The translations under genes were made by a program, and so were the position numbers. This document shows, piece by piece, positions 1 through 64,000 of a DNA stretch of 64,000 nt. This DNA comes from Deltaproteobacteria bacterium. Lineage in GTDB: Bacteria; Myxococcota; Kuafuiibacteriia; Kuafuiibacteriales; Kuafuiibacteriaceae. The notes beneath the pieces were generated by a model. It made no database searches. It was not told the origin of the DNA and saw only the letters and a list, made by a program, of their open reading frames with translations. The stretch lies in the NCBI GenBank assembly GCA_040218735.1, contig JAVJQW010000023.1, positions 416,001 to 480,000 on the forward strand, in the 5' to 3' direction. The stretch's first letter is position 1. Each line of letters starts with the position of its first letter.

Positions 1-370
1 GACGGGGCACGTGGAAGATCCGGCCGAGGTGTGTCGTCGCGTAAACCTCTTCGACGTGTTCCTGCAGCCCTCGGTCTGGGATGGGCTACCGAACGCGTTG
101 TTGGAGGCGATGGCCTGCGAGCGGCTCGTCATCGCGAGCGACGCGGGCGGCATCCCGGAGGTGCTGACGAACGAGCAGGACGGCTTCGTCATCCCGCGGC
201 ACCAGCTGCATCGGCTCGGCGAAGCGGTGCTCGACGTCGTCGCGCTGGACGACGAGCGCAAGACCGCCGTACGCCGCCGAGCGCGCGAACGTGTCCTCGC
301 GGAGCAGTCGGCGGCGAAGGAGGCGGCGGCGCTGCGGCGCGTGCTCGCGGCGCTGGGTGCTCGGCCGTGA
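1..370 (+). CDS. Glycosyltransferase family 4 (GT-B), C-terminal part; 5' end lies outside the window
   Basis: PSVWDGLPNALLEAMACERLVIASDAGGIPEV matches the GT4 C-terminal signature. Confidence 0.85.
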   Translation, partial: TGHVEDPAEVCRRVNLFDVFLQPSVWDGLPNALLEAMACERLVIASDAGGIPEVLTNEQDGFVIPRHQLHRLGEAVLDVVALDDERKTAVRRRARERVLAEQSAAKEAAALRRVLAALGARP

Positions 371-813
371 AACCAAAGTTCGCGAGCGCGGAGGTCGCGC
401 AGGTCTTCGCGGCCGTCCCCGAGGAGGCACGAAAGCGGCTCCTCGAAGTCCGCGCGTTGATCTTCGACGTGGCGGCGCAGACGCCGCAGGTCGGCCCGCT
501 CGAAGAGGCGCTGCGCTGGGGCGAGCCGAGCTATCTCACGAAGAAGACCAAGTCCGGCACGACGGTGCGCATCCACTGGAAGGCCAAACGTCCGGACGAC
601 TGCGCCCTTTACGTGAGCTGCCAGACCGACCTCGTCGAAGGGTTCCGGCTACGGCACGCCGGCGCGCTGCGCTTCGAAGGGCAGCGCGCCGTGCTGTTTG
701 GTGTGGCGGGTCCCCTGCCGGAAGCGGCGCTGCGCGATTGCATTCGGGAGGCGCTGACCTACCACGTCAACCGCGCGCGCGCCGCGAACCGGGTCAGGGG
801 CAAGTTGCGTTGA
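367..813 (+). CDS. DUF1801 (YdhG-like) domain protein
   Basis: GTG at 367 overlaps the upstream stop (GTGA). Motifs LRALIFDVA..EEALRWGEPSY..FEGQRA..LRDCIREALTYH. Confidence 0.8.
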   Translation: MKPKFASAEVAQVFAAVPEEARKRLLEVRALIFDVAAQTPQVGPLEEALRWGEPSYLTKKTKSGTTVRIHWKAKRPDDCALYVSCQTDLVEGFRLRHAGALRFEGQRAVLFGVAGPLPEAALRDCIREALTYHVNRARAANRVRGKLR

Positions 814-1327
814 CGGTCACGGCGTTGGAGGCGTTGTTGCCCTCGTTGCTCTCCGCGACGAGGTCGCCGCCGTCGTCGAACAACCGGAAGTTGATCGTGT
901 ACGACGTCGGCGGGCAGTCACACGGACCGTTGTAGAACGTGAACGACCCCTGGAGGTTCCGCGTCGCCCCCGCGGCGAGCGCGCCGAGCTGGTTGGACGA
1001 GGTGGGGATCCACGCTCCATTCAGTGGATTCTGCCGCTGAAGGTGGAGGAAGTGCCGACCCGCGTTGCCGTTTCCGATGTTCCGTTCGATCGCCGTGTAG
1101 AAGACGGTCTGGGTCCCGCAACCGAGCGACGCGGGGCCCGTGACGTTGAAGTTCGTGACGATGAGATCCGGGTCGCCGACCGGCTGAGGCTGCGCGACCG
1201 CTTGTGGGGGCGCGGGCTGCGCGGTGAACGAGATGGCCTCCGACGACTCCTGTTGCTCTTCTTCGGGGCCGCCGCAGGCGACCGCGAACACGAGGAGGAA
1301 GACGGACGAATGAATGAGACGGGACAT
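794..1327 (-). CDS. Lipoprotein with CARDB-like Ig domain
   Basis: Lipobox FAVAC; PDLIVTNF...NIGNGNAG...LGALAAGATR...VAESNEGNN is CARDB-like. Confidence 0.75.
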   Translation of the reverse strand: MSRLIHSSVFLLVFAVACGGPEEEQQESSEAISFTAQPAPPQAVAQPQPVGDPDLIVTNFNVTGPASLGCGTQTVFYTAIERNIGNGNAGRHFLHLQRQNPLNGAWIPTSSNQLGALAAGATRNLQGSFTFYNGPCDCPPTSYTINFRLFDDGGDLVAESNEGNNASNAVTVNATCP

Positions 1328-1503
1328 ACTCTTGGACTCCTATCGATGAGTGAAAATCGCGCTTCGTTGCGCGGACCGATGAAGAGCAAGGTGCGCGCCA
1401 GCGACGGACGGCGTGTTCTCGCGTCCGCGCGACCGCGAGTGTCTGGCGAACCTGTCGATGGTGGCGGGCAGACCTGTCGATCCCGTCGGGTCAGAGCGTC
1501 GGT

Positions 1504-2709
1504 TCAGTGCGTCGGGTCGCGGGCGAGTGTTCGTTCGTACGCGGCGACGAGCTGCGCGCCAGCCTTCGGCCAAGTGTAGTGCTGCTCGACGCGTCGCCTC
1601 GCGTTCGCCGCGAGGCGCGGACCGAGCTCGGCGTCCTCCTGAAGTCGAAGCACACCGTCTTTGATCGCCTTCGGCGATCCCGGCCGTACGATGAGCGCTT
1701 CCTTGTCCGGTTCGGCGAGCTGCGTGACGACGGGGAGGTCGGATGCGATGACCGGCGTCCCGCACGCCATCGCCTCGATCAGCTTGAGGGGGCAGCACCC
1801 CTGCTCGAGGTTGCGGTCGTTGGGGAGGAGCGGCACCAGCGCAACGTCGTGCTCGTGGTGGAGCGCGGCGAGCTCGGGCTGATCGACGGGTTCGAGGAGA
1901 TCGACATGGTCGGTCAGCCCGTACGCAGCGCAGGTGGCTTCGATCTTTCTGCGCACGGACTTACGGACCGGACCTACGAGCGTGAGCCGCGCGTCGTCGT
2001 CACGGCGATGGAGACGCAGCGCTTCGATCGCCGCGAAGACCCCCTGCCACGCGGTCATCGTGCCGGTGTAGAGCCAGCGCTTCGGGGCCCCGCGGCGCGC
2101 GCGGAAGGTGAAGCAGTCGAGATCGACGCCATTGGGCACGACTTCGATCCGCGACTCGGGTGCGCCGCGCGCGACGAGGTGCTCCGCGGTGACGGCGCTC
2201 GGCGTCACGAGGAGATCCGCCGCAGCGATGCAGGTCTGCTCTTGCGCGCGCAGCTTGCCGAGGAGCTCGTGGTCGTCGGCGACGTCGGGGTAGTGGTACT
2301 TGAGCTCGATGGACGGGAGGCCGTTCACCTCGTAGACGACGCGACGCGCGAGGGTGCGGCGCTCCTTCGCGATCGGGTAGCCCTCGAAGATGGAGCGGAA
2401 GTGCGCGACGTCGAACGGTCCGTGTTCGCGCCACCAACGCCACAGCTGCGCGCGGAAGTGCTCGACGCGGGCGATGAGGTTCTTGCCGCGGATGTCGAAG
2501 GACCAGTGCACGACGCCACAGGCGCGCTCTCGGGGCTGCGTGGGTCCCGGGATCGCGTTGGGGCCCGCGGCGGGATCGAACGGGGCGATGGTGAGGAGAT
2601 CGACGCGACCGTAGGCGGCGGCAAGCGCGCGCGTGAACGCGTCGATGTGAATCGATGCGCCCTTCGGCGCCCAGAAGCGATCGAAGCTCGCGTACGCGAT
2701 CGACGGCAC
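1504..2709 (-). CDS. Glycosyltransferase family 4 protein
   Basis: VVPNGVD, YTGTMTAWQG and CPLKLIEAMACGTPVIASDLP motifs; 401 aa. Confidence 0.9.
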   Translation of the reverse strand: MPSIAYASFDRFWAPKGASIHIDAFTRALAAAYGRVDLLTIAPFDPAAGPNAIPGPTQPRERACGVVHWSFDIRGKNLIARVEHFRAQLWRWWREHGPFDVAHFRSIFEGYPIAKERRTLARRVVYEVNGLPSIELKYHYPDVADDHELLGKLRAQEQTCIAAADLLVTPSAVTAEHLVARGAPESRIEVVPNGVDLDCFTFRARRGAPKRWLYTGTMTAWQGVFAAIEALRLHRRDDDARLTLVGPVRKSVRRKIEATCAAYGLTDHVDLLEPVDQPELAALHHEHDVALVPLLPNDRNLEQGCCPLKLIEAMACGTPVIASDLPVVTQLAEPDKEALIVRPGSPKAIKDGVLRLQEDAELGPRLAANARRRVEQHYTWPKAGAQLVAAYERTLARDPTH

Positions 2710-2772
2710 ACGAGGAGCCTGCCACGAGTGCGTCTTTGACGTGGGTCCAGCGCGCGACTACCCTCCGAGCAC

Positions 2773-3684
2773 GTGGCGTTCGACCCAGCGGAGTTCAAGA
2801 AGACGCTGAAGTACGAGGGGTTGATGTCCCCCGACGAGATGCTCGGCGACATCGCCGCCATCCAGCAGCTCGACAAGGACGCGGAGGCGCGTCGGTCGAC
2901 GTCCGGCAAGGTCGGTGGCTGGAGCCTCGCGCTGGGTTTCATCGGCCTGCTCATCACCGGCGCCACCCTCGACTCCAACGCCGACAACGCTCCGATGATG
3001 TTCCTCGGCTGCTTCGTGCTCCTGGGCATCGGCGCGGCAGCGCTGATCTATCGCGCGACACAAGGCAAGTTCGACACCCAAGACCGGCGCTACCTCCTGC
3101 TCGAGCGAATCCTCCCGCTCCTCTCCACGGACCTCCCCTCGAACGCCAAGTTGCAGGTGCGGATGGATCTGTCGGCGCCGTCGCTGGGCAACAAGGCCGC
3201 CGGCGAAGGCGAGGCGCGCGGCTGGAAGGTGAAGTACTTCGAGGATCCGTGGCTCGCGCTGAGTGGGCAGTTCCTCGACGACACCAAGTTCACGCTCGAG
3301 GCGATGGAGAAGTTCCAGAAGCGCTCGAAGTGGAAGACGTCCGCGTCCGGCAAGATGAAACACAAGACGAAGACGAAGAGCGCGACGCTCCTGTCGCTTC
3401 GGCTCGGCGTCAAGACGAAGCGCTACCCGGCGCTCGCGCGCGTGAGCGACAAACTCGAGAGCGCGGTCCAGCTTCCGAAACAGGCGATGCTCAAACGTGT
3501 CGATGCGAGCGCAAACGGGTTGGCGCTGAAGGTCTTGATCAAGTCGGACTGGGACTGCCCGGCGCACGGGGAGCCGCCGAACGGCGTCGACGGGCGGCAG
3601 CTCGTCGCAAGTCTGTTCATGAGCGCGTACCAGGTGCTCAACCTGGCGAAGGCGGTCGCGAAGGGCCGACCGAGGGTGGTGTGA
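2773..3684 (+). CDS. Hypothetical membrane protein (2 TM helices followed by a basic soluble domain)
   Basis: Two hydrophobic helices (GWSLALGFIGLLITGA; MMFLGCFVLLGIGAAALIY); coding-like codon bias; first gene of a tightly packed run. Confidence 0.75.
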   Translation: MAFDPAEFKKTLKYEGLMSPDEMLGDIAAIQQLDKDAEARRSTSGKVGGWSLALGFIGLLITGATLDSNADNAPMMFLGCFVLLGIGAAALIYRATQGKFDTQDRRYLLLERILPLLSTDLPSNAKLQVRMDLSAPSLGNKAAGEGEARGWKVKYFEDPWLALSGQFLDDTKFTLEAMEKFQKRSKWKTSASGKMKHKTKTKSATLLSLRLGVKTKRYPALARVSDKLESAVQLPKQAMLKRVDASANGLALKVLIKSDWDCPAHGEPPNGVDGRQLVASLFMSAYQVLNLAKAVAKGRPRVV

Positions 3685-4292
3685 TGCGACGTCTGGGGTT
3701 GCTGTCGTTGTGCGCGACGCTGTGCGCGTGTCCTTCCGAGTCGAAGTCCGAAGCACCCGCGCCCGCGGCGTCCGCGTCGGGCGACGTGAAGATCAAGTTC
3801 GAGGACGGCAAGGAGCAACGCGCGTTCTCGCTGAAGATGAAGCCGGACGGCGCGAAGCTCGTGGACGCGAGCGAGAACGAGATCGCGCGCCTGAAGGACA
3901 AGGGCGACAAGACGCTGGTCCGAACACCCGACGACACCGTCGTCGCGATCGTCAAAGACGGCGGCGACAAGGTGAAGGTCGAGTCGCCGGAGGGCGAAGA
4001 GCGCTTTGCGCTGAAGCGCTACGACGACGGGGACTACAAGCTCAAGACCGCGGCGGGCGAGACACTCTTCGTCCTGAAGGTGAAGGACTACGGCTTCAAG
4101 ATCCGCGACGGCGCCGGCAACGACGTCGCGAAGGTGAAGAAGTCCGCCGACAAGGTGAAGCTGAAGAACGCGGCCGGCGAGACGCTGTACGAGACGAAGG
4201 CGGATCTGCCCGCCGTCGCCGTGGCGTGTCTCGCGTTCGAGGGCATGGCGTTGCCGACGCGCGTCGCGTTGATGCACCGCCTGGCGAAGTGA
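3684..4292 (+). CDS. Lipoprotein with repeated beta-hairpin units (possibly LURP-one/scramblase-like)
   Basis: ATG at 3684 overlaps the upstream TGA; lipobox TLCAC; repeated K-x-x-D-x-x-G-x-x-x-A-x-V-K-type units. Fold call is an inference. Confidence 0.7.
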   Translation: MRRLGLLSLCATLCACPSESKSEAPAPAASASGDVKIKFEDGKEQRAFSLKMKPDGAKLVDASENEIARLKDKGDKTLVRTPDDTVVAIVKDGGDKVKVESPEGEERFALKRYDDGDYKLKTAAGETLFVLKVKDYGFKIRDGAGNDVAKVKKSADKVKLKNAAGETLYETKADLPAVAVACLAFEGMALPTRVALMHRLAK

Positions 4293-4298
4293 CCGACG

Positions 4299-4682
4299 AT
4301 GCGATGTGACGAGAAGGCCGGGTTCCTGTTCTCCCACGACTGCGCGCAGCCCGCGCAGTTCGCGTGCGGGAGCTGCAACAAAAACGTCTGCGAGAAACAC
4401 GCGCACCGGCGAAGCGCGCAGACGTTGTGCACCTCGTGTGTGAAGAAGGCCGAGCGCCACGCGGACCGACACGCCGGCAAGGGCCGCGGGACTCACGTCG
4501 ACGACGATCCGTTCCTCTACACGACCTACTACTACTACGGGTACGGCTACTACGGTCGCGGGAGCTGGGGCTGGGACTCGTACAACGAACACTCGGATGC
4601 GAGTGACTTCACCGAGGCCGACGGCATGAGCCTGATGGCCGCGGGCGACGAAGCCTGGGAACAGGACATGGGCGCGAGTTGA
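4299..4682 (+). CDS. Small protein with B-box-like zinc finger and Tyr/Gly-rich acidic tail
   Basis: C..C-x7-CGSC-x4-CEKH-x9-CTSC pattern; tail YTTYYYYGYGYYGRGSWGW. Confidence 0.7.
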   Translation: MRCDEKAGFLFSHDCAQPAQFACGSCNKNVCEKHAHRRSAQTLCTSCVKKAERHADRHAGKGRGTHVDDDPFLYTTYYYYGYGYYGRGSWGWDSYNEHSDASDFTEADGMSLMAAGDEAWEQDMGAS

Positions 4683-5647
4683 GCCGCTGGCTCTACTACG
4701 CGCTCGGCGGCGGCCTCGGACACCTGACCCGCGCGGTCGCGCTCGCACGCCAAGCGGCGCGGCGCGGCGTCGAGATCGAGATCCTCACGAACTCTCCGTA
4801 TGTTTCCGCGGTCGCGGCGTCCGGCTCTGCGAACCTGCGGCGTTTTCCGATCGACGTCGCGCCCGAACGCGTCCGCGACGCAGTGCGGACGACGCCGTGT
4901 GATGCGCTGATCGTCGATACGTTTCCACGTGGGCTCGGCGGAGAGCTCGCGACGCTCCTCGACGAGCTCACCATCCCGAAGGTACTCGTCCACCGCGATC
5001 TCGATCCGCGGTACGTCCGTGACGTACGCCTCGCCGACCACGTCGCGCGATACGCGCTGGTGCTCGTCCCCGGCGAGGACGCTCCGTTGGCGGCGGCGCC
5101 GAACGCCGTTCGCACCGCGCCGTGGTTGACGCTCGACGCTTCCGAGCTGCTGGCGCCCGACGCGGCGCGACGTGCCCTCGACGCGAACGGCAAGATCGTC
5201 GCGGTCCTCGCGAGCGGGCGTGAAGAGGAAGGCCCGATGTACGCACGCGTCGCGGCGCGAATCGACGCGGCACTCGACGTCGATGTGCGCCTCCTCGTAC
5301 CAACACCGCGCGACGATCTGCCGGAGGCCCGAGCGCTGTGGCCGTTCCTCGCCTACGTTCGTGGGGTCGACGTCGTCGTCGGCGGCGGTGGGTACAACAC
5401 GGTTCAAGAAGCCCGCGCGACGCGGACGCCTTTCGTCGGTATCGCCATGCCGCGCAAGTACGACCGACAGCACGTGCGACTTCGCGGCGACGAGCGCAGC
5501 ACGGAGGAAGGCGTCGTCGAACGCGTCGCGCAGCGACTTCGGAAATCACGACACGATGTCCCGCAGTACGACAACGGCGCGACGCACGCGGTCGAGTTGA
5601 TTGCGGCGCGGCTCGCCGCGTGTCCACTGCGCGACTGCGGTACCTGA
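4679..5647 (+). CDS. GT-B fold glycosyltransferase-like protein (MurG/GT28-like)
   Basis: N-terminal YALGGGLGHLTRA and C-terminal DVVVGGGGYNTVQEA motifs; TTG start overlaps the upstream stop. Confidence 0.75.
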   Translation: MSRWLYYALGGGLGHLTRAVALARQAARRGVEIEILTNSPYVSAVAASGSANLRRFPIDVAPERVRDAVRTTPCDALIVDTFPRGLGGELATLLDELTIPKVLVHRDLDPRYVRDVRLADHVARYALVLVPGEDAPLAAAPNAVRTAPWLTLDASELLAPDAARRALDANGKIVAVLASGREEEGPMYARVAARIDAALDVDVRLLVPTPRDDLPEARALWPFLAYVRGVDVVVGGGGYNTVQEARATRTPFVGIAMPRKYDRQHVRLRGDERSTEEGVVERVAQRLRKSRHDVPQYDNGATHAVELIAARLAACPLRDCGT

Positions 5648-5684
5648 CGCGGCCGGACTTGGCCACGCGCGCCGTGCGCGTACG

Positions 5685-6344
5685 ATGGACGGAATGGGGC
5701 TCTTCGGTCCTAAGCCGTACCGTCGGCGTGACTCGCTCACGACCGCGACGGAAGCGCAGCGCCGCGGGAAGCCGAAGAAGGCGATCGCCGCTTACCAGCG
5801 AATCCTCGACCACGACGGCGAAGATCCGATGATCCTCCACAAACTCGCCGTGTGCCTCGCGCAGGTTCGACGCGTCGACGAGGCACGCCCCAAGTTCCTC
5901 GCCGCGGCCGCGGGCTACGAAGCGGGTGGGTTCGCGGACAAAGCGCTGGCCGTCTACACCGCGGCCGCGCACCACATCCCGGGTGAGGTCGAGTTCTGGG
6001 AGCGCATCGCGCAAGGCCACTTGCTTCGCGAGCGTCGCGCCGACGCGATCCGCGTCCTCATCGACGCAACGAAGAACTTCGTCGGACGCGCCCGCCGCGG
6101 CGAGCGCATCCAGCTCCTCGAACACGTCCGTACGATCGACACGTGGCACGTCGAAGGCGGCCTCGCCCTCGCGCGCGACCTCGTCGCCGACGGGCAGTCG
6201 GATGAGGCCCGAACGCTCCTCGACGGCCTCGCGGAACGCAACGAAGGCGCGACGCTGAAGAAGGTGCGGTGGGCGGCGTTTGCGCTGCAACCCTCGTTCG
6301 GATCCGCGTGGCGCTGGCTGCGCGCCGCGGTCCTCGGTCGCTGA
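5685..6344 (+). CDS. TPR-repeat protein
   Basis: TPR-like helices (KAIAAYQRILDHD..ILHKLAVCLA); start at 5685 or 5694. Confidence 0.7.
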   Translation: MDGMGLFGPKPYRRRDSLTTATEAQRRGKPKKAIAAYQRILDHDGEDPMILHKLAVCLAQVRRVDEARPKFLAAAAGYEAGGFADKALAVYTAAAHHIPGEVEFWERIAQGHLLRERRADAIRVLIDATKNFVGRARRGERIQLLEHVRTIDTWHVEGGLALARDLVADGQSDEARTLLDGLAERNEGATLKKVRWAAFALQPSFGSAWRWLRAAVLGR

Positions 6345-6417
6345 TCCGGGCGGGCCTTCTCGGACGATGACACGTTGATTGGTCGCATAACCAATTTATC
6401 CCGGCGACGCTCGTCGC

Positions 6418-6999
6418 ATGAACTGGGACGTCCTGTGGTCAGGCCTGTACTGGGCCGGTTGCGTGCTCTGGTTGGCGCCGTTCCTGGAGTTGATACCGGT
6501 CCTCACGCTGTGCCTGTCGTACGCGAGCTTGCGCGTTCGTCGGCGGATCGAGCGCGTCGACCTCGTCGGCTTCGACGGCTACGCAGCGCTGATCCTCATC
6601 GTGGCGAGCCCGCTCGTCGCGATCGGCCTCGGCCTCGTCGGAGCCATCCTCGGGTGGCGCGACGCCCCCTTCGCGTGGGTCCTGCTGGGGTGGTTCGCGG
6701 TCGCGGCGAGCTGCCGGGTCCGCATCCGGGTGATGCCGTACGGCACGTACCACGAGCGCTTCGTCGCGTTCGTCCGGTGGCGCCACCGGCGCCTGCGAAC
6801 GTGCACCGCGTTCTACGACGGCTGGGGTGACTTCATGGATCCCGAAGCGCTCCACGTCGACGACGTCGAGCTGGGATGGGTGGGCCGCAACGGCGACACC
6901 ACGCTCGCGGATCATTTCAACGACGCCGTCGCGCAGATCAGAGGAGACCCGCGCGTCGGCGGAGCCACCACTCCAGGCCCGCCACGACCAGCAACGTGA
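6418..6999 (+). CDS. Hypothetical membrane protein
   Basis: 3-4 hydrophobic segments; 3' end overlaps the convergent gene by about 60 bp. Confidence 0.55.
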   Translation: MNWDVLWSGLYWAGCVLWLAPFLELIPVLTLCLSYASLRVRRRIERVDLVGFDGYAALILIVASPLVAIGLGLVGAILGWRDAPFAWVLLGWFAVAASCRVRIRVMPYGTYHERFVAFVRWRHRRLRTCTAFYDGWGDFMDPEALHVDDVELGWVGRNGDTTLADHFNDAVAQIRGDPRVGGATTPGPPRPAT

Positions 7000-9226
7000 G
7001 CAGCGCGAAGAACGTGTCCCAGATCGGAATGCGCCGCGTGCGATCCACCTCGACGCGACGTGCGTCGCGGATCTCGATGTCGCCGAGGCTCTCCGACACG
7101 TCGATGTACCGACCGCCGCTCGACTCCGCGAGCGCACGCATGATCTCCGGCTGCGGGAACGGCGCCGCGAGCTCCACGTCGGCGCTCTCCACGATCACCG
7201 GCTCCGTCGCCCGCCCGACGCGCTCTCCGTTCGCGCGCGCATCGACGCGGATCGCGTACGTCCCCGGCTCGACGTCGCGGAACACCAGCACCGCGCTCCC
7301 CTCCGGCCCCGTGACGACATCCCGCGCGGCCGCGGTGCCGTTCTTCGACTCGACCGGGATCAGCTCCGCGTGCACCTTCGCGCCGGCGACGCCGCGGTAG
7401 TCGGGGCCGAGCACCTTCACTTCGGCGCCCACGGGATCCCCGAGCATCACCACCGAGCGATCCGCCGTCAGGCGCACCCGCGACAGCTCCGGGTCCCGGA
7501 TCAGCCAGCGCAGAGAGTTGCTCCAGAACCGATCGAACTCACGCCCGGCGCTCCCGTCCGCGACCGCGAGGAACCGCCAGAACCACATGCTGTCCGTCGT
7601 CACCGCCATCGTCCGGCCCTGCCCGACCTCGCGGATCGCGACGAGCGGCGGGTTGCCCGGCAGCCCAGGGTGGACGAGCAGCGACTGAGAGCTCGGCATC
7701 AGGCCGAGCGAAGCGTTGAACCCCGCGAGCGGCGGCAGCCGACGATAAGCGGCCTCCGGCGGCTCACCCGGCTCGCCGATTCGGGTGATCGGGTGACGAC
7801 GCCCCTGCCGCGTCAGCCGCGGCGAGAACTCGGCGTTGTCCCACGGGAGCGTCCCGCCGAGACGCACGGGCAGGATGTCCTCGATCGGCGTGCCCGCGTA
7901 GAAGCCGTCCTCGAACGCGAAGTCGCCGCCGATCATCAGGAAGCTCCCGCCCTGCAGCACGTAGTCGCGGATGTTCCGCAGGTAGTGGCGCATCCGGTAC
8001 GGGCGGTAGCTGAAGTTCTGGTAGATGACGACGTCGAACGAGTTGAGCTCCGTCGTGAACAGGTCGTTCACCGGGAAGGGGATCAGCGCGAGCTCCTCCT
8101 GCGGCGCCTTCTGCAGGTCCGTCGTCGAACGCAGGATGAAGAACGAGATGAGGTCGACGTTCGGGTTGCGCTTCAGCAGCTCACGCAGGAAGCGCTCGTC
8201 CCACGACGGGCGCCCCGCGACCTGCAACACGCGGATGCGATCGCGGATGACCTTCAACACCACGCTCTTGGTGTTGTTCGAGTCGACGACCTCACCCGAC
8301 TGCACCGGCACCGAGACCTGATAGACCTGCTTGCCGATCTTCCGCGGCTTGAACTCGAAGGACACCCGCGCGCTGCCGTCGACGATCTTCGCCTCGGTCG
8401 TCTTGATGATCGTGCCGTCCTGCTTGAGCGTCACGGTGACCTGGTCGACGTCGAGGCCACGCTCCTCGAGCTCGACATCCAACGTCACCGTGTTGTGCAC
8501 GAACGCGAAGTCGTCGGAGAGGACCCGCCGAATCGCGAGGTCCGGCGCCGAGGCCTCCTTCGAGAACCCCACCGCGTAGATCGGCGCACCGAGCTTCGCC
8601 GCCTTGCGGCGCGCCGCCTCGACTGTGAGCCCCTGCGTGTCGGCGCCGTCGGAGTACAGGAGGACCGCGCCGAGCTCCCGCCCGGACGACTGCCAGGAGA
8701 TCTCGTTCAACGCCCGCAGCAGATCCGTGCGCCCCTCGTCGGTGGGCAGCGGCGTCGGGAGGCGCTCGACGGGGTGCGTGCGCTCGCCGAAGGTCATCGG
8801 CTCGATCACCGCCTGCTCGGCGAGGGCCTCCAGCCGTCCCCGGTTGTCCTCCAGGTGCTCGGCGACCACCTCCGCGCGGGTCCCGTCGGGCGTCGCGATC
8901 CCCATCGACCGCGAGGCGTCCGCGAGCAACGCGACGCGCGTACGCACGCGCGACACCGCCCGCAGCTCGATGGCCGGCTGCAGCACCACGATCATCACCC
9001 AGACCGCGGCGAGGACGCGCAGCCCGATCAGGATCCACCGCCGCGTCCCGGTGACACGACGCAGCCCGAAGATCGACCCGGCGAGCCCCACCGCGAGCAG
9101 GAGCGCGATCGTGGTCAGCATCCACGGGGCGAGCGTCGTCGTCGCGACGATCTGCCAATCGTTGTAGGCGCCGCTCGTGGCGTCGGGCGCGAGCCACCCG
9201 ACCAACAGATCGACGGGCCCGCTCAC
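6938..9226 (-). CDS. Membrane-anchored vWA-like / Ig / class I glutamine amidotransferase-like domain protein
   Basis: N-terminal TMs; vWA MIDAS-like LADASRSM and LLYSDG; GATase-like YVLQGGSFLMIGGD; C-terminal TM ending LEWWLRRRAGL. Confidence 0.8.
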   Translation of the reverse strand: MSGPVDLLVGWLAPDATSGAYNDWQIVATTTLAPWMLTTIALLLAVGLAGSIFGLRRVTGTRRWILIGLRVLAAVWVMIVVLQPAIELRAVSRVRTRVALLADASRSMGIATPDGTRAEVVAEHLEDNRGRLEALAEQAVIEPMTFGERTHPVERLPTPLPTDEGRTDLLRALNEISWQSSGRELGAVLLYSDGADTQGLTVEAARRKAAKLGAPIYAVGFSKEASAPDLAIRRVLSDDFAFVHNTVTLDVELEERGLDVDQVTVTLKQDGTIIKTTEAKIVDGSARVSFEFKPRKIGKQVYQVSVPVQSGEVVDSNNTKSVVLKVIRDRIRVLQVAGRPSWDERFLRELLKRNPNVDLISFFILRSTTDLQKAPQEELALIPFPVNDLFTTELNSFDVVIYQNFSYRPYRMRHYLRNIRDYVLQGGSFLMIGGDFAFEDGFYAGTPIEDILPVRLGGTLPWDNAEFSPRLTRQGRRHPITRIGEPGEPPEAAYRRLPPLAGFNASLGLMPSSQSLLVHPGLPGNPPLVAIREVGQGRTMAVTTDSMWFWRFLAVADGSAGREFDRFWSNSLRWLIRDPELSRVRLTADRSVVMLGDPVGAEVKVLGPDYRGVAGAKVHAELIPVESKNGTAAARDVVTGPEGSAVLVFRDVEPGTYAIRVDARANGERVGRATEPVIVESADVELAAPFPQPEIMRALAESSGGRYIDVSESLGDIEIRDARRVEVDRTRRIPIWDTFFALLTLLVVAGLEWWLRRRAGLL

Positions 9227-9254
9227 GGCTGCTCTTCACGCCGACGACGAAGCA

Positions 9255-9995
9255 TCAGCGCCTCCGCTTCAGGATGAACGGCGCGTGCACGAGGTCGTCC
9301 TTGTAGTCGAGGCAGAGCGCGTACATCAGGATGTTGATGCCGGTGCGAAACGCCATCTCCCGCTGCCGCTCACCGCCGGGCGTGACCTCGTACTCCCAGC
9401 GCCCAAACGCGTCGCGCGCCCACGCGCCGGCGAGATCGTTCTGCGAGTAGACCACCGCGTAGCGATCCTCGAGCTTGATCCCCTCCGTGTACGGCAACCG
9501 GATGGTGCGCCCCGCCTGCGTCTCGACGAGGTAGAACGACTTGTAGATGACGTGCGTCGGCGGGATACGCTCCAGCGAAGCGCGCGGGAGGATCCGGTCG
9601 AGCTCACGCCGCACCGACGTGTCGAACGCGCCGCCCGGGTCGGCGTCCGCGCTGTCGATCAGGAGCGTCCCGCCGTACGTAAGGTGACGGCGGAGCAGCT
9701 TCACCTCCGTCTCGGAGAACGCGGGCATCGCGCCCGACCCGCTCCAGTACAGGAACGGGTAGCCGAACATCGCCTTGGCGGCCGGCTTCACGACGCCGAC
9801 CTCCAAGTCCACCTCGATGCTGGTCCGCTGCGTGACCTCCCACAGGAGGCGCCGCATCGCGTTCGGCCGGGTGTTCCAGGTGCCGCGGGTCTCGAGCTGA
9901 CCGACACGGAGGTCGGAGGGTCCGGCGGCGCCGATCAGGAGCGGGGATCCGAGGGATGCGATCGCGCCGCCGAGGAGCTGCCTGCGGGTGAGCAT
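9255..9995 (-). CDS. DUF4159 domain protein with Tat-like leader
   Basis: TRRQLL leader; YPFLYWSG, LRRHLTYGGTLLIDS, NDLAGAW, AFRTGINILMYAL. Confidence 0.8.
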   Translation of the reverse strand: MLTRRQLLGGAIASLGSPLLIGAAGPSDLRVGQLETRGTWNTRPNAMRRLLWEVTQRTSIEVDLEVGVVKPAAKAMFGYPFLYWSGSGAMPAFSETEVKLLRRHLTYGGTLLIDSADADPGGAFDTSVRRELDRILPRASLERIPPTHVIYKSFYLVETQAGRTIRLPYTEGIKLEDRYAVVYSQNDLAGAWARDAFGRWEYEVTPGGERQREMAFRTGINILMYALCLDYKDDLVHAPFILKRRR

Positions 9996-10072
9996 GGACT
10001 AGAGGAGGAAACGACCAACGCGGGTCAGATCTTCCGAAGACGGGATCAGCCCGAAGAGGTGAACGCCCCTTC

Positions 10073-11455
10073 TCACCCCGAAGGGGTGAACACGATCGGA
10101 TAGGCGACGAACACACTGCCGCCCTCGGGCCGCGGGAACCGCCAAGACTTGGCGCGCGTCCGAATGCAGCTGACGACCTGGCTGCTGCCCATCTTGTCGT
10201 CGAACTCGATGTTCGAGGTCCGCCCGTTCTCCAGGATCTCGAAGCGGATGGTGATCTTGCCCTTCAGCGAACGGTCACGCTTCAGCGCGCTCTCGTAGCA
10301 GGAGCGGAGCGCCTTGAGGTTACGCCGCATGACGCTGGCGATCTGCGCCTCGGACAGCTCACCGTCGACCTCCGGGGCCTCCGTCTTCGCCGTACCCGTC
10401 ACCGCCGCCTCGGTCTTGCCGCCGGTCTTCACGCTGCCGCCGCCCTCGGTGCCGAGGTCGCCGATGCCGACGCCCTCACCGGAGCCGCCACCACGCGTGC
10501 CCGACGCGCCACCGCTGTCCGCGATGTCGACGCCCTGGATCCCGGAGAACGCGTCCCCGAGACCACCGACCGCGCCGCCGCCCTCTTCGAAGACGTCCGC
10601 GAGCGCGTCGCCTTCGCCACCTTCACGGTTGGCGCCGAGGACTCGGAGCAGGCCCTTGCCCGCGACCTTCTTCGAGATCGCGTCCTTGCGCGCACGTGCC
10701 GCCGCTTCCTTGTCGACGGGCTCGTTCGACTTGCCCGCGTTCTTCTTGCCGGTGTCCGCCTTCTTCTTCGGCTCTTCCTTCTTCTTCGGCTCCTCGGTCT
10801 TCTCCTCGCCGCCCGTCGCGTCCGCGATGACGTCCTTCGGAGGCTCGGGGGGCCGGTCCGGCATGATGAGCCGCTGGTAGCTCTGGTCGATCTGCTCGAT
10901 GGAGGTCGGCTCGATGTACGGCAGGCTCCGCGCGTACGTGACGATCGAGATCTGCAGCAACGCCACCACCACGAAGATCGCGGTGAACTGTGCGTCGATG
11001 TTCTGCAGCAGCGAGCCGCGAATCTCCGGCGGGAGCCCCGGCCGCACCGGCGCCGCCACGGCGGTCTTGAACTGGAAGAGGACCGTGACGTCCCCGATGA
11101 TCACCTTGCCGCGCGACGAGTCGTTCAGCTTGACGGCGTCGCCCTTGCGGTTGACGGCGCGACCCTCGCGCTTGAGCTCGTCGAAGCTCTTCACCTTGTC
11201 GCCGGTGATCTGGATCCGCCCTTCCATCTCGGGCGTGTAGCGGAGGAAGTAGTCCTTCCCGTCGTAGTCGAACAGGTCGAACGTCTTGGGCATCGCGTCC
11301 GACGCCACCGAGAAGGTCACCTTCTCGGACGTGCCGACGGAGACCGTCTCGCGCTTCTTCATCTCGCGCTCGTCGACGATCTTGCCCTTTTGGACGATGC
11401 CGATGCGGAGCACCTTCGGCCCGCTGGGCCCACCGCTCTTCTTGGACGTGCTCAT
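10073..11455 (-). CDS. gltG: GltG/PglI-like protein (N-terminal FHA-like domain, TM, TonB-C/AgmX-PglI C-terminal domain)
   Basis: SRGKVIIGDVTVLFQF, one TM, Gly-rich linker, LRSCYESALKRDRSLKGKITIRFEI...WRFPRPEGG; follows D-E-F-like genes. May be a paralogue rather than the gliding orthologue. Confidence 0.8.
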   Translation of the reverse strand: MSTSKKSGGPSGPKVLRIGIVQKGKIVDEREMKKRETVSVGTSEKVTFSVASDAMPKTFDLFDYDGKDYFLRYTPEMEGRIQITGDKVKSFDELKREGRAVNRKGDAVKLNDSSRGKVIIGDVTVLFQFKTAVAAPVRPGLPPEIRGSLLQNIDAQFTAIFVVVALLQISIVTYARSLPYIEPTSIEQIDQSYQRLIMPDRPPEPPKDVIADATGGEEKTEEPKKKEEPKKKADTGKKNAGKSNEPVDKEAAARARKDAISKKVAGKGLLRVLGANREGGEGDALADVFEEGGGAVGGLGDAFSGIQGVDIADSGGASGTRGGGSGEGVGIGDLGTEGGGSVKTGGKTEAAVTGTAKTEAPEVDGELSEAQIASVMRRNLKALRSCYESALKRDRSLKGKITIRFEILENGRTSNIEFDDKMGSSQVVSCIRTRAKSWRFPRPEGGSVFVAYPIVFTPSG

Positions 11456-11504
11456 GACTGTTCCGTCACCCCAACCAACCCGCAGGTTCCCTCGAATCGC
11501 ACCC

Positions 11505-11765
11505 CTAGAAGGGGGCCTTCTCCACGGATTTGATGATCTTCGGCACGAAGCTGTTCTTCAGCTCCAGGCCCTCGAAGTTCAGGTTCGAACGCTGCAGGAT
11601 GTAGAAGGCCTGCGGCTTTTGGATGCGGCCCTCGATCCGAACCTCGCGGATCCGGACCACCCGACGCCCCGACTGGGCGTAGGCCTCGACACTGCCGAGC
11701 AGAGCCCCGCCCAGCACCGTCGCCATCAGCATCCCTTTCAACACTCGAACCATGGGGTACCTCAC
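11505..11765 (-). CDS. gltF: GltF/CglF-like small exported protein
   Basis: Signal peptide followed by IEGRIQKPQAFYIL..LELKNSFVPKIIKSV; 86 aa; located between the E-like and G-like genes. Confidence 0.75.
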   Translation of the reverse strand: MRYPMVRVLKGMLMATVLGGALLGSVEAYAQSGRRVVRIREVRIEGRIQKPQAFYILQRSNLNFEGLELKNSFVPKIIKSVEKAPF

Positions 11766-13252
11766 TTCGCCTCGCCAGGCGAGTCAGCCTCGTCGGTCTT
11801 TGCACCGCCGGGGGCCGATTCCGCCTCCTTGGCCGCGGCTTCTGCCGCCTCCGCCGCCTTCTTCGCTTCACGCAGCTTGCGGCGCTCCTCCGACTTGATG
11901 CGGCGCTCCTCGTTCGAGTAGCCGCGCTCCGCTTCGGAGATGAAACCCTCCACCCGCTGCTTGCCCTCGGCGTCCAGATCTCCGGAGGCCTTGTCGAGGT
12001 ACTGCGTCAGGTAGTCCTTCGCGGTCGTCCAGCGCACCAGCCGGTCCACCTTGGGGAGGTGGTTGTCGAGGTGGAGGATGCCGAGGTTGTAGAGGACCGC
12101 GTACGCGCTCGGGTCCAACGACTGCGCCTTCTTGTACGCCGTCTCCGCCGCCTCGTACTGCTTGTTCCCCTTATAGGCGTTGCCGAGGTTCAGGTACGCC
12201 TTCGCGAAGTCCGGGAACAGCGCGATCGCGCGGTTCAGCGACGCGATCGCCGCCTCGTAGTCGTGCGCCTCCACGAAGAGCGCGCCGAGGTTGTTGTGCA
12301 CCTCGGGCAGGTCGTCGCGCAGCTCGCTCGCCTTCTTGAACGCCTCGACCGCCTCCGTCTTCTTGCCGGCCGACAGGTACACGAACCCGAGGTTCGAGAA
12401 GATCTTCGCCTCGTTCGGATCGATCTCCCGCGCCCGCTTCAACACGGTCGTCGCCAGCTCGTGCTGACCGCGCCGGAAGAACACCGTCGCCAGGTTGAGC
12501 AACGCGCCGACGTTCCGCTCGTCGACCTTCAGGATCTTCTTCGCTTCCTTCTCGGCCGCCGGCAGCTTCGCACCCGCGAGCCACACCGACGTCAGCCGGT
12601 TGCGCAGCCCGAGGTCCCCGGGGAACTGGCGGATCGCCTGCAGGAGGATCTGCTCGGCTTCGTCGAGCTTCTCCTGGCGCACCATCAGGTTCGCGAGGTT
12701 CTCGTACGCGGCGAAGTACTGGGCGTTGGCGCGAATCGCCGCGCGGTACTGCTCCTCGGCCTCCGCATAGTTGCCCATCCGCTCGTGGATGATCGCCGCG
12801 TTGTAGTGCGCGGCCGCGAACTGCGGATCCGTGTTCGCCGCCTTCAGGAACTTGTCGAGCGCAGCGCGCGGACTCGAGCTCGCGACGCGGATGCCCTCGA
12901 GGACATCGCTCTTCGCGGCCGGCGCCGGCTGGTGGGTCGGCGGAGCGCGCTTCGTGAACGCCGGCTTCGGCGGCGGCGCGGGCGGCGGCGGCGGTGCGGC
13001 CGCCTCCGTGCTGGCCTCCTCCGCCCCCTCACCCGCCGGCGTGGCGGGCGCCTCGGCGGGCGTCTCTGCCGGCGCTTCGGCGGGCGCCTCGGCCGTCGAC
13101 TCGGTGTCACCGCCGATCGCGGGCGTCTCCGCCGCACCTTCGGCCGGCGGAGGCGTCGCCTCGATCGCCGGGGTCTCGTCGGTCTTCTGCTGGCTCGCAC
13201 ACGCTGCCGGCATCAGCAGCGCGGCGGACATGAGAATGCGCTTCAGCATCAT
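11762..13252 (-). CDS. gltE: GltE/AglT-like TPR lipoprotein
   Basis: Lipobox PAAC, Pro/Ala/Glu linker, many TPRs (AHYNAA, VHNNLG, AYLNLGNAY); synteny. Confidence 0.7.
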   Translation of the reverse strand: MMLKRILMSAALLMPAACASQQKTDETPAIEATPPPAEGAAETPAIGGDTESTAEAPAEAPAETPAEAPATPAGEGAEEASTEAAAPPPPPAPPPKPAFTKRAPPTHQPAPAAKSDVLEGIRVASSSPRAALDKFLKAANTDPQFAAAHYNAAIIHERMGNYAEAEEQYRAAIRANAQYFAAYENLANLMVRQEKLDEAEQILLQAIRQFPGDLGLRNRLTSVWLAGAKLPAAEKEAKKILKVDERNVGALLNLATVFFRRGQHELATTVLKRAREIDPNEAKIFSNLGFVYLSAGKKTEAVEAFKKASELRDDLPEVHNNLGALFVEAHDYEAAIASLNRAIALFPDFAKAYLNLGNAYKGNKQYEAAETAYKKAQSLDPSAYAVLYNLGILHLDNHLPKVDRLVRWTTAKDYLTQYLDKASGDLDAEGKQRVEGFISEAERGYSNEERRIKSEERRKLREAKKAAEAAEAAAKEAESAPGGAKTDEADSPGEAK

Positions 13253-16200
13253 CGGCCCTCCCCGGCTTCCGCGGTGCGCGCGCCGCCGGGCGACGTCGTC
13301 GACGCGTCCGGCGCCGTCGACGGAGGCGTCGCCGTCCCGAGGTCGTCCAGCCCGTTACCCGAGATGTCGCTCTCCTGCATGAGCGCCTTGCCGCGCTTCT
13401 GCACCGGGAACTCCTGCGGCGCGTACTTGTTGAGGCCCTCGAGGATCCGCTGCGTCCACTCGTTCGTGACGCGCGTCTTCTTCGCCTCCTCGTACGCCTT
13501 GCGGTACGCGGCCTCCGCCTTGCGCTCCAGCACGGCGGCGCGGTCTTCGAGCTGCATCTTGTACTCCATCGCCAGCTCTTCGTCCTTCTCGAACTCCTTC
13601 GGGATGGGCGCCGTGAACAACGACTCCGCGAAGCGCTCGTACGAGTGACCGATCCGGTACGACGCGGCGAGCGTCTGCTCGGCGCGCTTGTACTTGAACA
13701 CGTCGCTGTACAGACCTTCGACGACACGCTGCGCCTTCGCCTTGTCCGTGAGCGCCTTCACCTGCGCCTTGCCGGTCCCGACGATCTTGATCGCGTCGTA
13801 CTTGCGGAACTCGTCCTCCGCGATCTCGAACTGGCACCGCGCCGCGAAGCCACCCGCGCGGCCGGTGATCGCCAGCCCGCGACGGCTGAACTCGGAGACG
13901 CAGCTCTTGTAGGCGGCGAGCGCGGACTTGTTGCGCTCACGCTTTGCCTCGGCGTCGCCGATCTTCATGTGTGCTTCGATGATCCGCTCCTTCTGCGCCG
14001 ACGTCCGCGTGTACCGCTTGATGAAGTCCTGGAGCGTCGTGATCATGTCCGGCCAGGCCTTCATCTTTTCGTAAACGAGCGCCGACCGGAAAAAGATCTG
14101 ACCGGCGTCCTCGCGGCTCGGGAACGTCTGCGCGTAGCGCTTGTAGGCCGCCGCGGCCTTCCCGTACTCCTGCTGGTTCTCGAGGACGACGGCGACGTTG
14201 TAGAGCGCGTCCGCGCGGTCCTCGGATTTCGGGTAACGCTCGACCAGCTGCGTGTACGCCGTCACGGCCGCCGGGAAGTCGAAGCCCTTCTCCGCGTTGA
14301 TGCCGGTGCGGAACAGAGCGCGCGGCGCCAGGTCCGACCTCGGATACTTCTCGTAGATGCGCCGGTAGATCTGCGAAGCGGAGTCGAAGCGCTTCACCTT
14401 CTCGTACGCGACCGCCGCGTTGAAGAGCGCCTTGTCGGCGAACTCGTGCGTGGGGTTGTCGTCGACCAGGCGCACGTACGTGTCGGCGGCCTGCTCGAAC
14501 TTGCCCTCGGCGTCGTAGCGCTCGGCCTGCTTGAACTGCGCGCCGACCTTGAAACCCTTCAGGTTGTCGATGAAGTCGGCCTTCGTCTCGCCGTCCGCCT
14601 TCGTGTTCGCCTGCGCGATCTCGATGAGGCGCTGCGACCACTGCTCGACCTTCTCGTAGTCCTCGGCCGCCAGGTAACTCTCGATGATGAGGTTGGACGC
14701 GTACCGCGCGACCTCGTTCGACGGGTAGTCCGCGACGATCCCCTCGAAGCGCTTCCGCGCCTCCTCGAACTGATCGTGTTTGTAGAAGATCTCCGCCGCG
14801 CGATACCGAATCGCCGGCGCCCGCTCGCTGCGCGGGAGCATCGTCGTGTAGCGGTCGGACGACTCGATCAACTTCTGGCGCGTCGCATCGATCGGCTTCG
14901 GCTCGATCGCCTGGCCCTTGCGCTCCGTCGCCGTGAGCAGCGCCGGGTCGGGGATCTTGCCGGACTTGATCGCCTCCTCGACGACCTTCTCGTACGTGAT
15001 GACACTCGACAGCGCCGCGGCCTCGAGGTGTTTGTTGTCGAGCTTGCTGTCGCGAACCTTGTCGTACTGGATCGCCGCGCGGTCGTAGTCCGCCGAGTAG
15101 TACAGACACTCCGCGAGGAAGAACTCGAAGTCGTAGGAGTTCTTCGAATCCGGGAAGCGACCGAGGTACGTCTCGTACGCGCTCGCGGCCGCGACGTACG
15201 AGTCACGCGCCGAAGCGAGCCGGTTCGCCGCCTTGTGCGCCTGCGCCTGCTGGTGCCGGAAGATCGCCGCCGTATAGAGCGAGCGCTCCGTGAGCGACTC
15301 GGCCTTGTTGATCGCGGTCGTGTCGTCCTGGTTGGCGACGTACCACTTCGAGCCCTCCGAGTAGTCCTTGACCAGCTCCTCGCGCGCGGCCGTCGCGCTC
15401 TCGAAGTCACGCAGCTGCTCGTGCGCACGCACGATCTTCTCCTGCGCCTCCGGGTTGTACGGCGCGTTCGGGTACTTGCCGATCGTGTAGCGGAGCACGT
15501 CGATCGCGAGCGCGTAGCGCGTCTGGTCGAACAGCACCTCGCCGTAGCGCTTCCACAGCTCACCCGTGAAGTCGCGGTTCTCGAGCGGCGCGAGCACCTG
15601 CTTCGCGCGGTCGAGGCCACCCCACTCCTCGTCGGCCAGGGAGATGGCGATGTACTGAATGGCTTCAGCACGCAGCTCCGAGCCGGAGACGCCCGTCGCC
15701 TTCTTCTGCTGGTCGGCGTAGTTGACGAGCGCGATGAACGAGTCGACCGCCTCGTCGAAGCGGTCGAGGCGGTAGTACGTCCAAGCGATCTTGTAGAGCG
15801 CCTTGTCGTAGTACGGGCTGTCCGGGTACGCGCGGACCTTGTCGTACGCCGCGATCGCCTTCTGCAGCGAGTCCTCGTCGTTGCCGTCGAAGTAGATCTC
15901 GCCGATGCGCGTCCACACCTCGGCGAGCAACTTGCTGTCGGGGTGCTGCGACGTCAGGTCGAGGTAGGCCGCGAGCGCCTCCTCCATCTGCAGCTGCTCG
16001 GAGTAGCAGTAGCCGAGGAGGTAGCGCGCGTGGTCCGCGAGGCGGTAGTCCGGGAAACGGGCGAGCAGGTCGCGGTGCAGCCCGATCGTCTTCTCGTAGC
16101 TCGGCTCCGGCGCGGGCGGCTCGGTCTCGCGCTTGCCGTTCTCCCACGCGACGAGCTCCTTTTCGTAGCTCTTGCTCGCGAGGAGGTACTCGTCGCTCGA

Positions 16201-16755
16201 CTTCTCGAAGTACAGCTCCGCGAGGCGGAACATCGCGTCCGGCGTGTACGTCGGGTCGTTCGGGTACTTGCGGAGGAACTCTTCGAAGCGCGCGATCGCC
16301 TCCAACCGGCGCGCGCGCTCTTCCTTCTCCAGCTCCTCGATCGCGCGGTCGTACTGCGCCGAGAGGAGGGCCTTTTGGTCCTCGTACTTCAGGCGGATGA
16401 GATCGCGCATGTCGTCCGAGAACGTCTGCGCGCCGTCCGCGTAGTAGCTCATCGCCTTCTCGAAGAGCGCGAGCTTGGCTTCGTACGCATCGCCGGCGTC
16501 GACCTCCGCCGCCGTCGGCGGACGCGCAGGCTCGTGCTCGGCCTGAGAGATCGCCGAGCCGGGTCCGGTCTCGGGGCGCTCGAGGTCTTCGTCGAAGGCC
16601 GTCGTCGAGGTCGTCGTCTCCTCGACCTGCGGCGCGTCGGTCTCCGCCGGCGCCTCGGACTGGGCCCAGGCCGGCATCCCCATCAAGCAGGAAACGCCCA
16701 GGACCAAGGCCTGAGCGCGAAGAAGCTGCTGCGTTTCGGTCCGCCGCATGGTCAC
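13249..16755 (-). CDS. gltD: GltD/AgmU-like large periplasmic TPR protein
   Basis: 1168 aa, signal peptide, PDAMFRLAELYFE, ARYLLGYC, WTRIGEIYFD, ALYKIAWTYY; synteny. Confidence 0.75.
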   Translation of the reverse strand: MTMRRTETQQLLRAQALVLGVSCLMGMPAWAQSEAPAETDAPQVEETTTSTTAFDEDLERPETGPGSAISQAEHEPARPPTAAEVDAGDAYEAKLALFEKAMSYYADGAQTFSDDMRDLIRLKYEDQKALLSAQYDRAIEELEKEERARRLEAIARFEEFLRKYPNDPTYTPDAMFRLAELYFEKSSDEYLLASKSYEKELVAWENGKRETEPPAPEPSYEKTIGLHRDLLARFPDYRLADHARYLLGYCYSEQLQMEEALAAYLDLTSQHPDSKLLAEVWTRIGEIYFDGNDEDSLQKAIAAYDKVRAYPDSPYYDKALYKIAWTYYRLDRFDEAVDSFIALVNYADQQKKATGVSGSELRAEAIQYIAISLADEEWGGLDRAKQVLAPLENRDFTGELWKRYGEVLFDQTRYALAIDVLRYTIGKYPNAPYNPEAQEKIVRAHEQLRDFESATAAREELVKDYSEGSKWYVANQDDTTAINKAESLTERSLYTAAIFRHQQAQAHKAANRLASARDSYVAAASAYETYLGRFPDSKNSYDFEFFLAECLYYSADYDRAAIQYDKVRDSKLDNKHLEAAALSSVITYEKVVEEAIKSGKIPDPALLTATERKGQAIEPKPIDATRQKLIESSDRYTTMLPRSERAPAIRYRAAEIFYKHDQFEEARKRFEGIVADYPSNEVARYASNLIIESYLAAEDYEKVEQWSQRLIEIAQANTKADGETKADFIDNLKGFKVGAQFKQAERYDAEGKFEQAADTYVRLVDDNPTHEFADKALFNAAVAYEKVKRFDSASQIYRRIYEKYPRSDLAPRALFRTGINAEKGFDFPAAVTAYTQLVERYPKSEDRADALYNVAVVLENQQEYGKAAAAYKRYAQTFPSREDAGQIFFRSALVYEKMKAWPDMITTLQDFIKRYTRTSAQKERIIEAHMKIGDAEAKRERNKSALAAYKSCVSEFSRRGLAITGRAGGFAARCQFEIAEDEFRKYDAIKIVGTGKAQVKALTDKAKAQRVVEGLYSDVFKYKRAEQTLAASYRIGHSYERFAESLFTAPIPKEFEKDEELAMEYKMQLEDRAAVLERKAEAAYRKAYEEAKKTRVTNEWTQRILEGLNKYAPQEFPVQKRGKALMQESDISGNGLDDLGTATPPSTAPDASTTSPGGARTAEAGEGR

Positions 16756-19097
16756 TCTCTCAGAACGTCTTCGAACTCGGTGTCGAGCTCGCTCTGACGC
16801 TCCTGTTGTTCACGAATCAACTTGTTGACCCGCTCCGTCTCCGCCTGTTTCCGCGCCCAGGCGACGTCGATGATCCCGACGTCCGCCTTCAACACCAGGT
16901 CGTTGAACTGCTCGCCCACCGCGACCAACGTCCGCGAGGCCACCGGCCCCAACAGCCGGTCCGTCTCACTCGCGAGGAGCGAATGCTCCCGTTCGTACTT
17001 CGTGAGGTTGGCCACCTCGACCGCGATCGACTTCTTCACGGACGCCACCTCGTCGGCGACGGTCTGCTCGAGCCCGTTCTGAAGCGTCTCGAGATCACGC
17101 TCGACCTTCACCACCGCGGAGCGCTGCTGATCGATGCGCGCCAGCGCACCCTGCAGCTCGCCGCTCACCTGCGGACGCACCGTCCGCATCGCCGAGACCT
17201 CTTCCTGCACCGCGGCGTCGTACTGCCGGTTGAGCGCCTGCGCGCGCGTGCGTCCGGCGTCGCCCTCGCCGAGCTCCGTCGCGCGACGAATGTCGGCGTC
17301 GAGCGCAGCGAGCTCCTTTTCGTAGCCGTCGAGGAGCTGCCGCGTCTTCTTCACGCGCTGCTCCATCAGCTCGATCTCCTCTGCGCCGAGCTGCGGACGG
17401 TTGTCGCGGAGCCAAACGTCGACCGCCACGAGCTGCGCGCGCATCGACGACACGCGGAAACGCAGCCGGTACGCCCGACGACCCGCGGCCTGATAGGCCT
17501 CCTTCAGCTCGGTGCGCGTCTTGTCGACCTGCGCCTCGTTCTGCGGGAGCGCTTCGATCTCGCCCTCGATCTTGCGAGCCTTCGCGCGCGCGCCCTCGAG
17601 CCGCGCCTGCGTCGCCGCGTTGGCGTACGGGTCGACGATGCGCCGCTCGAGCGACAGCAGACGCCGTCGCGTGTTGATGACGCGGTTCTCGATCGCGATC
17701 GCCTTCGAGCGCGCCGCCTTGAGGCCCGGCACCATGTTGAAGCGCTGCTCGCCCTGCAGCGCGAGGTCGAGCGTCTTCACGAGCTCGCGCGCTTCGGCGA
17801 GGAACTTCTCGCTCTCGCCGAGGTCCTGCTGCATGCCGACCGCGCGCTCCATCTCGTCCTCTTCGAGCGCCCACGACAGCGCGAGCGGCGGGAGGATGTT
17901 CGTCGACGAGACCTCCTCGAGGTCCGCCGCGACGAGCTGGTCGAAGAACGCCGCCGGGTCGTTGTCGCGCATCAGGTTGCCGATGCGATCCCGCGCGCCG
18001 CCGTAGCGATCGACGATCGTCTGGAACGTGTCGTACGCCGTCTCGGGCGCGCCGAGTCGGATCTGCAGGTTGCCCTGGAGAATGCGCGCCTGCGGGTACA
18101 GCCGCGAATCGGGCGACGTCGCCATGAGCAACTCCGTCGCACGCAGCGCGCGCGTGTACTCTTCGTTCTTCTCGGCTTCGCCTTCGGAGAGGTTCGCCGC
18201 GGCGACGTGCGCCCACGCGACCTCGTAGAGCATGTCCGGGAAGTACGGCGAGTCGCGCGCGATGTTCTGGTACGCGTCCGCGCTCGCACCGACGTTACCC
18301 AGCTCCTGATGCAGACGACCGAGCGACAACGCGGTGAGGTCCCTCAGCTGCGCGGACTCGTTGCTCGTGCCGACCTTCGGGAAGGTCTGCTCGAACTGCG
18401 TGACGGCCTCCTCGTAGCGCCCCATCTTCACGAGCACGACGCCCGCGTAATACGAAGCCTGCCCGGAGATGCTCGAGCCGCCCGGCACGCCGCGGAACAC
18501 CTCGAGCGCGCGCCCGAGCTGCTGCGGATCCGAGGTCCCGCTCTTGTAGAGCATCTTGCCGTAGATGTAGTCGACGTCCGGCCGCGACAGCGAGCCGGCC
18601 TGACGCAGGCGCGCGATGTAGCGATCGACGTCGTCGTAACGATCGGTGTCGCCCGCGATCTGCAGGAGGCCGAGCACCACGTCCTTGAGGCGGTCGCCGG
18701 ACGAACGCGGCAGGACGTCCTCGTAGTAGCGCCGCGCGCCCGAATAGTTCTTCGACTTGCGGAGCGACTCCGCGAGGAGGAACACGCAGTCGTCGTAGCG
18801 CGGGTGGTTCTTGCTCTCGGGGTCGTCGACGACGTCGAGCAACACGATCGACGCGCGCAGGTAGTCGTTCAGCAGGAAGTGGATCTCACCCTCCCGCAGA
18901 CGACGATCGACGCGCCCGACCTCGGGCTGGACCTGAACGTCGTAGCCCCGGCGAACCTCGTCGAGATCGCTGTTCATCTTGGCGATCTCGGCGTCGATCT
19001 CGCCTTGGATCTCCGACGCACGCGAAGCGGAAGGGGCCTCGGCCCACGCTGGCGCAGCGGCCAGCATCGCGAGGAGCGATGGAAAGAAGGATCGCAT
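16752..19097 (-). CDS. Exported TPR/coiled-coil protein (GltC-like position)
   Basis: Signal peptide from ATG 19097; LSLGRLHQE, MLYEVAWA TPRs; long coiled-coil C-terminal half. Confidence 0.7.
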   Translation of the reverse strand: MRSFFPSLLAMLAAAPAWAEAPSASRASEIQGEIDAEIAKMNSDLDEVRRGYDVQVQPEVGRVDRRLREGEIHFLLNDYLRASIVLLDVVDDPESKNHPRYDDCVFLLAESLRKSKNYSGARRYYEDVLPRSSGDRLKDVVLGLLQIAGDTDRYDDVDRYIARLRQAGSLSRPDVDYIYGKMLYKSGTSDPQQLGRALEVFRGVPGGSSISGQASYYAGVVLVKMGRYEEAVTQFEQTFPKVGTSNESAQLRDLTALSLGRLHQELGNVGASADAYQNIARDSPYFPDMLYEVAWAHVAAANLSEGEAEKNEEYTRALRATELLMATSPDSRLYPQARILQGNLQIRLGAPETAYDTFQTIVDRYGGARDRIGNLMRDNDPAAFFDQLVAADLEEVSSTNILPPLALSWALEEDEMERAVGMQQDLGESEKFLAEARELVKTLDLALQGEQRFNMVPGLKAARSKAIAIENRVINTRRRLLSLERRIVDPYANAATQARLEGARAKARKIEGEIEALPQNEAQVDKTRTELKEAYQAAGRRAYRLRFRVSSMRAQLVAVDVWLRDNRPQLGAEEIELMEQRVKKTRQLLDGYEKELAALDADIRRATELGEGDAGRTRAQALNRQYDAAVQEEVSAMRTVRPQVSGELQGALARIDQQRSAVVKVERDLETLQNGLEQTVADEVASVKKSIAVEVANLTKYEREHSLLASETDRLLGPVASRTLVAVGEQFNDLVLKADVGIIDVAWARKQAETERVNKLIREQQERQSELDTEFEDVLRE

Positions 19098-19107
19098 CAC
19101 ACTTCTC

Positions 19108-19842
19108 TCACTCGGCCGCCGGCTCGGCGTTTCCACCCGTCGGGGCCGCATTCACGTCCTGTTTGATCTCGACGTCGTAGCGGATGTCAGGGCGATCCTT
19201 GAGGTCGGTCGTGAAGCCGCCGCGCTCGTACGCGACCGCCTTCACCGAAGTGACCTTCCCTTCCTCGGCGGTGAACGCGTGGCTCGACTTCACCTTGAAG
19301 GTGTAGCCCTTGAGGTACGAGAACACGCCATACCCGTTGCCGCGGAACAGGAGGTACACGGACAGGTTGTGGTTGCCGGGGACGATGCTGCCGTTGAACA
19401 GCTCGATCTCGGTCTGCTCGTCGAGGCCGCCCTCGGTGTCCGTCTTGTTGAACAGCGGCGCGCCGTCGAGCGAGTAGCTCACCTGCTCGAGCGTGAACGA
19501 CGAGCCCATCTCGTTGCGGTGAACGATCTGAGCCTTCGCTCCGCTGATGACGCCGTTGAGCACCGTCTCGCGGAGGAGGATCAGTCGAGCCTTGCTGCGG
19601 AAGATGCGCTCCTTGAGATCGTTCACCCGCTCTTCGAGGCTGCGCAACCGAATCGCGTAGTCCGTGTCCTCGATCGTCTTCTCGCGCGCTTCCATCGACG
19701 CTTCCGGAGCGCCGGTCGGTGCGGCGGTTTCCGTCGTCGCTTCGGAGTCGGTGGTGCCTTCGGAGTCTTGGGCCCACGCCGGTGCGGCGAAGAGCGAGAG
19801 CGCGAAGATGCAGGAGAAGCTGATGGTGCTCGCGTGGGTCAT
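19108..19842 (-). CDS. Exported hypothetical protein (coiled coil + beta-sandwich), first gene of the Glt-like operon
   Basis: ATG 19842 preceded by GAGG; signal peptide ending AWA; LRSLEERVNDLKERIFRSKARL coiled coil. Confidence 0.7.
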   Translation of the reverse strand: MTHASTISFSCIFALSLFAAPAWAQDSEGTTDSEATTETAAPTGAPEASMEAREKTIEDTDYAIRLRSLEERVNDLKERIFRSKARLILLRETVLNGVISGAKAQIVHRNEMGSSFTLEQVSYSLDGAPLFNKTDTEGGLDEQTEIELFNGSIVPGNHNLSVYLLFRGNGYGVFSYLKGYTFKVKSSHAFTAEEGKVTSVKAVAYERGGFTTDLKDRPDIRYDVEIKQDVNAAPTGGNAEPAAE

Positions 19843-19905
19843 CGATTTCCTCGAAAGCTGAGTCGTGGGGGCCATACCCCCCAACCGGGAGCCGTTCGGT
19901 GCCCG

Positions 19906-19934
19906 GGTGTATGCGGCCCCCGTCGCGGGGTCAA
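19906..19934 (-). promoter_or_regulatory. Candidate sigma70-type promoter of the Glt-like operon
   Basis: Minus strand TTGACC-N17-TACACC, about 65 nt upstream of ATG 19842; weak -10 match. Confidence 0.3.
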
Positions 19935-20003
19935 TGTTAGGTGCCTCGGGTGTCCCCAAACATTCTCTTGTCGCGTGCCGTCGGCCATTTTGATCGCAGA
20001 ACC

Positions 20004-21173
20004 CTAACACCCTTCGTCCCCCACTTTCACGTCGACCGCAGCCAAGATCTGCGCGCCGATCGCCTCCATCCGCCAACGGTTCATCCCCGGGACCGCGGCC
20101 AAGGTCCCTTCGTCCTCGGGCGCGCGTTTCGCGATCGCCTCGAGCACGGCGCTCGACACCAAGAAGCCCGGGTCCATGCCGAGCGCCGCGGCCCACTCGA
20201 CGCGCCCCTTCCGGAGGGCGTCGAGGGCGGCCTTCGAGCGCGGAGTGTGCGGAATTCCTGGCTTTCCGCGCTTCCGCGGCCCGCGCGCATCCGGCACGGG
20301 GCCTTCGAGGCCTTCGGCGATGGCTTCGAGCACACGGGCACGGTCGATCCAATTCGGCACTGTCTTCGTGGCCTTGAGCCGCTTCTCCGACAACATCCCC
20401 TGTCGGTCGATCTGCGTCGCGAGGCGCACCATGGCTTCGGAGCGGAGGATGCGGAACGGAGGTTTGTCGGCCTCCTGTGCCTCGCCCTCCCGCCATCGAT
20501 ACAGCGCAGCGAGGGCCTGTCGGCCGCGTTTTTGTAACGATTTTGAGCCTTTGATCTTCCGCCACCCGTCGGGGTCGAAGACCTTCTCCGCCGGCGCCTT
20601 CTCGAGGAGCGCCGCGCACTCCTCCTCGAGCCAGTGACGTCGGCCGAGCGCGTCGAGGTGGCCGAGGAGGCGATCGGCGAGCGGGAGGAGGTGCATCGTG
20701 TCCTGCCGCGCGTAGCGGAGCTGTTTGTCGGTGAGCGGACGTCGGCCCCAGTCCGACCTCTGCTCCCCCTTGTCGATCACGATGGAGAGCTCCTCTTCGA
20801 GGAGTGCCTTCAGGCCCGTATTGGTTCGACCGAGGAACTGCGCGGCGAGCCCGGTGTCGATGAGCCGCACGAGCGGGAGGTCGAACGACTGCTTGAGCGC
20901 ACGGACGTCGTAGTCCGCGCCGTGCAGGAGCATGAGTTTGTTCGGGTCGGTGAGGAGCGCGCGGAGGCGATCGGGCATCCCGTGCTCGAGCGGGTCGAAG
21001 AAGAAGTCACGCTCTTCCGTGGAGATCTGCAGCAGGCAGATCTTTTCGTAGTAGCGGTGAAACGGATCCGACTCGGTGTCGAGGGCGATGCGCGGCGCCG
21101 CTTCGAGGATGGCGAGGTCGGCGTCGACGCCGGCCGCTTGGAAGTCCAAGAATCGCGCTTCGCCTCGCTCCAC
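20004..21173 (-). CDS. rnd: Ribonuclease D (DEDDy exonuclease + HRDC)
   Basis: IALDTESD, CLLQIST, LHGADYD, DTGLAAQFLG, QRSDWGRRPLTDKQLRYARQD; start uncertain (GTG 21173). Confidence 0.9.
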   Translation of the reverse strand: MERGEARFLDFQAAGVDADLAILEAAPRIALDTESDPFHRYYEKICLLQISTEERDFFFDPLEHGMPDRLRALLTDPNKLMLLHGADYDVRALKQSFDLPLVRLIDTGLAAQFLGRTNTGLKALLEEELSIVIDKGEQRSDWGRRPLTDKQLRYARQDTMHLLPLADRLLGHLDALGRRHWLEEECAALLEKAPAEKVFDPDGWRKIKGSKSLQKRGRQALAALYRWREGEAQEADKPPFRILRSEAMVRLATQIDRQGMLSEKRLKATKTVPNWIDRARVLEAIAEGLEGPVPDARGPRKRGKPGIPHTPRSKAALDALRKGRVEWAAALGMDPGFLVSSAVLEAIAKRAPEDEGTLAAVPGMNRWRMEAIGAQILAAVDVKVGDEGC

Positions 21174-21264
21174 CTTTCGCCGCCGCGACGTGTCATCCCG
21201 TCGGCCGGCGCGCGGGTCAAGGGGCACACTGCATCTTGGAGCCGGATGTGCGTATACCTGGGGG

Positions 21265-22725
21265 GTGCGTCGGCTTGCGATGGTGATGGTGACGCTCGCG
21301 GCCCTGATGGGTTGCAGCGGCGATGAAGAAACGCCCGACACGCGCGTGTGCCGTCCGGGTGTGCAGCGCGACTGCTTCTGCAACGGCGCGCCCGGGGTGG
21401 TGACCTGCAAGAACGACGGCAGCGGATTCCACGCCTGTCACTGCCCCGAGTGCGTCGACACGTGTGACGGCCGCGAGTGCGGAATGGACCCCAACAACTG
21501 CGGCATGTCCTGCGGGACCTGCTCGGGGGGCGAGACCTGCGACGACGGGACCTGCGTCGCGATGACGATGCGCGACGCGGGCGTCCGCGACGCGGGTGAA
21601 GCGGCGCGCGACGGCGGGTCACCGGACGCGGGCGCGCGCGACGGCGGACCGCGCGACGGCGGACCGCGCGACGGCGGCTTCGTGTGTGGGGACGGCACGG
21701 TCGACCCGGGCGAGGACTGCGACGACGGCAACAACACCGACGACGGCAACGGCTGCTCCGCCACCTGCACCCGCGTCGGCGCCTGCGGCGACGGCGCGGT
21801 GCAGAGCCTCTTCGAGATCTGCGACGGCGATCCTTGCTGCGACGCGGGCTGCGCCATGGCGGCGCCGCCTTCGACGATCTGTCGCGCGGCGGCCTTCGAC
21901 TGCGACGTCGACGAGGTCTGCGACGGCGCGGCTTTTACGTGCCCGGCGGATGCGCTCGCGATGGACGGTGTGGTGTGTAACGACTGCACGGCGGGGGCGG
22001 GTCGGTGCGACGCGTGCCTCGACGGCGCCTGCGCGGACCGCCCGTTCTTCTGCGCGGACCTGCTGACGGAGACCCCGACGGCCACCGACGGCGTCTACGC
22101 GATCAACCCGGCCGTCACCCCTACCACCGGCACGACGCTGGAGTCGGTGTACTGCGACATGACGGGCGGCGGCTGGATGATGGTGCACAAGAAGTCGCGC
22201 ACCGCGCCGGGCGACGCTTCGGATCTCTGGGTGTCGGGCTCGACCAACGCCGGCAACCTCGCGCTCCTCGACCAGGCGATGAGCACGGAGAACTACGTGA
22301 GCAGCGTCGTGGGTTCGAGGTGGTCCGAGTTCTCTCAGGTCCGACTCGAAGTCCGCACCGGAACGGTCGTAGCGAAGTTCATCGAGTTCGACGCGGTAGG
22401 TTCGGACTACCTGAGTTGGTTCGCGCCCGACCGCCACACCTCATCGAGTTGGCTCGACCTCCCGACCGACCCGAACTGGCAGAACAACAACGGCCGCTTC
22501 TTCACGATCGTCCAGGGCTCGCGCGACTGGTACATCAACCTGCAGTGGGGCGGCTGCCCGTCCGACCGCGGCTGGCTCATGCTCACCCGCGGCAACTTCT
22601 GCTACTGGGAAGCCAACTCGGGCGACCCGGTGGAGATCATCTACTCGGTCGGCACGAGCCACGGCAGCGCGCCGTCTGCGACGCAGACGGCGTACGGGGA
22701 TAGTTTGATCGTGTGGGTGCGGTAG
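21265..22725 (+). CDS. Cys-rich lipoprotein: Myxococcus Cys-rich repeat (DUF4215-like), disintegrin-like module, fibrinogen-related C-terminal domain
   Basis: Lipobox LMGC; CGDGTVDPGEDCDDGN; CRAAAFDCDVDEVCDG..CPAD; DGVYAINP..VYCDMTGGGWMMV. Confidence 0.8.
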   Translation: MRRLAMVMVTLAALMGCSGDEETPDTRVCRPGVQRDCFCNGAPGVVTCKNDGSGFHACHCPECVDTCDGRECGMDPNNCGMSCGTCSGGETCDDGTCVAMTMRDAGVRDAGEAARDGGSPDAGARDGGPRDGGPRDGGFVCGDGTVDPGEDCDDGNNTDDGNGCSATCTRVGACGDGAVQSLFEICDGDPCCDAGCAMAAPPSTICRAAAFDCDVDEVCDGAAFTCPADALAMDGVVCNDCTAGAGRCDACLDGACADRPFFCADLLTETPTATDGVYAINPAVTPTTGTTLESVYCDMTGGGWMMVHKKSRTAPGDASDLWVSGSTNAGNLALLDQAMSTENYVSSVVGSRWSEFSQVRLEVRTGTVVAKFIEFDAVGSDYLSWFAPDRHTSSSWLDLPTDPNWQNNNGRFFTIVQGSRDWYINLQWGGCPSDRGWLMLTRGNFCYWEANSGDPVEIIYSVGTSHGSAPSATQTAYGDSLIVWVR

Positions 22726-22744
22726 CGGACCGCGGCCGAAGGAT

Positions 22745-23392
22745 TCAAGCCCCCTCTAGATCACTCATCCGCTCATCAGCAGGGCGAAGACCGCTAGGGA
22801 AGAGCGCACGCGGAATGCGCCGCGCGCCAAAACAGATGCAGCGGGCAACCGCGAGCTCGACGCGATCCGGGCCGCCCTCAGACCACTTCGCTCGACGCGC
22901 GCGATAGGCCCGTTCTTCAACCTCACCCCAGGCCATACACAGCGGACACGAAGGCCCATCGATCGAGTCACCCACCTCGGGTCGCGACGTGACTCCGAGG
23001 GCCCTACACGAGCGACACGGTCGGTCGCTTCGATACCCCAGTCCGGTGCAGACCTCACACGTGAACTGCGGATCCAAACCCGGGAGCAGCCCTAACAGGA
23101 GATCCGACGTTGTCGAAGCGAGGCGCAACCCATCGGCGCATGTCCCCGGATCGATGGGCGATCGAACGAGATCGTCGTGAGAGAAGGAAGAGATCACCCC
23201 ATCGATGTCGAGAAGCAGCACCCCTCCCATATCTGCGATGAGCAGCAGCGACTTCTCCCGCATCTCGGCCGGGATGGATTTGGTTCGTGCGGTCGGTGTC
23301 GGCTCACGCCAACTTCGCCTCACCAGCGAGGCGAAGTCCGAGCGAAACGCATCCGAATAATCGAGCCGAGCAGTCCACATTGCGCACCTCAA
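22745..23392 (-). CDS. Putative immunity protein of the Rhs toxin, with Cys-rich (zinc-binding) C-terminal half
   Basis: Start overlaps the Rhs stop by 4 nt; CEVCTGLG, CRSCRALG, CPLC motifs; less GC-biased codons than flanking genes. Confidence 0.55.
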   Translation of the reverse strand: MRCAMWTARLDYSDAFRSDFASLVRRSWREPTPTARTKSIPAEMREKSLLLIADMGGVLLLDIDGVISSFSHDDLVRSPIDPGTCADGLRLASTTSDLLLGLLPGLDPQFTCEVCTGLGYRSDRPCRSCRALGVTSRPEVGDSIDGPSCPLCMAWGEVEERAYRARRAKWSEGGPDRVELAVARCICFGARRIPRALFPSGLRPADERMSDLEGA

Positions 23393-26300
23393 TCAGGGAG
23401 GATGTGAAGGATAATTTCATCCTGCTTTCGGATCAAGATCTCCCCCGTGTCTCCAATAAACGTCTTCGTGTATCCAAGCATGTCATAGAGCACTCCATTG
23501 CTCAGTTGCTGAACGTTGTCGCCATAGTCGAGCCTCCAGTTGTTGTCGAGCTCTCGCAGCGCGTCGAGCACGACATCCGTCGCCTCCTCTCCAGTTCGCG
23601 GCGCCGTATTGACGTAGGTATCTTCGATGATCGTCAGGAGATCGTGCAGCTCCGAACCTTGCTCGACCAGGCCGGACCGAACCGCATCATCGGCGCCAAC
23701 GGGACAATCCATGTTGTGGGCCCGCAACCGCAAGTCTCCGACCAGAAACTCGTGATCGCCCTCGACCTCGATATTGAAGACACGATGCGACCCGGGCTCG
23801 TGCTGAATCGACTCGATTCGAGCCACACCATCCGACGTCTGAAGCCTCTCGCCAACGAAGAGCCGCGCGACCCGCACCCAATCGCCGCGATCCAACGAGA
23901 ACAAACGATGTCGCCCCGTAGGGTACAAGCGCGACATCCCAGCACCGAAGCTCAACCTATAGAGATCGTCGTTGTAGTGCGTAATCGTCGCCAGCACGAC
24001 TCGACCGCTCCCCCCAACTGGCGGCGGGGCCGGAGAAATGTCGACGATAGTCGCCCACCCCGAAACGCCCGCGTCGTCGGCCTCGATCCGCACCAACTCA
24101 CCCACGCCCTCGACGCCTCTGTCGAGCAACCACGCCTGTGGGCGAAGCAGCGTAATCTCGTAGACGTCCCTCGGGTCGAGCCGATCGCGAAGAATCAAAT
24201 CAATGACACGCCACGTCTCATCAACTCGACTCTCTCTCCCCCCCTGGAACGTCGAAACCCTGTCGCCCACTCGAAGGTCTTCAATTCTCCGCGACCCGCT
24301 GGGGGTAGCAACGAGGGTCCCAGCCAAGAAACAAACCGCCGGCGTGCCACATCCTCGGCACCCGCCAGGAGGTGACCCGGCGCGCGCGCTGGCATCCGCG
24401 GTGTCGGCGCCGGCCTCTGCCGCTCGGCCGGTGCCCTTGTACGCCTTGACCTCGAACTCGACCGCATCACCCGCGACGTCAACGGCGAGATCGAAACCAA
24501 ACGAACGAAAAGCGAGCTTGATCAACCCACTACTCACGACGGGGATTGCGATGGACGCGAGCGTGATCCAGCGGTTCGCGTCGTTCCCAAAGATCGTCTT
24601 CCCTCGGTAGAGCTCGACGAGATCGAACACGATGTCATAGCCACCGAGCACCCCGGCCGCCAGCGGGATCACGGCGTCGAAGTGCTCGTCCAACAGACCT
24701 CGCTGGTAGAGGTGGTAGTACATCAGCGCGAGGAAAATCGTGCCCGGCTCGAATCCCGTGGGATCCTCATACTTCGCGGGGTTGTTGAGCACGTAGGCGT
24801 AGCGGTTCAGGCTCTGGCTGTTGAAGGACCCCGTGACGTAGGGGTCCGGGCTCAGGAACCGGCCGAGGTGCGGTGCGTAGATTCGGCCGTTCATGTCCAC
24901 GAGGCCGAGCTCCGTGTCCGAGTCGTGGTTGGTGTAGCCGCGGAAGCCGGGGTGGATCCTCACGCGCTCCGCGCCGTCGGGATCGAGGGAGACCGGGACC
25001 TCGGCGCCGAACGGATCGTAGCGGTGCTCCTCGATGAGCTCTCCCGCTTCCGTGACGACGAGGGCCGGTGACTGGCTGACGCCGCGGATGAAGTAGCGGA
25101 GCGTTCGTTTGTTCGCGAGCGCCCGGAGGTCGACGTTGCCGATGGCGTTGGCGAGCTCGTCACTCGCGTCGACGAGGCCTTGCGAAGGCGACTGGCCGAG
25201 CGCCGAGGCCTGCGCCTCTCCGGTGTCGCCGACGGTAGGCTCGTCTTCGTAGTGGATCACGTGGGCGACCGCGCGACCGTCGACGGTGATGAAGTAGTGA
25301 CTCGTCGCGTGCTCGGCCGCGATCCCGGTGAGCCCATCGCCTTGGAAGCTCGTCGTCGTTCGGTGCTCGTACTCACCGACGGAGACGACCCGCTCCGTGC
25401 TGTACCCTCCGGGAGAAGAGGCGGGAATCCCGCCCACGAGCGTCGACCGCTCCTTGAGCACACGGAGCCCGTCGGCGTCATACGCGTAGCTCGTGTCCCA
25501 CTTCGAGGACATGATGCGGCGAGGGCGCGCCCAAGGGGTCCACGTGATGTCGTAGTCGGGGCTCGAGATCAGCCGGCCACCCGCGTCGTAGACGTAGTTC
25601 TCGGGGTTCGGAATGCCGATTCCGGTCAGCGCATCCGGGATATGCCGCCACGGCGGAGCGGAGCTGTCGCCCGGGAACGTCGGTGCGCTCCCCTGGGTCA
25701 CCAACGCCCCGTATCCGTAGACGCCGACGCCCGACTTCTGAAGGATGTTGCCCCGCGCGTCGTAGCCGATCTCGACGCAGCTCGCGTACCCACCGCCCGC
25801 GCAGAAGACATGCGGCATCGTGCCGATGGGTTCACCGTCGTCGTCGATCGGAACCGCCAGGCTCGCGGTCGCACGCATGTCCTCGGCGACCAGCGGCGAC
25901 CAAGGATCCGCCGGCGGATCGGAGAGCGTCAGCGGTAAGTAGGAAGGCCCACACGTCGTGGGTCCGCTGCTGTCCATCGTCGTCATTCGCGACTGGGCCT
26001 GCAGGCGAGTCGCGGTCGTCCAGTTCGTCAGCGTCGTGCCGGGCGGGGCGGGCGAGGTCGGGAGGACCGGCGCCATCCCGGGCTGGCTCGCCCAAAGCGT
26101 CAGGCGATCGAGGTCATCGTACCCGTACACTTCCTGCCAGCCCTGGAGCGCGTCGGTGCGGCCGATGAGGTTTCGCTGCTGGTCGTAGTCGAACGTGCGC
26201 GACAACAACATCCCGCCGCCCGGCTCGGTCGCGCTGCGCCCCTGGAGCCCTCCCCAGAACCCATAGTCCGAGACGACCTCGAGCCCTTGCTCCCCCAAAC

Positions 26301-29300
26301 GCTCGGACGTCGTACGGCCGTCGAGATCGGTCGCTTCCCTCCGCCAGAAAGTGCGCTTCGGCGTCGTGTCGTCCAGTGCGTCGTGAATCGACTCGATCTG
26401 TCCGTTCGCTGCGTACGCGAGCTCGATCGCGAAGGGCGTCCCATCCAACGCATCCGGAAAGACGTGGGCGGCGAGCAAGCCGTCGCTTCGATAGATGTAC
26501 CGGTGCGGATACGCCGTGCCGTCGACCTCCAGCGTCTCCGTCTGAACGCGCTGGATCGGGTCATACGTGAAGGTCCGCGTGTGACCGTCGGCGCCCCGCG
26601 CCGAGTGGAGGAGCCCCTTCCCGTTCGTCGCGGGATCGTCATACGTCCAGGTCGAAGCGGCCGACAGGACACTATCGCTTCGAGACGTCACCCGCCCCAG
26701 GGCGTCGTACGTGAACGTCACGACGTTCCCCGTCGCGTCCGTGACCGTCTCGATCTCGCCGAACGCCGTATAGGTGTAACGTTCGATACCCGTCGAAGGG
26801 TCATCGATCGCGATCCGCCGCCCCAGATCGTCGAAGGCGATCCGCGTGACCGTCCCCAGTGAGTCCTCCACGCGCGTCAGGTCGCCGGTCGGGCCGTAGG
26901 CGTAGTGGGTGACGTTGCCGAGCGCGTCTCGCATCCGGGCGACCCGCCCCATGCGATCGATGAACTGGTGCGTGGCCTTGCCGCGCGGGTTGACCTCGAT
27001 GACCCGGGTCCCCATGACCGCACCGTTTTCGATCCAGAGGCTGTGATTCGTCGTGCCTTGCGCGTCGTCCGCCGTGGAGGCCGTGTTCTCGTCCGGCGCC
27101 CGCCGGGCGATGGGCCGCCCGAGCAAGTCATAGGCGAAGGACCAACCGTTGAGATCCGCGTACGCCGGCGCCTGTCCATCGGGGTAGGTGACCGACTCGA
27201 GGAGAACGCGCCCGCGGTTGTCGTACGCTTTGACGCGTTCGACCCACGCGCAATCGAAGGACTCCTTCTGCACGAGGACCTCACGACCCAGCCGATCCAC
27301 GAGTGATCGACGCGCGGGCTTTCCGACCTCCGTGCTCGAAGTGAAGTAAGGGTGGGCACCGTCGATCTGCCCGCCCACGACGTTCCATTCGTAGCCCTGC
27401 GTCGCTCGGTTCTGCGAAGGGTCCTCGACCTCACGGAGCCGCCCGAGACGATCGAAGGTGCGTCTGGCAATCTGACCGGAGAGCCCCTGCTCCCAACAAA
27501 CCTCGCCGAAGGCCGGGTGATAACCTTGGCGACGCTCGTGATTCATGGGGTCCGTGAGGACCGTCGGGTACATGTGCTCGGGGTCCGAGTGCACCGCCAA
27601 GGAAGCTCGCGATGAGGGCGAGCTACTCCCGGGGTTACTCACGACCGACGACGTCAGGTTGCCGTACGCGTCGTAGCCGAGGTCGGTCCGAAGGCGGAGC
27701 GGATCCACCGTCGCGGGAACGAGGTTGGTCGCCGCATCCACGACGAGGCCGCCCATCCCGACCTCGCTCCAGAGCGGGTCGCCCGTGGTGTAGTCGTACC
27801 CCCGAAGCTCGTAATTGACTCGACTCCCGGTCGTCCCTGCCCAGCGATTCTCCTGAGCCACGTGCAAGCCGATCAGCCACACGTTGTGGGCGGGCACCGG
27901 GGAGCTCGACGGCACACGCTTGTGGAAATGCCTCGACGTGAGCTCGAGCGTGTTGCCGTCCGGGTACATGGTACGGACGAGCCGCGGAAAGCCCAGGTCG
28001 TCGAAGTCCGTGTACTCCGTACCCGTCTCCAGGATGAGCTCGGCGACGAAGGGCTCCGTGATCTTTCTCTGAACCGACTCCGTCGCCATGACCGGTCGGT
28101 GGATTCTTCCGAAGCCGGGGACGGTCGGGATCGACGCGTGGGTTCGTACCGTGACGTTGTCGTGCCGGGTCACCTGACCGAGCGTGTCCTGGACGGTGAC
28201 CGTCGTGGATTCCATGCGAACGCGATCCGAATAGGGAAAGCGGTCGTGCGACACATCGTAGCCCGTGTAATCGTAGATCGTCTCGCGCTCGATGGGCGTA
28301 ATTCCGTCGCTGACCTCGACCACCTCGAAACCCATGAACCCTCGGCCCGTCACGCCAAACCGGCCGTTTCGATAGCGGTACTTGATCACCCCCATCGGAT
28401 AGTCGCTCTGGTCATCGCGACGCCCGACGTCCCGCCGCATCTTGCGAACGACGTACATGTTCCCGCCGCGCAGACAGTGCACCGGAAACGTAGCCATCGG
28501 CGAGCAGTTGACCTCGTAGACGTCGTTGTCGACGTGCCCGGTGATCGACTGCGAGAGCGCCAGGTACTCGAAGGCATAGGTCAGGCTGTCCGACGGTTGC
28601 TCGACGATCGTGGACAACAGATGAGGGCGCGTCGTTTGGAAGAACGCATCCCAAGTGTCCGACCCCGTGTTGATCTGCACCGGGTCCGGCGTGCCGTCGC
28701 CCGTGAAGTCTCCCACGACGAAGACCTCTTCGTGGTAGCCGGTCAGGCCGGGAGGGGTCACAGGGGCGGTGAACTGATTGCTGAGCCAGATATCGCTCTT
28801 GGAGAAGTAGGTCGTCGGCCCGGACGTCGTAAACGTCAGGAGGTCCGAACGACCATCATTGTTGAGGTCGACGGCTCGTGTCGGATCCACCAATCCTCCC
28901 GGCCGTGGATGCACGAGGGCGTCGCTCAAGCCCGTCTCTTGCCAACTCGTCGCGATGAAGCCGTAGGCCCCGGTGGAGAACCTCATCTCGACGTTCCCGT
29001 TCTTCTCGTAGATGGCGTCCATCAGGCCGTCGCCGTTGAAGTCCCCGACCTTGGGGTGACGCCGGGTGTCCGGTCCGTCCGTCACGACGATCGCACCGGC
29101 AGCATCGAACTCGTATTGCGTCGGACGGTTCGCGAAGTCATAGGCCAAGGTGGTCCCGCTGCCGTTGGTGTGCATCAGCTCGACGGCGCCGTCGCCGTCG
29201 AGGTCCATCAACAGGACGTCCGACGGCACACCGTTTTCGAGGCAGGGGACGTCCGTGGCGATCGCTCCGCCGCCCTGGAAGATGATCTGGTAGGTGCCCT

Positions 29301-30951
29301 CGAATTCGTCGTCGTCGACCGCGTCACAGTGGAAGAGGTCCGGAAGTGAGTCACCGTCCGCGTCTTGGAAGTGATCGTTGTTTCTGCTCTCGGCGAACCA
29401 GTTGCTGCTCGGCCACCCCTGCCCCTGCGGGTAACCGGGATAGGAGTAGAGCACCCAACCTCGGTGGTGTTTGTGAATCTTGGGTTTGCGGGGTGCCCGC
29501 CAGAACCGCACCGCGAGCTCCGCGACGCCGTCGCGGTTGGCGTCGACGGGTCGGGCTTCGATCGGCTTGGGGTCTTCGCAATCCTCGCAGGGCGGCTGGT
29601 CCGTCATGATCCGAATGGGCTCGGACCAGAAGGTGTTCGTCGGATCGATGGGGTCGACCTGGGTGTACCGAACGAACAACCCATAGCGCCCGAAGTCCGC
29701 GTCCCAGGCGGGCGTACCGTTGGGTTCGACGTCTCGGTCCTTCTGAAGCCCCGCGACGAACACGAGATCATCCCGGCCGTCACCGTCGAGATCGCTGAGG
29801 AAGTAGTTCTTGTACCAGATCGGAATGTTGTCGGTGCCGATGGGCGTGGGCGCGCCAAGGCCTCCATCGTCCGGGGTGTACGTGAACTCCGTCCCCATCA
29901 GGCACGCGCCGATGCCTGGCCCCATGCCATCTCCCTCGCAGACGGTCACGCGGTCGAGGAGCGTCGGAGCCATTCCGCTCCCGGCCGGAGTCTGGTCCAG
30001 CTGGTAGCGCTTCACGAGCTTGTTGCTGCCGAGGAAGACGTCGATCCGAGAGAGACGCCGGCTCTGCGTCATCCGGTGACCGGCCACGAAGTAGTCGCTG
30101 GGTTCTGCGAGCGGCTGGGTGTAGTCGAACGCGATCGTCTTTCCGGGTGTGGACTGCTGGGGATGGTGCGCGTACGTGATCTGGTTCGGCACGACCTCCT
30201 GAGCCTGCGAACCGACACCCAGATGATCGTAGGTCACCCGGTACGAGTTTTGGTGCCGATCGAAGACCTCCTCGACGAACCACGCGTAGACCACGCCTCC
30301 GAGAATCTGCTGCCCCTGAGACGTCGCGCCGTAGACGGCGTACTCACCCGACGGCTGGTACACGACGAACTGGGCGTAGTCACTTCCGACGCGACGGCCG
30401 ATGACCCGCACTAGTGAGTCCTCCTCGAAGCGGAACTCGACGTTACTGCCGAACGCGGCGACTTCGATCAGGCGCTGGCCGTTGAGGCAGATCCGATCGT
30501 CGCCGTCCAAGCGGACCGCGCGCACTTCGCCGTCGATGGCCATCGTCGCGGCGCAGCGATGGATCTTCGGGAGCCCCGCGAGGCTCCACCCCTTGCCGAC
30601 GTGGCTGTAGCCCGCGTGACTGGAGTAGACGAGCGCCAGGCTGGGCGCGATCCGCCCGGGCGGGATCTCGATCGGGACCGTGACCTGGGCGTCGCCCGAC
30701 CGGCCGACACTGGGTTGCACGCGAAGGAACCCAGCGATGTCCTCCCCCGGGGCCGCGGCGTCCAAGTCGGACTCGCAGGCTTCGGTGGCCGGGTCCAGTG
30801 GCCCGGCGACGTTGTACTCGAGGGGTGGGTCCTCGAGCGCACCTCCTTGGCCCTGGGTTCGGGCCGGGACGGTCAGGAGGAGAGTGAGAACCGCGCTCGA
30901 AACGAGCGACTCGACCACGCGACGAGGATGCATCGTGATCGCAGGTAGCAA
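23389..30951 (-). CDS. Rhs/YD-repeat polymorphic toxin: signal peptide, SpvB-like domain, FG-GAP repeats, RHS core, pretoxin HINT, unknown C-terminal tip
   Basis: PSLALVYSS..GKGWSLAG (SpvB-like); DLDGDGRDDL, GDFNGDGLMD (FG-GAP); YDALGR repeats; GRIYAPHLGRFLSPDP..YVLNNPAKYEDPTG core; CFLAGT..VFNIEVEGDHEFLVG..AHN HINT. Confidence 0.92.
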   Translation of the reverse strand: MLPAITMHPRRVVESLVSSAVLTLLLTVPARTQGQGGALEDPPLEYNVAGPLDPATEACESDLDAAAPGEDIAGFLRVQPSVGRSGDAQVTVPIEIPPGRIAPSLALVYSSHAGYSHVGKGWSLAGLPKIHRCAATMAIDGEVRAVRLDGDDRICLNGQRLIEVAAFGSNVEFRFEEDSLVRVIGRRVGSDYAQFVVYQPSGEYAVYGATSQGQQILGGVVYAWFVEEVFDRHQNSYRVTYDHLGVGSQAQEVVPNQITYAHHPQQSTPGKTIAFDYTQPLAEPSDYFVAGHRMTQSRRLSRIDVFLGSNKLVKRYQLDQTPAGSGMAPTLLDRVTVCEGDGMGPGIGACLMGTEFTYTPDDGGLGAPTPIGTDNIPIWYKNYFLSDLDGDGRDDLVFVAGLQKDRDVEPNGTPAWDADFGRYGLFVRYTQVDPIDPTNTFWSEPIRIMTDQPPCEDCEDPKPIEARPVDANRDGVAELAVRFWRAPRKPKIHKHHRGWVLYSYPGYPQGQGWPSSNWFAESRNNDHFQDADGDSLPDLFHCDAVDDDEFEGTYQIIFQGGGAIATDVPCLENGVPSDVLLMDLDGDGAVELMHTNGSGTTLAYDFANRPTQYEFDAAGAIVVTDGPDTRRHPKVGDFNGDGLMDAIYEKNGNVEMRFSTGAYGFIATSWQETGLSDALVHPRPGGLVDPTRAVDLNNDGRSDLLTFTTSGPTTYFSKSDIWLSNQFTAPVTPPGLTGYHEEVFVVGDFTGDGTPDPVQINTGSDTWDAFFQTTRPHLLSTIVEQPSDSLTYAFEYLALSQSITGHVDNDVYEVNCSPMATFPVHCLRGGNMYVVRKMRRDVGRRDDQSDYPMGVIKYRYRNGRFGVTGRGFMGFEVVEVSDGITPIERETIYDYTGYDVSHDRFPYSDRVRMESTTVTVQDTLGQVTRHDNVTVRTHASIPTVPGFGRIHRPVMATESVQRKITEPFVAELILETGTEYTDFDDLGFPRLVRTMYPDGNTLELTSRHFHKRVPSSSPVPAHNVWLIGLHVAQENRWAGTTGSRVNYELRGYDYTTGDPLWSEVGMGGLVVDAATNLVPATVDPLRLRTDLGYDAYGNLTSSVVSNPGSSSPSSRASLAVHSDPEHMYPTVLTDPMNHERRQGYHPAFGEVCWEQGLSGQIARRTFDRLGRLREVEDPSQNRATQGYEWNVVGGQIDGAHPYFTSSTEVGKPARRSLVDRLGREVLVQKESFDCAWVERVKAYDNRGRVLLESVTYPDGQAPAYADLNGWSFAYDLLGRPIARRAPDENTASTADDAQGTTNHSLWIENGAVMGTRVIEVNPRGKATHQFIDRMGRVARMRDALGNVTHYAYGPTGDLTRVEDSLGTVTRIAFDDLGRRIAIDDPSTGIERYTYTAFGEIETVTDATGNVVTFTYDALGRVTSRSDSVLSAASTWTYDDPATNGKGLLHSARGADGHTRTFTYDPIQRVQTETLEVDGTAYPHRYIYRSDGLLAAHVFPDALDGTPFAIELAYAANGQIESIHDALDDTTPKRTFWRREATDLDGRTTSERLGEQGLEVVSDYGFWGGLQGRSATEPGGGMLLSRTFDYDQQRNLIGRTDALQGWQEVYGYDDLDRLTLWASQPGMAPVLPTSPAPPGTTLTNWTTATRLQAQSRMTTMDSSGPTTCGPSYLPLTLSDPPADPWSPLVAEDMRATASLAVPIDDDGEPIGTMPHVFCAGGGYASCVEIGYDARGNILQKSGVGVYGYGALVTQGSAPTFPGDSSAPPWRHIPDALTGIGIPNPENYVYDAGGRLISSPDYDITWTPWARPRRIMSSKWDTSYAYDADGLRVLKERSTLVGGIPASSPGGYSTERVVSVGEYEHRTTTSFQGDGLTGIAAEHATSHYFITVDGRAVAHVIHYEDEPTVGDTGEAQASALGQSPSQGLVDASDELANAIGNVDLRALANKRTLRYFIRGVSQSPALVVTEAGELIEEHRYDPFGAEVPVSLDPDGAERVRIHPGFRGYTNHDSDTELGLVDMNGRIYAPHLGRFLSPDPYVTGSFNSQSLNRYAYVLNNPAKYEDPTGFEPGTIFLALMYYHLYQRGLLDEHFDAVIPLAAGVLGGYDIVFDLVELYRGKTIFGNDANRWITLASIAIPVVSSGLIKLAFRSFGFDLAVDVAGDAVEFEVKAYKGTGRAAEAGADTADASARAGSPPGGCRGCGTPAVCFLAGTLVATPSGSRRIEDLRVGDRVSTFQGGRESRVDETWRVIDLILRDRLDPRDVYEITLLRPQAWLLDRGVEGVGELVRIEADDAGVSGWATIVDISPAPPPVGGSGRVVLATITHYNDDLYRLSFGAGMSRLYPTGRHRLFSLDRGDWVRVARLFVGERLQTSDGVARIESIQHEPGSHRVFNIEVEGDHEFLVGDLRLRAHNMDCPVGADDAVRSGLVEQGSELHDLLTIIEDTYVNTAPRTGEEATDVVLDALRELDNNWRLDYGDNVQQLSNGVLYDMLGYTKTFIGDTGEILIRKQDEIILHILPD

Positions 30952-31015
30952 GTTCTCGCGGCACCGGAAAGCACGAATTTATCGGCATTCCCCAATGAAA
31001 TCCGAAGCCTAGCAC

Positions 31016-31089
31016 TCCCGATTCGGGACTGAATTTCTGAGTCTCGATAAGTATCGAGGGACGGAGATGAAAGCGTCCCGAATGAAATT
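31016..31089. promoter_or_regulatory. AT-richer region with several dyads upstream of the Rhs gene (candidate operators)
   Basis: TCCCGA-T-TCGGGA (31016-31028); CTCGATA-AG-TATCGAG (31043-31058); ATTCGGGAC/GTCCCGAAT (31021-31029/31075-31083). Confidence 0.35.
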
Positions 31090-31126
31090 CAGAGAGGAGA
31101 TTCGAGGTCCGTCAGTCGCGCCCGCG

Positions 31127-31153
31127 GCGCGGCGAGATTTTTTTTCGCCGCGC
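31127..31153. terminator. GC-rich hairpin just downstream of the FG-GAP gene (possible terminator)
   Basis: GCGCGGCGA / TCGCCGCGC 9-bp stem; the T-run is in the loop rather than after the stem, so it is atypical. Confidence 0.35.
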
Positions 31154-31169
31154 GACCCGGGCGGGGGGA

Positions 31170-32807
31170 TCAGAGCGACGCGAGCGCCAAACAGATCTGC
31201 GCGTAGATGCGCGCCGCCGCGTCCGAGATCACCCAATCCGGAGGCGAGCCATCGCCGTCGGTCCGCTTCGCGACCTGGTTCAGCCGCACCCCTGCAAGCA
31301 CGGTCTTCCCGGCCGCATAGGCCGCCTCGGCCCTGGAGATACGGAACGCCAGGATGGCCTGGTGCACCGCGTTCACGAACGCGTTGCCGCTCATGTCACC
31401 CGCGGGCGCGGCGGCGGTGTCGAGCGCGGCGACGTCGGCGGCGGCGCCGGCGAGCATCGTGTTCACACACGTCGCGGCGTAGGCGTCGCAGGGGCGCAGC
31501 AGGTACAGGCGATCCGCGCCGTCGGGCGGCGGGAGGTCGGGCAAGTCGGCGCCGCCGGAGTTGGCGATCGCGACGTCCACGTAGCCGTCGCCGTCGACGT
31601 CACCGAACTCCGCGTTCGTGCTGCGTCCGAGGCGCTCGTCGCCGCTCGGGAAGGTCGCGTCCACGAAGAAGCCGTTGCCGTCGTTGATGAGGATCCGGTT
31701 CGAGTCGCCCAGGAAGCCGTGCCCGAACACGAAGTCACCGACGTTGGTCACGTACAGGTCGAGGTCGCCGTCGCTATCGAGGTCGACGAGGTCGACGTCG
31801 GTCGTCGTGTCGAGGCGCGGGGGCAACGCGCCGCCCGACTCGGTGAACACGCCGAGGCCGTCGTTGAGGAAGACCTAGTTCTGCTCGTTGCGGCTGTTGC
31901 CGACGACGAGGTCGAGGTCGCCGTCGCCGTCGATGTCGCCGAGGACGCCCTTGCGCGAGGAGAAGTTGCCACCACCGGCGAGCCGCGCCGCGGTCTCGTC
32001 GGTGAAGAAGCCGGCGCCGTTGTTGATCAGGACGTTGTTCTCGCCGATGTCGATCTGGATGAGGTCGTTGTCACCGTCGCCGTCGATGTCGCCGACCGCG
32101 TAGCCAGCACCCTGCTCGATCGCGAACGGGATGCGTCCGGGGCCTTCCGTGAAGGTGCCGGTGCCGTCGTTGATCAGGACGCGGTTCACGTCGCCGGGCG
32201 GGCCGAACGGGAAGGGGTTCTCGTTCGAGATGACGATGTCGAGGTCACCGTCGTTGTCGAGATCCGCGAAGAGCCCCTCCGCGCTGACCTCCACGAAGAA
32301 CGGCGGGAACGACACGGCGAAGCCGGGCGGGCCGGGGGGCGTCGCCTGCGGGAGGGGCGCCTCGGTGAAGAAGCCGTTGCCGTCGTTGATCAGCAGTTGG
32401 TTCGGTCCGAGGTTCGTGACGAGCGCGTCGAGGTCGCCGTCGCCGTCCACGTCTCCGAAGTCGACCTCGGTGCTGTTCGAAGGAATCGGAGGGAGGCGCG
32501 CGAACGACTCGTCCGTGAAGTGGCCGGTGCCGTCGTTGATCAGCAGACGGTTCGGGAACGGCGCGGCCGACGCCGAGCCATCGACCGCGAACAGATCGAG
32601 GTCACCATCGCCGTCCACGTCTGCGAATTCGACGTCGAGGGTGTCCTTGGTGTCCTCCGCCGGATCCGACGCGAGCTGGGACGTCGCGTCCACGAAGATG
32701 AAGTGGGCTGGCGTGGAAGCGATCAGTACCGCTCCGAGAAAAATCGAGTTCAAAGTGAGTTCTCCTCCCGTATCCATCCGCTTGCCACGGTGAGAACCCG
32801 CCCGCAA
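31170..32807 (-). pseudogene. FG-GAP/VCBS repeat beta-propeller protein interrupted by one in-frame TAG (31875-31877)
   Basis: ORFs 31875-32807 and 31170-31850 share a frame; the read-through sequence NEQN*VFLNDGLGVFTE matches sibling repeats such as PNQLLINDGNGFFTE. Confidence 0.75.
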
Positions 32808-32850
32808 TCGCGGCCTGTTCAGATGTTTCCCGGCGCGCTACGAACGTGCC

Positions 32851-34629
32851 GTGTTCGTCACTCTGAGAACGGTCGGCCTGGCCGCATTCTTCGGAATACT
32901 CACCACCGCGGCGGCGCCGCCGAAGGGGCCGCTGGTCCCGCACCGCGAGAAGCCGAAGGTCGCCGCACAGATTCCGCCGGCGCCCGTCGCGCGAGGCAAG
33001 AAGGGTGTCGTCGTCAGCGCGCACGCCGATGCGTCGCGTGCCGGCGTCGAGATCTTGGACCGCGGGGGCAACGCGCTCGACGCCGCCGTCGCGACCGCCT
33101 ACGCGCTCGCGGTCGTCGAACCGTTCTCCGCCGGCGTGGGCGGTGGCGGGTTCCTGCTCTACTTCGACGCCAACACGAAGAAGGTCACCGTCGTCGACTA
33201 CCGCGAGGTCGCCCCGCGCGCCGCCGACCGCGACATGTACTTGGTGAACGGCGAAGTGGATCCCAAGCTGTCGCTCGACGGCATCCTCGCCGTCGCCGTA
33301 CCGGGTATGGTGCCGGGCCTCGCGGCGGCGCAGAAGAAGCTCGGCAAGCTGAAGCTGTCGAAGGTCCTCGACCCGGCCATCCGACTCGCCGCGGACGGGT
33401 TCCTCGTCTCACCGCGCTTCCACGAAGCGAGTGTCTATCGCCTCGACACCCTCCTCGCGGATCCGGAGGCCACGCGGGTGTTCCTGAAGGACGGTAAGCC
33501 GTACCCGGTCGGCGAGCGCCTCGTGCAGCGCGACCTCGCCAAAGCGCTGCGCGCCGTGAAGCGAAACGGCCCTCGGGTGTTCACGCACGGGTGGGTCGCG
33601 AAGGCGATCGCCAAGACGAGCAAGGACAAGGGCGGCCGGCTCGTGCTCGACGATCTGAAGTCGTTCCGCACGCGCTTCCGCGAGCCGCTCGTCGGGACGT
33701 TCCGCGGCCACACCGTCTACACGATGCCGCCGCCGAGCTCCGGCGGGACGCACCTGCTCCAGATGCTGTCGATGCTCGACATCGATCGCGAGCGCCGTGA
33801 CGCACGCACCGCCGTGGACGTTCGGCACGCGCAGATCGAGATCATGCGCCGCGCCTACGCGGACCGCGCGGTGTTCATGGGCGACCCGGCGTTCGTCGAC
33901 ATCCCGCTGAAGGGCCTGCTCGCCCGTGACTACGCGGAGCGCCGCTACTCAACGATCGACTGGAAGAACGCGACCCCGTCCAAGGCCGTGAGCGCCGGGA
34001 AGCCGAACGGGGTCGAGGCGCCCACGGTGACCTCGACCCCGCGCGAGTCGAACGACACCACGCACCTCACGGTGATCGACAAGTGGGGCAACGTCGTCGC
34101 GCTGACGCAGACCGTGAACTACGGTTTCGGTTCCGGCGTCGTCGTGCCCGGGACGGGTGTGCTGCTCAACGACGAGATGGATGACTTCTCCGCCAAACCC
34201 GGTGTGCCGAACGTCTTCGGCCTCGTCGGCGGTGAAGCCAACGCGATCCAGCCGGGCAAGATCCCCCTGTCGTCGATGACGCCGACGATCGTCGTCAAGG
34301 ACGGCGCCGTGCGCCTCGCCGCCGGCTCCCCCGGCGGGTCGACGATCATCACCACCGTGCTCCAGGTGATCCTCAACGTGCTCGACCGCGACATGACCGT
34401 CGCCGAGGCCGTCGCCGCTCCGCGCATCCACATGCAGTGGCTCCCGGACGTGACCCGCTTCGAACCGGGTGCGCTCACCGACGCCGAACGGTCGGAGCTG
34501 GAGAAACGAGGCTTCGCGCTGAAGCCGCGCGCCGGGTGGGGCAACGCGACGGCGATCGAAGTGCTCCCCGACGGCACCCGCGTCGGCGCCGCCGACCCGC
34601 GAGGCGACGGCGGCGGCGACGCTCAGTAG
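32851..34629 (+). CDS. ggt: Gamma-glutamyltransferase
   Basis: GGNALDAAVA, GVGGGGF, DYREVAP, autocleavage site DTTHLTVID, LNDEMDDFS, PLSSMTP, GSPGGSTI, GAADPR. Confidence 0.95.
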   Translation: MFVTLRTVGLAAFFGILTTAAAPPKGPLVPHREKPKVAAQIPPAPVARGKKGVVVSAHADASRAGVEILDRGGNALDAAVATAYALAVVEPFSAGVGGGGFLLYFDANTKKVTVVDYREVAPRAADRDMYLVNGEVDPKLSLDGILAVAVPGMVPGLAAAQKKLGKLKLSKVLDPAIRLAADGFLVSPRFHEASVYRLDTLLADPEATRVFLKDGKPYPVGERLVQRDLAKALRAVKRNGPRVFTHGWVAKAIAKTSKDKGGRLVLDDLKSFRTRFREPLVGTFRGHTVYTMPPPSSGGTHLLQMLSMLDIDRERRDARTAVDVRHAQIEIMRRAYADRAVFMGDPAFVDIPLKGLLARDYAERRYSTIDWKNATPSKAVSAGKPNGVEAPTVTSTPRESNDTTHLTVIDKWGNVVALTQTVNYGFGSGVVVPGTGVLLNDEMDDFSAKPGVPNVFGLVGGEANAIQPGKIPLSSMTPTIVVKDGAVRLAAGSPGGSTIITTVLQVILNVLDRDMTVAEAVAAPRIHMQWLPDVTRFEPGALTDAERSELEKRGFALKPRAGWGNATAIEVLPDGTRVGAADPRGDGGGDAQ

Positions 34630-35142
34630 CTACTCGGTCACGATGGAGATCGGCAGCGCGACGTCGTCATCGCAGTCGTCACAGCTCGAGCTCGCCGAGA
34701 ACGACAGCGTCGCATCGACGGCGTCGGCGGGCGACGCGAGCTCCAAACGGATCACATAGTCGCGCGTGCACGTTCCCTTGCAGACCTCGTGATCTGCGTT
34801 CATCGCGATGGAGAAACCGCGGTCGGTCCCGACGATCTCGTCGGTGCGCGCCACGGACTCGACGCCCCCTTCGACGATCGATGCCGCGAGCTGCTCGCCG
34901 ATCATCGCCGGCGCCGAGATTCCGACCCACAGCGAAGTGTCGATCGACGCGTCGCCGACGCCTTCGTAGGTCACGCGCACCGTCGACTCGACGACCGCAT
35001 CCGGCTGAAGGCGCACGGACGCCGCCCCGTCGGCGCTCCCGTACGCGCCGCCCGAACCGCAACCACCGGCCCCCCATCCGCTCCCCATGACGAGGGGGCC
35101 GAGCCCCAGAAGAACCACCGCGTAGGGGCGAAGCCGATGCAT
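34630..35142 (-). CDS. Hypothetical exported protein
   Basis: Hydrophobic N-terminus; acidic beta-rich body; coding-like codon bias. Confidence 0.55.
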   Translation of the reverse strand: MHRLRPYAVVLLGLGPLVMGSGWGAGGCGSGGAYGSADGAASVRLQPDAVVESTVRVTYEGVGDASIDTSLWVGISAPAMIGEQLAASIVEGGVESVARTDEIVGTDRGFSIAMNADHEVCKGTCTRDYVIRLELASPADAVDATLSFSASSSCDDCDDDVALPISIVTE

Positions 35143-35190
35143 CGCGCCATACTATGTCAGCCGCGGACCCGCTCCACCCCTGAATGATCC

Positions 35191-36411
35191 TCAAGGCGCG
35201 AGGCGCATCAGCGCGGCCTCCAGCATGGTGTCCGTACCGTTCACGAGCGCGGCGCGATCGAACGAGACCGCGAGATCCACGGGCACCCCTGCGGTCTCGT
35301 AGATCTCCCCGTCCGCTGCGCGGTAACGCTCACCCGACAGCTCGAGGCTCCACCCCGCGGGCATCGTCTGATCGACCAGATCCGAGAAGTGCCCCGAGCC
35401 GCGCTCGCCCACGACCTCGACGTTCGCGCGGACCCGCATCGCGAGGGTGAAGGTCTCGGCCGCGCTGAAGGTGCCGCGGCTCGTCAGCACGACGACGGGG
35501 CCGGCGAACGCGTCGCCGTCGGAGGCCTCGACGTACCAATCCTCCGGCGGACCGAAGTCGAGGTGTCCAGGTCCGTTTCGGCGCTGCTTCGACCACGCGA
35601 GTGTGCGTGGGCCGGCGAAGTGCTGCGCGACGTCGAGCGCGACCGTGTCCCAGCCCCCTTCGTTCGCGCGCACGTCGACGATCATCGCGCGCATGTCGGA
35701 GAGGTCGTCGAGCGCCTCCTCGATCGCGTCGACCGCGGCTTCGCGATCGTCGTCTTCGTCGCCGGTGTTCGACAGCTCGTCGAAGCTCGTGATGCTGATG
35801 TAGCCGACGTCGCCGATCGTGCCCCACGCGAACCAGTCCTCGGCGGCCCACGTGAGCTCGTCTTCTTCGATGTAGTTCGACTCCGCGTTGAACTCGAGCT
35901 CCTGCGCTTCGTCGTAGTAAGGATAGGCGCTGACCCACGCGTCCTCTTCGCGACCGCCCGGCGCACCGAGCTGGACGTGCCCATCGTCGAGGTTTTGCGC
36001 CATGCCGATCAGGACGTCGAACAGCGCGTCTTCGCCGGTGTTCGCGTCGATCGATGCGCAGCCGTCGCGACCGATCGTGTTCCAGTCGCCATTCGGGAGG
36101 CGGAAGTCGAACACGGCGTAGTTCGTGTCGAACGCGGTCCAGAACGCGTTGAAGACGTCGAAGGACGCGCCAGCGCCGGGGCATCCGGTGAAGGGCGCGA
36201 CGGTGCCGCCGTCGCGCGTCGTCGTGCCGCCGTCGCGCGTCGTGGTGCCGGCGTCGACGTGGCCCGCGTCGGGCGTGCCGGCGTCATTCGCGGCGCTACC
36301 GGCGTCGACGATCGGTCGAGCGCCACCGTCGCGTTGGAAACCATCCGTATCCTCGGGTGCACCACTGGTACACGCGAATAGCGGGAGCATGATCACCGTC
36401 CACCAACGCAT
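35191..36411 (-). CDS. S41 family peptidase lipoprotein
   Basis: Lipobox LFAC; LDDGHV, GYISITSF, IVDVRANEGG, TFSAAETF (catalytic Ser), GVPVD. Confidence 0.88.
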   Translation of the reverse strand: MRWWTVIMLPLFACTSGAPEDTDGFQRDGGARPIVDAGSAANDAGTPDAGHVDAGTTTRDGGTTTRDGGTVAPFTGCPGAGASFDVFNAFWTAFDTNYAVFDFRLPNGDWNTIGRDGCASIDANTGEDALFDVLIGMAQNLDDGHVQLGAPGGREEDAWVSAYPYYDEAQELEFNAESNYIEEDELTWAAEDWFAWGTIGDVGYISITSFDELSNTGDEDDDREAAVDAIEEALDDLSDMRAMIVDVRANEGGWDTVALDVAQHFAGPRTLAWSKQRRNGPGHLDFGPPEDWYVEASDGDAFAGPVVVLTSRGTFSAAETFTLAMRVRANVEVVGERGSGHFSDLVDQTMPAGWSLELSGERYRAADGEIYETAGVPVDLAVSFDRAALVNGTDTMLEAALMRLAP

Positions 36412-36505
36412 GAAACGAGCATGCGCGGCGCCCGACCGACCGACCAGAGCGGCGCCGACACCTCACATCGAACGTGGGTCCAGGAACGGTGTTACGGTCC
36501 GGGCA

Positions 36506-37669
36506 ATGCACCTGATCTCGCGTTTTGCGCTCGCCTTCGCGCTGCTCCTCACCGGCCCCTTCGTCGCAGAGGCGTTCGCCGGACCGTGCGGCGGAAACAA
36601 CCAGCGACCGTGCAAGGTGTTCGAGCGTGTTCCGTCGTGCAACCGGGGGCTCGTCGAGGACTTCGCGAAGGGCAAGTGCATCTCGAAGAAGAAGGCGAAG
36701 AAGCAGACGAACAAGGTGCTGAAGAAGATCGTCCCGAAAGCGCCGCCGCCCAAACGTCTCAACTGCGGCAAGCGCGGTCAGCGCCCCTGCCTCGTCACCG
36801 AACGCATACCCTCCTGCGACGGGGGCCTCGTCGAAGACTTCGTGAAGAAGAAGTGCCTGCGGCCGAACGAAACGTCGGGCAAGGACGCGGAGCGGAAGGT
36901 GCAGCAGTTTGCGCGTAAGTTCGTGAACGAGAACAAGGCCGTCGCGCAGGCGCTCACGCGGTTCGGGCAGTCTCTGACGACCGGGCCGACCGCCGCGTAC
37001 TTCAAGGGGGGCGGGTTCAAGCGTGACGTCGAGGCGAACCGCGTCGCGCAGATCGTGAGCCGCATCGATCTGTCGGCGTTGAAGAACGACATGAAACGCG
37101 TGCGCAGCCGATACCTCCCGAAGACCGTGATGGTCGCCGTCGTCGTCGAGGGCGGCGTGGGGATCGGCGGGAGCATGGAGCTCGGCGTCGCGTTCGACAT
37201 CTCCCCGCAGACCGGACCGGCCGTCGTGTACCGAACCTTCGGCATCAACGCCGGCTTGATCACCGGTGGCTCGGCGTCGGTCGCGGTCGGCTTCGCGTGG
37301 ATGCGTCCGCCGAAGATCGTCGGGGAGCTGCGCGGCTTCGGCTTCGCCGCGGGGCGTTCGGTCTTCCAAGGGGCGTCCGTCGGCGGATCGATCGCGTTCT
37401 GGTTCGCGCCGCACCCGCAGGCGCCCGGCGGCCTCCTGATCGAGCCGCGCAAGTTCGCCGGCATCGCCGTCGCGGTGAGCGTCGGGGCGACCGTCCTCCC
37501 GGTCGACCTCCGCGGCAGCGCCGCGCTCACGCAGGTGCTGCGCGGTCGCAAGTGGGTCGCGGACGGGTGCGGACGTCAGAACCAGCGCCCCTGCCACATC
37601 GTGGAGCGCGTCCCCTCGTGTAACCCGGGGTTGCGCGAGGACTTCATCAAACACCTCTGTATTCGGTGA
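36506..37669 (+). CDS. Secreted basic protein with three Cys-rich modules and a Gly-rich amphipathic beta domain
   Basis: Signal peptide ending AFA; three copies of CG..xQRPCxxxERxPSCxxGLxEDFxKxxC. Confidence 0.75.
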   Translation: MHLISRFALAFALLLTGPFVAEAFAGPCGGNNQRPCKVFERVPSCNRGLVEDFAKGKCISKKKAKKQTNKVLKKIVPKAPPPKRLNCGKRGQRPCLVTERIPSCDGGLVEDFVKKKCLRPNETSGKDAERKVQQFARKFVNENKAVAQALTRFGQSLTTGPTAAYFKGGGFKRDVEANRVAQIVSRIDLSALKNDMKRVRSRYLPKTVMVAVVVEGGVGIGGSMELGVAFDISPQTGPAVVYRTFGINAGLITGGSASVAVGFAWMRPPKIVGELRGFGFAAGRSVFQGASVGGSIAFWFAPHPQAPGGLLIEPRKFAGIAVAVSVGATVLPVDLRGSAALTQVLRGRKWVADGCGRQNQRPCHIVERVPSCNPGLREDFIKHLCIR

Positions 37670-37698
37670 ACCCCTTCAGGGATACACCCAATTTTGCG

Positions 37699-37739
37699 TC
37701 ATTTCGCAATTGTTATGAGATCCAACATTGACGAAATGA
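37699..37739. promoter_or_regulatory. AT-rich imperfect inverted repeat upstream of the LruC operon
   Basis: TCATTTCGCAATTGTT-N9-AACATTGACGAAATGA; contains a TTGACG -35-like hexamer. Confidence 0.45.
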
Positions 37740-37763
37740 TCAACTCCAAGCAGAACGCGCAAT

Positions 37764-38150
37764 GTGTTGCGCTTCTGCCGAGTGACCTTCGTTGCACTCT
37801 TGTTCGCCTGCGCGCCCGAGGTGGCGCCGACTGAGACGCCTGCGGCCGGTCCGGGGGTCCTCCGGAGCACGGCGTTCCCCGCCGACTTCGACTTCGCCAC
37901 GACCCGCAACGTCCAGATGCAAGTCCGGGCGGGCGCGCTGACCCTCCCGCGCGGCGCCGACATCGTCGAGGTCCGACGCACCGACGGGAGCCTCGTGTTC
38001 CAAGGCGCTCTGCGCGCCGGCGTGCCGCTCGACCTGAACCTCTCCCTCCCGAGCGCCGACCGCGAAGTGGAGATCCGCGTCGGGGGCGAACGCACCGTCC
38101 GCGCCGTGCGTGTCCCCGTCACCACCACCGAGCTCGATCTCGACTCCTGA
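37764..38150 (+). CDS. Small lipoprotein, partner of the LruC-domain protein
   Basis: Lipobox LFAC; FPADFDFATTRNV motif; ends 17 nt before the next gene. Confidence 0.7.
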   Translation: MLRFCRVTFVALLFACAPEVAPTETPAAGPGVLRSTAFPADFDFATTRNVQMQVRAGALTLPRGADIVEVRRTDGSLVFQGALRAGVPLDLNLSLPSADREVEIRVGGERTVRAVRVPVTTTELDLDS

Positions 38151-38167
38151 TCCGAAGGCCAGCCCCG

Positions 38168-41100
38168 ATGTTCACGAAGAAGACCACGCCCCTCGCCGTC
38201 GCCGCTGCGCTCTGCGTCGCTCCCGCTGCGTTCGCCCAGGACGCGGACACCGACTCCATCCCCGACAACGCGGACGCGTTCCCGTGTGACCCCGCGCTCG
38301 CCGGACTCATGTTCGCGCCGGGTGAGAACCAACACGGAATGCTGCTGTTCGAAGACCTCTGGCCAGAGGTCGCCGACGAGGACTTCAACGACGTCGCCCT
38401 CGCGTACAACTACGTCTACTTCCTCGACGCCAACAGCCAGGTCGTCCGCGTGCGCGCCACGCTCACGCCGCTCGCCCTCGGCGGCCTCTACGACAACGGC
38501 CTCGGCCTCCGCCTCCCGGTCGCCGCGTCGAACGTCGCAAGTGTCACGCGCACCATCGCGGGCGCGCCCGCCGAGACGCTCACGCCGTCGTCGACGGACG
38601 CGCAGCTGACGGTCATCGTCTCCGACAACCTTCGCGAGCTCTTCGGCGGCACCGCCGGCCCGATCAACGCCGACGCGACGACCAACCGAGTGCTCGGTCA
38701 GCGCATCGTCGTGGACGTCCAGCTCAGCACGCCCGTCGCGCAGTTCAGCGGCTCGGCGCCGCACGACCTGTACATCTTCCGCCTCAGCCACCCCGGGCTG
38801 GAGATTCACCAGCGCAACTACGCCGGCACTTCGCAGATGGACATCTCGTACTTCGGGACGCAGGACGACAACTCGAGCGCGGGCAACTGGTACGTCGATC
38901 AGTTCGGCCTCCCCTCGGCGCTCGTCGTTCCGCTGAGCGCGCCGTACCCGCAGGAGCTGACATCGATCGCGACGCTCTTCCCGAACATCATCACGTGGGC
39001 GCAGTCCGGCGGGGCGCAGAACCAGGACTTCTACGCGTCGAACGTCGCGTCCGCCTACGCGTACCAGGACGCGTCGGGTCAGGGTGCGTACACGCCGCCC
39101 GCGCCCGCGTCGATCCTGCGCGACCGCACCTGCGTCGCCACCGACGTCACGTTCAACCAGAACATCACGGTCGACGCGAGCAACATCGGCACGCTCGAGG
39201 ACCAGAACTGGATCATCCCGTCGGGCGTCACCGTCACCCTGCAATACGACCAGCCCTTCCGCGTGAACGCGCTGGACGTGCAAGGTGTCTTGCAGCACGC
39301 ATCGTGCTCGCTGTCGGGCTGCTCCTCGCTCCAGATCGAAGTCGCATCGGACGCGACCATCCACCCGGGCGGCGCGATTCGTGCGGACGGGCGCGGTTAC
39401 CTCGGATCGCGCCAGGCCGGGAACGGCTACACCGCGCGCACCCGCGGCAACGTCACCGCCAACGCGAGCGCTTCGACCGGCGGATCCCACGGCGGGTTCG
39501 GCGGCGCGGGCGGCACGGTCGCCAACACCTACGACGACGTCTACCACCCCGTCTTCCCGGGCTCGGGCGGGACGAGCGCCTCCAACTCGAACGCGTCCTA
39601 CCGCGGCGGCAACGGCGGCGGTGTCATCCGCCTCGACGTCGCGGGCACGCTCGCGATCAACGGACAGATCTCCGCCAACGGCGGACGGGGCGCGGCGTAC
39701 GACTCCGGCGGCGCGGGCGGCTCCATCTGGCTGACCGCGGGCAACGTCACCTCCACGCAGACCGGCGTCGCGGTGGTCGCGAACGGCGCCTACGGCTACT
39801 ACGCCGGCGGCGGCGGCGGACGCATCGCGATCTACGGGCCGCGCTCTGGCTGGACCGTGCCTGGCCACGTGCAGGCCGAGGGCGGCACGTCGCGCTCCTC
39901 CAACCTCTACGGCGGCCCCGGAACGATCGTGTACGGCGACACCGACGCGGCTGCGCAATCCAACTTGCTCGTCGACGCGACCTCGAACCGGAACGCGAAC
40001 TACTCCGACCTCCGCGTCGGCGCGTTCGGCAACGTTACCTCGGTCTCCGCCACGACCCTGAACACCGCGCGCACGCTGGAGCCCGGCGCCCTCGCGGGCC
40101 ACACACTTCGCCCCGACGCCGAGCAGCCCGCGACGGTCACGATCGTGAACAACACCGCCACGTCGATCACGATCACCGGCGGCGACCTCACCACGATGAC
40201 CGCGGCGGGCCGCCCGTTCTACGTCACCGACTACGCGACGCAGTTCAACAGCGTCTCGATCGGCCAGACGGCTCGCGTCGACGCGGGAGTGTTCAACGTC
40301 GCGGGTGACTTCGCGATCGCGGACAGCGCGCAGCTCGACATCTACGAGATCGCAGCGGACCGGATCCTCATGACGAACAGCGCGTCGATGAACACGTTCG
40401 ACAACACCGCGCGCATCTACAGCCAGGCCGACAGCACGGTGAACACCGCGTGGACCGTCAACGCCACCACGATGACGCTAGCGAACAGCGCTCGCCTCCG
40501 TTCGTGGGCCGGCACGCTCAGCCGCATCTACCCCCTCACGATCGTCGCCACGGATCTCGACATCGGTTCGGGCACGATCGTCGAGTCGGACGGGCGCGGC
40601 TACCTCGGCTCGCGCCAGGCCGGGAACGGCTACACGGCGCGGACCTTCGGAAACAACACGGCAAACGCCAGCGCCTCCACCGGCGGTTCCCACGGCGGCT
40701 ACGGCGGCGCGGGCGGCACCGTCGCGCAGCTCTACGGCAACCCGTACTTCCCGGACACCGCGGGCACCGGCGGGACCAGCGCGTCGAACTCGAACGCGTC
40801 CTACCGCGGCGGCAACGGTGGCGGCATCCTGCGGATCAGCGTCGCGAACCTCTTCACGCTCGACGGCGTCGTCTCCGCGGGCGGCGGGCGCGGCGCGGCC
40901 TACGACTCGGGCGGCGCGGGCGGCTCCATCTGGATCGACGCAAACCAGATCCTCCGCAACACCACCGGCGTCGCGCTCCGTGTGAACGGCGCCTACGGCT
41001 ACTACGCCGGCGGCGGCGGCGGACGCGTGGCCGTCCACTACGGCCAGCTCTCCGGGTGGGTCGTCGACAGCACCACCGTGCAGGCGCTCCCGGGCACCTC

Positions 41101-43558
41101 GCGTTCGTCCAACCTCTACGGCGGGCCCGGCACCATCCTCTACCGCCAACTCAGCGAGCCCAGCGGCCGCCTCCTGATCGCGTCACCGCACAACGCGACG
41201 TACTCCGACACGCAGCTCGGCGCGTACGGCACGGTCAACGCGGTCAACGGCCAGACCCTCACGGTCTCCGGGCGCCTCGTCCCCGGCTCGCTCGTCGGCA
41301 CCACCGTCAACCCGGACACCACGCAGGGGCAGACGTTCACCGTCGCGAGCAACACGACGAACGCAATCACCGTCGTCGAAGCCGGCCTCGACGCGGCCAC
41401 CGCGGCCGGCCGTTCGTTCTCGGTGCTCGACTACCAGACGCAGTTCGAGGAGGTGATCGTCGAGGGCGACGCCAACCTGAGCGTCGGGCAGCTCACGATC
41501 AGCCAGAACCTCGTCGTCCGCGACACCGCGACGCTCGACGCCCACGACATCTTCTCGACGAACGTCGACGTCTCGGGCGGCACCGACATCTACACGCGCA
41601 CGCTGGGCGGCGACGCCATCGTCCTCGGCGGCAGCAGCCTCACGACGCTACAGGATCTCCGCTCCACGACGCTCGACCTCACCGGCAACGCGACCGTCCG
41701 CAACTGGGCGCCGACACTCGCCGCCGTGTACCCGCTCTACATTCAAGCGAACACGATGACGCAGGCGACGAACGCCTCGATCCTCACCAGCGGCCGCGGC
41801 TACCTCGGCTCGCGCCAGGGCGGCAACGGCTACACAGCGCGCACGCTCGGCAACAACACCGCGAGCGCGAGCGCGTCGACCGGCGGCTCCCACGGCGGCT
41901 ACGGCGGCGCGGGCGGCACCGTGGCGGCGACGTACGGCGACCCCGTCTGGCCGCTGACCATCGGCGGCGGCGGCACGTCGGCGTCGAACTCCAACGCCTC
42001 CTACCGCGGCGGCAACGGCGGCAGCTCGATCCACATCGTCGTCGGCGGCATCTACACCCTCGACGGCTTCGTCCGCAGCGACGGCGGGCGCGGCGCGGCC
42101 TACGACTCGGGCGGCGCGGGCGGCTCCGTGCTCATCGAGGCGGGGACCATCAACAGCTCGGCCACCGGTCACCGCGTCACCGCCAACGGCGCGTACGGCT
42201 ACTACGCCGGCGGCGGCGGCGGGCGCGTCGCGCTCCACTACGACGCGATCAACGGCTTCGCCCCGGACGACGCGATGATCAGCGTCGGCGGCGGCGGTTC
42301 GCGGTCGTCGAACCTCTACGGCGGCAGCGGGACGATCGTCGCGTGGCCGCGCGCGCAGGTGAACCCGAACCTGCTCGTCACCGCGGCGGTCAACTTCAAC
42401 GCCACGTTCGGGCGCACGCCGATCGGCGCGTTCGGCAACGTGTCGTCGGTGAACCAGACGGTGCTCACGTCGTCGCGTCACCTCGAGCCGAACGTGCTCG
42501 TCGGCTTCGACCTCGTCCCGGACGCCGAAGACCCGGCGACCACGTTCCCGATCGTCGCGAACTCCGCGACCTCGATCACCGTGCTCGGCGACATGACGGG
42601 CGCGACGAGCCCGGGGCGGCGCTGGTACGTCGAAGGTTTCTCGACCACGTGGGAGGACGTCACGTTCCGCGGCGACGTCAACGTCGAAGCGGGTCACCTC
42701 GACGTCCTCGACGAGTACCTCCAGGAGGAGCAGGCGGACCTCTACCTGAGCCACCTCGACCTCGACCTCGCGCAGATCATCGACTCGGCGGTCATCACCG
42801 GCATCCGGCTCACCGCGAACGACCTCGACACCGCCGGCAGCCCGTACCTCCTGTTGCGTCTGTTGGAGAGCGCGACGCTCGACCTCGGCGGCTCGACCCG
42901 CGTCCACGCCTGGGCCCCGAGCCTCGCGGCCGTCTACGGCCTCACGGTCCTCGCCGACACCATGTCGATGGGCACCAACGCCCACCTCGACGCGACGGCG
43001 CGCGGTTACCTCGGCTCGCGCCAGGGCGGGAACGGCTACTCCGCGCGCACGAACGGCAACGTCACCGCGAGCGGCTCCGCGTCGACCGGTGGCTCCCACG
43101 GCGGGCTCGGCGGACCGGTGTCGGGCAACGTCACGCCGACCTTCGGCAGCGCGACGCAGCCGGTGACGTTCGGCGCGGGCGGCACCAGCGCTTCGAACTC
43201 CAACGCCTCGTACCGCGGCGGCAACGGCGGCAGCGCGGTGCGCGTCATCGTCGCCGGGGCGTTTGCGTTGGACGGCCGCATCCACGCGAGCGGCGGCCGC
43301 GGCGCGGCCTACGACTCGGGCGGCGCGGGCGGCAGCGTGTGGGTCACCGCGGGCAGCCTCAACGCCTCGGGCGGACGCCTCGAAGCGAACGGCGCGTACG
43401 GCTACTACGCCGGCGGCGGCGGCGGACGCATCGCCGTCGAAGCGGCGAACGTGTCGGACTGGGCGTCGAGCGGGATCACCGCGACCGTCACCGAGGGGAC
43501 CTCGCGCTCGACCAACCTCTACGGTCAGCCCGGAACGCTCAGCCTCAACGGCGGCTGA
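38168..43558 (+). CDS. Large secreted protein: LruC/DUF4842-like N-terminal domain plus four Gly-rich repeat modules
   Basis: Signal peptide; DTDSIPDNADAFPCDP; LLFEDLWP..DEDFNDV (LruC-like); four near-identical GRGYLGSRQ...GGGGGR modules. Confidence 0.85.
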   Translation: MFTKKTTPLAVAAALCVAPAAFAQDADTDSIPDNADAFPCDPALAGLMFAPGENQHGMLLFEDLWPEVADEDFNDVALAYNYVYFLDANSQVVRVRATLTPLALGGLYDNGLGLRLPVAASNVASVTRTIAGAPAETLTPSSTDAQLTVIVSDNLRELFGGTAGPINADATTNRVLGQRIVVDVQLSTPVAQFSGSAPHDLYIFRLSHPGLEIHQRNYAGTSQMDISYFGTQDDNSSAGNWYVDQFGLPSALVVPLSAPYPQELTSIATLFPNIITWAQSGGAQNQDFYASNVASAYAYQDASGQGAYTPPAPASILRDRTCVATDVTFNQNITVDASNIGTLEDQNWIIPSGVTVTLQYDQPFRVNALDVQGVLQHASCSLSGCSSLQIEVASDATIHPGGAIRADGRGYLGSRQAGNGYTARTRGNVTANASASTGGSHGGFGGAGGTVANTYDDVYHPVFPGSGGTSASNSNASYRGGNGGGVIRLDVAGTLAINGQISANGGRGAAYDSGGAGGSIWLTAGNVTSTQTGVAVVANGAYGYYAGGGGGRIAIYGPRSGWTVPGHVQAEGGTSRSSNLYGGPGTIVYGDTDAAAQSNLLVDATSNRNANYSDLRVGAFGNVTSVSATTLNTARTLEPGALAGHTLRPDAEQPATVTIVNNTATSITITGGDLTTMTAAGRPFYVTDYATQFNSVSIGQTARVDAGVFNVAGDFAIADSAQLDIYEIAADRILMTNSASMNTFDNTARIYSQADSTVNTAWTVNATTMTLANSARLRSWAGTLSRIYPLTIVATDLDIGSGTIVESDGRGYLGSRQAGNGYTARTFGNNTANASASTGGSHGGYGGAGGTVAQLYGNPYFPDTAGTGGTSASNSNASYRGGNGGGILRISVANLFTLDGVVSAGGGRGAAYDSGGAGGSIWIDANQILRNTTGVALRVNGAYGYYAGGGGGRVAVHYGQLSGWVVDSTTVQALPGTSRSSNLYGGPGTILYRQLSEPSGRLLIASPHNATYSDTQLGAYGTVNAVNGQTLTVSGRLVPGSLVGTTVNPDTTQGQTFTVASNTTNAITVVEAGLDAATAAGRSFSVLDYQTQFEEVIVEGDANLSVGQLTISQNLVVRDTATLDAHDIFSTNVDVSGGTDIYTRTLGGDAIVLGGSSLTTLQDLRSTTLDLTGNATVRNWAPTLAAVYPLYIQANTMTQATNASILTSGRGYLGSRQGGNGYTARTLGNNTASASASTGGSHGGYGGAGGTVAATYGDPVWPLTIGGGGTSASNSNASYRGGNGGSSIHIVVGGIYTLDGFVRSDGGRGAAYDSGGAGGSVLIEAGTINSSATGHRVTANGAYGYYAGGGGGRVALHYDAINGFAPDDAMISVGGGGSRSSNLYGGSGTIVAWPRAQVNPNLLVTAAVNFNATFGRTPIGAFGNVSSVNQTVLTSSRHLEPNVLVGFDLVPDAEDPATTFPIVANSATSITVLGDMTGATSPGRRWYVEGFSTTWEDVTFRGDVNVEAGHLDVLDEYLQEEQADLYLSHLDLDLAQIIDSAVITGIRLTANDLDTAGSPYLLLRLLESATLDLGGSTRVHAWAPSLAAVYGLTVLADTMSMGTNAHLDATARGYLGSRQGGNGYSARTNGNVTASGSASTGGSHGGLGGPVSGNVTPTFGSATQPVTFGAGGTSASNSNASYRGGNGGSAVRVIVAGAFALDGRIHASGGRGAAYDSGGAGGSVWVTAGSLNASGGRLEANGAYGYYAGGGGGRIAVEAANVSDWASSGITATVTEGTSRSTNLYGQPGTLSLNGG
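39388..43555 (+). repeat. Four intragenic repeats with about 1.2 kb period
   Basis: CGCGG(T/C)TACCTCGG..CGCGCCAGG..GG.AACGGCTAC recurs near 39390, 40595, 41795 and 43000. Confidence 0.85.
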
Positions 43559-44426
43559 GCCGCTCCGCGATCGCCGCGACGTGCTGCGGGCCCGTCCCGC
43601 AGCACCCCCCGACCAGCTTCGCCCCCGCCTCGACCCAGCGCACTGCGCGGTCGGCGTAGTGTTCACACGACGCCGACGCGCCGTGCCAACGTCCGTCCAC
43701 CCAGCGTCGACCGTCATTGGCGTAGACACCGACGGGCGCGTCCGTCGCGGCGAGGAGTCGTTCGAGCGGCGCGTCGACCTCGTCGACCGGTATGCACTGG
43801 ACGAAGAACACCGAGACCCGCTCCCCGAGGATGGCGACGGCGTCTTCGATCGCGAGCCCGGAGCGCATCGCACCGTCCGCACGACACACCAGCCCCACCC
43901 CCACCGGCACGCGATCGTCGAGCAGCGCAGCGACACCTTCGACGTCCGCCTTCGTCGTGAGCATCTCGAACAACACGATGTCCGGTGCGAGCTCCACGAG
44001 CGCCTCGAACTGCACCCGCAAACGTTCCGTGACCTCCGCCGCCGTCAGCGAGGCCTCCTCGGCGTACGGCACGTCCGGTGATGCAAGGCAGCCTGCAATC
44101 CACGTCCCCGCGCTCCGGGCGCTCTCGATCGCCGCGCGGTGCAGCCGACGCAGGAACGTGTCCGCGGGCGTCGGGTCGCCCCTGGCTTCGAGGTACGCCG
44201 CGCAGTGACGAAGCGACAGGTTGTGGGTGTTTGCGATCAGCAGCTCGGCGCCGGCGTCGCGGTAAGCCCGGTGCAACCGCTCGTTGAGCGCGCGACCCTC
44301 CGGCGTGAGGAGGGCCGCGCTCCCCCACAGGGGGTTGTCGACGTCGACGCCCGCCGCCTCGATCTCGGAACCCATCGCGCCGTCCACCACGACCGGCGCG
44401 TCTTCCGTCAATCGTTCGAGCAACAC
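43545..44426 (-). CDS. Homocysteine S-methyltransferase family protein
   Basis: VVDGAMGSEI, LHRAYRDAGA, VGVYAN, Zn-ligand motif LVGGCCGTGPQHV. Confidence 0.88.
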   Translation of the reverse strand: MLLERLTEDAPVVVDGAMGSEIEAAGVDVDNPLWGSAALLTPEGRALNERLHRAYRDAGAELLIANTHNLSLRHCAAYLEARGDPTPADTFLRRLHRAAIESARSAGTWIAGCLASPDVPYAEEASLTAAEVTERLRVQFEALVELAPDIVLFEMLTTKADVEGVAALLDDRVPVGVGLVCRADGAMRSGLAIEDAVAILGERVSVFFVQCIPVDEVDAPLERLLAATDAPVGVYANDGRRWVDGRWHGASASCEHYADRAVRWVEAGAKLVGGCCGTGPQHVAAIAERLSRR

Positions 44427-44443
44427 GCGGGCGAAGATACGCC

Positions 44444-45814
44444 TCAGAACGTCATCACGCGACCGTGTCCGAGCTCCTTGATGAACCGATCGATCACGCG
44501 ACGATCCGTGCCCTTCGGGAACGCCATGATCGCCCCCGCGCCGTCGTTCCGGAACGGGCCGTCCGGGTCCTTCAGCAGATCGTCGGCGCGACGGAACTTC
44601 TCGAGCGAGTCACGCACCGCGTCCTCGTCGATCTTGCCGTTGCGCATGGCCTTGGCCTCACCGCCCACGAGCACACCGTAGCGTCCACGCCCCGTGGTCA
44701 TCATCAGATCGACCTCGGTGTCGCCGAACTCCTGGTTCCAACGACGCACGTCGAAGCCTTGCTTGCGCAGACCGTCCTCCGCGGCGATCTCCCGCAGCTC
44801 CCCGGTGATGCGTTTGGTGTCGCCGACGTCCGGTCGCGGCGCGCCCTTCTTCTTGAAGAGCCCGCGCACCATGTCGATGCCCTTCTTCGCCCAGTTCTTC
44901 GGGTTGCCGAGCTGCGCGATCGTCGTCGCGACGCCGAGCGCCGCCCCCACGTTCCCGTCCGTCCCCTTCGCCGGATCGAACTTCGGGATGCGACCGTCCT
45001 CCATGCGCTTCTGCAGCTCCTGGAGCTGGGCCTGGGACTTCGACTCCCCCGCCGCCTGCGCGAGCATCCCCGGGATGCCGGTCGCCGCGATGAACTCACC
45101 GGCGAGCGCGCGTCCCGGGATGCCATCCACCTTGTCGAGCAGCTGCGCGTTGGTCATCTCGGACGGCGGCGTGGAGCCCGCCACGCGGTGCTGCGCGAGG
45201 CGGTTCGCCTCCCCGAGCGTCTTGTAGGTCTCGGCCGCCTTCGCGTCGTCGCGCCGAGCGAGCGCCGTGTCGCTCCGCGCGAGCTCCCGCCACGACTTCT
45301 CCGACCAGGGCGCGGTCTTGTCCCCGAACTGGTACTGCCGCTGCGTCTCACGCGACAGCTCCGCGAGCTCGGGGTTGTTGAAGTCGCGGTTCTTCGTCGC
45401 GTCCGAGAAGCGTCGATCGATCTCCCCGTGCAGCGCCTTCCACCCGTCGGGCGTAACGTTCTTGCCGAAGCCCATGTCCTTCGCGTCGACGCCCTTCACG
45501 GTTTGTGTGAGCTCGGGCGTCGTCATGCCCTTCAGACGCTCCGCCATCTGCGTCTGCGACAGCGTCGTGTCCGCGAGGAACGACGCCGGGTTGTCCTTCG
45601 ACCGCGCGCCGTTCACATCCGCGACCTTGAAGGTGTCCGGCGTGTGCGTCGTGCCGGCGGTCTGGAGCGCCTGCCCCGAGACGTCGCGCCCGTTCACCTC
45701 GTCCGCCGCCTTGGTGACCTCCGCTAGGTCGGCGCCCGTAGGCTGTTTGTCGTCGTTGGCGCGCTCGGTGGCGCGCACTCGGGTTCGATCGTTGTCGACA
45801 GTCGTATCGGTCAT
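44444..45814 (-). CDS. Hypothetical protein with C-terminal PD-(D/E)XK (YraN/REase-like) nuclease domain; candidate toxin
   Basis: GELREIAAEDGLRKQGF..EVDLMM..VGGEAK pattern; ATG 45814 preceded by GAGG. Confidence 0.6.
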   Translation of the reverse strand: MTDTTVDNDRTRVRATERANDDKQPTGADLAEVTKAADEVNGRDVSGQALQTAGTTHTPDTFKVADVNGARSKDNPASFLADTTLSQTQMAERLKGMTTPELTQTVKGVDAKDMGFGKNVTPDGWKALHGEIDRRFSDATKNRDFNNPELAELSRETQRQYQFGDKTAPWSEKSWRELARSDTALARRDDAKAAETYKTLGEANRLAQHRVAGSTPPSEMTNAQLLDKVDGIPGRALAGEFIAATGIPGMLAQAAGESKSQAQLQELQKRMEDGRIPKFDPAKGTDGNVGAALGVATTIAQLGNPKNWAKKGIDMVRGLFKKKGAPRPDVGDTKRITGELREIAAEDGLRKQGFDVRRWNQEFGDTEVDLMMTTGRGRYGVLVGGEAKAMRNGKIDEDAVRDSLEKFRRADDLLKDPDGPFRNDGAGAIMAFPKGTDRRVIDRFIKELGHGRVMTF

Positions 45815-45819
45815 CTTCT

Positions 45820-46323
45820 TCACCTCACGCGCCGCACACGCGGCACGCCGATCCCGCCGGCGACGTCGAGAAACTCACGCAGCGGTATGGTCCCTTCAAT
45901 AGATTCGTTTCGATCGTGCACGGGCGCGTCGAGGTCGACCGCCCTCCCCTCGCGCCGACGGAAGCGACGCGTCTCGTCGATGTGCTCCGCGTGGATCAGC
46001 TGGAGCTGAACGACGCGCAACGCCTCCGGCTCCGCCGCGAGCAACGCGCGCATCCGCAGGGCGACCCCGGGCGACTCGAGCTTGCCGTCGAACGCGGCGG
46101 CCAACGCGAGGTACCGGTAGAGCTCCGCCTTCGCCTGTCGGGTCTCGGCCGCCGCGGCGAGCGCGCGGCGAATAGCCTCGAACGCGTGCGCCGGCAGCGC
46201 GAAGCGCTCCTCGGTCCCGACTTCGAGGTTCGACGTGACGACGTGCTCCAACCGATTCACGAGATCTTGTTTCGGCGGAGGCACGAAGAACGTTGCGCGC
46301 CGCAGAACGAATACCCAAATCAA
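45820..46323 (-). CDS. Hypothetical helical protein coupled to the nuclease-domain gene
   Basis: Stop lies 5 nt before the downstream ATG; start uncertain. Confidence 0.55.
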   Translation of the reverse strand: MIWVFVLRRATFFVPPPKQDLVNRLEHVVTSNLEVGTEERFALPAHAFEAIRRALAAAAETRQAKAELYRYLALAAAFDGKLESPGVALRMRALLAAEPEALRVVQLQLIHAEHIDETRRFRRREGRAVDLDAPVHDRNESIEGTIPLREFLDVAGGIGVPRVRRVR

Positions 46324-46546
46324 TACAGATACTTACGTGGTGAGATCGAGACCCCGTCCGCCCCACCTGAACGGCGCGAGCGCCGAGCCATAGAAGTCGT
46401 CGCGATTGTCGAGACCTACGATCGTGTGTGGCGCATTCAGTGTGGGGCGAACGTCCCGGCGCCGATCTTCGACGCTGGTTCGCGGGTCGGGTGCACGTTG
46501 AACACGAACGCGCGTCCGTCGACCGTCGGTCCACAACGCAGAGCGG

Positions 46547-47854
46547 ATGGAGGAGGCTTCGGCGATGCGGCGTTCGGCCCTCCTCATCACCGCGGTCACC
46601 CTCGCCGGGTGCACCGGCAACGACCTCTTGAACCAGGTCACCGACCGCGACGCCGGTCCACGACGCGACGGTGGAGGGAACGTCTCACCGTTCGACGCCG
46701 GCTCCCTCGACGGTGGTTCGCGAGACGGCGGCAACGTGACGGACGGTGGCGCGAGGGACGGCGGCGCCGCGACGTCCTGTGGCTTCGACGCGCTCGGCGA
46801 TCCGGATCGACCGCGGGTCCTCCTCGTCGGCCACGGATTCACCGCGGACCCCAACACCCCCGGTACCCAGGTGCGCTCCATGTCGGTCGCCGCGGACGGC
46901 AACCTCGTCGACGACGGCGTCCGCGTGAACGTCGGCTTCCGCCCGGCGCGGATCGAGTTCCTCCCCTTCGGCGGCATCGCGCTGGTGCTCGGCGAAGACG
47001 GCGAAGTCGCCTCGCTCGCGGTGGACGGCGCCGCCAACGTCACGGTCGTCGACACCGTCGCGCTCGAGCCCGCGTTGTTCGGCGACCTCCGCATCGCCCC
47101 GGACGGCGAGTCCGCCTTCGCGGTGGGCTTCGACAGCTCCCCGACCGCCGGCATCTCCACCGTCCGCATCGCGTGCGACGGCCAGCTCACCGTCGACACC
47201 AACGCGTTCTTCCCGCTGCGGCTCCCGCAGTCCCTCGTCCCGGTCGGCCAAGACCGCTGGGTCATCCTCGGCGGCCAAGCGGTGTTCGACCCGATCGACG
47301 ACGACGACGTGCGCCTCCTCTCCGTCTCCGCCGGCGGCTTCACATCCGTCGTCACCGCCGACATCTACACCGACGCGATCTCCGCCGACCGCATCGCCGC
47401 CAAACACGACGGCTCGACCGTGCTGATCCCGAACAACTCGGGCTTCTCGACCAAGACCGAGCAACTCGCGATCGTCGACGTCGTCGGCGACACCCTCGTC
47501 GACCGCGGGCGCATCACGGGCCTCACCGATCCCGCCGACGTCCTGTGGTCCGCCGACGACCAGACCGCGCTCGTAGCGCTCTTCCAACCCGGCCGCGTCG
47601 CCGTGCTCGCCGACCAGGGCAACGGCCTGACCGAGGTCGACCGCATTACGGGCATCGGCCTCGCCGGGCAGATGGCTCCGATCGAGCGCGGCATGTTGAA
47701 CGGGCGCGTCTTCGTCAGCTCGGTGGACGCAAACGGCTTCCCGAACATCGCGCGCCTCGCGATCCAGGGGCCGGGGGTGGTCGTGAGCCTCGGCGACTTC
47801 GACTTCGCGGACGGCAGCGAGAACATCCCGTCGACGATCGCGGTGACGCCGTAG
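46547..47854 (+). CDS. Beta-propeller lipoprotein (lactonase/YVTN-like)
   Basis: Lipobox LAGC; RDGG linker; propeller-like repeats (IAPDGESAF, DGSTVLI, WSADDQTALV); start may be ATG 46565. Confidence 0.75.
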   Translation: MEEASAMRRSALLITAVTLAGCTGNDLLNQVTDRDAGPRRDGGGNVSPFDAGSLDGGSRDGGNVTDGGARDGGAATSCGFDALGDPDRPRVLLVGHGFTADPNTPGTQVRSMSVAADGNLVDDGVRVNVGFRPARIEFLPFGGIALVLGEDGEVASLAVDGAANVTVVDTVALEPALFGDLRIAPDGESAFAVGFDSSPTAGISTVRIACDGQLTVDTNAFFPLRLPQSLVPVGQDRWVILGGQAVFDPIDDDDVRLLSVSAGGFTSVVTADIYTDAISADRIAAKHDGSTVLIPNNSGFSTKTEQLAIVDVVGDTLVDRGRITGLTDPADVLWSADDQTALVALFQPGRVAVLADQGNGLTEVDRITGIGLAGQMAPIERGMLNGRVFVSSVDANGFPNIARLAIQGPGVVVSLGDFDFADGSENIPSTIAVTP

Positions 47855-47856
47855 CG

Positions 47857-48330
47857 CTACAACCGACGCAGCAGCGGGAACTTCAGGCGGTACGCGTCCT
47901 GCGCCCAGCGCGGGAGCGCCGACCAGTTCTTCTCGAGGTGCGTGATGTCCTCTTCGCCCGGCTCGATCTCCCCCGACGGGAACGCGATGGTGTGCTCGAG
48001 CGGCACGGCGATCACGTCGCCCTTGCGCCCGACGTACTTCAGGATCTCCACCCCGTCGCGCGTGCCCGAAGCGTCACGCGACTCGGCGATCTCCAGCCCC
48101 GTCACGTACGTCGACAGGTAGATCGATAGGATCTCGATCGTCTGCGCGAACCACGGGAGGCGCTCCTCGGTCTCGGCGTCGATCGCGAGGCGCCCCGACC
48201 GAATGCGGGCGTCGAGCTCCTCCGGCCCCATCGCGTCCGCGAGCGGGAAGTCCTCGTCCTCGATCGCGTCGGCGAGGTGCCCGCGCTCGACGCCGTCGAT
48301 CTCGAGGTCCATCAGATACCGATACAGCAC
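47857..48330 (-). CDS. Acidic hypothetical protein directly downstream of the retron RT; candidate retron effector or accessory protein
   Basis: Begins 19 nt after the RT stop on the same strand; AGGA 7 nt before GTG; no recognised motif. Confidence 0.65.
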   Translation of the reverse strand: MLYRYLMDLEIDGVERGHLADAIEDEDFPLADAMGPEELDARIRSGRLAIDAETEERLPWFAQTIEILSIYLSTYVTGLEIAESRDASGTRDGVEILKYVGRKGDVIAVPLEHTIAFPSGEIEPGEEDITHLEKNWSALPRWAQDAYRLKFPLLRRL

Positions 48331-48349
48331 AGAGGCATCCTAACGAGTC

Positions 48350-49558
48350 TCACCCGCCGGACCAGTCGATTCGTTCGAAGAGCGCGAGCAGCTTCCGTCC
48401 GTGCGCGGCGTGGGCCTGTGCGACGTGCGCGATCCGCCCGCGCAGGCGATCGCGAGCGTCGGCGTCCCCCCCGTCCCGCGCGAGGTTGAACAGCGTCGCC
48501 TCCAGACGTTTGCGCTCGCGCTTCGACACCGCGGGGTGTGCGTTCACGACGAGCCCGGTCACGGTCTGCCGACGGTGCGCGCGCATCCAGCGGGTCTTGG
48601 CGCGGTGGAGCGTGAAACCTTCGTCCGCGACGATCATCGCGACTGCGTCTGCGAGCGCCTCGTACGATTCGTCCGACGAGAACACGAGGTCGTCGGCGTA
48701 CCGCGTGTACGTCGCGCCGAAGCGATCCGCGAGGCCGGCCAGGCGCACGTCGAGTCGAAACGCGACGAGGTTCGCGAGGTACGGCGAGCTCGGCGCCCCC
48801 TGCGGGAGGTGACGGCCGCTGTAGATCGGCTCACGCGTGACGTGCGTCGGCGTAGTGGTCGTCGTGAGCCCCGTGAGCAGCTCGGCCACCGTCTCCGGAT
48901 AGCCGGCCGCCATGAAGACCGCGCGCACCCGACGGGCGAAGATCGACGGAAAGAACCGCCGCAAGTCGAAGCGCAGCACCAACCGACGCCCGACGTGCAT
49001 CGCGGCGTTGGTGCGGTGCGATCGGCCGCGCACATACGCGTGCGCCGCAGGGTGCACCGGGATGGATTCGAGGACGTCGCGCAGGATCCTCCGCTGGATC
49101 TTCGCGAGCTGGGCCTTCGGTGCTTCGATCAACCGCGCCCCCGCGAAGTAACGGACGTAGTGATGCAGCGGCCCCGGCGGCGCACGATCGAGGTAGCCGT
49201 TCACGTCCGCCCAACCTTCGAGCGAACGCAGCGGCATCTCGAGCCAGCGCGCGAGCTCGGCGACGTCGCAGACCGATCGCACCGGCCACCGCGGCACGTG
49301 CATGTGTGTCGCGGGGAAGAAGTACCGCGCCGGGATGGGCATCGGCTCCGCGTCCTCGTACGCCGGCAGCGCGTGGACGAACCGCCACAAAGTCTCGAAG
49401 CGCGGCGGGCGTCGGTACCGACCATGAACGGCGTCGACCACCTCCGGCAGCCACGGCGCCGGCGGCAACAACGCCGCGTGGCCAAACTCGAGCAGCCCGC
49501 GCTTCGTCCAGTCGGAGGCGAGGAACGCACGCGCGAGCGCTTGGGCGACGACGATCAT
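48350..49558 (-). CDS. Retron-type reverse transcriptase
   Basis: RLIEAPK, region X NAAMH (NAxxH), FDLRRFFPSI, LPQGAPSSPYLAN, YTRYADDL, region Y QTVTGLVVN. Confidence 0.93.
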   Translation of the reverse strand: MIVVAQALARAFLASDWTKRGLLEFGHAALLPPAPWLPEVVDAVHGRYRRPPRFETLWRFVHALPAYEDAEPMPIPARYFFPATHMHVPRWPVRSVCDVAELARWLEMPLRSLEGWADVNGYLDRAPPGPLHHYVRYFAGARLIEAPKAQLAKIQRRILRDVLESIPVHPAAHAYVRGRSHRTNAAMHVGRRLVLRFDLRRFFPSIFARRVRAVFMAAGYPETVAELLTGLTTTTTPTHVTREPIYSGRHLPQGAPSSPYLANLVAFRLDVRLAGLADRFGATYTRYADDLVFSSDESYEALADAVAMIVADEGFTLHRAKTRWMRAHRRQTVTGLVVNAHPAVSKRERKRLEATLFNLARDGGDADARDRLRGRIAHVAQAHAAHGRKLLALFERIDWSGG

Positions 49559-49566
49559 GGGGCGAA

Positions 49567-49710
49567 CGCGCTCCGACTCACCGGTTGGGCCTGGCCGGTC
49601 CTACGTCGAACGGCGTAGTGGAGGCCAGGCGACGAACCGTTCTACTCATCACGCAACCCTGGAGGAGCCCCAGAGCCGAGGTTCGAAGACCTCGCGATAC
49701 TCGGAGCGCG
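49567..49710 (-). ncRNA. Retron msr-msd non-coding RNA
   Basis: Perfect 10-bp a1/a2 inverted repeat (49567-49576 / 49701-49710); unpaired G at 49700; msr hairpins 49677-49694 and 49657-49675; msd hairpin 49582-49639. Confidence 0.8.
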
Positions 49711-49758
49711 CCGCCGCCGGGGAGCCTACCGCATCTGTCCCGGTTGCGTCGTACCGCG

Positions 49759-50409
49759 TCAGGGGCGCGTCGCGATCCAGATGACGTGGTCGCTCCGGTC
49801 GAGGCCGCCGGAGCGCACGATCTCGACGCGTACGCCGAAGCCGCGTGACTCCAGCCGCGCCGTGAATGCGTCGTTGGGTTGCGCGGACCACACCGCGAGG
49901 ACGCCGCCGGGCTGGAGCGCGTCGAACGCCGCGTCGAGGCCCGACGTCGCGTAGAGGTGATCGTTATCCGCGCGCGTGAGGCCTTCAGGGCCGTTGTCGA
50001 CGTCGAGGAGGATGACGTCCCACTTCGCCGACCGCATCACGACGCCGACGTCGTCGGTCACGACGGTCACGCGCGGATCGTCGAGCGCGCGGTTCGACAC
50101 GACACCGAGGGGACCCTGGTTCCAGCGAACGACGGCCGGCACGAGCTCCGCGACGTGGACCCGCGCGTCTTCGCCGAGCTGGTCCAGCGCGGCGCGGAGC
50201 GTGAGCCCCATACCTAGACCACCGATCAAGATCAAACGGGTGTCCGCCGTGCACGTGAGCCGTGCGAGGGCGAGCTCGGAGTCGTGCACGCGCGAGTCCA
50301 TCAGGCGTCGGTGGTCGATGAAGATGGCGAAGTCGTCGTCGCGACGGTGCAGCGACAACACCCCCTCGCCCCCGGGCACGGGCGAGGAATCGATCAGCTC
50401 CCAGACCAC
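49759..50409 (-). CDS. Spermidine synthase-like SAM-dependent methyltransferase
   Basis: ILIGGLGMGLTL, VAELVPAVVRWN, DVILLDVDNGP, LQPGGVLAVWS. Confidence 0.85.
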   Translation of the reverse strand: MVWELIDSSPVPGGEGVLSLHRRDDDFAIFIDHRRLMDSRVHDSELALARLTCTADTRLILIGGLGMGLTLRAALDQLGEDARVHVAELVPAVVRWNQGPLGVVSNRALDDPRVTVVTDDVGVVMRSAKWDVILLDVDNGPEGLTRADNDHLYATSGLDAAFDALQPGGVLAVWSAQPNDAFTARLESRGFGVRVEIVRSGGLDRSDHVIWIATRP

Positions 50410-50442
50410 CCGGCGGAACTTACACCGTCCGGCTCCGGTCGG

Positions 50443-51351
50443 TCAGGCCGGTTGAGCTGCGCCGGCGCGGTAGAACGCGGGCGCTTCGCCGACGGCGCGT
50501 TTGAACGCACGCGAGAAAGCGAACTCCGACGTGTACCCCACACGTTCGGCGATCTGGGCGAGGGTGTCGTCCGTGGTGCGGAGCAGCTCGGCGCCGCGCG
50601 CCATCCGCAGGCGCGTGAGGTAGCCGAGCGGCGTGTCGCCGAGTGTGTCGCGGAAGCGACGCGCAAACGCCGGCCGCGACATCGTCGCGACGCGGGCGAG
50701 CGACGTGACGGACCAGGACGCCTCCGGCTGCTCGTGCATCGCCGCGAGGGAGCGCGCGAGCCGCTTGTCGCGCATCGCGCCGACCCACCCCGAGTCGGGC
50801 GCCTCGTTCTCGACCCAGTGGCGGACGACGTAGACGAGGAACGCCTCGAGGAGCAGCTCGACGACCGCGGACCGCCCCGGCGACTCGTCGCGGAGCTCGG
50901 CGAGCAACAGTCGCAGACAGGGCGACAGCGAGGGGCAGCACTGGATGATCTCCGCGCGGATGTGAATGAGCTCCGGCATCTCGCGGAGGAGCGGGTGAAG
51001 ACCGCGCAGGTCAGAGCCGAGCTTCTGGGCGGCGCACACGATGCGTGCGTTGACCGGCACGTCGTGGGTCGGCGCGGCCGCGAGGAACTGGTCGAGGGGC
51101 TGGGCGCGCCGGCGCGGAGCATCGGCGATCGTGTGCTTCGCGCCGCGCGGGAGGAGCGCGACGTCGCCTTGCAAGAGCTTCACGGCGGGGTCGCGTCCGA
51201 CGCGCAACCAACATTCGCCGCTCTCGACGAAGTGCAGGCCGGCCGTGGCGCCACCGTCGAGCTGAACGCCCCAGGCGCCCCGATACTCGTGTCGGCTGAG
51301 GATGACCGGCTTGGAGCCGCCGCGGAGGATGTCGCTCAAGACGTCCATCAT
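50443..51351 (-). CDS. AraC family transcriptional regulator with N-terminal cupin domain
   Basis: HFVESGECWL cupin; WSVTSLARVATMSRPAFARRF and IAERVGYTSEFAFSRAFKR HTHs. Confidence 0.93.
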   Translation of the reverse strand: MMDVLSDILRGGSKPVILSRHEYRGAWGVQLDGGATAGLHFVESGECWLRVGRDPAVKLLQGDVALLPRGAKHTIADAPRRRAQPLDQFLAAAPTHDVPVNARIVCAAQKLGSDLRGLHPLLREMPELIHIRAEIIQCCPSLSPCLRLLLAELRDESPGRSAVVELLLEAFLVYVVRHWVENEAPDSGWVGAMRDKRLARSLAAMHEQPEASWSVTSLARVATMSRPAFARRFRDTLGDTPLGYLTRLRMARGAELLRTTDDTLAQIAERVGYTSEFAFSRAFKRAVGEAPAFYRAGAAQPA

Positions 51352-51478
51352 TTGACGATGTCAGCGGCATCACCGTTTGTCTACGCGTTGAGCGTTCTGG
51401 ATAGGCCGACGCGAGCCTCGAACATGGTCGACCTCGACCGCGGCGCCTAACTTCGAGGCACAAAGGAGCCACACTGAA

Positions 51479-52336
51479 ATGACCAAGATTCTCGTCCTAG
51501 GTTCAACCGGAACGGTCGGCGCCGGCCTCGTGGAGGGCCTCGTCGCGCGCGGCGCCGACGTTCGCGCCGCGACACGCAGCCCCGGCGGCTACGCAGGCCC
51601 GCGCGGTGCGACCCCCGTCGCGTTCGATGCGACCAACCCCGAGACGTACGGACAGGCGCTCGACGGCGTCGACCGTGTGTTCCTCCTCTCGCCTCCCGGC
51701 CACGCCGACGCCCACGCGCTCCTCGCGCCCGTCGTCGAGGCGAGCGTGGCCGCGGGTGTGAAGCGCATCGTCACGATGACGGCGATGGGCGTCGACGCCA
51801 GCGACGAGATCCCGCTGCGGCGTCTGGAGCTCGCGGTCGAAGCGACCGGCGTCCCGTTCGCGCATCTGCGACCGAACTGGTTCGATCAGAACTTCCACAC
51901 GTTCTGGTACGAGCCGATCGCCAAGGCCGGCGTCATCCCGCTCCCCGCCGCGGACGCCAAGACCTCGTTCATCGATGCTCGCGACATCTCGGCCTCCGCC
52001 GTCGCCGCGCTCCTCGACGAAGGTGTCACGCAGAAGGCGTACACACTGACCGGCCCCGCGGCGCTAACCTACGCCGAGGCCGCGGCGATCCTCTCGAACG
52101 TCGGCGGACGGACGATCCAGTACGTGGACACGGACGAGGGGACGTTCGCGGAGAACCTCTCCGGAGCGGGGCTGCCGAGCGACTACGCCCAGCTGCTCGT
52201 CGGCCTCTTCCAGGTCGTGCGCGCGGGCGCGGCTGCCCCGGTGACCGGCGACGTGGAGCGGCTGACGAAGTCGAAGCCGCGCAGCGTCCGCCAGTACGCG
52301 CAGGACCACGCCGAAAAGTTCCGCACGCAGCTCTGA
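51479..52336 (+). CDS. NmrA-like / atypical SDR NAD(P)-binding oxidoreductase
   Basis: ILVLGSTGTVG, LRPNWFDQN, FIDARDI; AAGGAG RBS; divergent from the AraC gene. Confidence 0.9.
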   Translation: MTKILVLGSTGTVGAGLVEGLVARGADVRAATRSPGGYAGPRGATPVAFDATNPETYGQALDGVDRVFLLSPPGHADAHALLAPVVEASVAAGVKRIVTMTAMGVDASDEIPLRRLELAVEATGVPFAHLRPNWFDQNFHTFWYEPIAKAGVIPLPAADAKTSFIDARDISASAVAALLDEGVTQKAYTLTGPAALTYAEAAAILSNVGGRTIQYVDTDEGTFAENLSGAGLPSDYAQLLVGLFQVVRAGAAAPVTGDVERLTKSKPRSVRQYAQDHAEKFRTQL

Positions 52337-52381
52337 ACGCCCCGCTTGGCACCGACCAGGGCGCCGTGGTGAAAAGAGGCG

Positions 52382-54994
52382 GTGGCGTGTCCGTTGCGAG
52401 CGTTGTGGCCGTTGGCGTTGGTGTCGTGCGGCGCGCCGGACGCGATCGTCGTCGTCGTGGATGCAGAAGCGGCAGTGCTCGCCGACCTCCGATCGGTCGC
52501 CGTGTCGATCGGCGGCGGCGAGGCCCCGCCCGAGCGGTTCAGCTTCACGGTACGTGACACGCCGCCCGACTGTCTCCCACTCTTGTTCGCCGTCGAGCGC
52601 GACGTCGCCGACGCGGTCGAGATCGAGATCGTCGGCAACCCGGACAGCAGCACCGAGCTCACGCAGCGAATCCGAACGGAGTTCCGGTCGGGCCTCAATA
52701 CGCTGAACGTCACGTTGCCCGCGACGTGCCTCACGAGCGCGGGGTGCCCGGACATCTCCGCCGCGCCGCTCGAAGACACCACCGCCGAAGAGGTCGACCG
52801 GCGCGTGCGCAACCGCGTCTGCCGCGTCGTCCCGAGCGCCGTGGAGTGCATCGAGTCCGGGGGCTGCTACGAGGACGCGACGACCCCCGAATGCAAGCAG
52901 ACTTGCACGGCTCCGCCCCCGATCGATGAGCCGGACGCTCCCGCGCCCCCGGCGCTGCCCGCACCCGTCGTCGTCGAGCCCTGCCCCGCGGGGTGGTCCG
53001 TCGAGGACGGCGCCTGTACGCCGTGGCCCGCAGACGTCCGTGCGTGCGCCGCCGGGACGTTCCGCATCCCTGGCGCGGCGACCTGCCGACCGTTGGGCGC
53101 GTGTGACGCGCCGTGGCCGTCCGACGCACCGGCCGGCGCCATCTACGTTCAGCCGGGCGCCTCCGGTACGGGCACACGCGCGGCCCCGTACGGTTCGATC
53201 GAAGCCGCGCTGGTTCGCGCGGGCTCGGGCGCGACCATCGTGCTCTCCATCGGGACGCACACCCTCGGTCGCGCCATCACGCTCTCGTCCGATCTCACCG
53301 TGCGCGGCGCCTGCGCCGCGGAGACGATCGTGACCGGTGCGTCGTTGTCCGTCGTCGACGCAGACATCACGTTCGAACGACTCACGCTGGACACCGTCTC
53401 GTCGACGGGCGGCACGCTGCGCCTCGAAGACGTGATCGTTCGCGGCGTCGGCGTGGAGGGCGGTGCGGTCGCGCTCGAGGGCGTCGCAGTGCTCGGCACC
53501 GGTGTCACGCTCACCGATGCGCGCGGAACGCTCGCTGGCGTCGTCGGAGCCGGTCCGCTCGATCTGACCTCCACCACCGTCGACGCGGCCGACGTCGCGT
53601 GGGACGGAGGCCTCCGTGTCGACGACGCGAGCAGGGCGGTCGTCCTCCGGAGCTTGCTGCAATCGACCGGCGCGCACGTCGACGGGGAAGGGACGTTCAC
53701 GGACGTCGCCTGGCGCAACGTAAACGGCACGGCGCTGAGCGCCTCCAACGCGACCGTCACCGTGTCACGCGCCTCGCTCCGCGACGTCGACGGCGACGCG
53801 ATCCACCACGAGGGCGGCGCCCTTCACCTCACCGACGTCCAGCTCCTCGACATCCGCTTCACCGACGACGAGCGCGGCCGCGGCATCGACGCGGTCGACA
53901 CCACGAGCGTGCTCGAACGCGTCACGATCCGAAGGTCCGCGGGATACGGGGCACGGTTCGAAGGAGGCGTCGCCACGGTCACCGATCTCATCGTCGACAC
54001 GACGACCGGAGATCGCGCCGCAGAGACCGGGACGGCGCTCGGCACCATCTCCTCGTCGGTCACCCTCACGCGCGCGGCGTTCACGAACGTTCGCCACGCC
54101 GGCGCGTTCTTGCGCGGGGGCTCCGTACGTATCGAAGACCTGTCGATCGACGGCGTCGCGGAGGACGGGAACGGCGGCAACGGTCGCGGCGTCCACGTCG
54201 AGCGCGGCGCCATCGTCACCGTGCGGCGCGCGAAGATCGAACGCGCGCACTACCGAGCGGTGAGCGTCCAGTCCAGCGGCCCGCCCGGCGCGTACCTCGA
54301 GCTCACCGACGTCACGGTCGCCGACACCCTCGGCAGCACGTCGAACGAAGGCCACGGCGTCGGGCTGTTCGTGTCCGGCACCGAGAGCTCCGCTTCGGTG
54401 CTGCGCGGCGTCTTCGCCGGCAGCCACCGCGCCAACGTCGAGGTCATCGGAGGGCGCGTCGACCTCGACCACGTGCGCACCGTCGACGGTCGGCCCCACC
54501 GACGCATCATCCGCGCTCCCAACCAGACCTCGGAGATCGACTTCGGTGGGTTCGGCCTGCTCGTGCAGGGCGACGGCATGGTCGTCGGCGAACGGTTCCT
54601 CGCAGAGGACAACCGAGACGCCGCGATTCTCGCGATCAACGCGGACCCGAACCGGACCGCCTCGCTCGACCTCACCGACGTCATCCTGCGCGGCACCACC
54701 GCCATCGGGGACGCGAAGACGTACAACATGTTCGGCGCGGGTCTCGCCGTGGCGCCCGGAACGACGACGATCGTTCGTCGCTTCTCGATCGACGACAACT
54801 TCGGAGCCGGCGTGCGCTACACCGGCATCGTCGGCTCGCCGGCCCCCGAGCTGGACCTCGAAGACGGCATCGTCTCCAACAACGGCGTCGGCCTCCTCGT
54901 GCAGCTCCCCGAGTACGACGTCCAACGCGCAGCGGTGCGCGTACAGTACCGAGACAACGCTTCGACGCTCCTCGTCGAGCACCCCGGCGAATGA
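52382..54994 (+). CDS. Secreted/lipoprotein with Cys-rich region and right-handed parallel beta-helix repeats
   Basis: LVSC lipobox; IYVQPGA..GTGTRAAPYGSIEAAL cap motif; repeated GxGxxV..LxDVxV beta-helix units. Confidence 0.75.
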   Translation: MACPLRALWPLALVSCGAPDAIVVVVDAEAAVLADLRSVAVSIGGGEAPPERFSFTVRDTPPDCLPLLFAVERDVADAVEIEIVGNPDSSTELTQRIRTEFRSGLNTLNVTLPATCLTSAGCPDISAAPLEDTTAEEVDRRVRNRVCRVVPSAVECIESGGCYEDATTPECKQTCTAPPPIDEPDAPAPPALPAPVVVEPCPAGWSVEDGACTPWPADVRACAAGTFRIPGAATCRPLGACDAPWPSDAPAGAIYVQPGASGTGTRAAPYGSIEAALVRAGSGATIVLSIGTHTLGRAITLSSDLTVRGACAAETIVTGASLSVVDADITFERLTLDTVSSTGGTLRLEDVIVRGVGVEGGAVALEGVAVLGTGVTLTDARGTLAGVVGAGPLDLTSTTVDAADVAWDGGLRVDDASRAVVLRSLLQSTGAHVDGEGTFTDVAWRNVNGTALSASNATVTVSRASLRDVDGDAIHHEGGALHLTDVQLLDIRFTDDERGRGIDAVDTTSVLERVTIRRSAGYGARFEGGVATVTDLIVDTTTGDRAAETGTALGTISSSVTLTRAAFTNVRHAGAFLRGGSVRIEDLSIDGVAEDGNGGNGRGVHVERGAIVTVRRAKIERAHYRAVSVQSSGPPGAYLELTDVTVADTLGSTSNEGHGVGLFVSGTESSASVLRGVFAGSHRANVEVIGGRVDLDHVRTVDGRPHRRIIRAPNQTSEIDFGGFGLLVQGDGMVVGERFLAEDNRDAAILAINADPNRTASLDLTDVILRGTTAIGDAKTYNMFGAGLAVAPGTTTIVRRFSIDDNFGAGVRYTGIVGSPAPELDLEDGIVSNNGVGLLVQLPEYDVQRAAVRVQYRDNASTLLVEHPGE

Positions 54995-55000
54995 ACCGCG

Positions 55001-55936
55001 TCAGGCGGCGGTCATCGCCTCCGACACCCGCCACAATCGCTCCGCGTTCGCGGGGTCGATCGCGTAGGACCGCACGAGTCGCATCCCTCGCGCTTCGTCG
55101 TCGACCTCACACGTCTGGCAATCCGCGAAGTACAGGCCGCCCTTGCCTTCGAGCTCGGGGTGCGCCGCCGCGTAGACACTCGTCGCGGCGCCCTGCTCCA
55201 CGGTCTTGACGGCGCCGGGGAGCGCCGAGAAACGTTCGAACATCGCGGCGAGCTCGTCCTCGGTGAGGTGGCGGACGAGGTTCGTCTGAATGACGCCGGG
55301 GTGCGCGGCGAACGCGCGGACGCCGCGATCGCGATAGCGACGGTCGAGCTCGACCGTGAAGAGGATGTTCGCCGTCTTCGACTGCCCGTACGCGTCCCAC
55401 TTCTCGTAGGGCGTGCGTTCGTAAGCGAGGTCGTCGAAGTGCACGGCGCCGCGCTGGTGCGCCGAAGAGCTGAGGTTGACCACGCGTGCCGCCGTCGACT
55501 TCTCGAGCGCGGGGAGGAGCAACGTCGTGAGCAAGAAGTGGCCGAGGTGGTTGATGCCGAAGTGCGTCTCGAAGCCGTCCTCGGTGCTGCCCTTCGGACA
55601 CGCCATGACCCCGGCGTTGGCGATCAACACGTCGAGCCGGTCGAACGTTTCGAGGAACCTCGCACCGAACGCTCGGACGCTCGCCAGCGATCCGAGCTCG
55701 ACCGTCTCGTACTCGACGTCGCGGCCCGCGGCCGCGACGATCGCCTCGGCGGCGCTGCGCCCCTTCGCATCGTCGCGCGCGGTGATGATGACGTCGGCAC
55801 CCACCGCGGCGAGCGCCCGTGCGGTCTCGGCGCCCAGCCCGCTGTTGCCCCCGGTGACGAGGATACGGCGGCCCGACAGATCGAGGCCGGCGAGGACTTC
55901 GTCGGCGGTGGTGGTGTGGTCGAAGCCGTTGGCCAT
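55001..55936 (-). CDS. Short-chain dehydrogenase/reductase (retinol dehydrogenase/WWOX-like)
   Basis: VTGGNSGLG, LIANAGVM, HFGINHLGHF, YGQSK, HPGVIQT. Confidence 0.92.
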   Translation of the reverse strand: MANGFDHTTTADEVLAGLDLSGRRILVTGGNSGLGAETARALAAVGADVIITARDDAKGRSAAEAIVAAAGRDVEYETVELGSLASVRAFGARFLETFDRLDVLIANAGVMACPKGSTEDGFETHFGINHLGHFLLTTLLLPALEKSTAARVVNLSSSAHQRGAVHFDDLAYERTPYEKWDAYGQSKTANILFTVELDRRYRDRGVRAFAAHPGVIQTNLVRHLTEDELAAMFERFSALPGAVKTVEQGAATSVYAAAHPELEGKGGLYFADCQTCEVDDEARGMRLVRSYAIDPANAERLWRVSEAMTAA

Positions 55937-55982
55937 GCGCGGAGTATGGCAAAGTCCGCGAGACGTGCCATGCTCCCGCGCC

Positions 55983-57131
55983 ATGCGCTTCACCCCGGCT
56001 CTCCTGCTCTGTCTCACCGCGTGCGCGAGCGCTGCGAAGACGGAGGCGCAACCGAGCACGTCGAAGGCCACGGCCCTCCCGAACCCCGAGCGGATCCTCT
56101 TCTGGACGCCCGAGGAGCAGAAGGTCGGCTACCAGAGCGTCGAGCGCCTCGGCCCGACGCGCACCGTCGCGGCGGCGGAGACGGCGTCCGAGCTCCCCGC
56201 GGGGGACCCGCTGCCCTCCATTCAGTATACCGTGGACGGCAAGACGTTCGACACGGATGGGTTCGTCGCGCACAACCACGTGGTCGGGCTGTTGGTCATC
56301 AAGGACGGTCGCGTGGTGCTCGAACGCTACGAGGGTGGCAACGACGCGAACACCCGGTGGATCTCGTTCTCGGTGACGAAGTCGATCGTCTCGCTCCTGA
56401 TCGGGGCAGCGGTAAAGGACGGCAAGATCGGTTCGGTGAACGACCCGGTCACGAAGTACCTCCCGAACCTCGCCGGCTCCGCGTACGACGGCGTGACGGT
56501 GGAGAACGTGCTGCAGATGGCGTCCGGGGTGGAGTGGAACGAGGACTACGCGGATCCCGAGTCGGACATCGGCAAGACCGCACGCTTCACGGCGCCCGAG
56601 CACCTCGCCTACCTCGCATCGAAGCCGCGCGCGGCGGAGCCCGGCACGAAGTTCAACTACAACACCGGGGAGACGCACCTCGTCGGCGCGATGCTTCGTT
56701 CGGCGATCGGCGGCGACCTGGCGCCGTACCTGTCGGAGAAGATCTGGAAGCCGTTCGGCATGCAGCGCGACGCGGTGTGGCCGCTCCTCGAGAAGGACGG
56801 CGCGGAGCACGGCGGCTGCTGCCTCGCGGCGACCCTCCGGGACTACGGCCGCGTTGGGATGTTCACGCTCGCGAGCGGCGACGCACTCCCCGCCGACTGG
56901 ATGAAGCAGTCCACGACCCCCTCGAAGGGGTACCCGGGCTACGGCTACCTGTGGTGGCTGAAGGACGGGACCTACGCGGCCGCGGGGATCTTCGGCCAGT
57001 CGATCTGGGTGAGCCCGCAGGATGGGTTGGTCATCGCGTCCCACAGCATGTGGCCGAAGGCGGTGGGTAAAGAATTCACCGGCCACCGCGCGGCGTTCTT
57101 CGGGGCGGTCGCGGCGGCGCTCCGCAAGTAA
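55983..57131 (+). CDS. Serine hydrolase, beta-lactamase class C-like family (lipoprotein)
   Basis: SxxK motif FSVTKS, FNYNTG, YGYLWW, AAGIFGQ; lipobox LTAC. Confidence 0.9.
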   Translation: MRFTPALLLCLTACASAAKTEAQPSTSKATALPNPERILFWTPEEQKVGYQSVERLGPTRTVAAAETASELPAGDPLPSIQYTVDGKTFDTDGFVAHNHVVGLLVIKDGRVVLERYEGGNDANTRWISFSVTKSIVSLLIGAAVKDGKIGSVNDPVTKYLPNLAGSAYDGVTVENVLQMASGVEWNEDYADPESDIGKTARFTAPEHLAYLASKPRAAEPGTKFNYNTGETHLVGAMLRSAIGGDLAPYLSEKIWKPFGMQRDAVWPLLEKDGAEHGGCCLAATLRDYGRVGMFTLASGDALPADWMKQSTTPSKGYPGYGYLWWLKDGTYAAAGIFGQSIWVSPQDGLVIASHSMWPKAVGKEFTGHRAAFFGAVAAALRK

Positions 57132-57152
57132 CGCCGGTACGATAGCGAGGGA

Positions 57153-58232
57153 ATGATGATGCAGATCCACCGTTGGTGTTGGCTCCTTCTCTTCCTGGCC
57201 GTGGCTGGCTGCGGCACCGGCGACGACGATGTGATCGACCGCGATGGGGGAGCAGCGACGCACGACGGTGGTGAAACGCGCGACGCCGGCGTTGGCGACG
57301 GCGGCCCACGAGACGCGGGCGCGAGGGACGCGGGCTTCTACGACGGCGGACCACGAGACGCAGGCGGCACCGACGCCGGAGACCGCGACGCGGGCCCTGG
57401 CGACGGCGGCCCACGAGACGCGGGCGGCACCGACGCAGGTCCGCACGACGCAGGCGCCAACGACGCCGGGTCCACGGACGCCGGTTTCCGCGACGGCGGT
57501 GTCCGCGATGGCGGACCACGCGACGCAGGCTGCACCCCGACGGGCGCCGAGGTGTGCGACGACATCGACAACGACTGTAACGGCCTCACCGACGACCTGG
57601 ACGTCGGCGGCGACGGCATCTACGACTGCCTCTCGATCGCGATCCTCGGCGCACCCGGCGTGCACCCGACCTCCAACTTCGAGGCGTGGCTCAGCTCGAA
57701 CGGCGTCACGGTCGTGCGACTACAGGCGACGGGCACCGCGTCGATCTCGGCGTCAACACTCGCCCCCTACGACATCGTGATCGTCGACCGACTCATTCGT
57801 AACTACCAGCCCGCGGAGGCTGCGCACGTCGAGGCGTGGGTCGCGGGCGGCGGTGGGTTGATGGCCATGAGCGGTTACACCGGAGCGGCGTCGGACATCG
57901 ATCGTCCGAACTCACTCCTCTTGGACGTCGGTGTCTCGTACGTCTCTGGTCTACTGAATGGACCGGTCACGACCTTCGTGCCACACGCAATCACGAGCAG
58001 CATCACGTCGGTCACCTTCAACGGTGGCTTCCGCGTCGCCGCGACAGCACCCGGCGCCCAATTCGTCGCGTCCCTCGCGTCGGGCCCCGTGGCCGTGGTC
58101 GACGAGCGGGGCGCAGGCCGGGTGTTCCTGTGGGGCGACGAGTGGATCGAGTTCAACTCGGTCTGGCAGGGTGATCCGGACGTTCCGCTGCTGTGGGCGA
58201 ACATCCTGGGTTGGCTGGCGCACTTCAGGTAG
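57153..58232 (+). CDS. Lipoprotein with RDAG/DGG repeats, Cys/Asp metal-binding motif and GATase-like C-terminal domain
   Basis: VAGC lipobox; about 18 DAG/DGG units; EVCDDIDNDCNGLTDD; WVAGGGGLM, GRVFLWGDEW. Confidence 0.75.
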   Translation: MMMQIHRWCWLLLFLAVAGCGTGDDDVIDRDGGAATHDGGETRDAGVGDGGPRDAGARDAGFYDGGPRDAGGTDAGDRDAGPGDGGPRDAGGTDAGPHDAGANDAGSTDAGFRDGGVRDGGPRDAGCTPTGAEVCDDIDNDCNGLTDDLDVGGDGIYDCLSIAILGAPGVHPTSNFEAWLSSNGVTVVRLQATGTASISASTLAPYDIVIVDRLIRNYQPAEAAHVEAWVAGGGGLMAMSGYTGAASDIDRPNSLLLDVGVSYVSGLLNGPVTTFVPHAITSSITSVTFNGGFRVAATAPGAQFVASLASGPVAVVDERGAGRVFLWGDEWIEFNSVWQGDPDVPLLWANILGWLAHFR

Positions 58233-58237
58233 CGCGG

Positions 58238-59455
58238 CTAGTCACAAACCTCGATGGGTTCGAAGGTCGCGTACCCGATCGCGTAGGTGGACGCGTCGAC
58301 CAGCGCGTAGTTCCACGCGAGGATGCCGTCTTCGAACGCCACGCCCTGCGCGGGTGAGATCGAGTCGCAGCAATCACACGGCGGGCCGACCTCGGCGACG
58401 ACCGTCTCGAGGTCTTCGTCCGGATCCCAGAGTCGGACGGTACCGGTGCCAACGCCGCGGCAGAGTGCGTCGGGATTGTCGAAGTGCACGTACGCGACGA
58501 GCCCATTGGAGAGTCGCGCCATCGTGATGATGCCGACTTCAGGGTCGCGCTCGAAGCGCTCGCCGTCGATCAAGACTTCGATCGACGCACCATGATTCTG
58601 CCCCGGCGGTGCACACGTCGAGACGAAATCCCCCGCGTCCACGTCGCGGAGCCGACAGCCCGCCGAGCCGCCGAGGACTTCCGTCTGCTGCGTGCTCAGG
58701 TCGAAGCGCGAGACGCGATCGCCCGTGAAGTACAGCGCGCCGCCGGTGAGGAGCGGCGGCGCGACGTAGGCCCCGCGCGGCGTGAGCGAGCGCCGGCCCG
58801 ACGCGACGTCGACGACCTCGATCGCGCGCCCTTGGCCAGAGCCGCCCTCCGCGAAGAACGCGACGTGCCCCGAACCGAACACCGCGTTGAAGGCCGCGGA
58901 CGGTCCACCGATAAGGTACGGCCGACGACCGGGTGTCCACGCGCGGAGCCCTTCGCTCGAATAGACGATCCCCGTCCGATCGATCAGCTGCCGCTCGGCG
59001 CCCAGGCCGCTCCCGTAGGGGCGTGGATCGAACGGTACGCCCGCGATCTGCTCGGTGCCGACGTCCGGGTGCTCGAAGAAGAGCGTCAGCCCGTCGGACG
59101 TGTGCTCGGTCCACGCGACCGCGCCGTCGCGTGCGTCGACGAGGCGCCGGTGACTTCGCTCCGCCCGGAAGGGGGATGAGATCTCGGTGTCGACGTCGAT
59201 GACCGCGATCCCATCGAGCTGGCCACGCGCGAAGGCGTGGTAGACCCGGCCGCCGCTGACGTACGGTGCATCGATGTACGCGTCGGTCACGATGCGAACG
59301 TTGGGCTCGTAGCGAACGATTCGGCAGGTGGGCTCGGGCGTCGTCGGATTCGTAGGCGTCGTCGGCGTGGTGGTGTTCGGGTCGACGCGACGCAGCGGCT
59401 CGGACCGACCACAGCTCACGAGCGTCAGAGCGAGGAGGAGGCAGAGGTGACGCAT
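58238..59455 (-). CDS. Hypothetical lipoprotein (probable beta-propeller)
   Basis: MRHLCLLLALTLVSC lipobox; Thr/Pro linker; beta-rich body. Confidence 0.65.
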   Translation of the reverse strand: MRHLCLLLALTLVSCGRSEPLRRVDPNTTTPTTPTNPTTPEPTCRIVRYEPNVRIVTDAYIDAPYVSGGRVYHAFARGQLDGIAVIDVDTEISSPFRAERSHRRLVDARDGAVAWTEHTSDGLTLFFEHPDVGTEQIAGVPFDPRPYGSGLGAERQLIDRTGIVYSSEGLRAWTPGRRPYLIGGPSAAFNAVFGSGHVAFFAEGGSGQGRAIEVVDVASGRRSLTPRGAYVAPPLLTGGALYFTGDRVSRFDLSTQQTEVLGGSAGCRLRDVDAGDFVSTCAPPGQNHGASIEVLIDGERFERDPEVGIITMARLSNGLVAYVHFDNPDALCRGVGTGTVRLWDPDEDLETVVAEVGPPCDCCDSISPAQGVAFEDGILAWNYALVDASTYAIGYATFEPIEVCD

Positions 59456-59531
59456 CTCGAGCCCATGGTACACGCCCCGCCCGCTCGCGCTACGGTGACG
59501 CGGCGCAGAACGCGTGGTATCGGCGCGATTC

Positions 59532-60176
59532 ATGACGAGCTTCATCGGCCTGATTTCGCTGATCGGCACGGCCACGACGACCGCGGGTGTGATGGTGAAC
59601 CCAGCGCCCGTCGAGGTGGTGTGCAAGTGTGAACCGGTCGCCGCGAAACCCACGGCCACGGAAGAAGCCATCGTCATCGCGGACAAGGGTGACTACGGAC
59701 TCTCGTTTCGCTTCGGTGGCCTGGCGAGCCTCTCGCTCGATGGTGACACGCGCGTGGTGTCGAACTTTCCGATCACGCAGGTGGGGCTGAAGATCGTTCG
59801 GAGTCGCGCGCTGCACATTCCAATCTCGTTCGGCTTCGCGTTCCGCGACGTCACGGACGGAGGCGGGCGCAACGACGCGGTCGTCGGCTTCGACCTCAAC
59901 GGCGGCATCGAATATCACTTCCGCATCTGGCGCAGGATCGCGCCGTACGCCGGAGTGACGTTGGGGCTCGGCTACACCGACATCGAAAACGACGCGCTGA
60001 TCGGGTTCGGGATCGGGCCCGTGCTGGGCGTCGAGTACTACGTCGCCGACCGAGTGAGTGTGGGCGCCGAGTACGCCTTCTCCTTTCAGATCGCGAAGCT
60101 GACCGACGGCGACGAAAAACTCATCAACCTGAGCACATCCGCCGCCGGACAGGCGCACCTGACGGTATACTTCTGA
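59532..60176 (+). CDS. Outer-membrane beta-barrel protein
   Basis: Alternating amphipathic strands (GGIEYHF, APYAGVTLG, LGVEYYV, SVGAEY); C-terminal Phe (LTVYF). Confidence 0.75.
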   Translation: MTSFIGLISLIGTATTTAGVMVNPAPVEVVCKCEPVAAKPTATEEAIVIADKGDYGLSFRFGGLASLSLDGDTRVVSNFPITQVGLKIVRSRALHIPISFGFAFRDVTDGGGRNDAVVGFDLNGGIEYHFRIWRRIAPYAGVTLGLGYTDIENDALIGFGIGPVLGVEYYVADRVSVGAEYAFSFQIAKLTDGDEKLINLSTSAAGQAHLTVYF

Positions 60177-60182
60177 CGCAAC

Positions 60183-60710
60183 GTGATGCGCTTCGTACCG
60201 CACCTCGCCGTGGGCCTCGTCGCGCTGATCGCCGCGTGTGACACCGGCGCGCCCCCCGAGGAGCTCTACTACGGCCCGAAGGGCAAGCGCCTCGCGCCGC
60301 AGCCGTTCCCGCCGGGGCCCGAGGGGCCTTGGCTTCAGACGCGCGCGTCCGGCGAGCCGCGCGACGACGGCGTCCTCTTCGACCGCGGTACGCTCTGCGT
60401 CGTCGACCTCGACGAGGATCCCTACGAACAGTTCACCGTCGATTGTGAGTGCGGTGGTAGCTACGACTTCCGCGATGGCTTCGTCGAGCTCACGCTCGAC
60501 GGCGGGAACGTCGTGGCCACGGCGCCCTACGAGCTCCGCGACAACGGCAACGTGCTCGCGTTCGGAGAGTTCGGAGAAGCCACACGCTTCGACCTCCTCG
60601 AGGGGGCGCCCGACCACTACGAGCTCCTCGTGCGCCCCACGAAGATGTTCACGATCGACGACTGCAGTGGTGACCTCAGCCCCCGCGTGGTCATCGTGAC
60701 GGGGCCCTGA
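60183..60710 (+). CDS. Hypothetical lipoprotein
   Basis: IAAC lipobox; 6 nt after the barrel gene. Confidence 0.65.
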   Translation: MMRFVPHLAVGLVALIAACDTGAPPEELYYGPKGKRLAPQPFPPGPEGPWLQTRASGEPRDDGVLFDRGTLCVVDLDEDPYEQFTVDCECGGSYDFRDGFVELTLDGGNVVATAPYELRDNGNVLAFGEFGEATRFDLLEGAPDHYELLVRPTKMFTIDDCSGDLSPRVVIVTGP

Positions 60711-60766
60711 GCACTCGACGTAATTCTTGTGGTCACGTTCTGGTCCGCGATGGCACTCACACTTTG

Positions 60767-62221
60767 ATGCTACGCCCCCTGCTCTCTTCGCTCCTGCTGA
60801 CCTCCGTCGCTTGTGTGGCGGCCCCGTACAACAATACGCAGGTCGGCAACGAGCAGCAGACGATCAACTTCCGCGGCTACTGGCTCGCGTCCGGTTCGCA
60901 GATGCAGATCCTGGCCAGCGCGAACCCGAACGGGCCGTTCACCCAGATCGCTACCGCCTACACCGGGACCGACGGCTACACCTACCCGGACGGGCTGACG
61001 GTCTACTTCTTCGAGGCCGCGATCAACGTGCCCGCGCAGTATTGGAGCGGTGACGAATGCACGGGTCGGCAGACCTACCTGCGGGCGAAGAACGGCCCCG
61101 TGTGGACCGTCCCGAGCCTCGATGCGATCGCGCCGAGCGGCGAGAGCCCGTACGCGTGCATCCAGAATCGCGTGAACAACGGGTGGTCGACGATCGACGC
61201 CGTCAACTACTGCAAGTCACCCGACTCGCCCAACGTGCGGTTGTTCACCGCCGCGAGCACCGGACCCAGCGCGTACATCGGCAACGTCACCATCGCGACC
61301 GCCGCGGACGAAAAGTACTGGTCTTGCCTCGAAACTCTGCAGGGCAACATGACGGTCTCCACGCTGAGCCCCGACGACGTCAGCCTGCCCCGCCTGCAGC
61401 AGATCACCGGGGACCTCTCGGTCGTCTACGATCGGTTCCCGCTGACCGCCGGCGAGGAGGCCTCCTATCTCTTCGAGGTCCCCAACCTCACCACGATCAC
61501 GGGAGACTTCGTCGTGACTTCACCGGCGATCACCCCCGGCTACTGGGGGCGCGTCGCGCTCGGCCTCGACGGGCTTACGAGCTTGCAAGGTGACTTGCAG
61601 ATTCAGATCGACGCCGGCAACGTCAGCCTGACCGGCCTCTCCGCGCTGAACGCGGTGGGGGGTGACTTGATCTTCGACGGGGGCACCGGTGACGCCGACA
61701 TGGATCAATTCGCCAGCGCGCTCACGCAGGTGGGTGGTGACTTGGAGGTCGACGCCGGTAACAACGTCCAGCAGCTCCTGAGGACCCTGCAGACCGTCGG
61801 CGGAGACTTCAGGCACCTCGACGGCAACCCCTACGCGACGGGCTCGGCGACGGACTCCTATCGCGACCTCCAATCCGTGGGTGGTGATCTAGTCCTGCAG
61901 GACGGTGTCATCCAGGGCCCCGGGACGTTCCCGCTCATGCCGAACCTCACCAGCATCGGTGCGACGCTCGAATATCGCCAGATGAACGGCCCGACGTCAC
62001 TGCGCGTGGGTGGGCGAGGGCTGAGCGTTGGCGGGCTCCTCGTCGAGAACAACTCCGCGCTCATCACCTTCGGCGGCAGCAACACCTCGGTGGCTCCGAC
62101 CGGTCCGATTCAGGTGACCAACAATCCCAACCTCTGCGTCTCGACCATCAACGCGTTCGTCGCGGGTCAGTCGGGTTGGACGGGCACGCTCACCCAGAGC
62201 GGCAACGACCCGGGCTGCTGA
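60767..62221 (+). CDS. Lipoprotein with receptor-L-domain-like leucine-rich solenoid
   Basis: SVAC lipobox; repeated LxxLxxIxGDLxI units; ends IQVTNNPNLC. Confidence 0.75.
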   Translation: MLRPLLSSLLLTSVACVAAPYNNTQVGNEQQTINFRGYWLASGSQMQILASANPNGPFTQIATAYTGTDGYTYPDGLTVYFFEAAINVPAQYWSGDECTGRQTYLRAKNGPVWTVPSLDAIAPSGESPYACIQNRVNNGWSTIDAVNYCKSPDSPNVRLFTAASTGPSAYIGNVTIATAADEKYWSCLETLQGNMTVSTLSPDDVSLPRLQQITGDLSVVYDRFPLTAGEEASYLFEVPNLTTITGDFVVTSPAITPGYWGRVALGLDGLTSLQGDLQIQIDAGNVSLTGLSALNAVGGDLIFDGGTGDADMDQFASALTQVGGDLEVDAGNNVQQLLRTLQTVGGDFRHLDGNPYATGSATDSYRDLQSVGGDLVLQDGVIQGPGTFPLMPNLTSIGATLEYRQMNGPTSLRVGGRGLSVGGLLVENNSALITFGGSNTSVAPTGPIQVTNNPNLCVSTINAFVAGQSGWTGTLTQSGNDPGC

Positions 62222-62285
62222 TCCTCTACCGAGGTGACCTGCAGGCCAGCTTGACGTGAGGGCCGAGGCTTCGCAGGGTCTCGGC

Positions 62286-64000
62286 ATGGATTCACGCTGG
62301 GTCATCGCAACGGTACTCACCACGACGTTGGTGGCGTGCTCGGACGACGATGCAAAACTACAGGCGCCGCTGGCGCTACTCACCCAGCAGCTCGCCGAGG
62401 GCGTGATCTTCGAGGACTATGAGTTCTCGCTCGAAGCAGCGGGCGGCGTCGTGCCGCACACCTGGTCGATCGCGGCTGGAGAGCTCCCTGTCGGCCTGAA
62501 GTTGGACGGCGCTCGAATCACCGGACGCCCAACCCGCGTCGGGACCTCGACCCTCACCGTGCGCGTCATCGATGACGCACAAGCCTCCGCGACGCGCGAG
62601 CTACCAATTCGAATCAACGCGGTGGAGATCGAGCCGCTCGCGAACGCGTGCGAATCCGGCTTCGGCGTCGAGCTCGACGACCGCACCGCAACGTACATGG
62701 CCCGTCTGCCCGACGAACCGACCGACGACGACGCCGTGGCCTGTGGAACCGACGACGGGGACGCGTGGGCCCGCTTCAACCTCGTGCTCATCAACCAGAG
62801 CCACGTCGAGATCCGCTTGGCGGGCGACGTCCTGGCCGCGTTCGGGGATCAGTGTCCGCTCGACGAACGAGGAACGCAGGTCTGCGGCAACGCGCTCGAC
62901 CTCACGCTGCATCCGGGCACCTACCGCGTGGGCGTCTTCGGCGACCCCTCGACGCTGTTCGAGCTCACCATCACCGCGCGTCCGCGACAGATCGACCCCG
63001 ACGCAGAGGGCACCTGCACGAACCCCATCGAAGTCACGCTCGCCCGCGGACAGAACGACCTGATGGGTGACTTCGACGACCTCGACGCCGACACTCTTGG
63101 GCAACTCTGCGCGGGGCCCTATCGTCGCGACGTCGTTTACCAACTCACGCTGAACGAACGCTCGGCCCTCTACCTCGACGCCCAGGACAGTTTGCACTTC
63201 GGATTCTTGAACGGCGGCTGTGAATCGGACGCCCACATCTGCGGTAGCAACTCCGATCCGATCTTCCTCGACGACGTGGCCCCCGGGACCTACCCCCTCA
63301 TCCTGGAGGAGCGGAACAACCACCACACGTATCACATGCAAATCACCCGGTTCGACTACGTCCCACGGCCCGCCAACGACCGCTGCCAGGGTGCCGAGGT
63401 GCTCGACCTGTCGTCGGGACCGGCGCGTGTCTCGGGCCGGTGGCTCGGCGCGGCCCCGGAGTCCGGCGCCGGCTGTGGCGGTCAGCGCGCGCGCTTCTAC
63501 AGCGTGACGTTGGACGAACCCGCGAGCCTGGACATCACCGACGCCAACGACGACAGCAGGATCCAGATCTTGGACGGTTGCGGCGGAGCCGAGCTCGCCT
63601 GCAACAACCGCGACGTGTGCCCCGCGTCGCTGGACGCCGGCACCTACGTCATCCGCGTCTCACACACGAACAGCGATCGCTTCTTCGGTTCGTTCGACCT
63701 CACGGTCGCACGCGGCGAGGCCGTGCCGCGCCCCACCAACGATACATGCGCCACGGCCGAAGCGGTGACTCCGAGCGAAGGCCTCGCGTCGGTGAGCGGG
63801 TCGATGCTCTACGCCGAGCCGGATCCGGTCGCGCCACAGTGCGGGAGCTCCAGCCGAGGCGACGTCTACTACGCGCTGACGCTCGCCGAGCGCTCGGACG
63901 TATCACTCAGGATGGCCAACGACTCGGGTCTGTCGGCGTCGTTGTTCTCCGGAAGCTGCACGAACCCGACGGGCGGCGTCTGTCTGGACCGCCTCGGCTC
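62286..64000 (+). CDS. Lipoprotein with putative Ig (He_PIG-like) domain and PPC-like Cys-containing repeats; runs off the 3' end (absent from the ORF track)
   Basis: Manual translation from ATG 62286: MDSRWVIATVLTTTLVAC..AAGGVVPHTWSIAAGELPVGL..ITGRPT..; later PANDRC, DVVYQLTL, PGTY motifs. Confidence 0.75.
   Translation, partial: MDSRWVIATVLTTTLVACSDDDAKLQAPLALLTQQLAEGVIFEDYEFSLEAAGGVVPHTWSIAAGELPVGLKLDGARITGRPTRVGTSTLTVRVIDDAQASATRELPIRINAVEIEPLANACESGFGVELDDRTATYMARLPDEPTDDDAVACGTDDGDAWARFNLVLINQSHVEIRLAGDVLAAFGDQCPLDERGTQVCGNALDLTLHPGTYRVGVFGDPSTLFELTITARPRQIDPDAEGTCTNPIEVTLARGQNDLMGDFDDLDADTLGQLCAGPYRRDVVYQLTLNERSALYLDAQDSLHFGFLNGGCESDAHICGSNSDPIFLDDVAPGTYPLILEERNNHHTYHMQITRFDYVPRPANDRCQGAEVLDLSSGPARVSGRWLGAAPESGAGCGGQRARFYSVTLDEPASLDITDANDDSRIQILDGCGGAELACNNRDVCPASLDAGTYVIRVSHTNSDRFFGSFDLTVARGEAVPRPTNDTCATAEAVTPSEGLASVSGSMLYAEPDPVAPQCGSSSRGDVYYALTLAERSDVSLRMANDSGLSASLFSGSCTNPTGGVCLDRLG

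Follow-up and report, generated by a model that had tools for sequence, protein, structure and literature searches.

The question raised by this locus is whether a small open reading frame (ORF) that begins a few base pairs behind the gene of a retron reverse transcriptase (RT) is the third component of that retron or a gene of separate origin located beside it. The window, which is the whole 64,000-nucleotide stretch of DNA that was analyzed, contains on its minus strand and in this order a structured noncoding RNA (ncRNA) at positions 49559 to 49722, the RT ORF at 48350 to 49558, and an ORF for an acidic protein of 157 amino acids, here named ORF157, at 47857 to 48330. The RT ORF, which starts with ATG and encodes 402 amino acids, is preceded by about 200 nt of intergenic DNA. 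The spacer between the RT stop codon and the GTG start codon of ORF157 (48331 to 48349, minus strand) is 19 nt long and contains an AGGA motif, as read directly from the sequence. A first-pass annotation had described the ncRNA, the RT, and the small ORF as one minus-strand unit, with the ATG of the RT 8 nt away from the a1 repeat and the next ORF 19 nt behind the RT stop and provided with a separate AGGA, and all of these elements were recovered at the coordinates given here. It had interpreted the arrangement as a complete retron with a coupled, unrecognized ORF and as a candidate for a new retron system. A scan of the locus for promoters and terminators yielded nothing useful in this high-GC DNA, and no retron family of Rfam matched. 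The Rfam hit Ms_AS-1 on the opposite strand inside of ORF157 was discarded as a chance match (27.9 bits, compared to a gathering score of 37; E = 0.014).

The RT carries the motifs NAAMH at residue 184, LPQGAP at 251, YADD at 287, and VTG at 333, which includes the three motifs named in the first-pass annotation. The retron-specific regions X (NAxxH) and Y (VTG), as defined in PMC7736814, are thus both present together with the YxDD motif. Among the PADLOC profiles, RT_other matched residues 4 to 400 with 426.7 bits (E = 3.7e-128) and RT_outgroup matched with an E value of 2.5e-120, while the best profile with a type assignment, RT_XIII, covered only residues 133 to 397 (294 bits, E = 5.9e-88). 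Pfam RVT_1 also matched. The NCBIfam models retron_St85_RT (188.6 bits, cut-off 235) and retron_Ec67_fus (168 bits, cut-off 450) both remained below their curated cut-offs, and a group II intron profile reached only 46 bits. The AlphaFold2 (AF2) model of the RT had a pLDDT of 94.0, and its best structural matches were solved retron RTs, with Ec86 in first place (E = 6.9e-22), so that the protein is a retron RT and not a member of another RT class with respect to both sequence and fold.

The RT belongs to the subfamily labeled RT_other or RT_outgroup by PADLOC, which is a relative of the type XIII RTs. An N-terminal extension of about 130 amino acids is conserved across this subfamily and forms a confidently folded helical domain in the AF2 model; the profiles for other RT types begin at about residue 133. 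A second RT, which is type XIII-like, is encoded elsewhere in the same genome. Among the 120 matches listed, the named relatives were largely from Actinobacteria (Rhodococcus, Dactylosporangium, Hoyosella, Solirubrobacter), with some from Myxococcota and Planctomycetota, and the closest homolog among the matches listed was P0060 with 68% identity.

As judged from the fold, a covariance model, and covariation, the ncRNA on the minus strand is closed by a terminal stem of a1 and a2 and contains msr hairpins as well as a single msd hairpin. The 5' arm of the terminal stem, a2 (49701 to 49710), is complementary at 10 of 10 positions to the 3' arm, a1 (49567 to 49576), which ends 8 nt before the ATG of the RT, and the consensus stem reaches to about position 49716. 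Directly 3' of a2 is the candidate branching G at 49700, and a1 is preceded by the opposing G at 49577. The msd stem-loop (49589 to 49630), an inverted repeat, is the putative template of the msDNA. A stretch of 172 nt upstream of the RT had a minimum free energy of -85.9 kcal/mol, and the z-score compared to shuffled sequences was only -2.1, which makes the fold of the single sequence weak evidence when taken alone.

The decisive support for the ncRNA is comparative. The sister genome of the same genus (G011, retron locus L001; the window genome is G000) contains the same RNA with a change from U-A to C-G in the a1/a2 stem and with re-made inner stems in msr and msd. A covariance model built from these two sequences matched directly upstream of related RTs at six further loci (L065, L066, L064, L007, L002, and L009) with E values between 4e-9 and 0.011, and gave no match at an E value of up to 1 at L008 and L063, the other two of the eight related RT loci. 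In the resulting alignment of eight sequences, which was fitted to the covariance model so that pairing was favored, 93.1% of the cells paired, compared to 36 to 47% in slid controls, and 31 of the 46 pairs changed on both sides. Double changes occurred in 11 of the 15 pairs of helix 1, which is the a1/a2 stem, and in 6 of the 8 pairs of helix 8, which is the msd stem. The G residues at 49700 and 49577 were invariant in all eight sequences, and two opposing G residues have been described for retron ncRNAs in PMC7736814. The a1/a2-paired RNA with the enclosed msr hairpins, the msd stem-loop, and the two opposing Gs agrees with the architecture of a retron ncRNA, and its structure is kept by compensatory changes. 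This locus is therefore a genuine retron composed of ncRNA and RT, as shown by the RT profiles, the structural matches of the RT model, and the covariation of the ncRNA, and the first-pass annotation was right in calling it complete in this respect.

The route to msDNA can be outlined from these elements. The ncRNA would be transcribed together with the RT, and its ends would pair through a1 and a2. Reverse transcription in retrons is primed from the 2'-OH of a branching G, a role which, in analogy to established retron biology, may be assigned to G 49700. The RT would bind the msr hairpins, prime from the 2'-OH of this invariant G, and reverse-transcribe the region of the msd hairpin to give a short msDNA of about 60 to 75 nt.

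To judge the contribution of ORF157, the nature of this gene needs to be considered. It is a real gene, as indicated by a GC3 of 0.95, by a family of 41 representatives, and by a dN/dS ratio of 0.18 between the window genome and the sister genome. The family representatives were obtained from a set of 1.84 billion clustered proteins at a threshold of E <= 1e-3 and are mostly 150 to 170 amino acids long; 17 homologs were close, led by P0003 (83% identity), P0004 (74%), and P0005 (68%). In two of the representatives, the family sequence follows an Rce1-like CPBP protease domain within a fusion protein. The product has a pI of 4.52 and did not match any model of Pfam, PADLOC, or NCBIfam, in agreement with the earlier description of an acidic protein without a known effector signature. 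Structure prediction followed by a Foldseek search, as proposed in the first-pass annotation, was successful in its first part only: a model with a pLDDT of 96.3 was obtained from an alignment of 34 sequences, and the comparison of this model with the PDB returned no convincing match (best E = 0.2). The best hit in BFVD had an E value of 0.013 and was likewise not convincing, and the ESM Atlas gave no usable match. The best match in a wide VIA-align comparison, to 2ijr (Api92/DUF1281) with a Z of 5.8, was within the range of the noise. Toxin-like or nuclease-like features were not found in ORF157.

Between the window genome and the sister genome, the ORF157 proteins are 87% identical and the RT proteins 63%, and the dN/dS ratio of the RT is 0.42. 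The comparison of the two coding sequences points to strong purifying selection on ORF157. The gene is present as a single copy in each of the two genomes, beside the retron in both cases. A single copy under strong purifying selection fits a housekeeping-like ortholog.

The distribution of the family allows a decision on whether ORF157 is tied to retrons. It occurs in 5 of the 20 genomes of the class to which the window belongs, all of them within one bacterial family, and in 9 of the 401 sampled genomes of the phylum. From 14 loci of the ORF157 family, three (L033, L035, and L036) were too short and were dropped, which left 11 loci with usable flanks. An RT was located within these flanks at only 2 of the 11 loci, the window and L001, which both represent the same genus; the flanks of the other nine (L017, L018, L019, L028, L029, L030, L031, L032, and L034) did not contain an RT. 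At L017 and L018, which represent two further genera of the bacterial family of the window, the gene order is REC-PilZ response regulator, MTS-type methyltransferase, ORF157, and aminotransferase, and a metagenome locus (L032) has the order RR-PilZ, ORF157, and aminotransferase without the methyltransferase. In another bacterial family (L030 and L031), a Ser/Thr kinase gene is situated directly upstream of ORF157. Two further genomes with ORF157 (G013 and G001) possess only a more distant RT, located far away. ORF157 homologs are thus not found preferentially beside retron RTs, and judged from these genomes, ORF157 appears to be a conserved chromosomal gene that normally occurs without any reverse transcriptase.

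The same result was obtained from the side of the RT. Outside of the genus, eight loci with an RT of the same subfamily and 45 to 56% identity were available (L002, L007, L008, L009, and L063 to L066), and a relative of ORF157 was present at none of them, neither by tblastn nor by profile search. The ORFs downstream of these related RTs did not match the ORF157 profile either, with a best E value of 0.37. In four genomes that contain this RT subfamily at the same level of identity (G002, G004, G008, and G009), the ORF157 family was absent altogether at E <= 0.001. A pairwise translated comparison of ten loci of the subfamily revealed the RT and the ncRNA as the only common elements, with ORF157 in the window and in L001 as the exception. 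In two of the relatives at the family level, the RT gene contains an in-frame stop codon, TGA in G008 and TAG in G009. The first-pass annotation had suggested to look for ORF157 homologs beside related RTs, and had itself named homologs mostly occurring without an RT and unrelated neighbors of the close RT relatives as observations that would speak against a coupled third component; the homologs did not recur in this way, and both of the unfavorable observations were made.

Evaluation of the arrangement within the genus needs to consider that the sample consists of two genomes and some near-identical strains. DNA homology between the retron loci of the window genome and the sister genome is restricted to the ncRNA plus RT (window positions 49729 to 48362) and to ORF157 (48330 to 47859), and the flanks on both sides are unrelated. 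In the sister genome, a gene for an M36 peptidase is located upstream of the retron, and the ortholog of this gene in the window genome is on another contig and followed by different DNA. The convergent gene of the window at 46547 to 47854 has its ortholog in the sister genome on another contig as well, and the homology ends at its stop codon. Because only the block of ncRNA, RT, and ORF157 is shared, the three parts stayed together through rearrangement, and the similar dS values of ORF157 (0.57), the RT (0.76), and a flanking gene (0.59) indicate that the block was probably already present in the common ancestor and persisted while the DNA on either side of it was rearranged. The far-side flanking genes have no orthologs in the respective other genome, so that insertion boundaries or repeats are not definable from a comparison with an empty site. 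The near-identical strains keep the arrangement, as seen in DNA contigs from four runs, one of them a 76-kb contig that spans positions 45500 to 52000, and are not independent of the window genome.

The distance between the RT and ORF157 differs between the two genomes. In the sister genome, 882 nt separate the two genes and contain a gene for a Sel1-repeat protein on the opposite strand (L001, positions 5342 to 6173), a homolog of which was not found in the window genome. This gene in the gap means that RT and ORF157 do not form a simple operon there, and ORF157 must have a separate promoter in this genome. The RR-PilZ and aminotransferase genes still adjoin each other in both genomes of the genus, and ORF157 is gone from between them; the methyltransferase gene of this locus was kept in the sister genome and lost in the window genome. 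A 216-amino-acid spermidine-synthase-like protein is encoded upstream of the retron in the window, and it was considered that its gene may be the remnant of a methyltransferase-ORF157 pair that had been split by insertion of the retron. This idea was rejected because the protein shares just about 20% identity with the MTS methyltransferases encoded at L017 and L018, and because the true ortholog of these methyltransferases stays in the RR-PilZ locus of the sister genome.

Taken together, the retron is probably of the stand-alone type and situated beside ORF157 as a relocated host gene. According to this reading, ORF157 would have moved next to the retron in an ancestor of the genus and would most likely keep its RT-independent function instead of being an obligate third component; other genera use this gene without an RT, and for the sole copy present here the simplest assumption is that the function was retained. 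The effector of this retron clade may be absent, encoded elsewhere, or contained in the N-terminal extension of the RT. A new three-part retron system with ORF157 as its effector is unlikely on these comparative grounds, because ORF157 normally occurs without any RT. Three observations do not fit easily to a stand-alone retron. The 19-nt spacer with its own AGGA in the window genome looks like that of an operon, the three parts were kept together in the two genomes, each of which has ORF157 no longer at the ancestral locus, and most characterized retrons need an effector, with none identified at this locus.

Alternatively, the retron may have captured the host gene in the ancestor of the two genomes, and ORF157 may now serve as effector or accessory protein of a very young, genus-specific tripartite system. 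This course of events would explain why the ncRNA, RT, and ORF157 are the sole segment common to two differently placed loci, why ORF157 was removed from the ancestral locus between the RR-PilZ and aminotransferase genes in both genomes, and why the spacer in the window genome is short and provided with a ribosome-binding site; the persistence in the near-identical strains is in agreement, albeit not independent, and Mestre et al. (PMC7736814) describe retrons as cassettes of modular nature that take up different effectors. Such a recruitment is nevertheless rather doubtful. An RT is missing at 9 of the 11 loci of the ORF157 family and ORF157 at all eight related RT loci, the Sel1-repeat gene splits the pair in the sister genome, and the protein has neither toxin-like nor nuclease-like features nor a fold match. 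The gene is also the sole copy and more conserved than the RT, which fits the retention of an ancestral, RT-independent role. Another possibility, which has to be regarded as improbable, is a retron without any neighboring effector, in which ORF157 would be irrelevant and either the N-terminal extension of the RT or the product of a gene located elsewhere would act as effector, or in which the cassette would be domesticated or decaying. The RT_other and RT_outgroup profiles that span residues 4 to 400, including the conserved and confidently folded helical extension, would be compatible with an acting extension; the in-frame stops in the RTs of G008 and G009 would be compatible with decay; and Mestre et al. 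(PMC7736814) suggest that domestication may have occurred in some retrons with vertical inheritance. On the other hand, the N-terminal domain could not be linked to any function, the dN/dS ratio of the RT still indicates selection, and the compensatory changes maintain the structure of the ncRNA.

If ORF157 was nevertheless recruited, the locus would be an example of retron effector acquisition caught in the act, with a host gene coming from a response regulator/PilZ-methyltransferase locus, and it would provide a function for an uncharacterized protein family whose fold is predicted with confidence and has no counterpart among solved structures. The tripartite system as originally proposed would have mattered more, and comparative genomics makes it unlikely. 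The move of ORF157 to the retron, seen in a single genus, is a minor evolutionary curiosity, and the case shows that an effector should not be called from close spacing to a retron RT alone. The new element is a well-supported ncRNA family, with eight loci, covariation, and invariant opposing Gs, for an RT clade classified as "other" or "outgroup." The clade itself is of a known kind, albeit little studied and without a known effector, and the retron in the window adds a new member. The ncRNA family may help studies of effector-less retrons or the mining of compact retrons for msDNA production.

A comparison with known systems places this retron as follows. The model of the RT matched the solved retron RTs of Ec86, Eco2/Ec67, Eco7, Ec78, Eco8, and Ec83 with E values between 7e-22 and 5e-15 and TM scores (target) of 0.56 to 0.78, at sequence identities of 17 to 28%; the match to group II intron RTs was far weaker (E = 6e-10). 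Effectors have been defined for the solved retron systems (NDT, Toprim, ATPase/HNH, or PtuAB), and none of these is present here. With the type XIII retrons (Mx162, Mx65, Sa163, and Ne144; Mestre clade 10), the retron in the window shares RT_XIII as the best typed profile and a myxobacterial host lineage. It differs from them by the score of this profile, which is only 294 bits over residues 133 to 397 compared to 427 bits for RT_other, and none of the winged-helix/SWIM and HEAT/ARM-repeat proteins linked to type XIII is encoded by the six neighboring genes in the window, two upstream and four downstream. Large upstream genes of the winged-helix/SWIM or HEAT/ARM-repeat kind were found beside more distant RTs at L004 to L006. 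The full-length match of the RT, including its N-terminal extension, is to the PADLOC profiles RT_other (PDLC02949) and RT_outgroup (PDLC03740). The literature found on the clade of this type was limited to Mestre et al. 2020, and the retron census preprint contained no relevant passage.

Stand-alone (msr-msd)-RT cassettes in branches of the RT clades 2 and 11 are described by Mestre et al. 2020 (PMC7736814), and these cassettes provide the closest parallel to the reading favored here. Likewise, the ncRNA in the window is located directly upstream of the RT, and no neighboring gene is conserved across the 10 loci. Unlike these cassettes, the copy in the window is followed by a tightly spaced ORF and resides in a large, Myxococcota-like genome. 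Clade 11 is mostly actinobacterial according to the same paper (PMC7736814), and the actinobacterial relatives of the RT together with its stand-alone behavior are consistent, if only indirectly, with this clade.

The gene of the 157-aa acidic protein ORF157 has an ancestral locus with the gene order RR-PilZ (response regulator/PilZ), methyltransferase, ORF157 and aminotransferase. ORF157 has been lost from this locus in both genomes of the genus, which are the window genome G000 (contig C18, positions 168000-177000, locus L054) and its sister genome G011 (contig C1448, locus L055), and in G000 the methyltransferase gene has disappeared as well. The only functional hints for the ORF157 family are a domain fusion and a gene adjacency: in the members P0035 and P0043, an Rce1-like (CPBP) intramembrane protease domain carries the ORF157 domain at its C-terminus, and in L030 and L031, two loci from another bacterial family, a Ser/Thr kinase gene is located directly upstream of the family member.

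In the window, three genes for proteins of 459, 167, and 435 aa, at 44444-46323 on the minus strand and 46547-47854 on the plus strand, gave no match in Pfam, PADLOC, or NCBIfam. They are syntenic with contig C1020 of G011 at 74% DNA identity, and this synteny extends to the stop codon adjoining ORF157. Antisense to ORF157, at 47975-48087 on the plus strand, Rfam reported a weak match to the mycobacterial sRNA Ms_AS-1 (27.9 bits compared to a gathering score of 37; E value, 0.014), which probably arose by chance in this GC-rich DNA.

The closest relatives of the window RT in other genera each contain an in-frame stop, a TGA in L063 (G008, contig C24) and a TAG in L064 (G009, contig C316), a possible sign that in some lineages this clade of retrons is decaying. 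A second retron-type RT of G000, encoded outside the window (contig C8, positions 38056-39012, locus L011) and 39% identical to the window RT across residues 96-401, is interrupted by one in-frame TAG and could thus represent a pseudogene or a copy resembling type XIII. In the G011 retron locus L001, a gene for a Sel1-like repeat protein (5342-6173, minus strand) separates the RT from the ORF157 homologue on the strand opposite to both, and no homologue of this protein was found in G000. Since type XIII retrons are accompanied by repeat proteins, the Sel1-like gene is possibly of interest.
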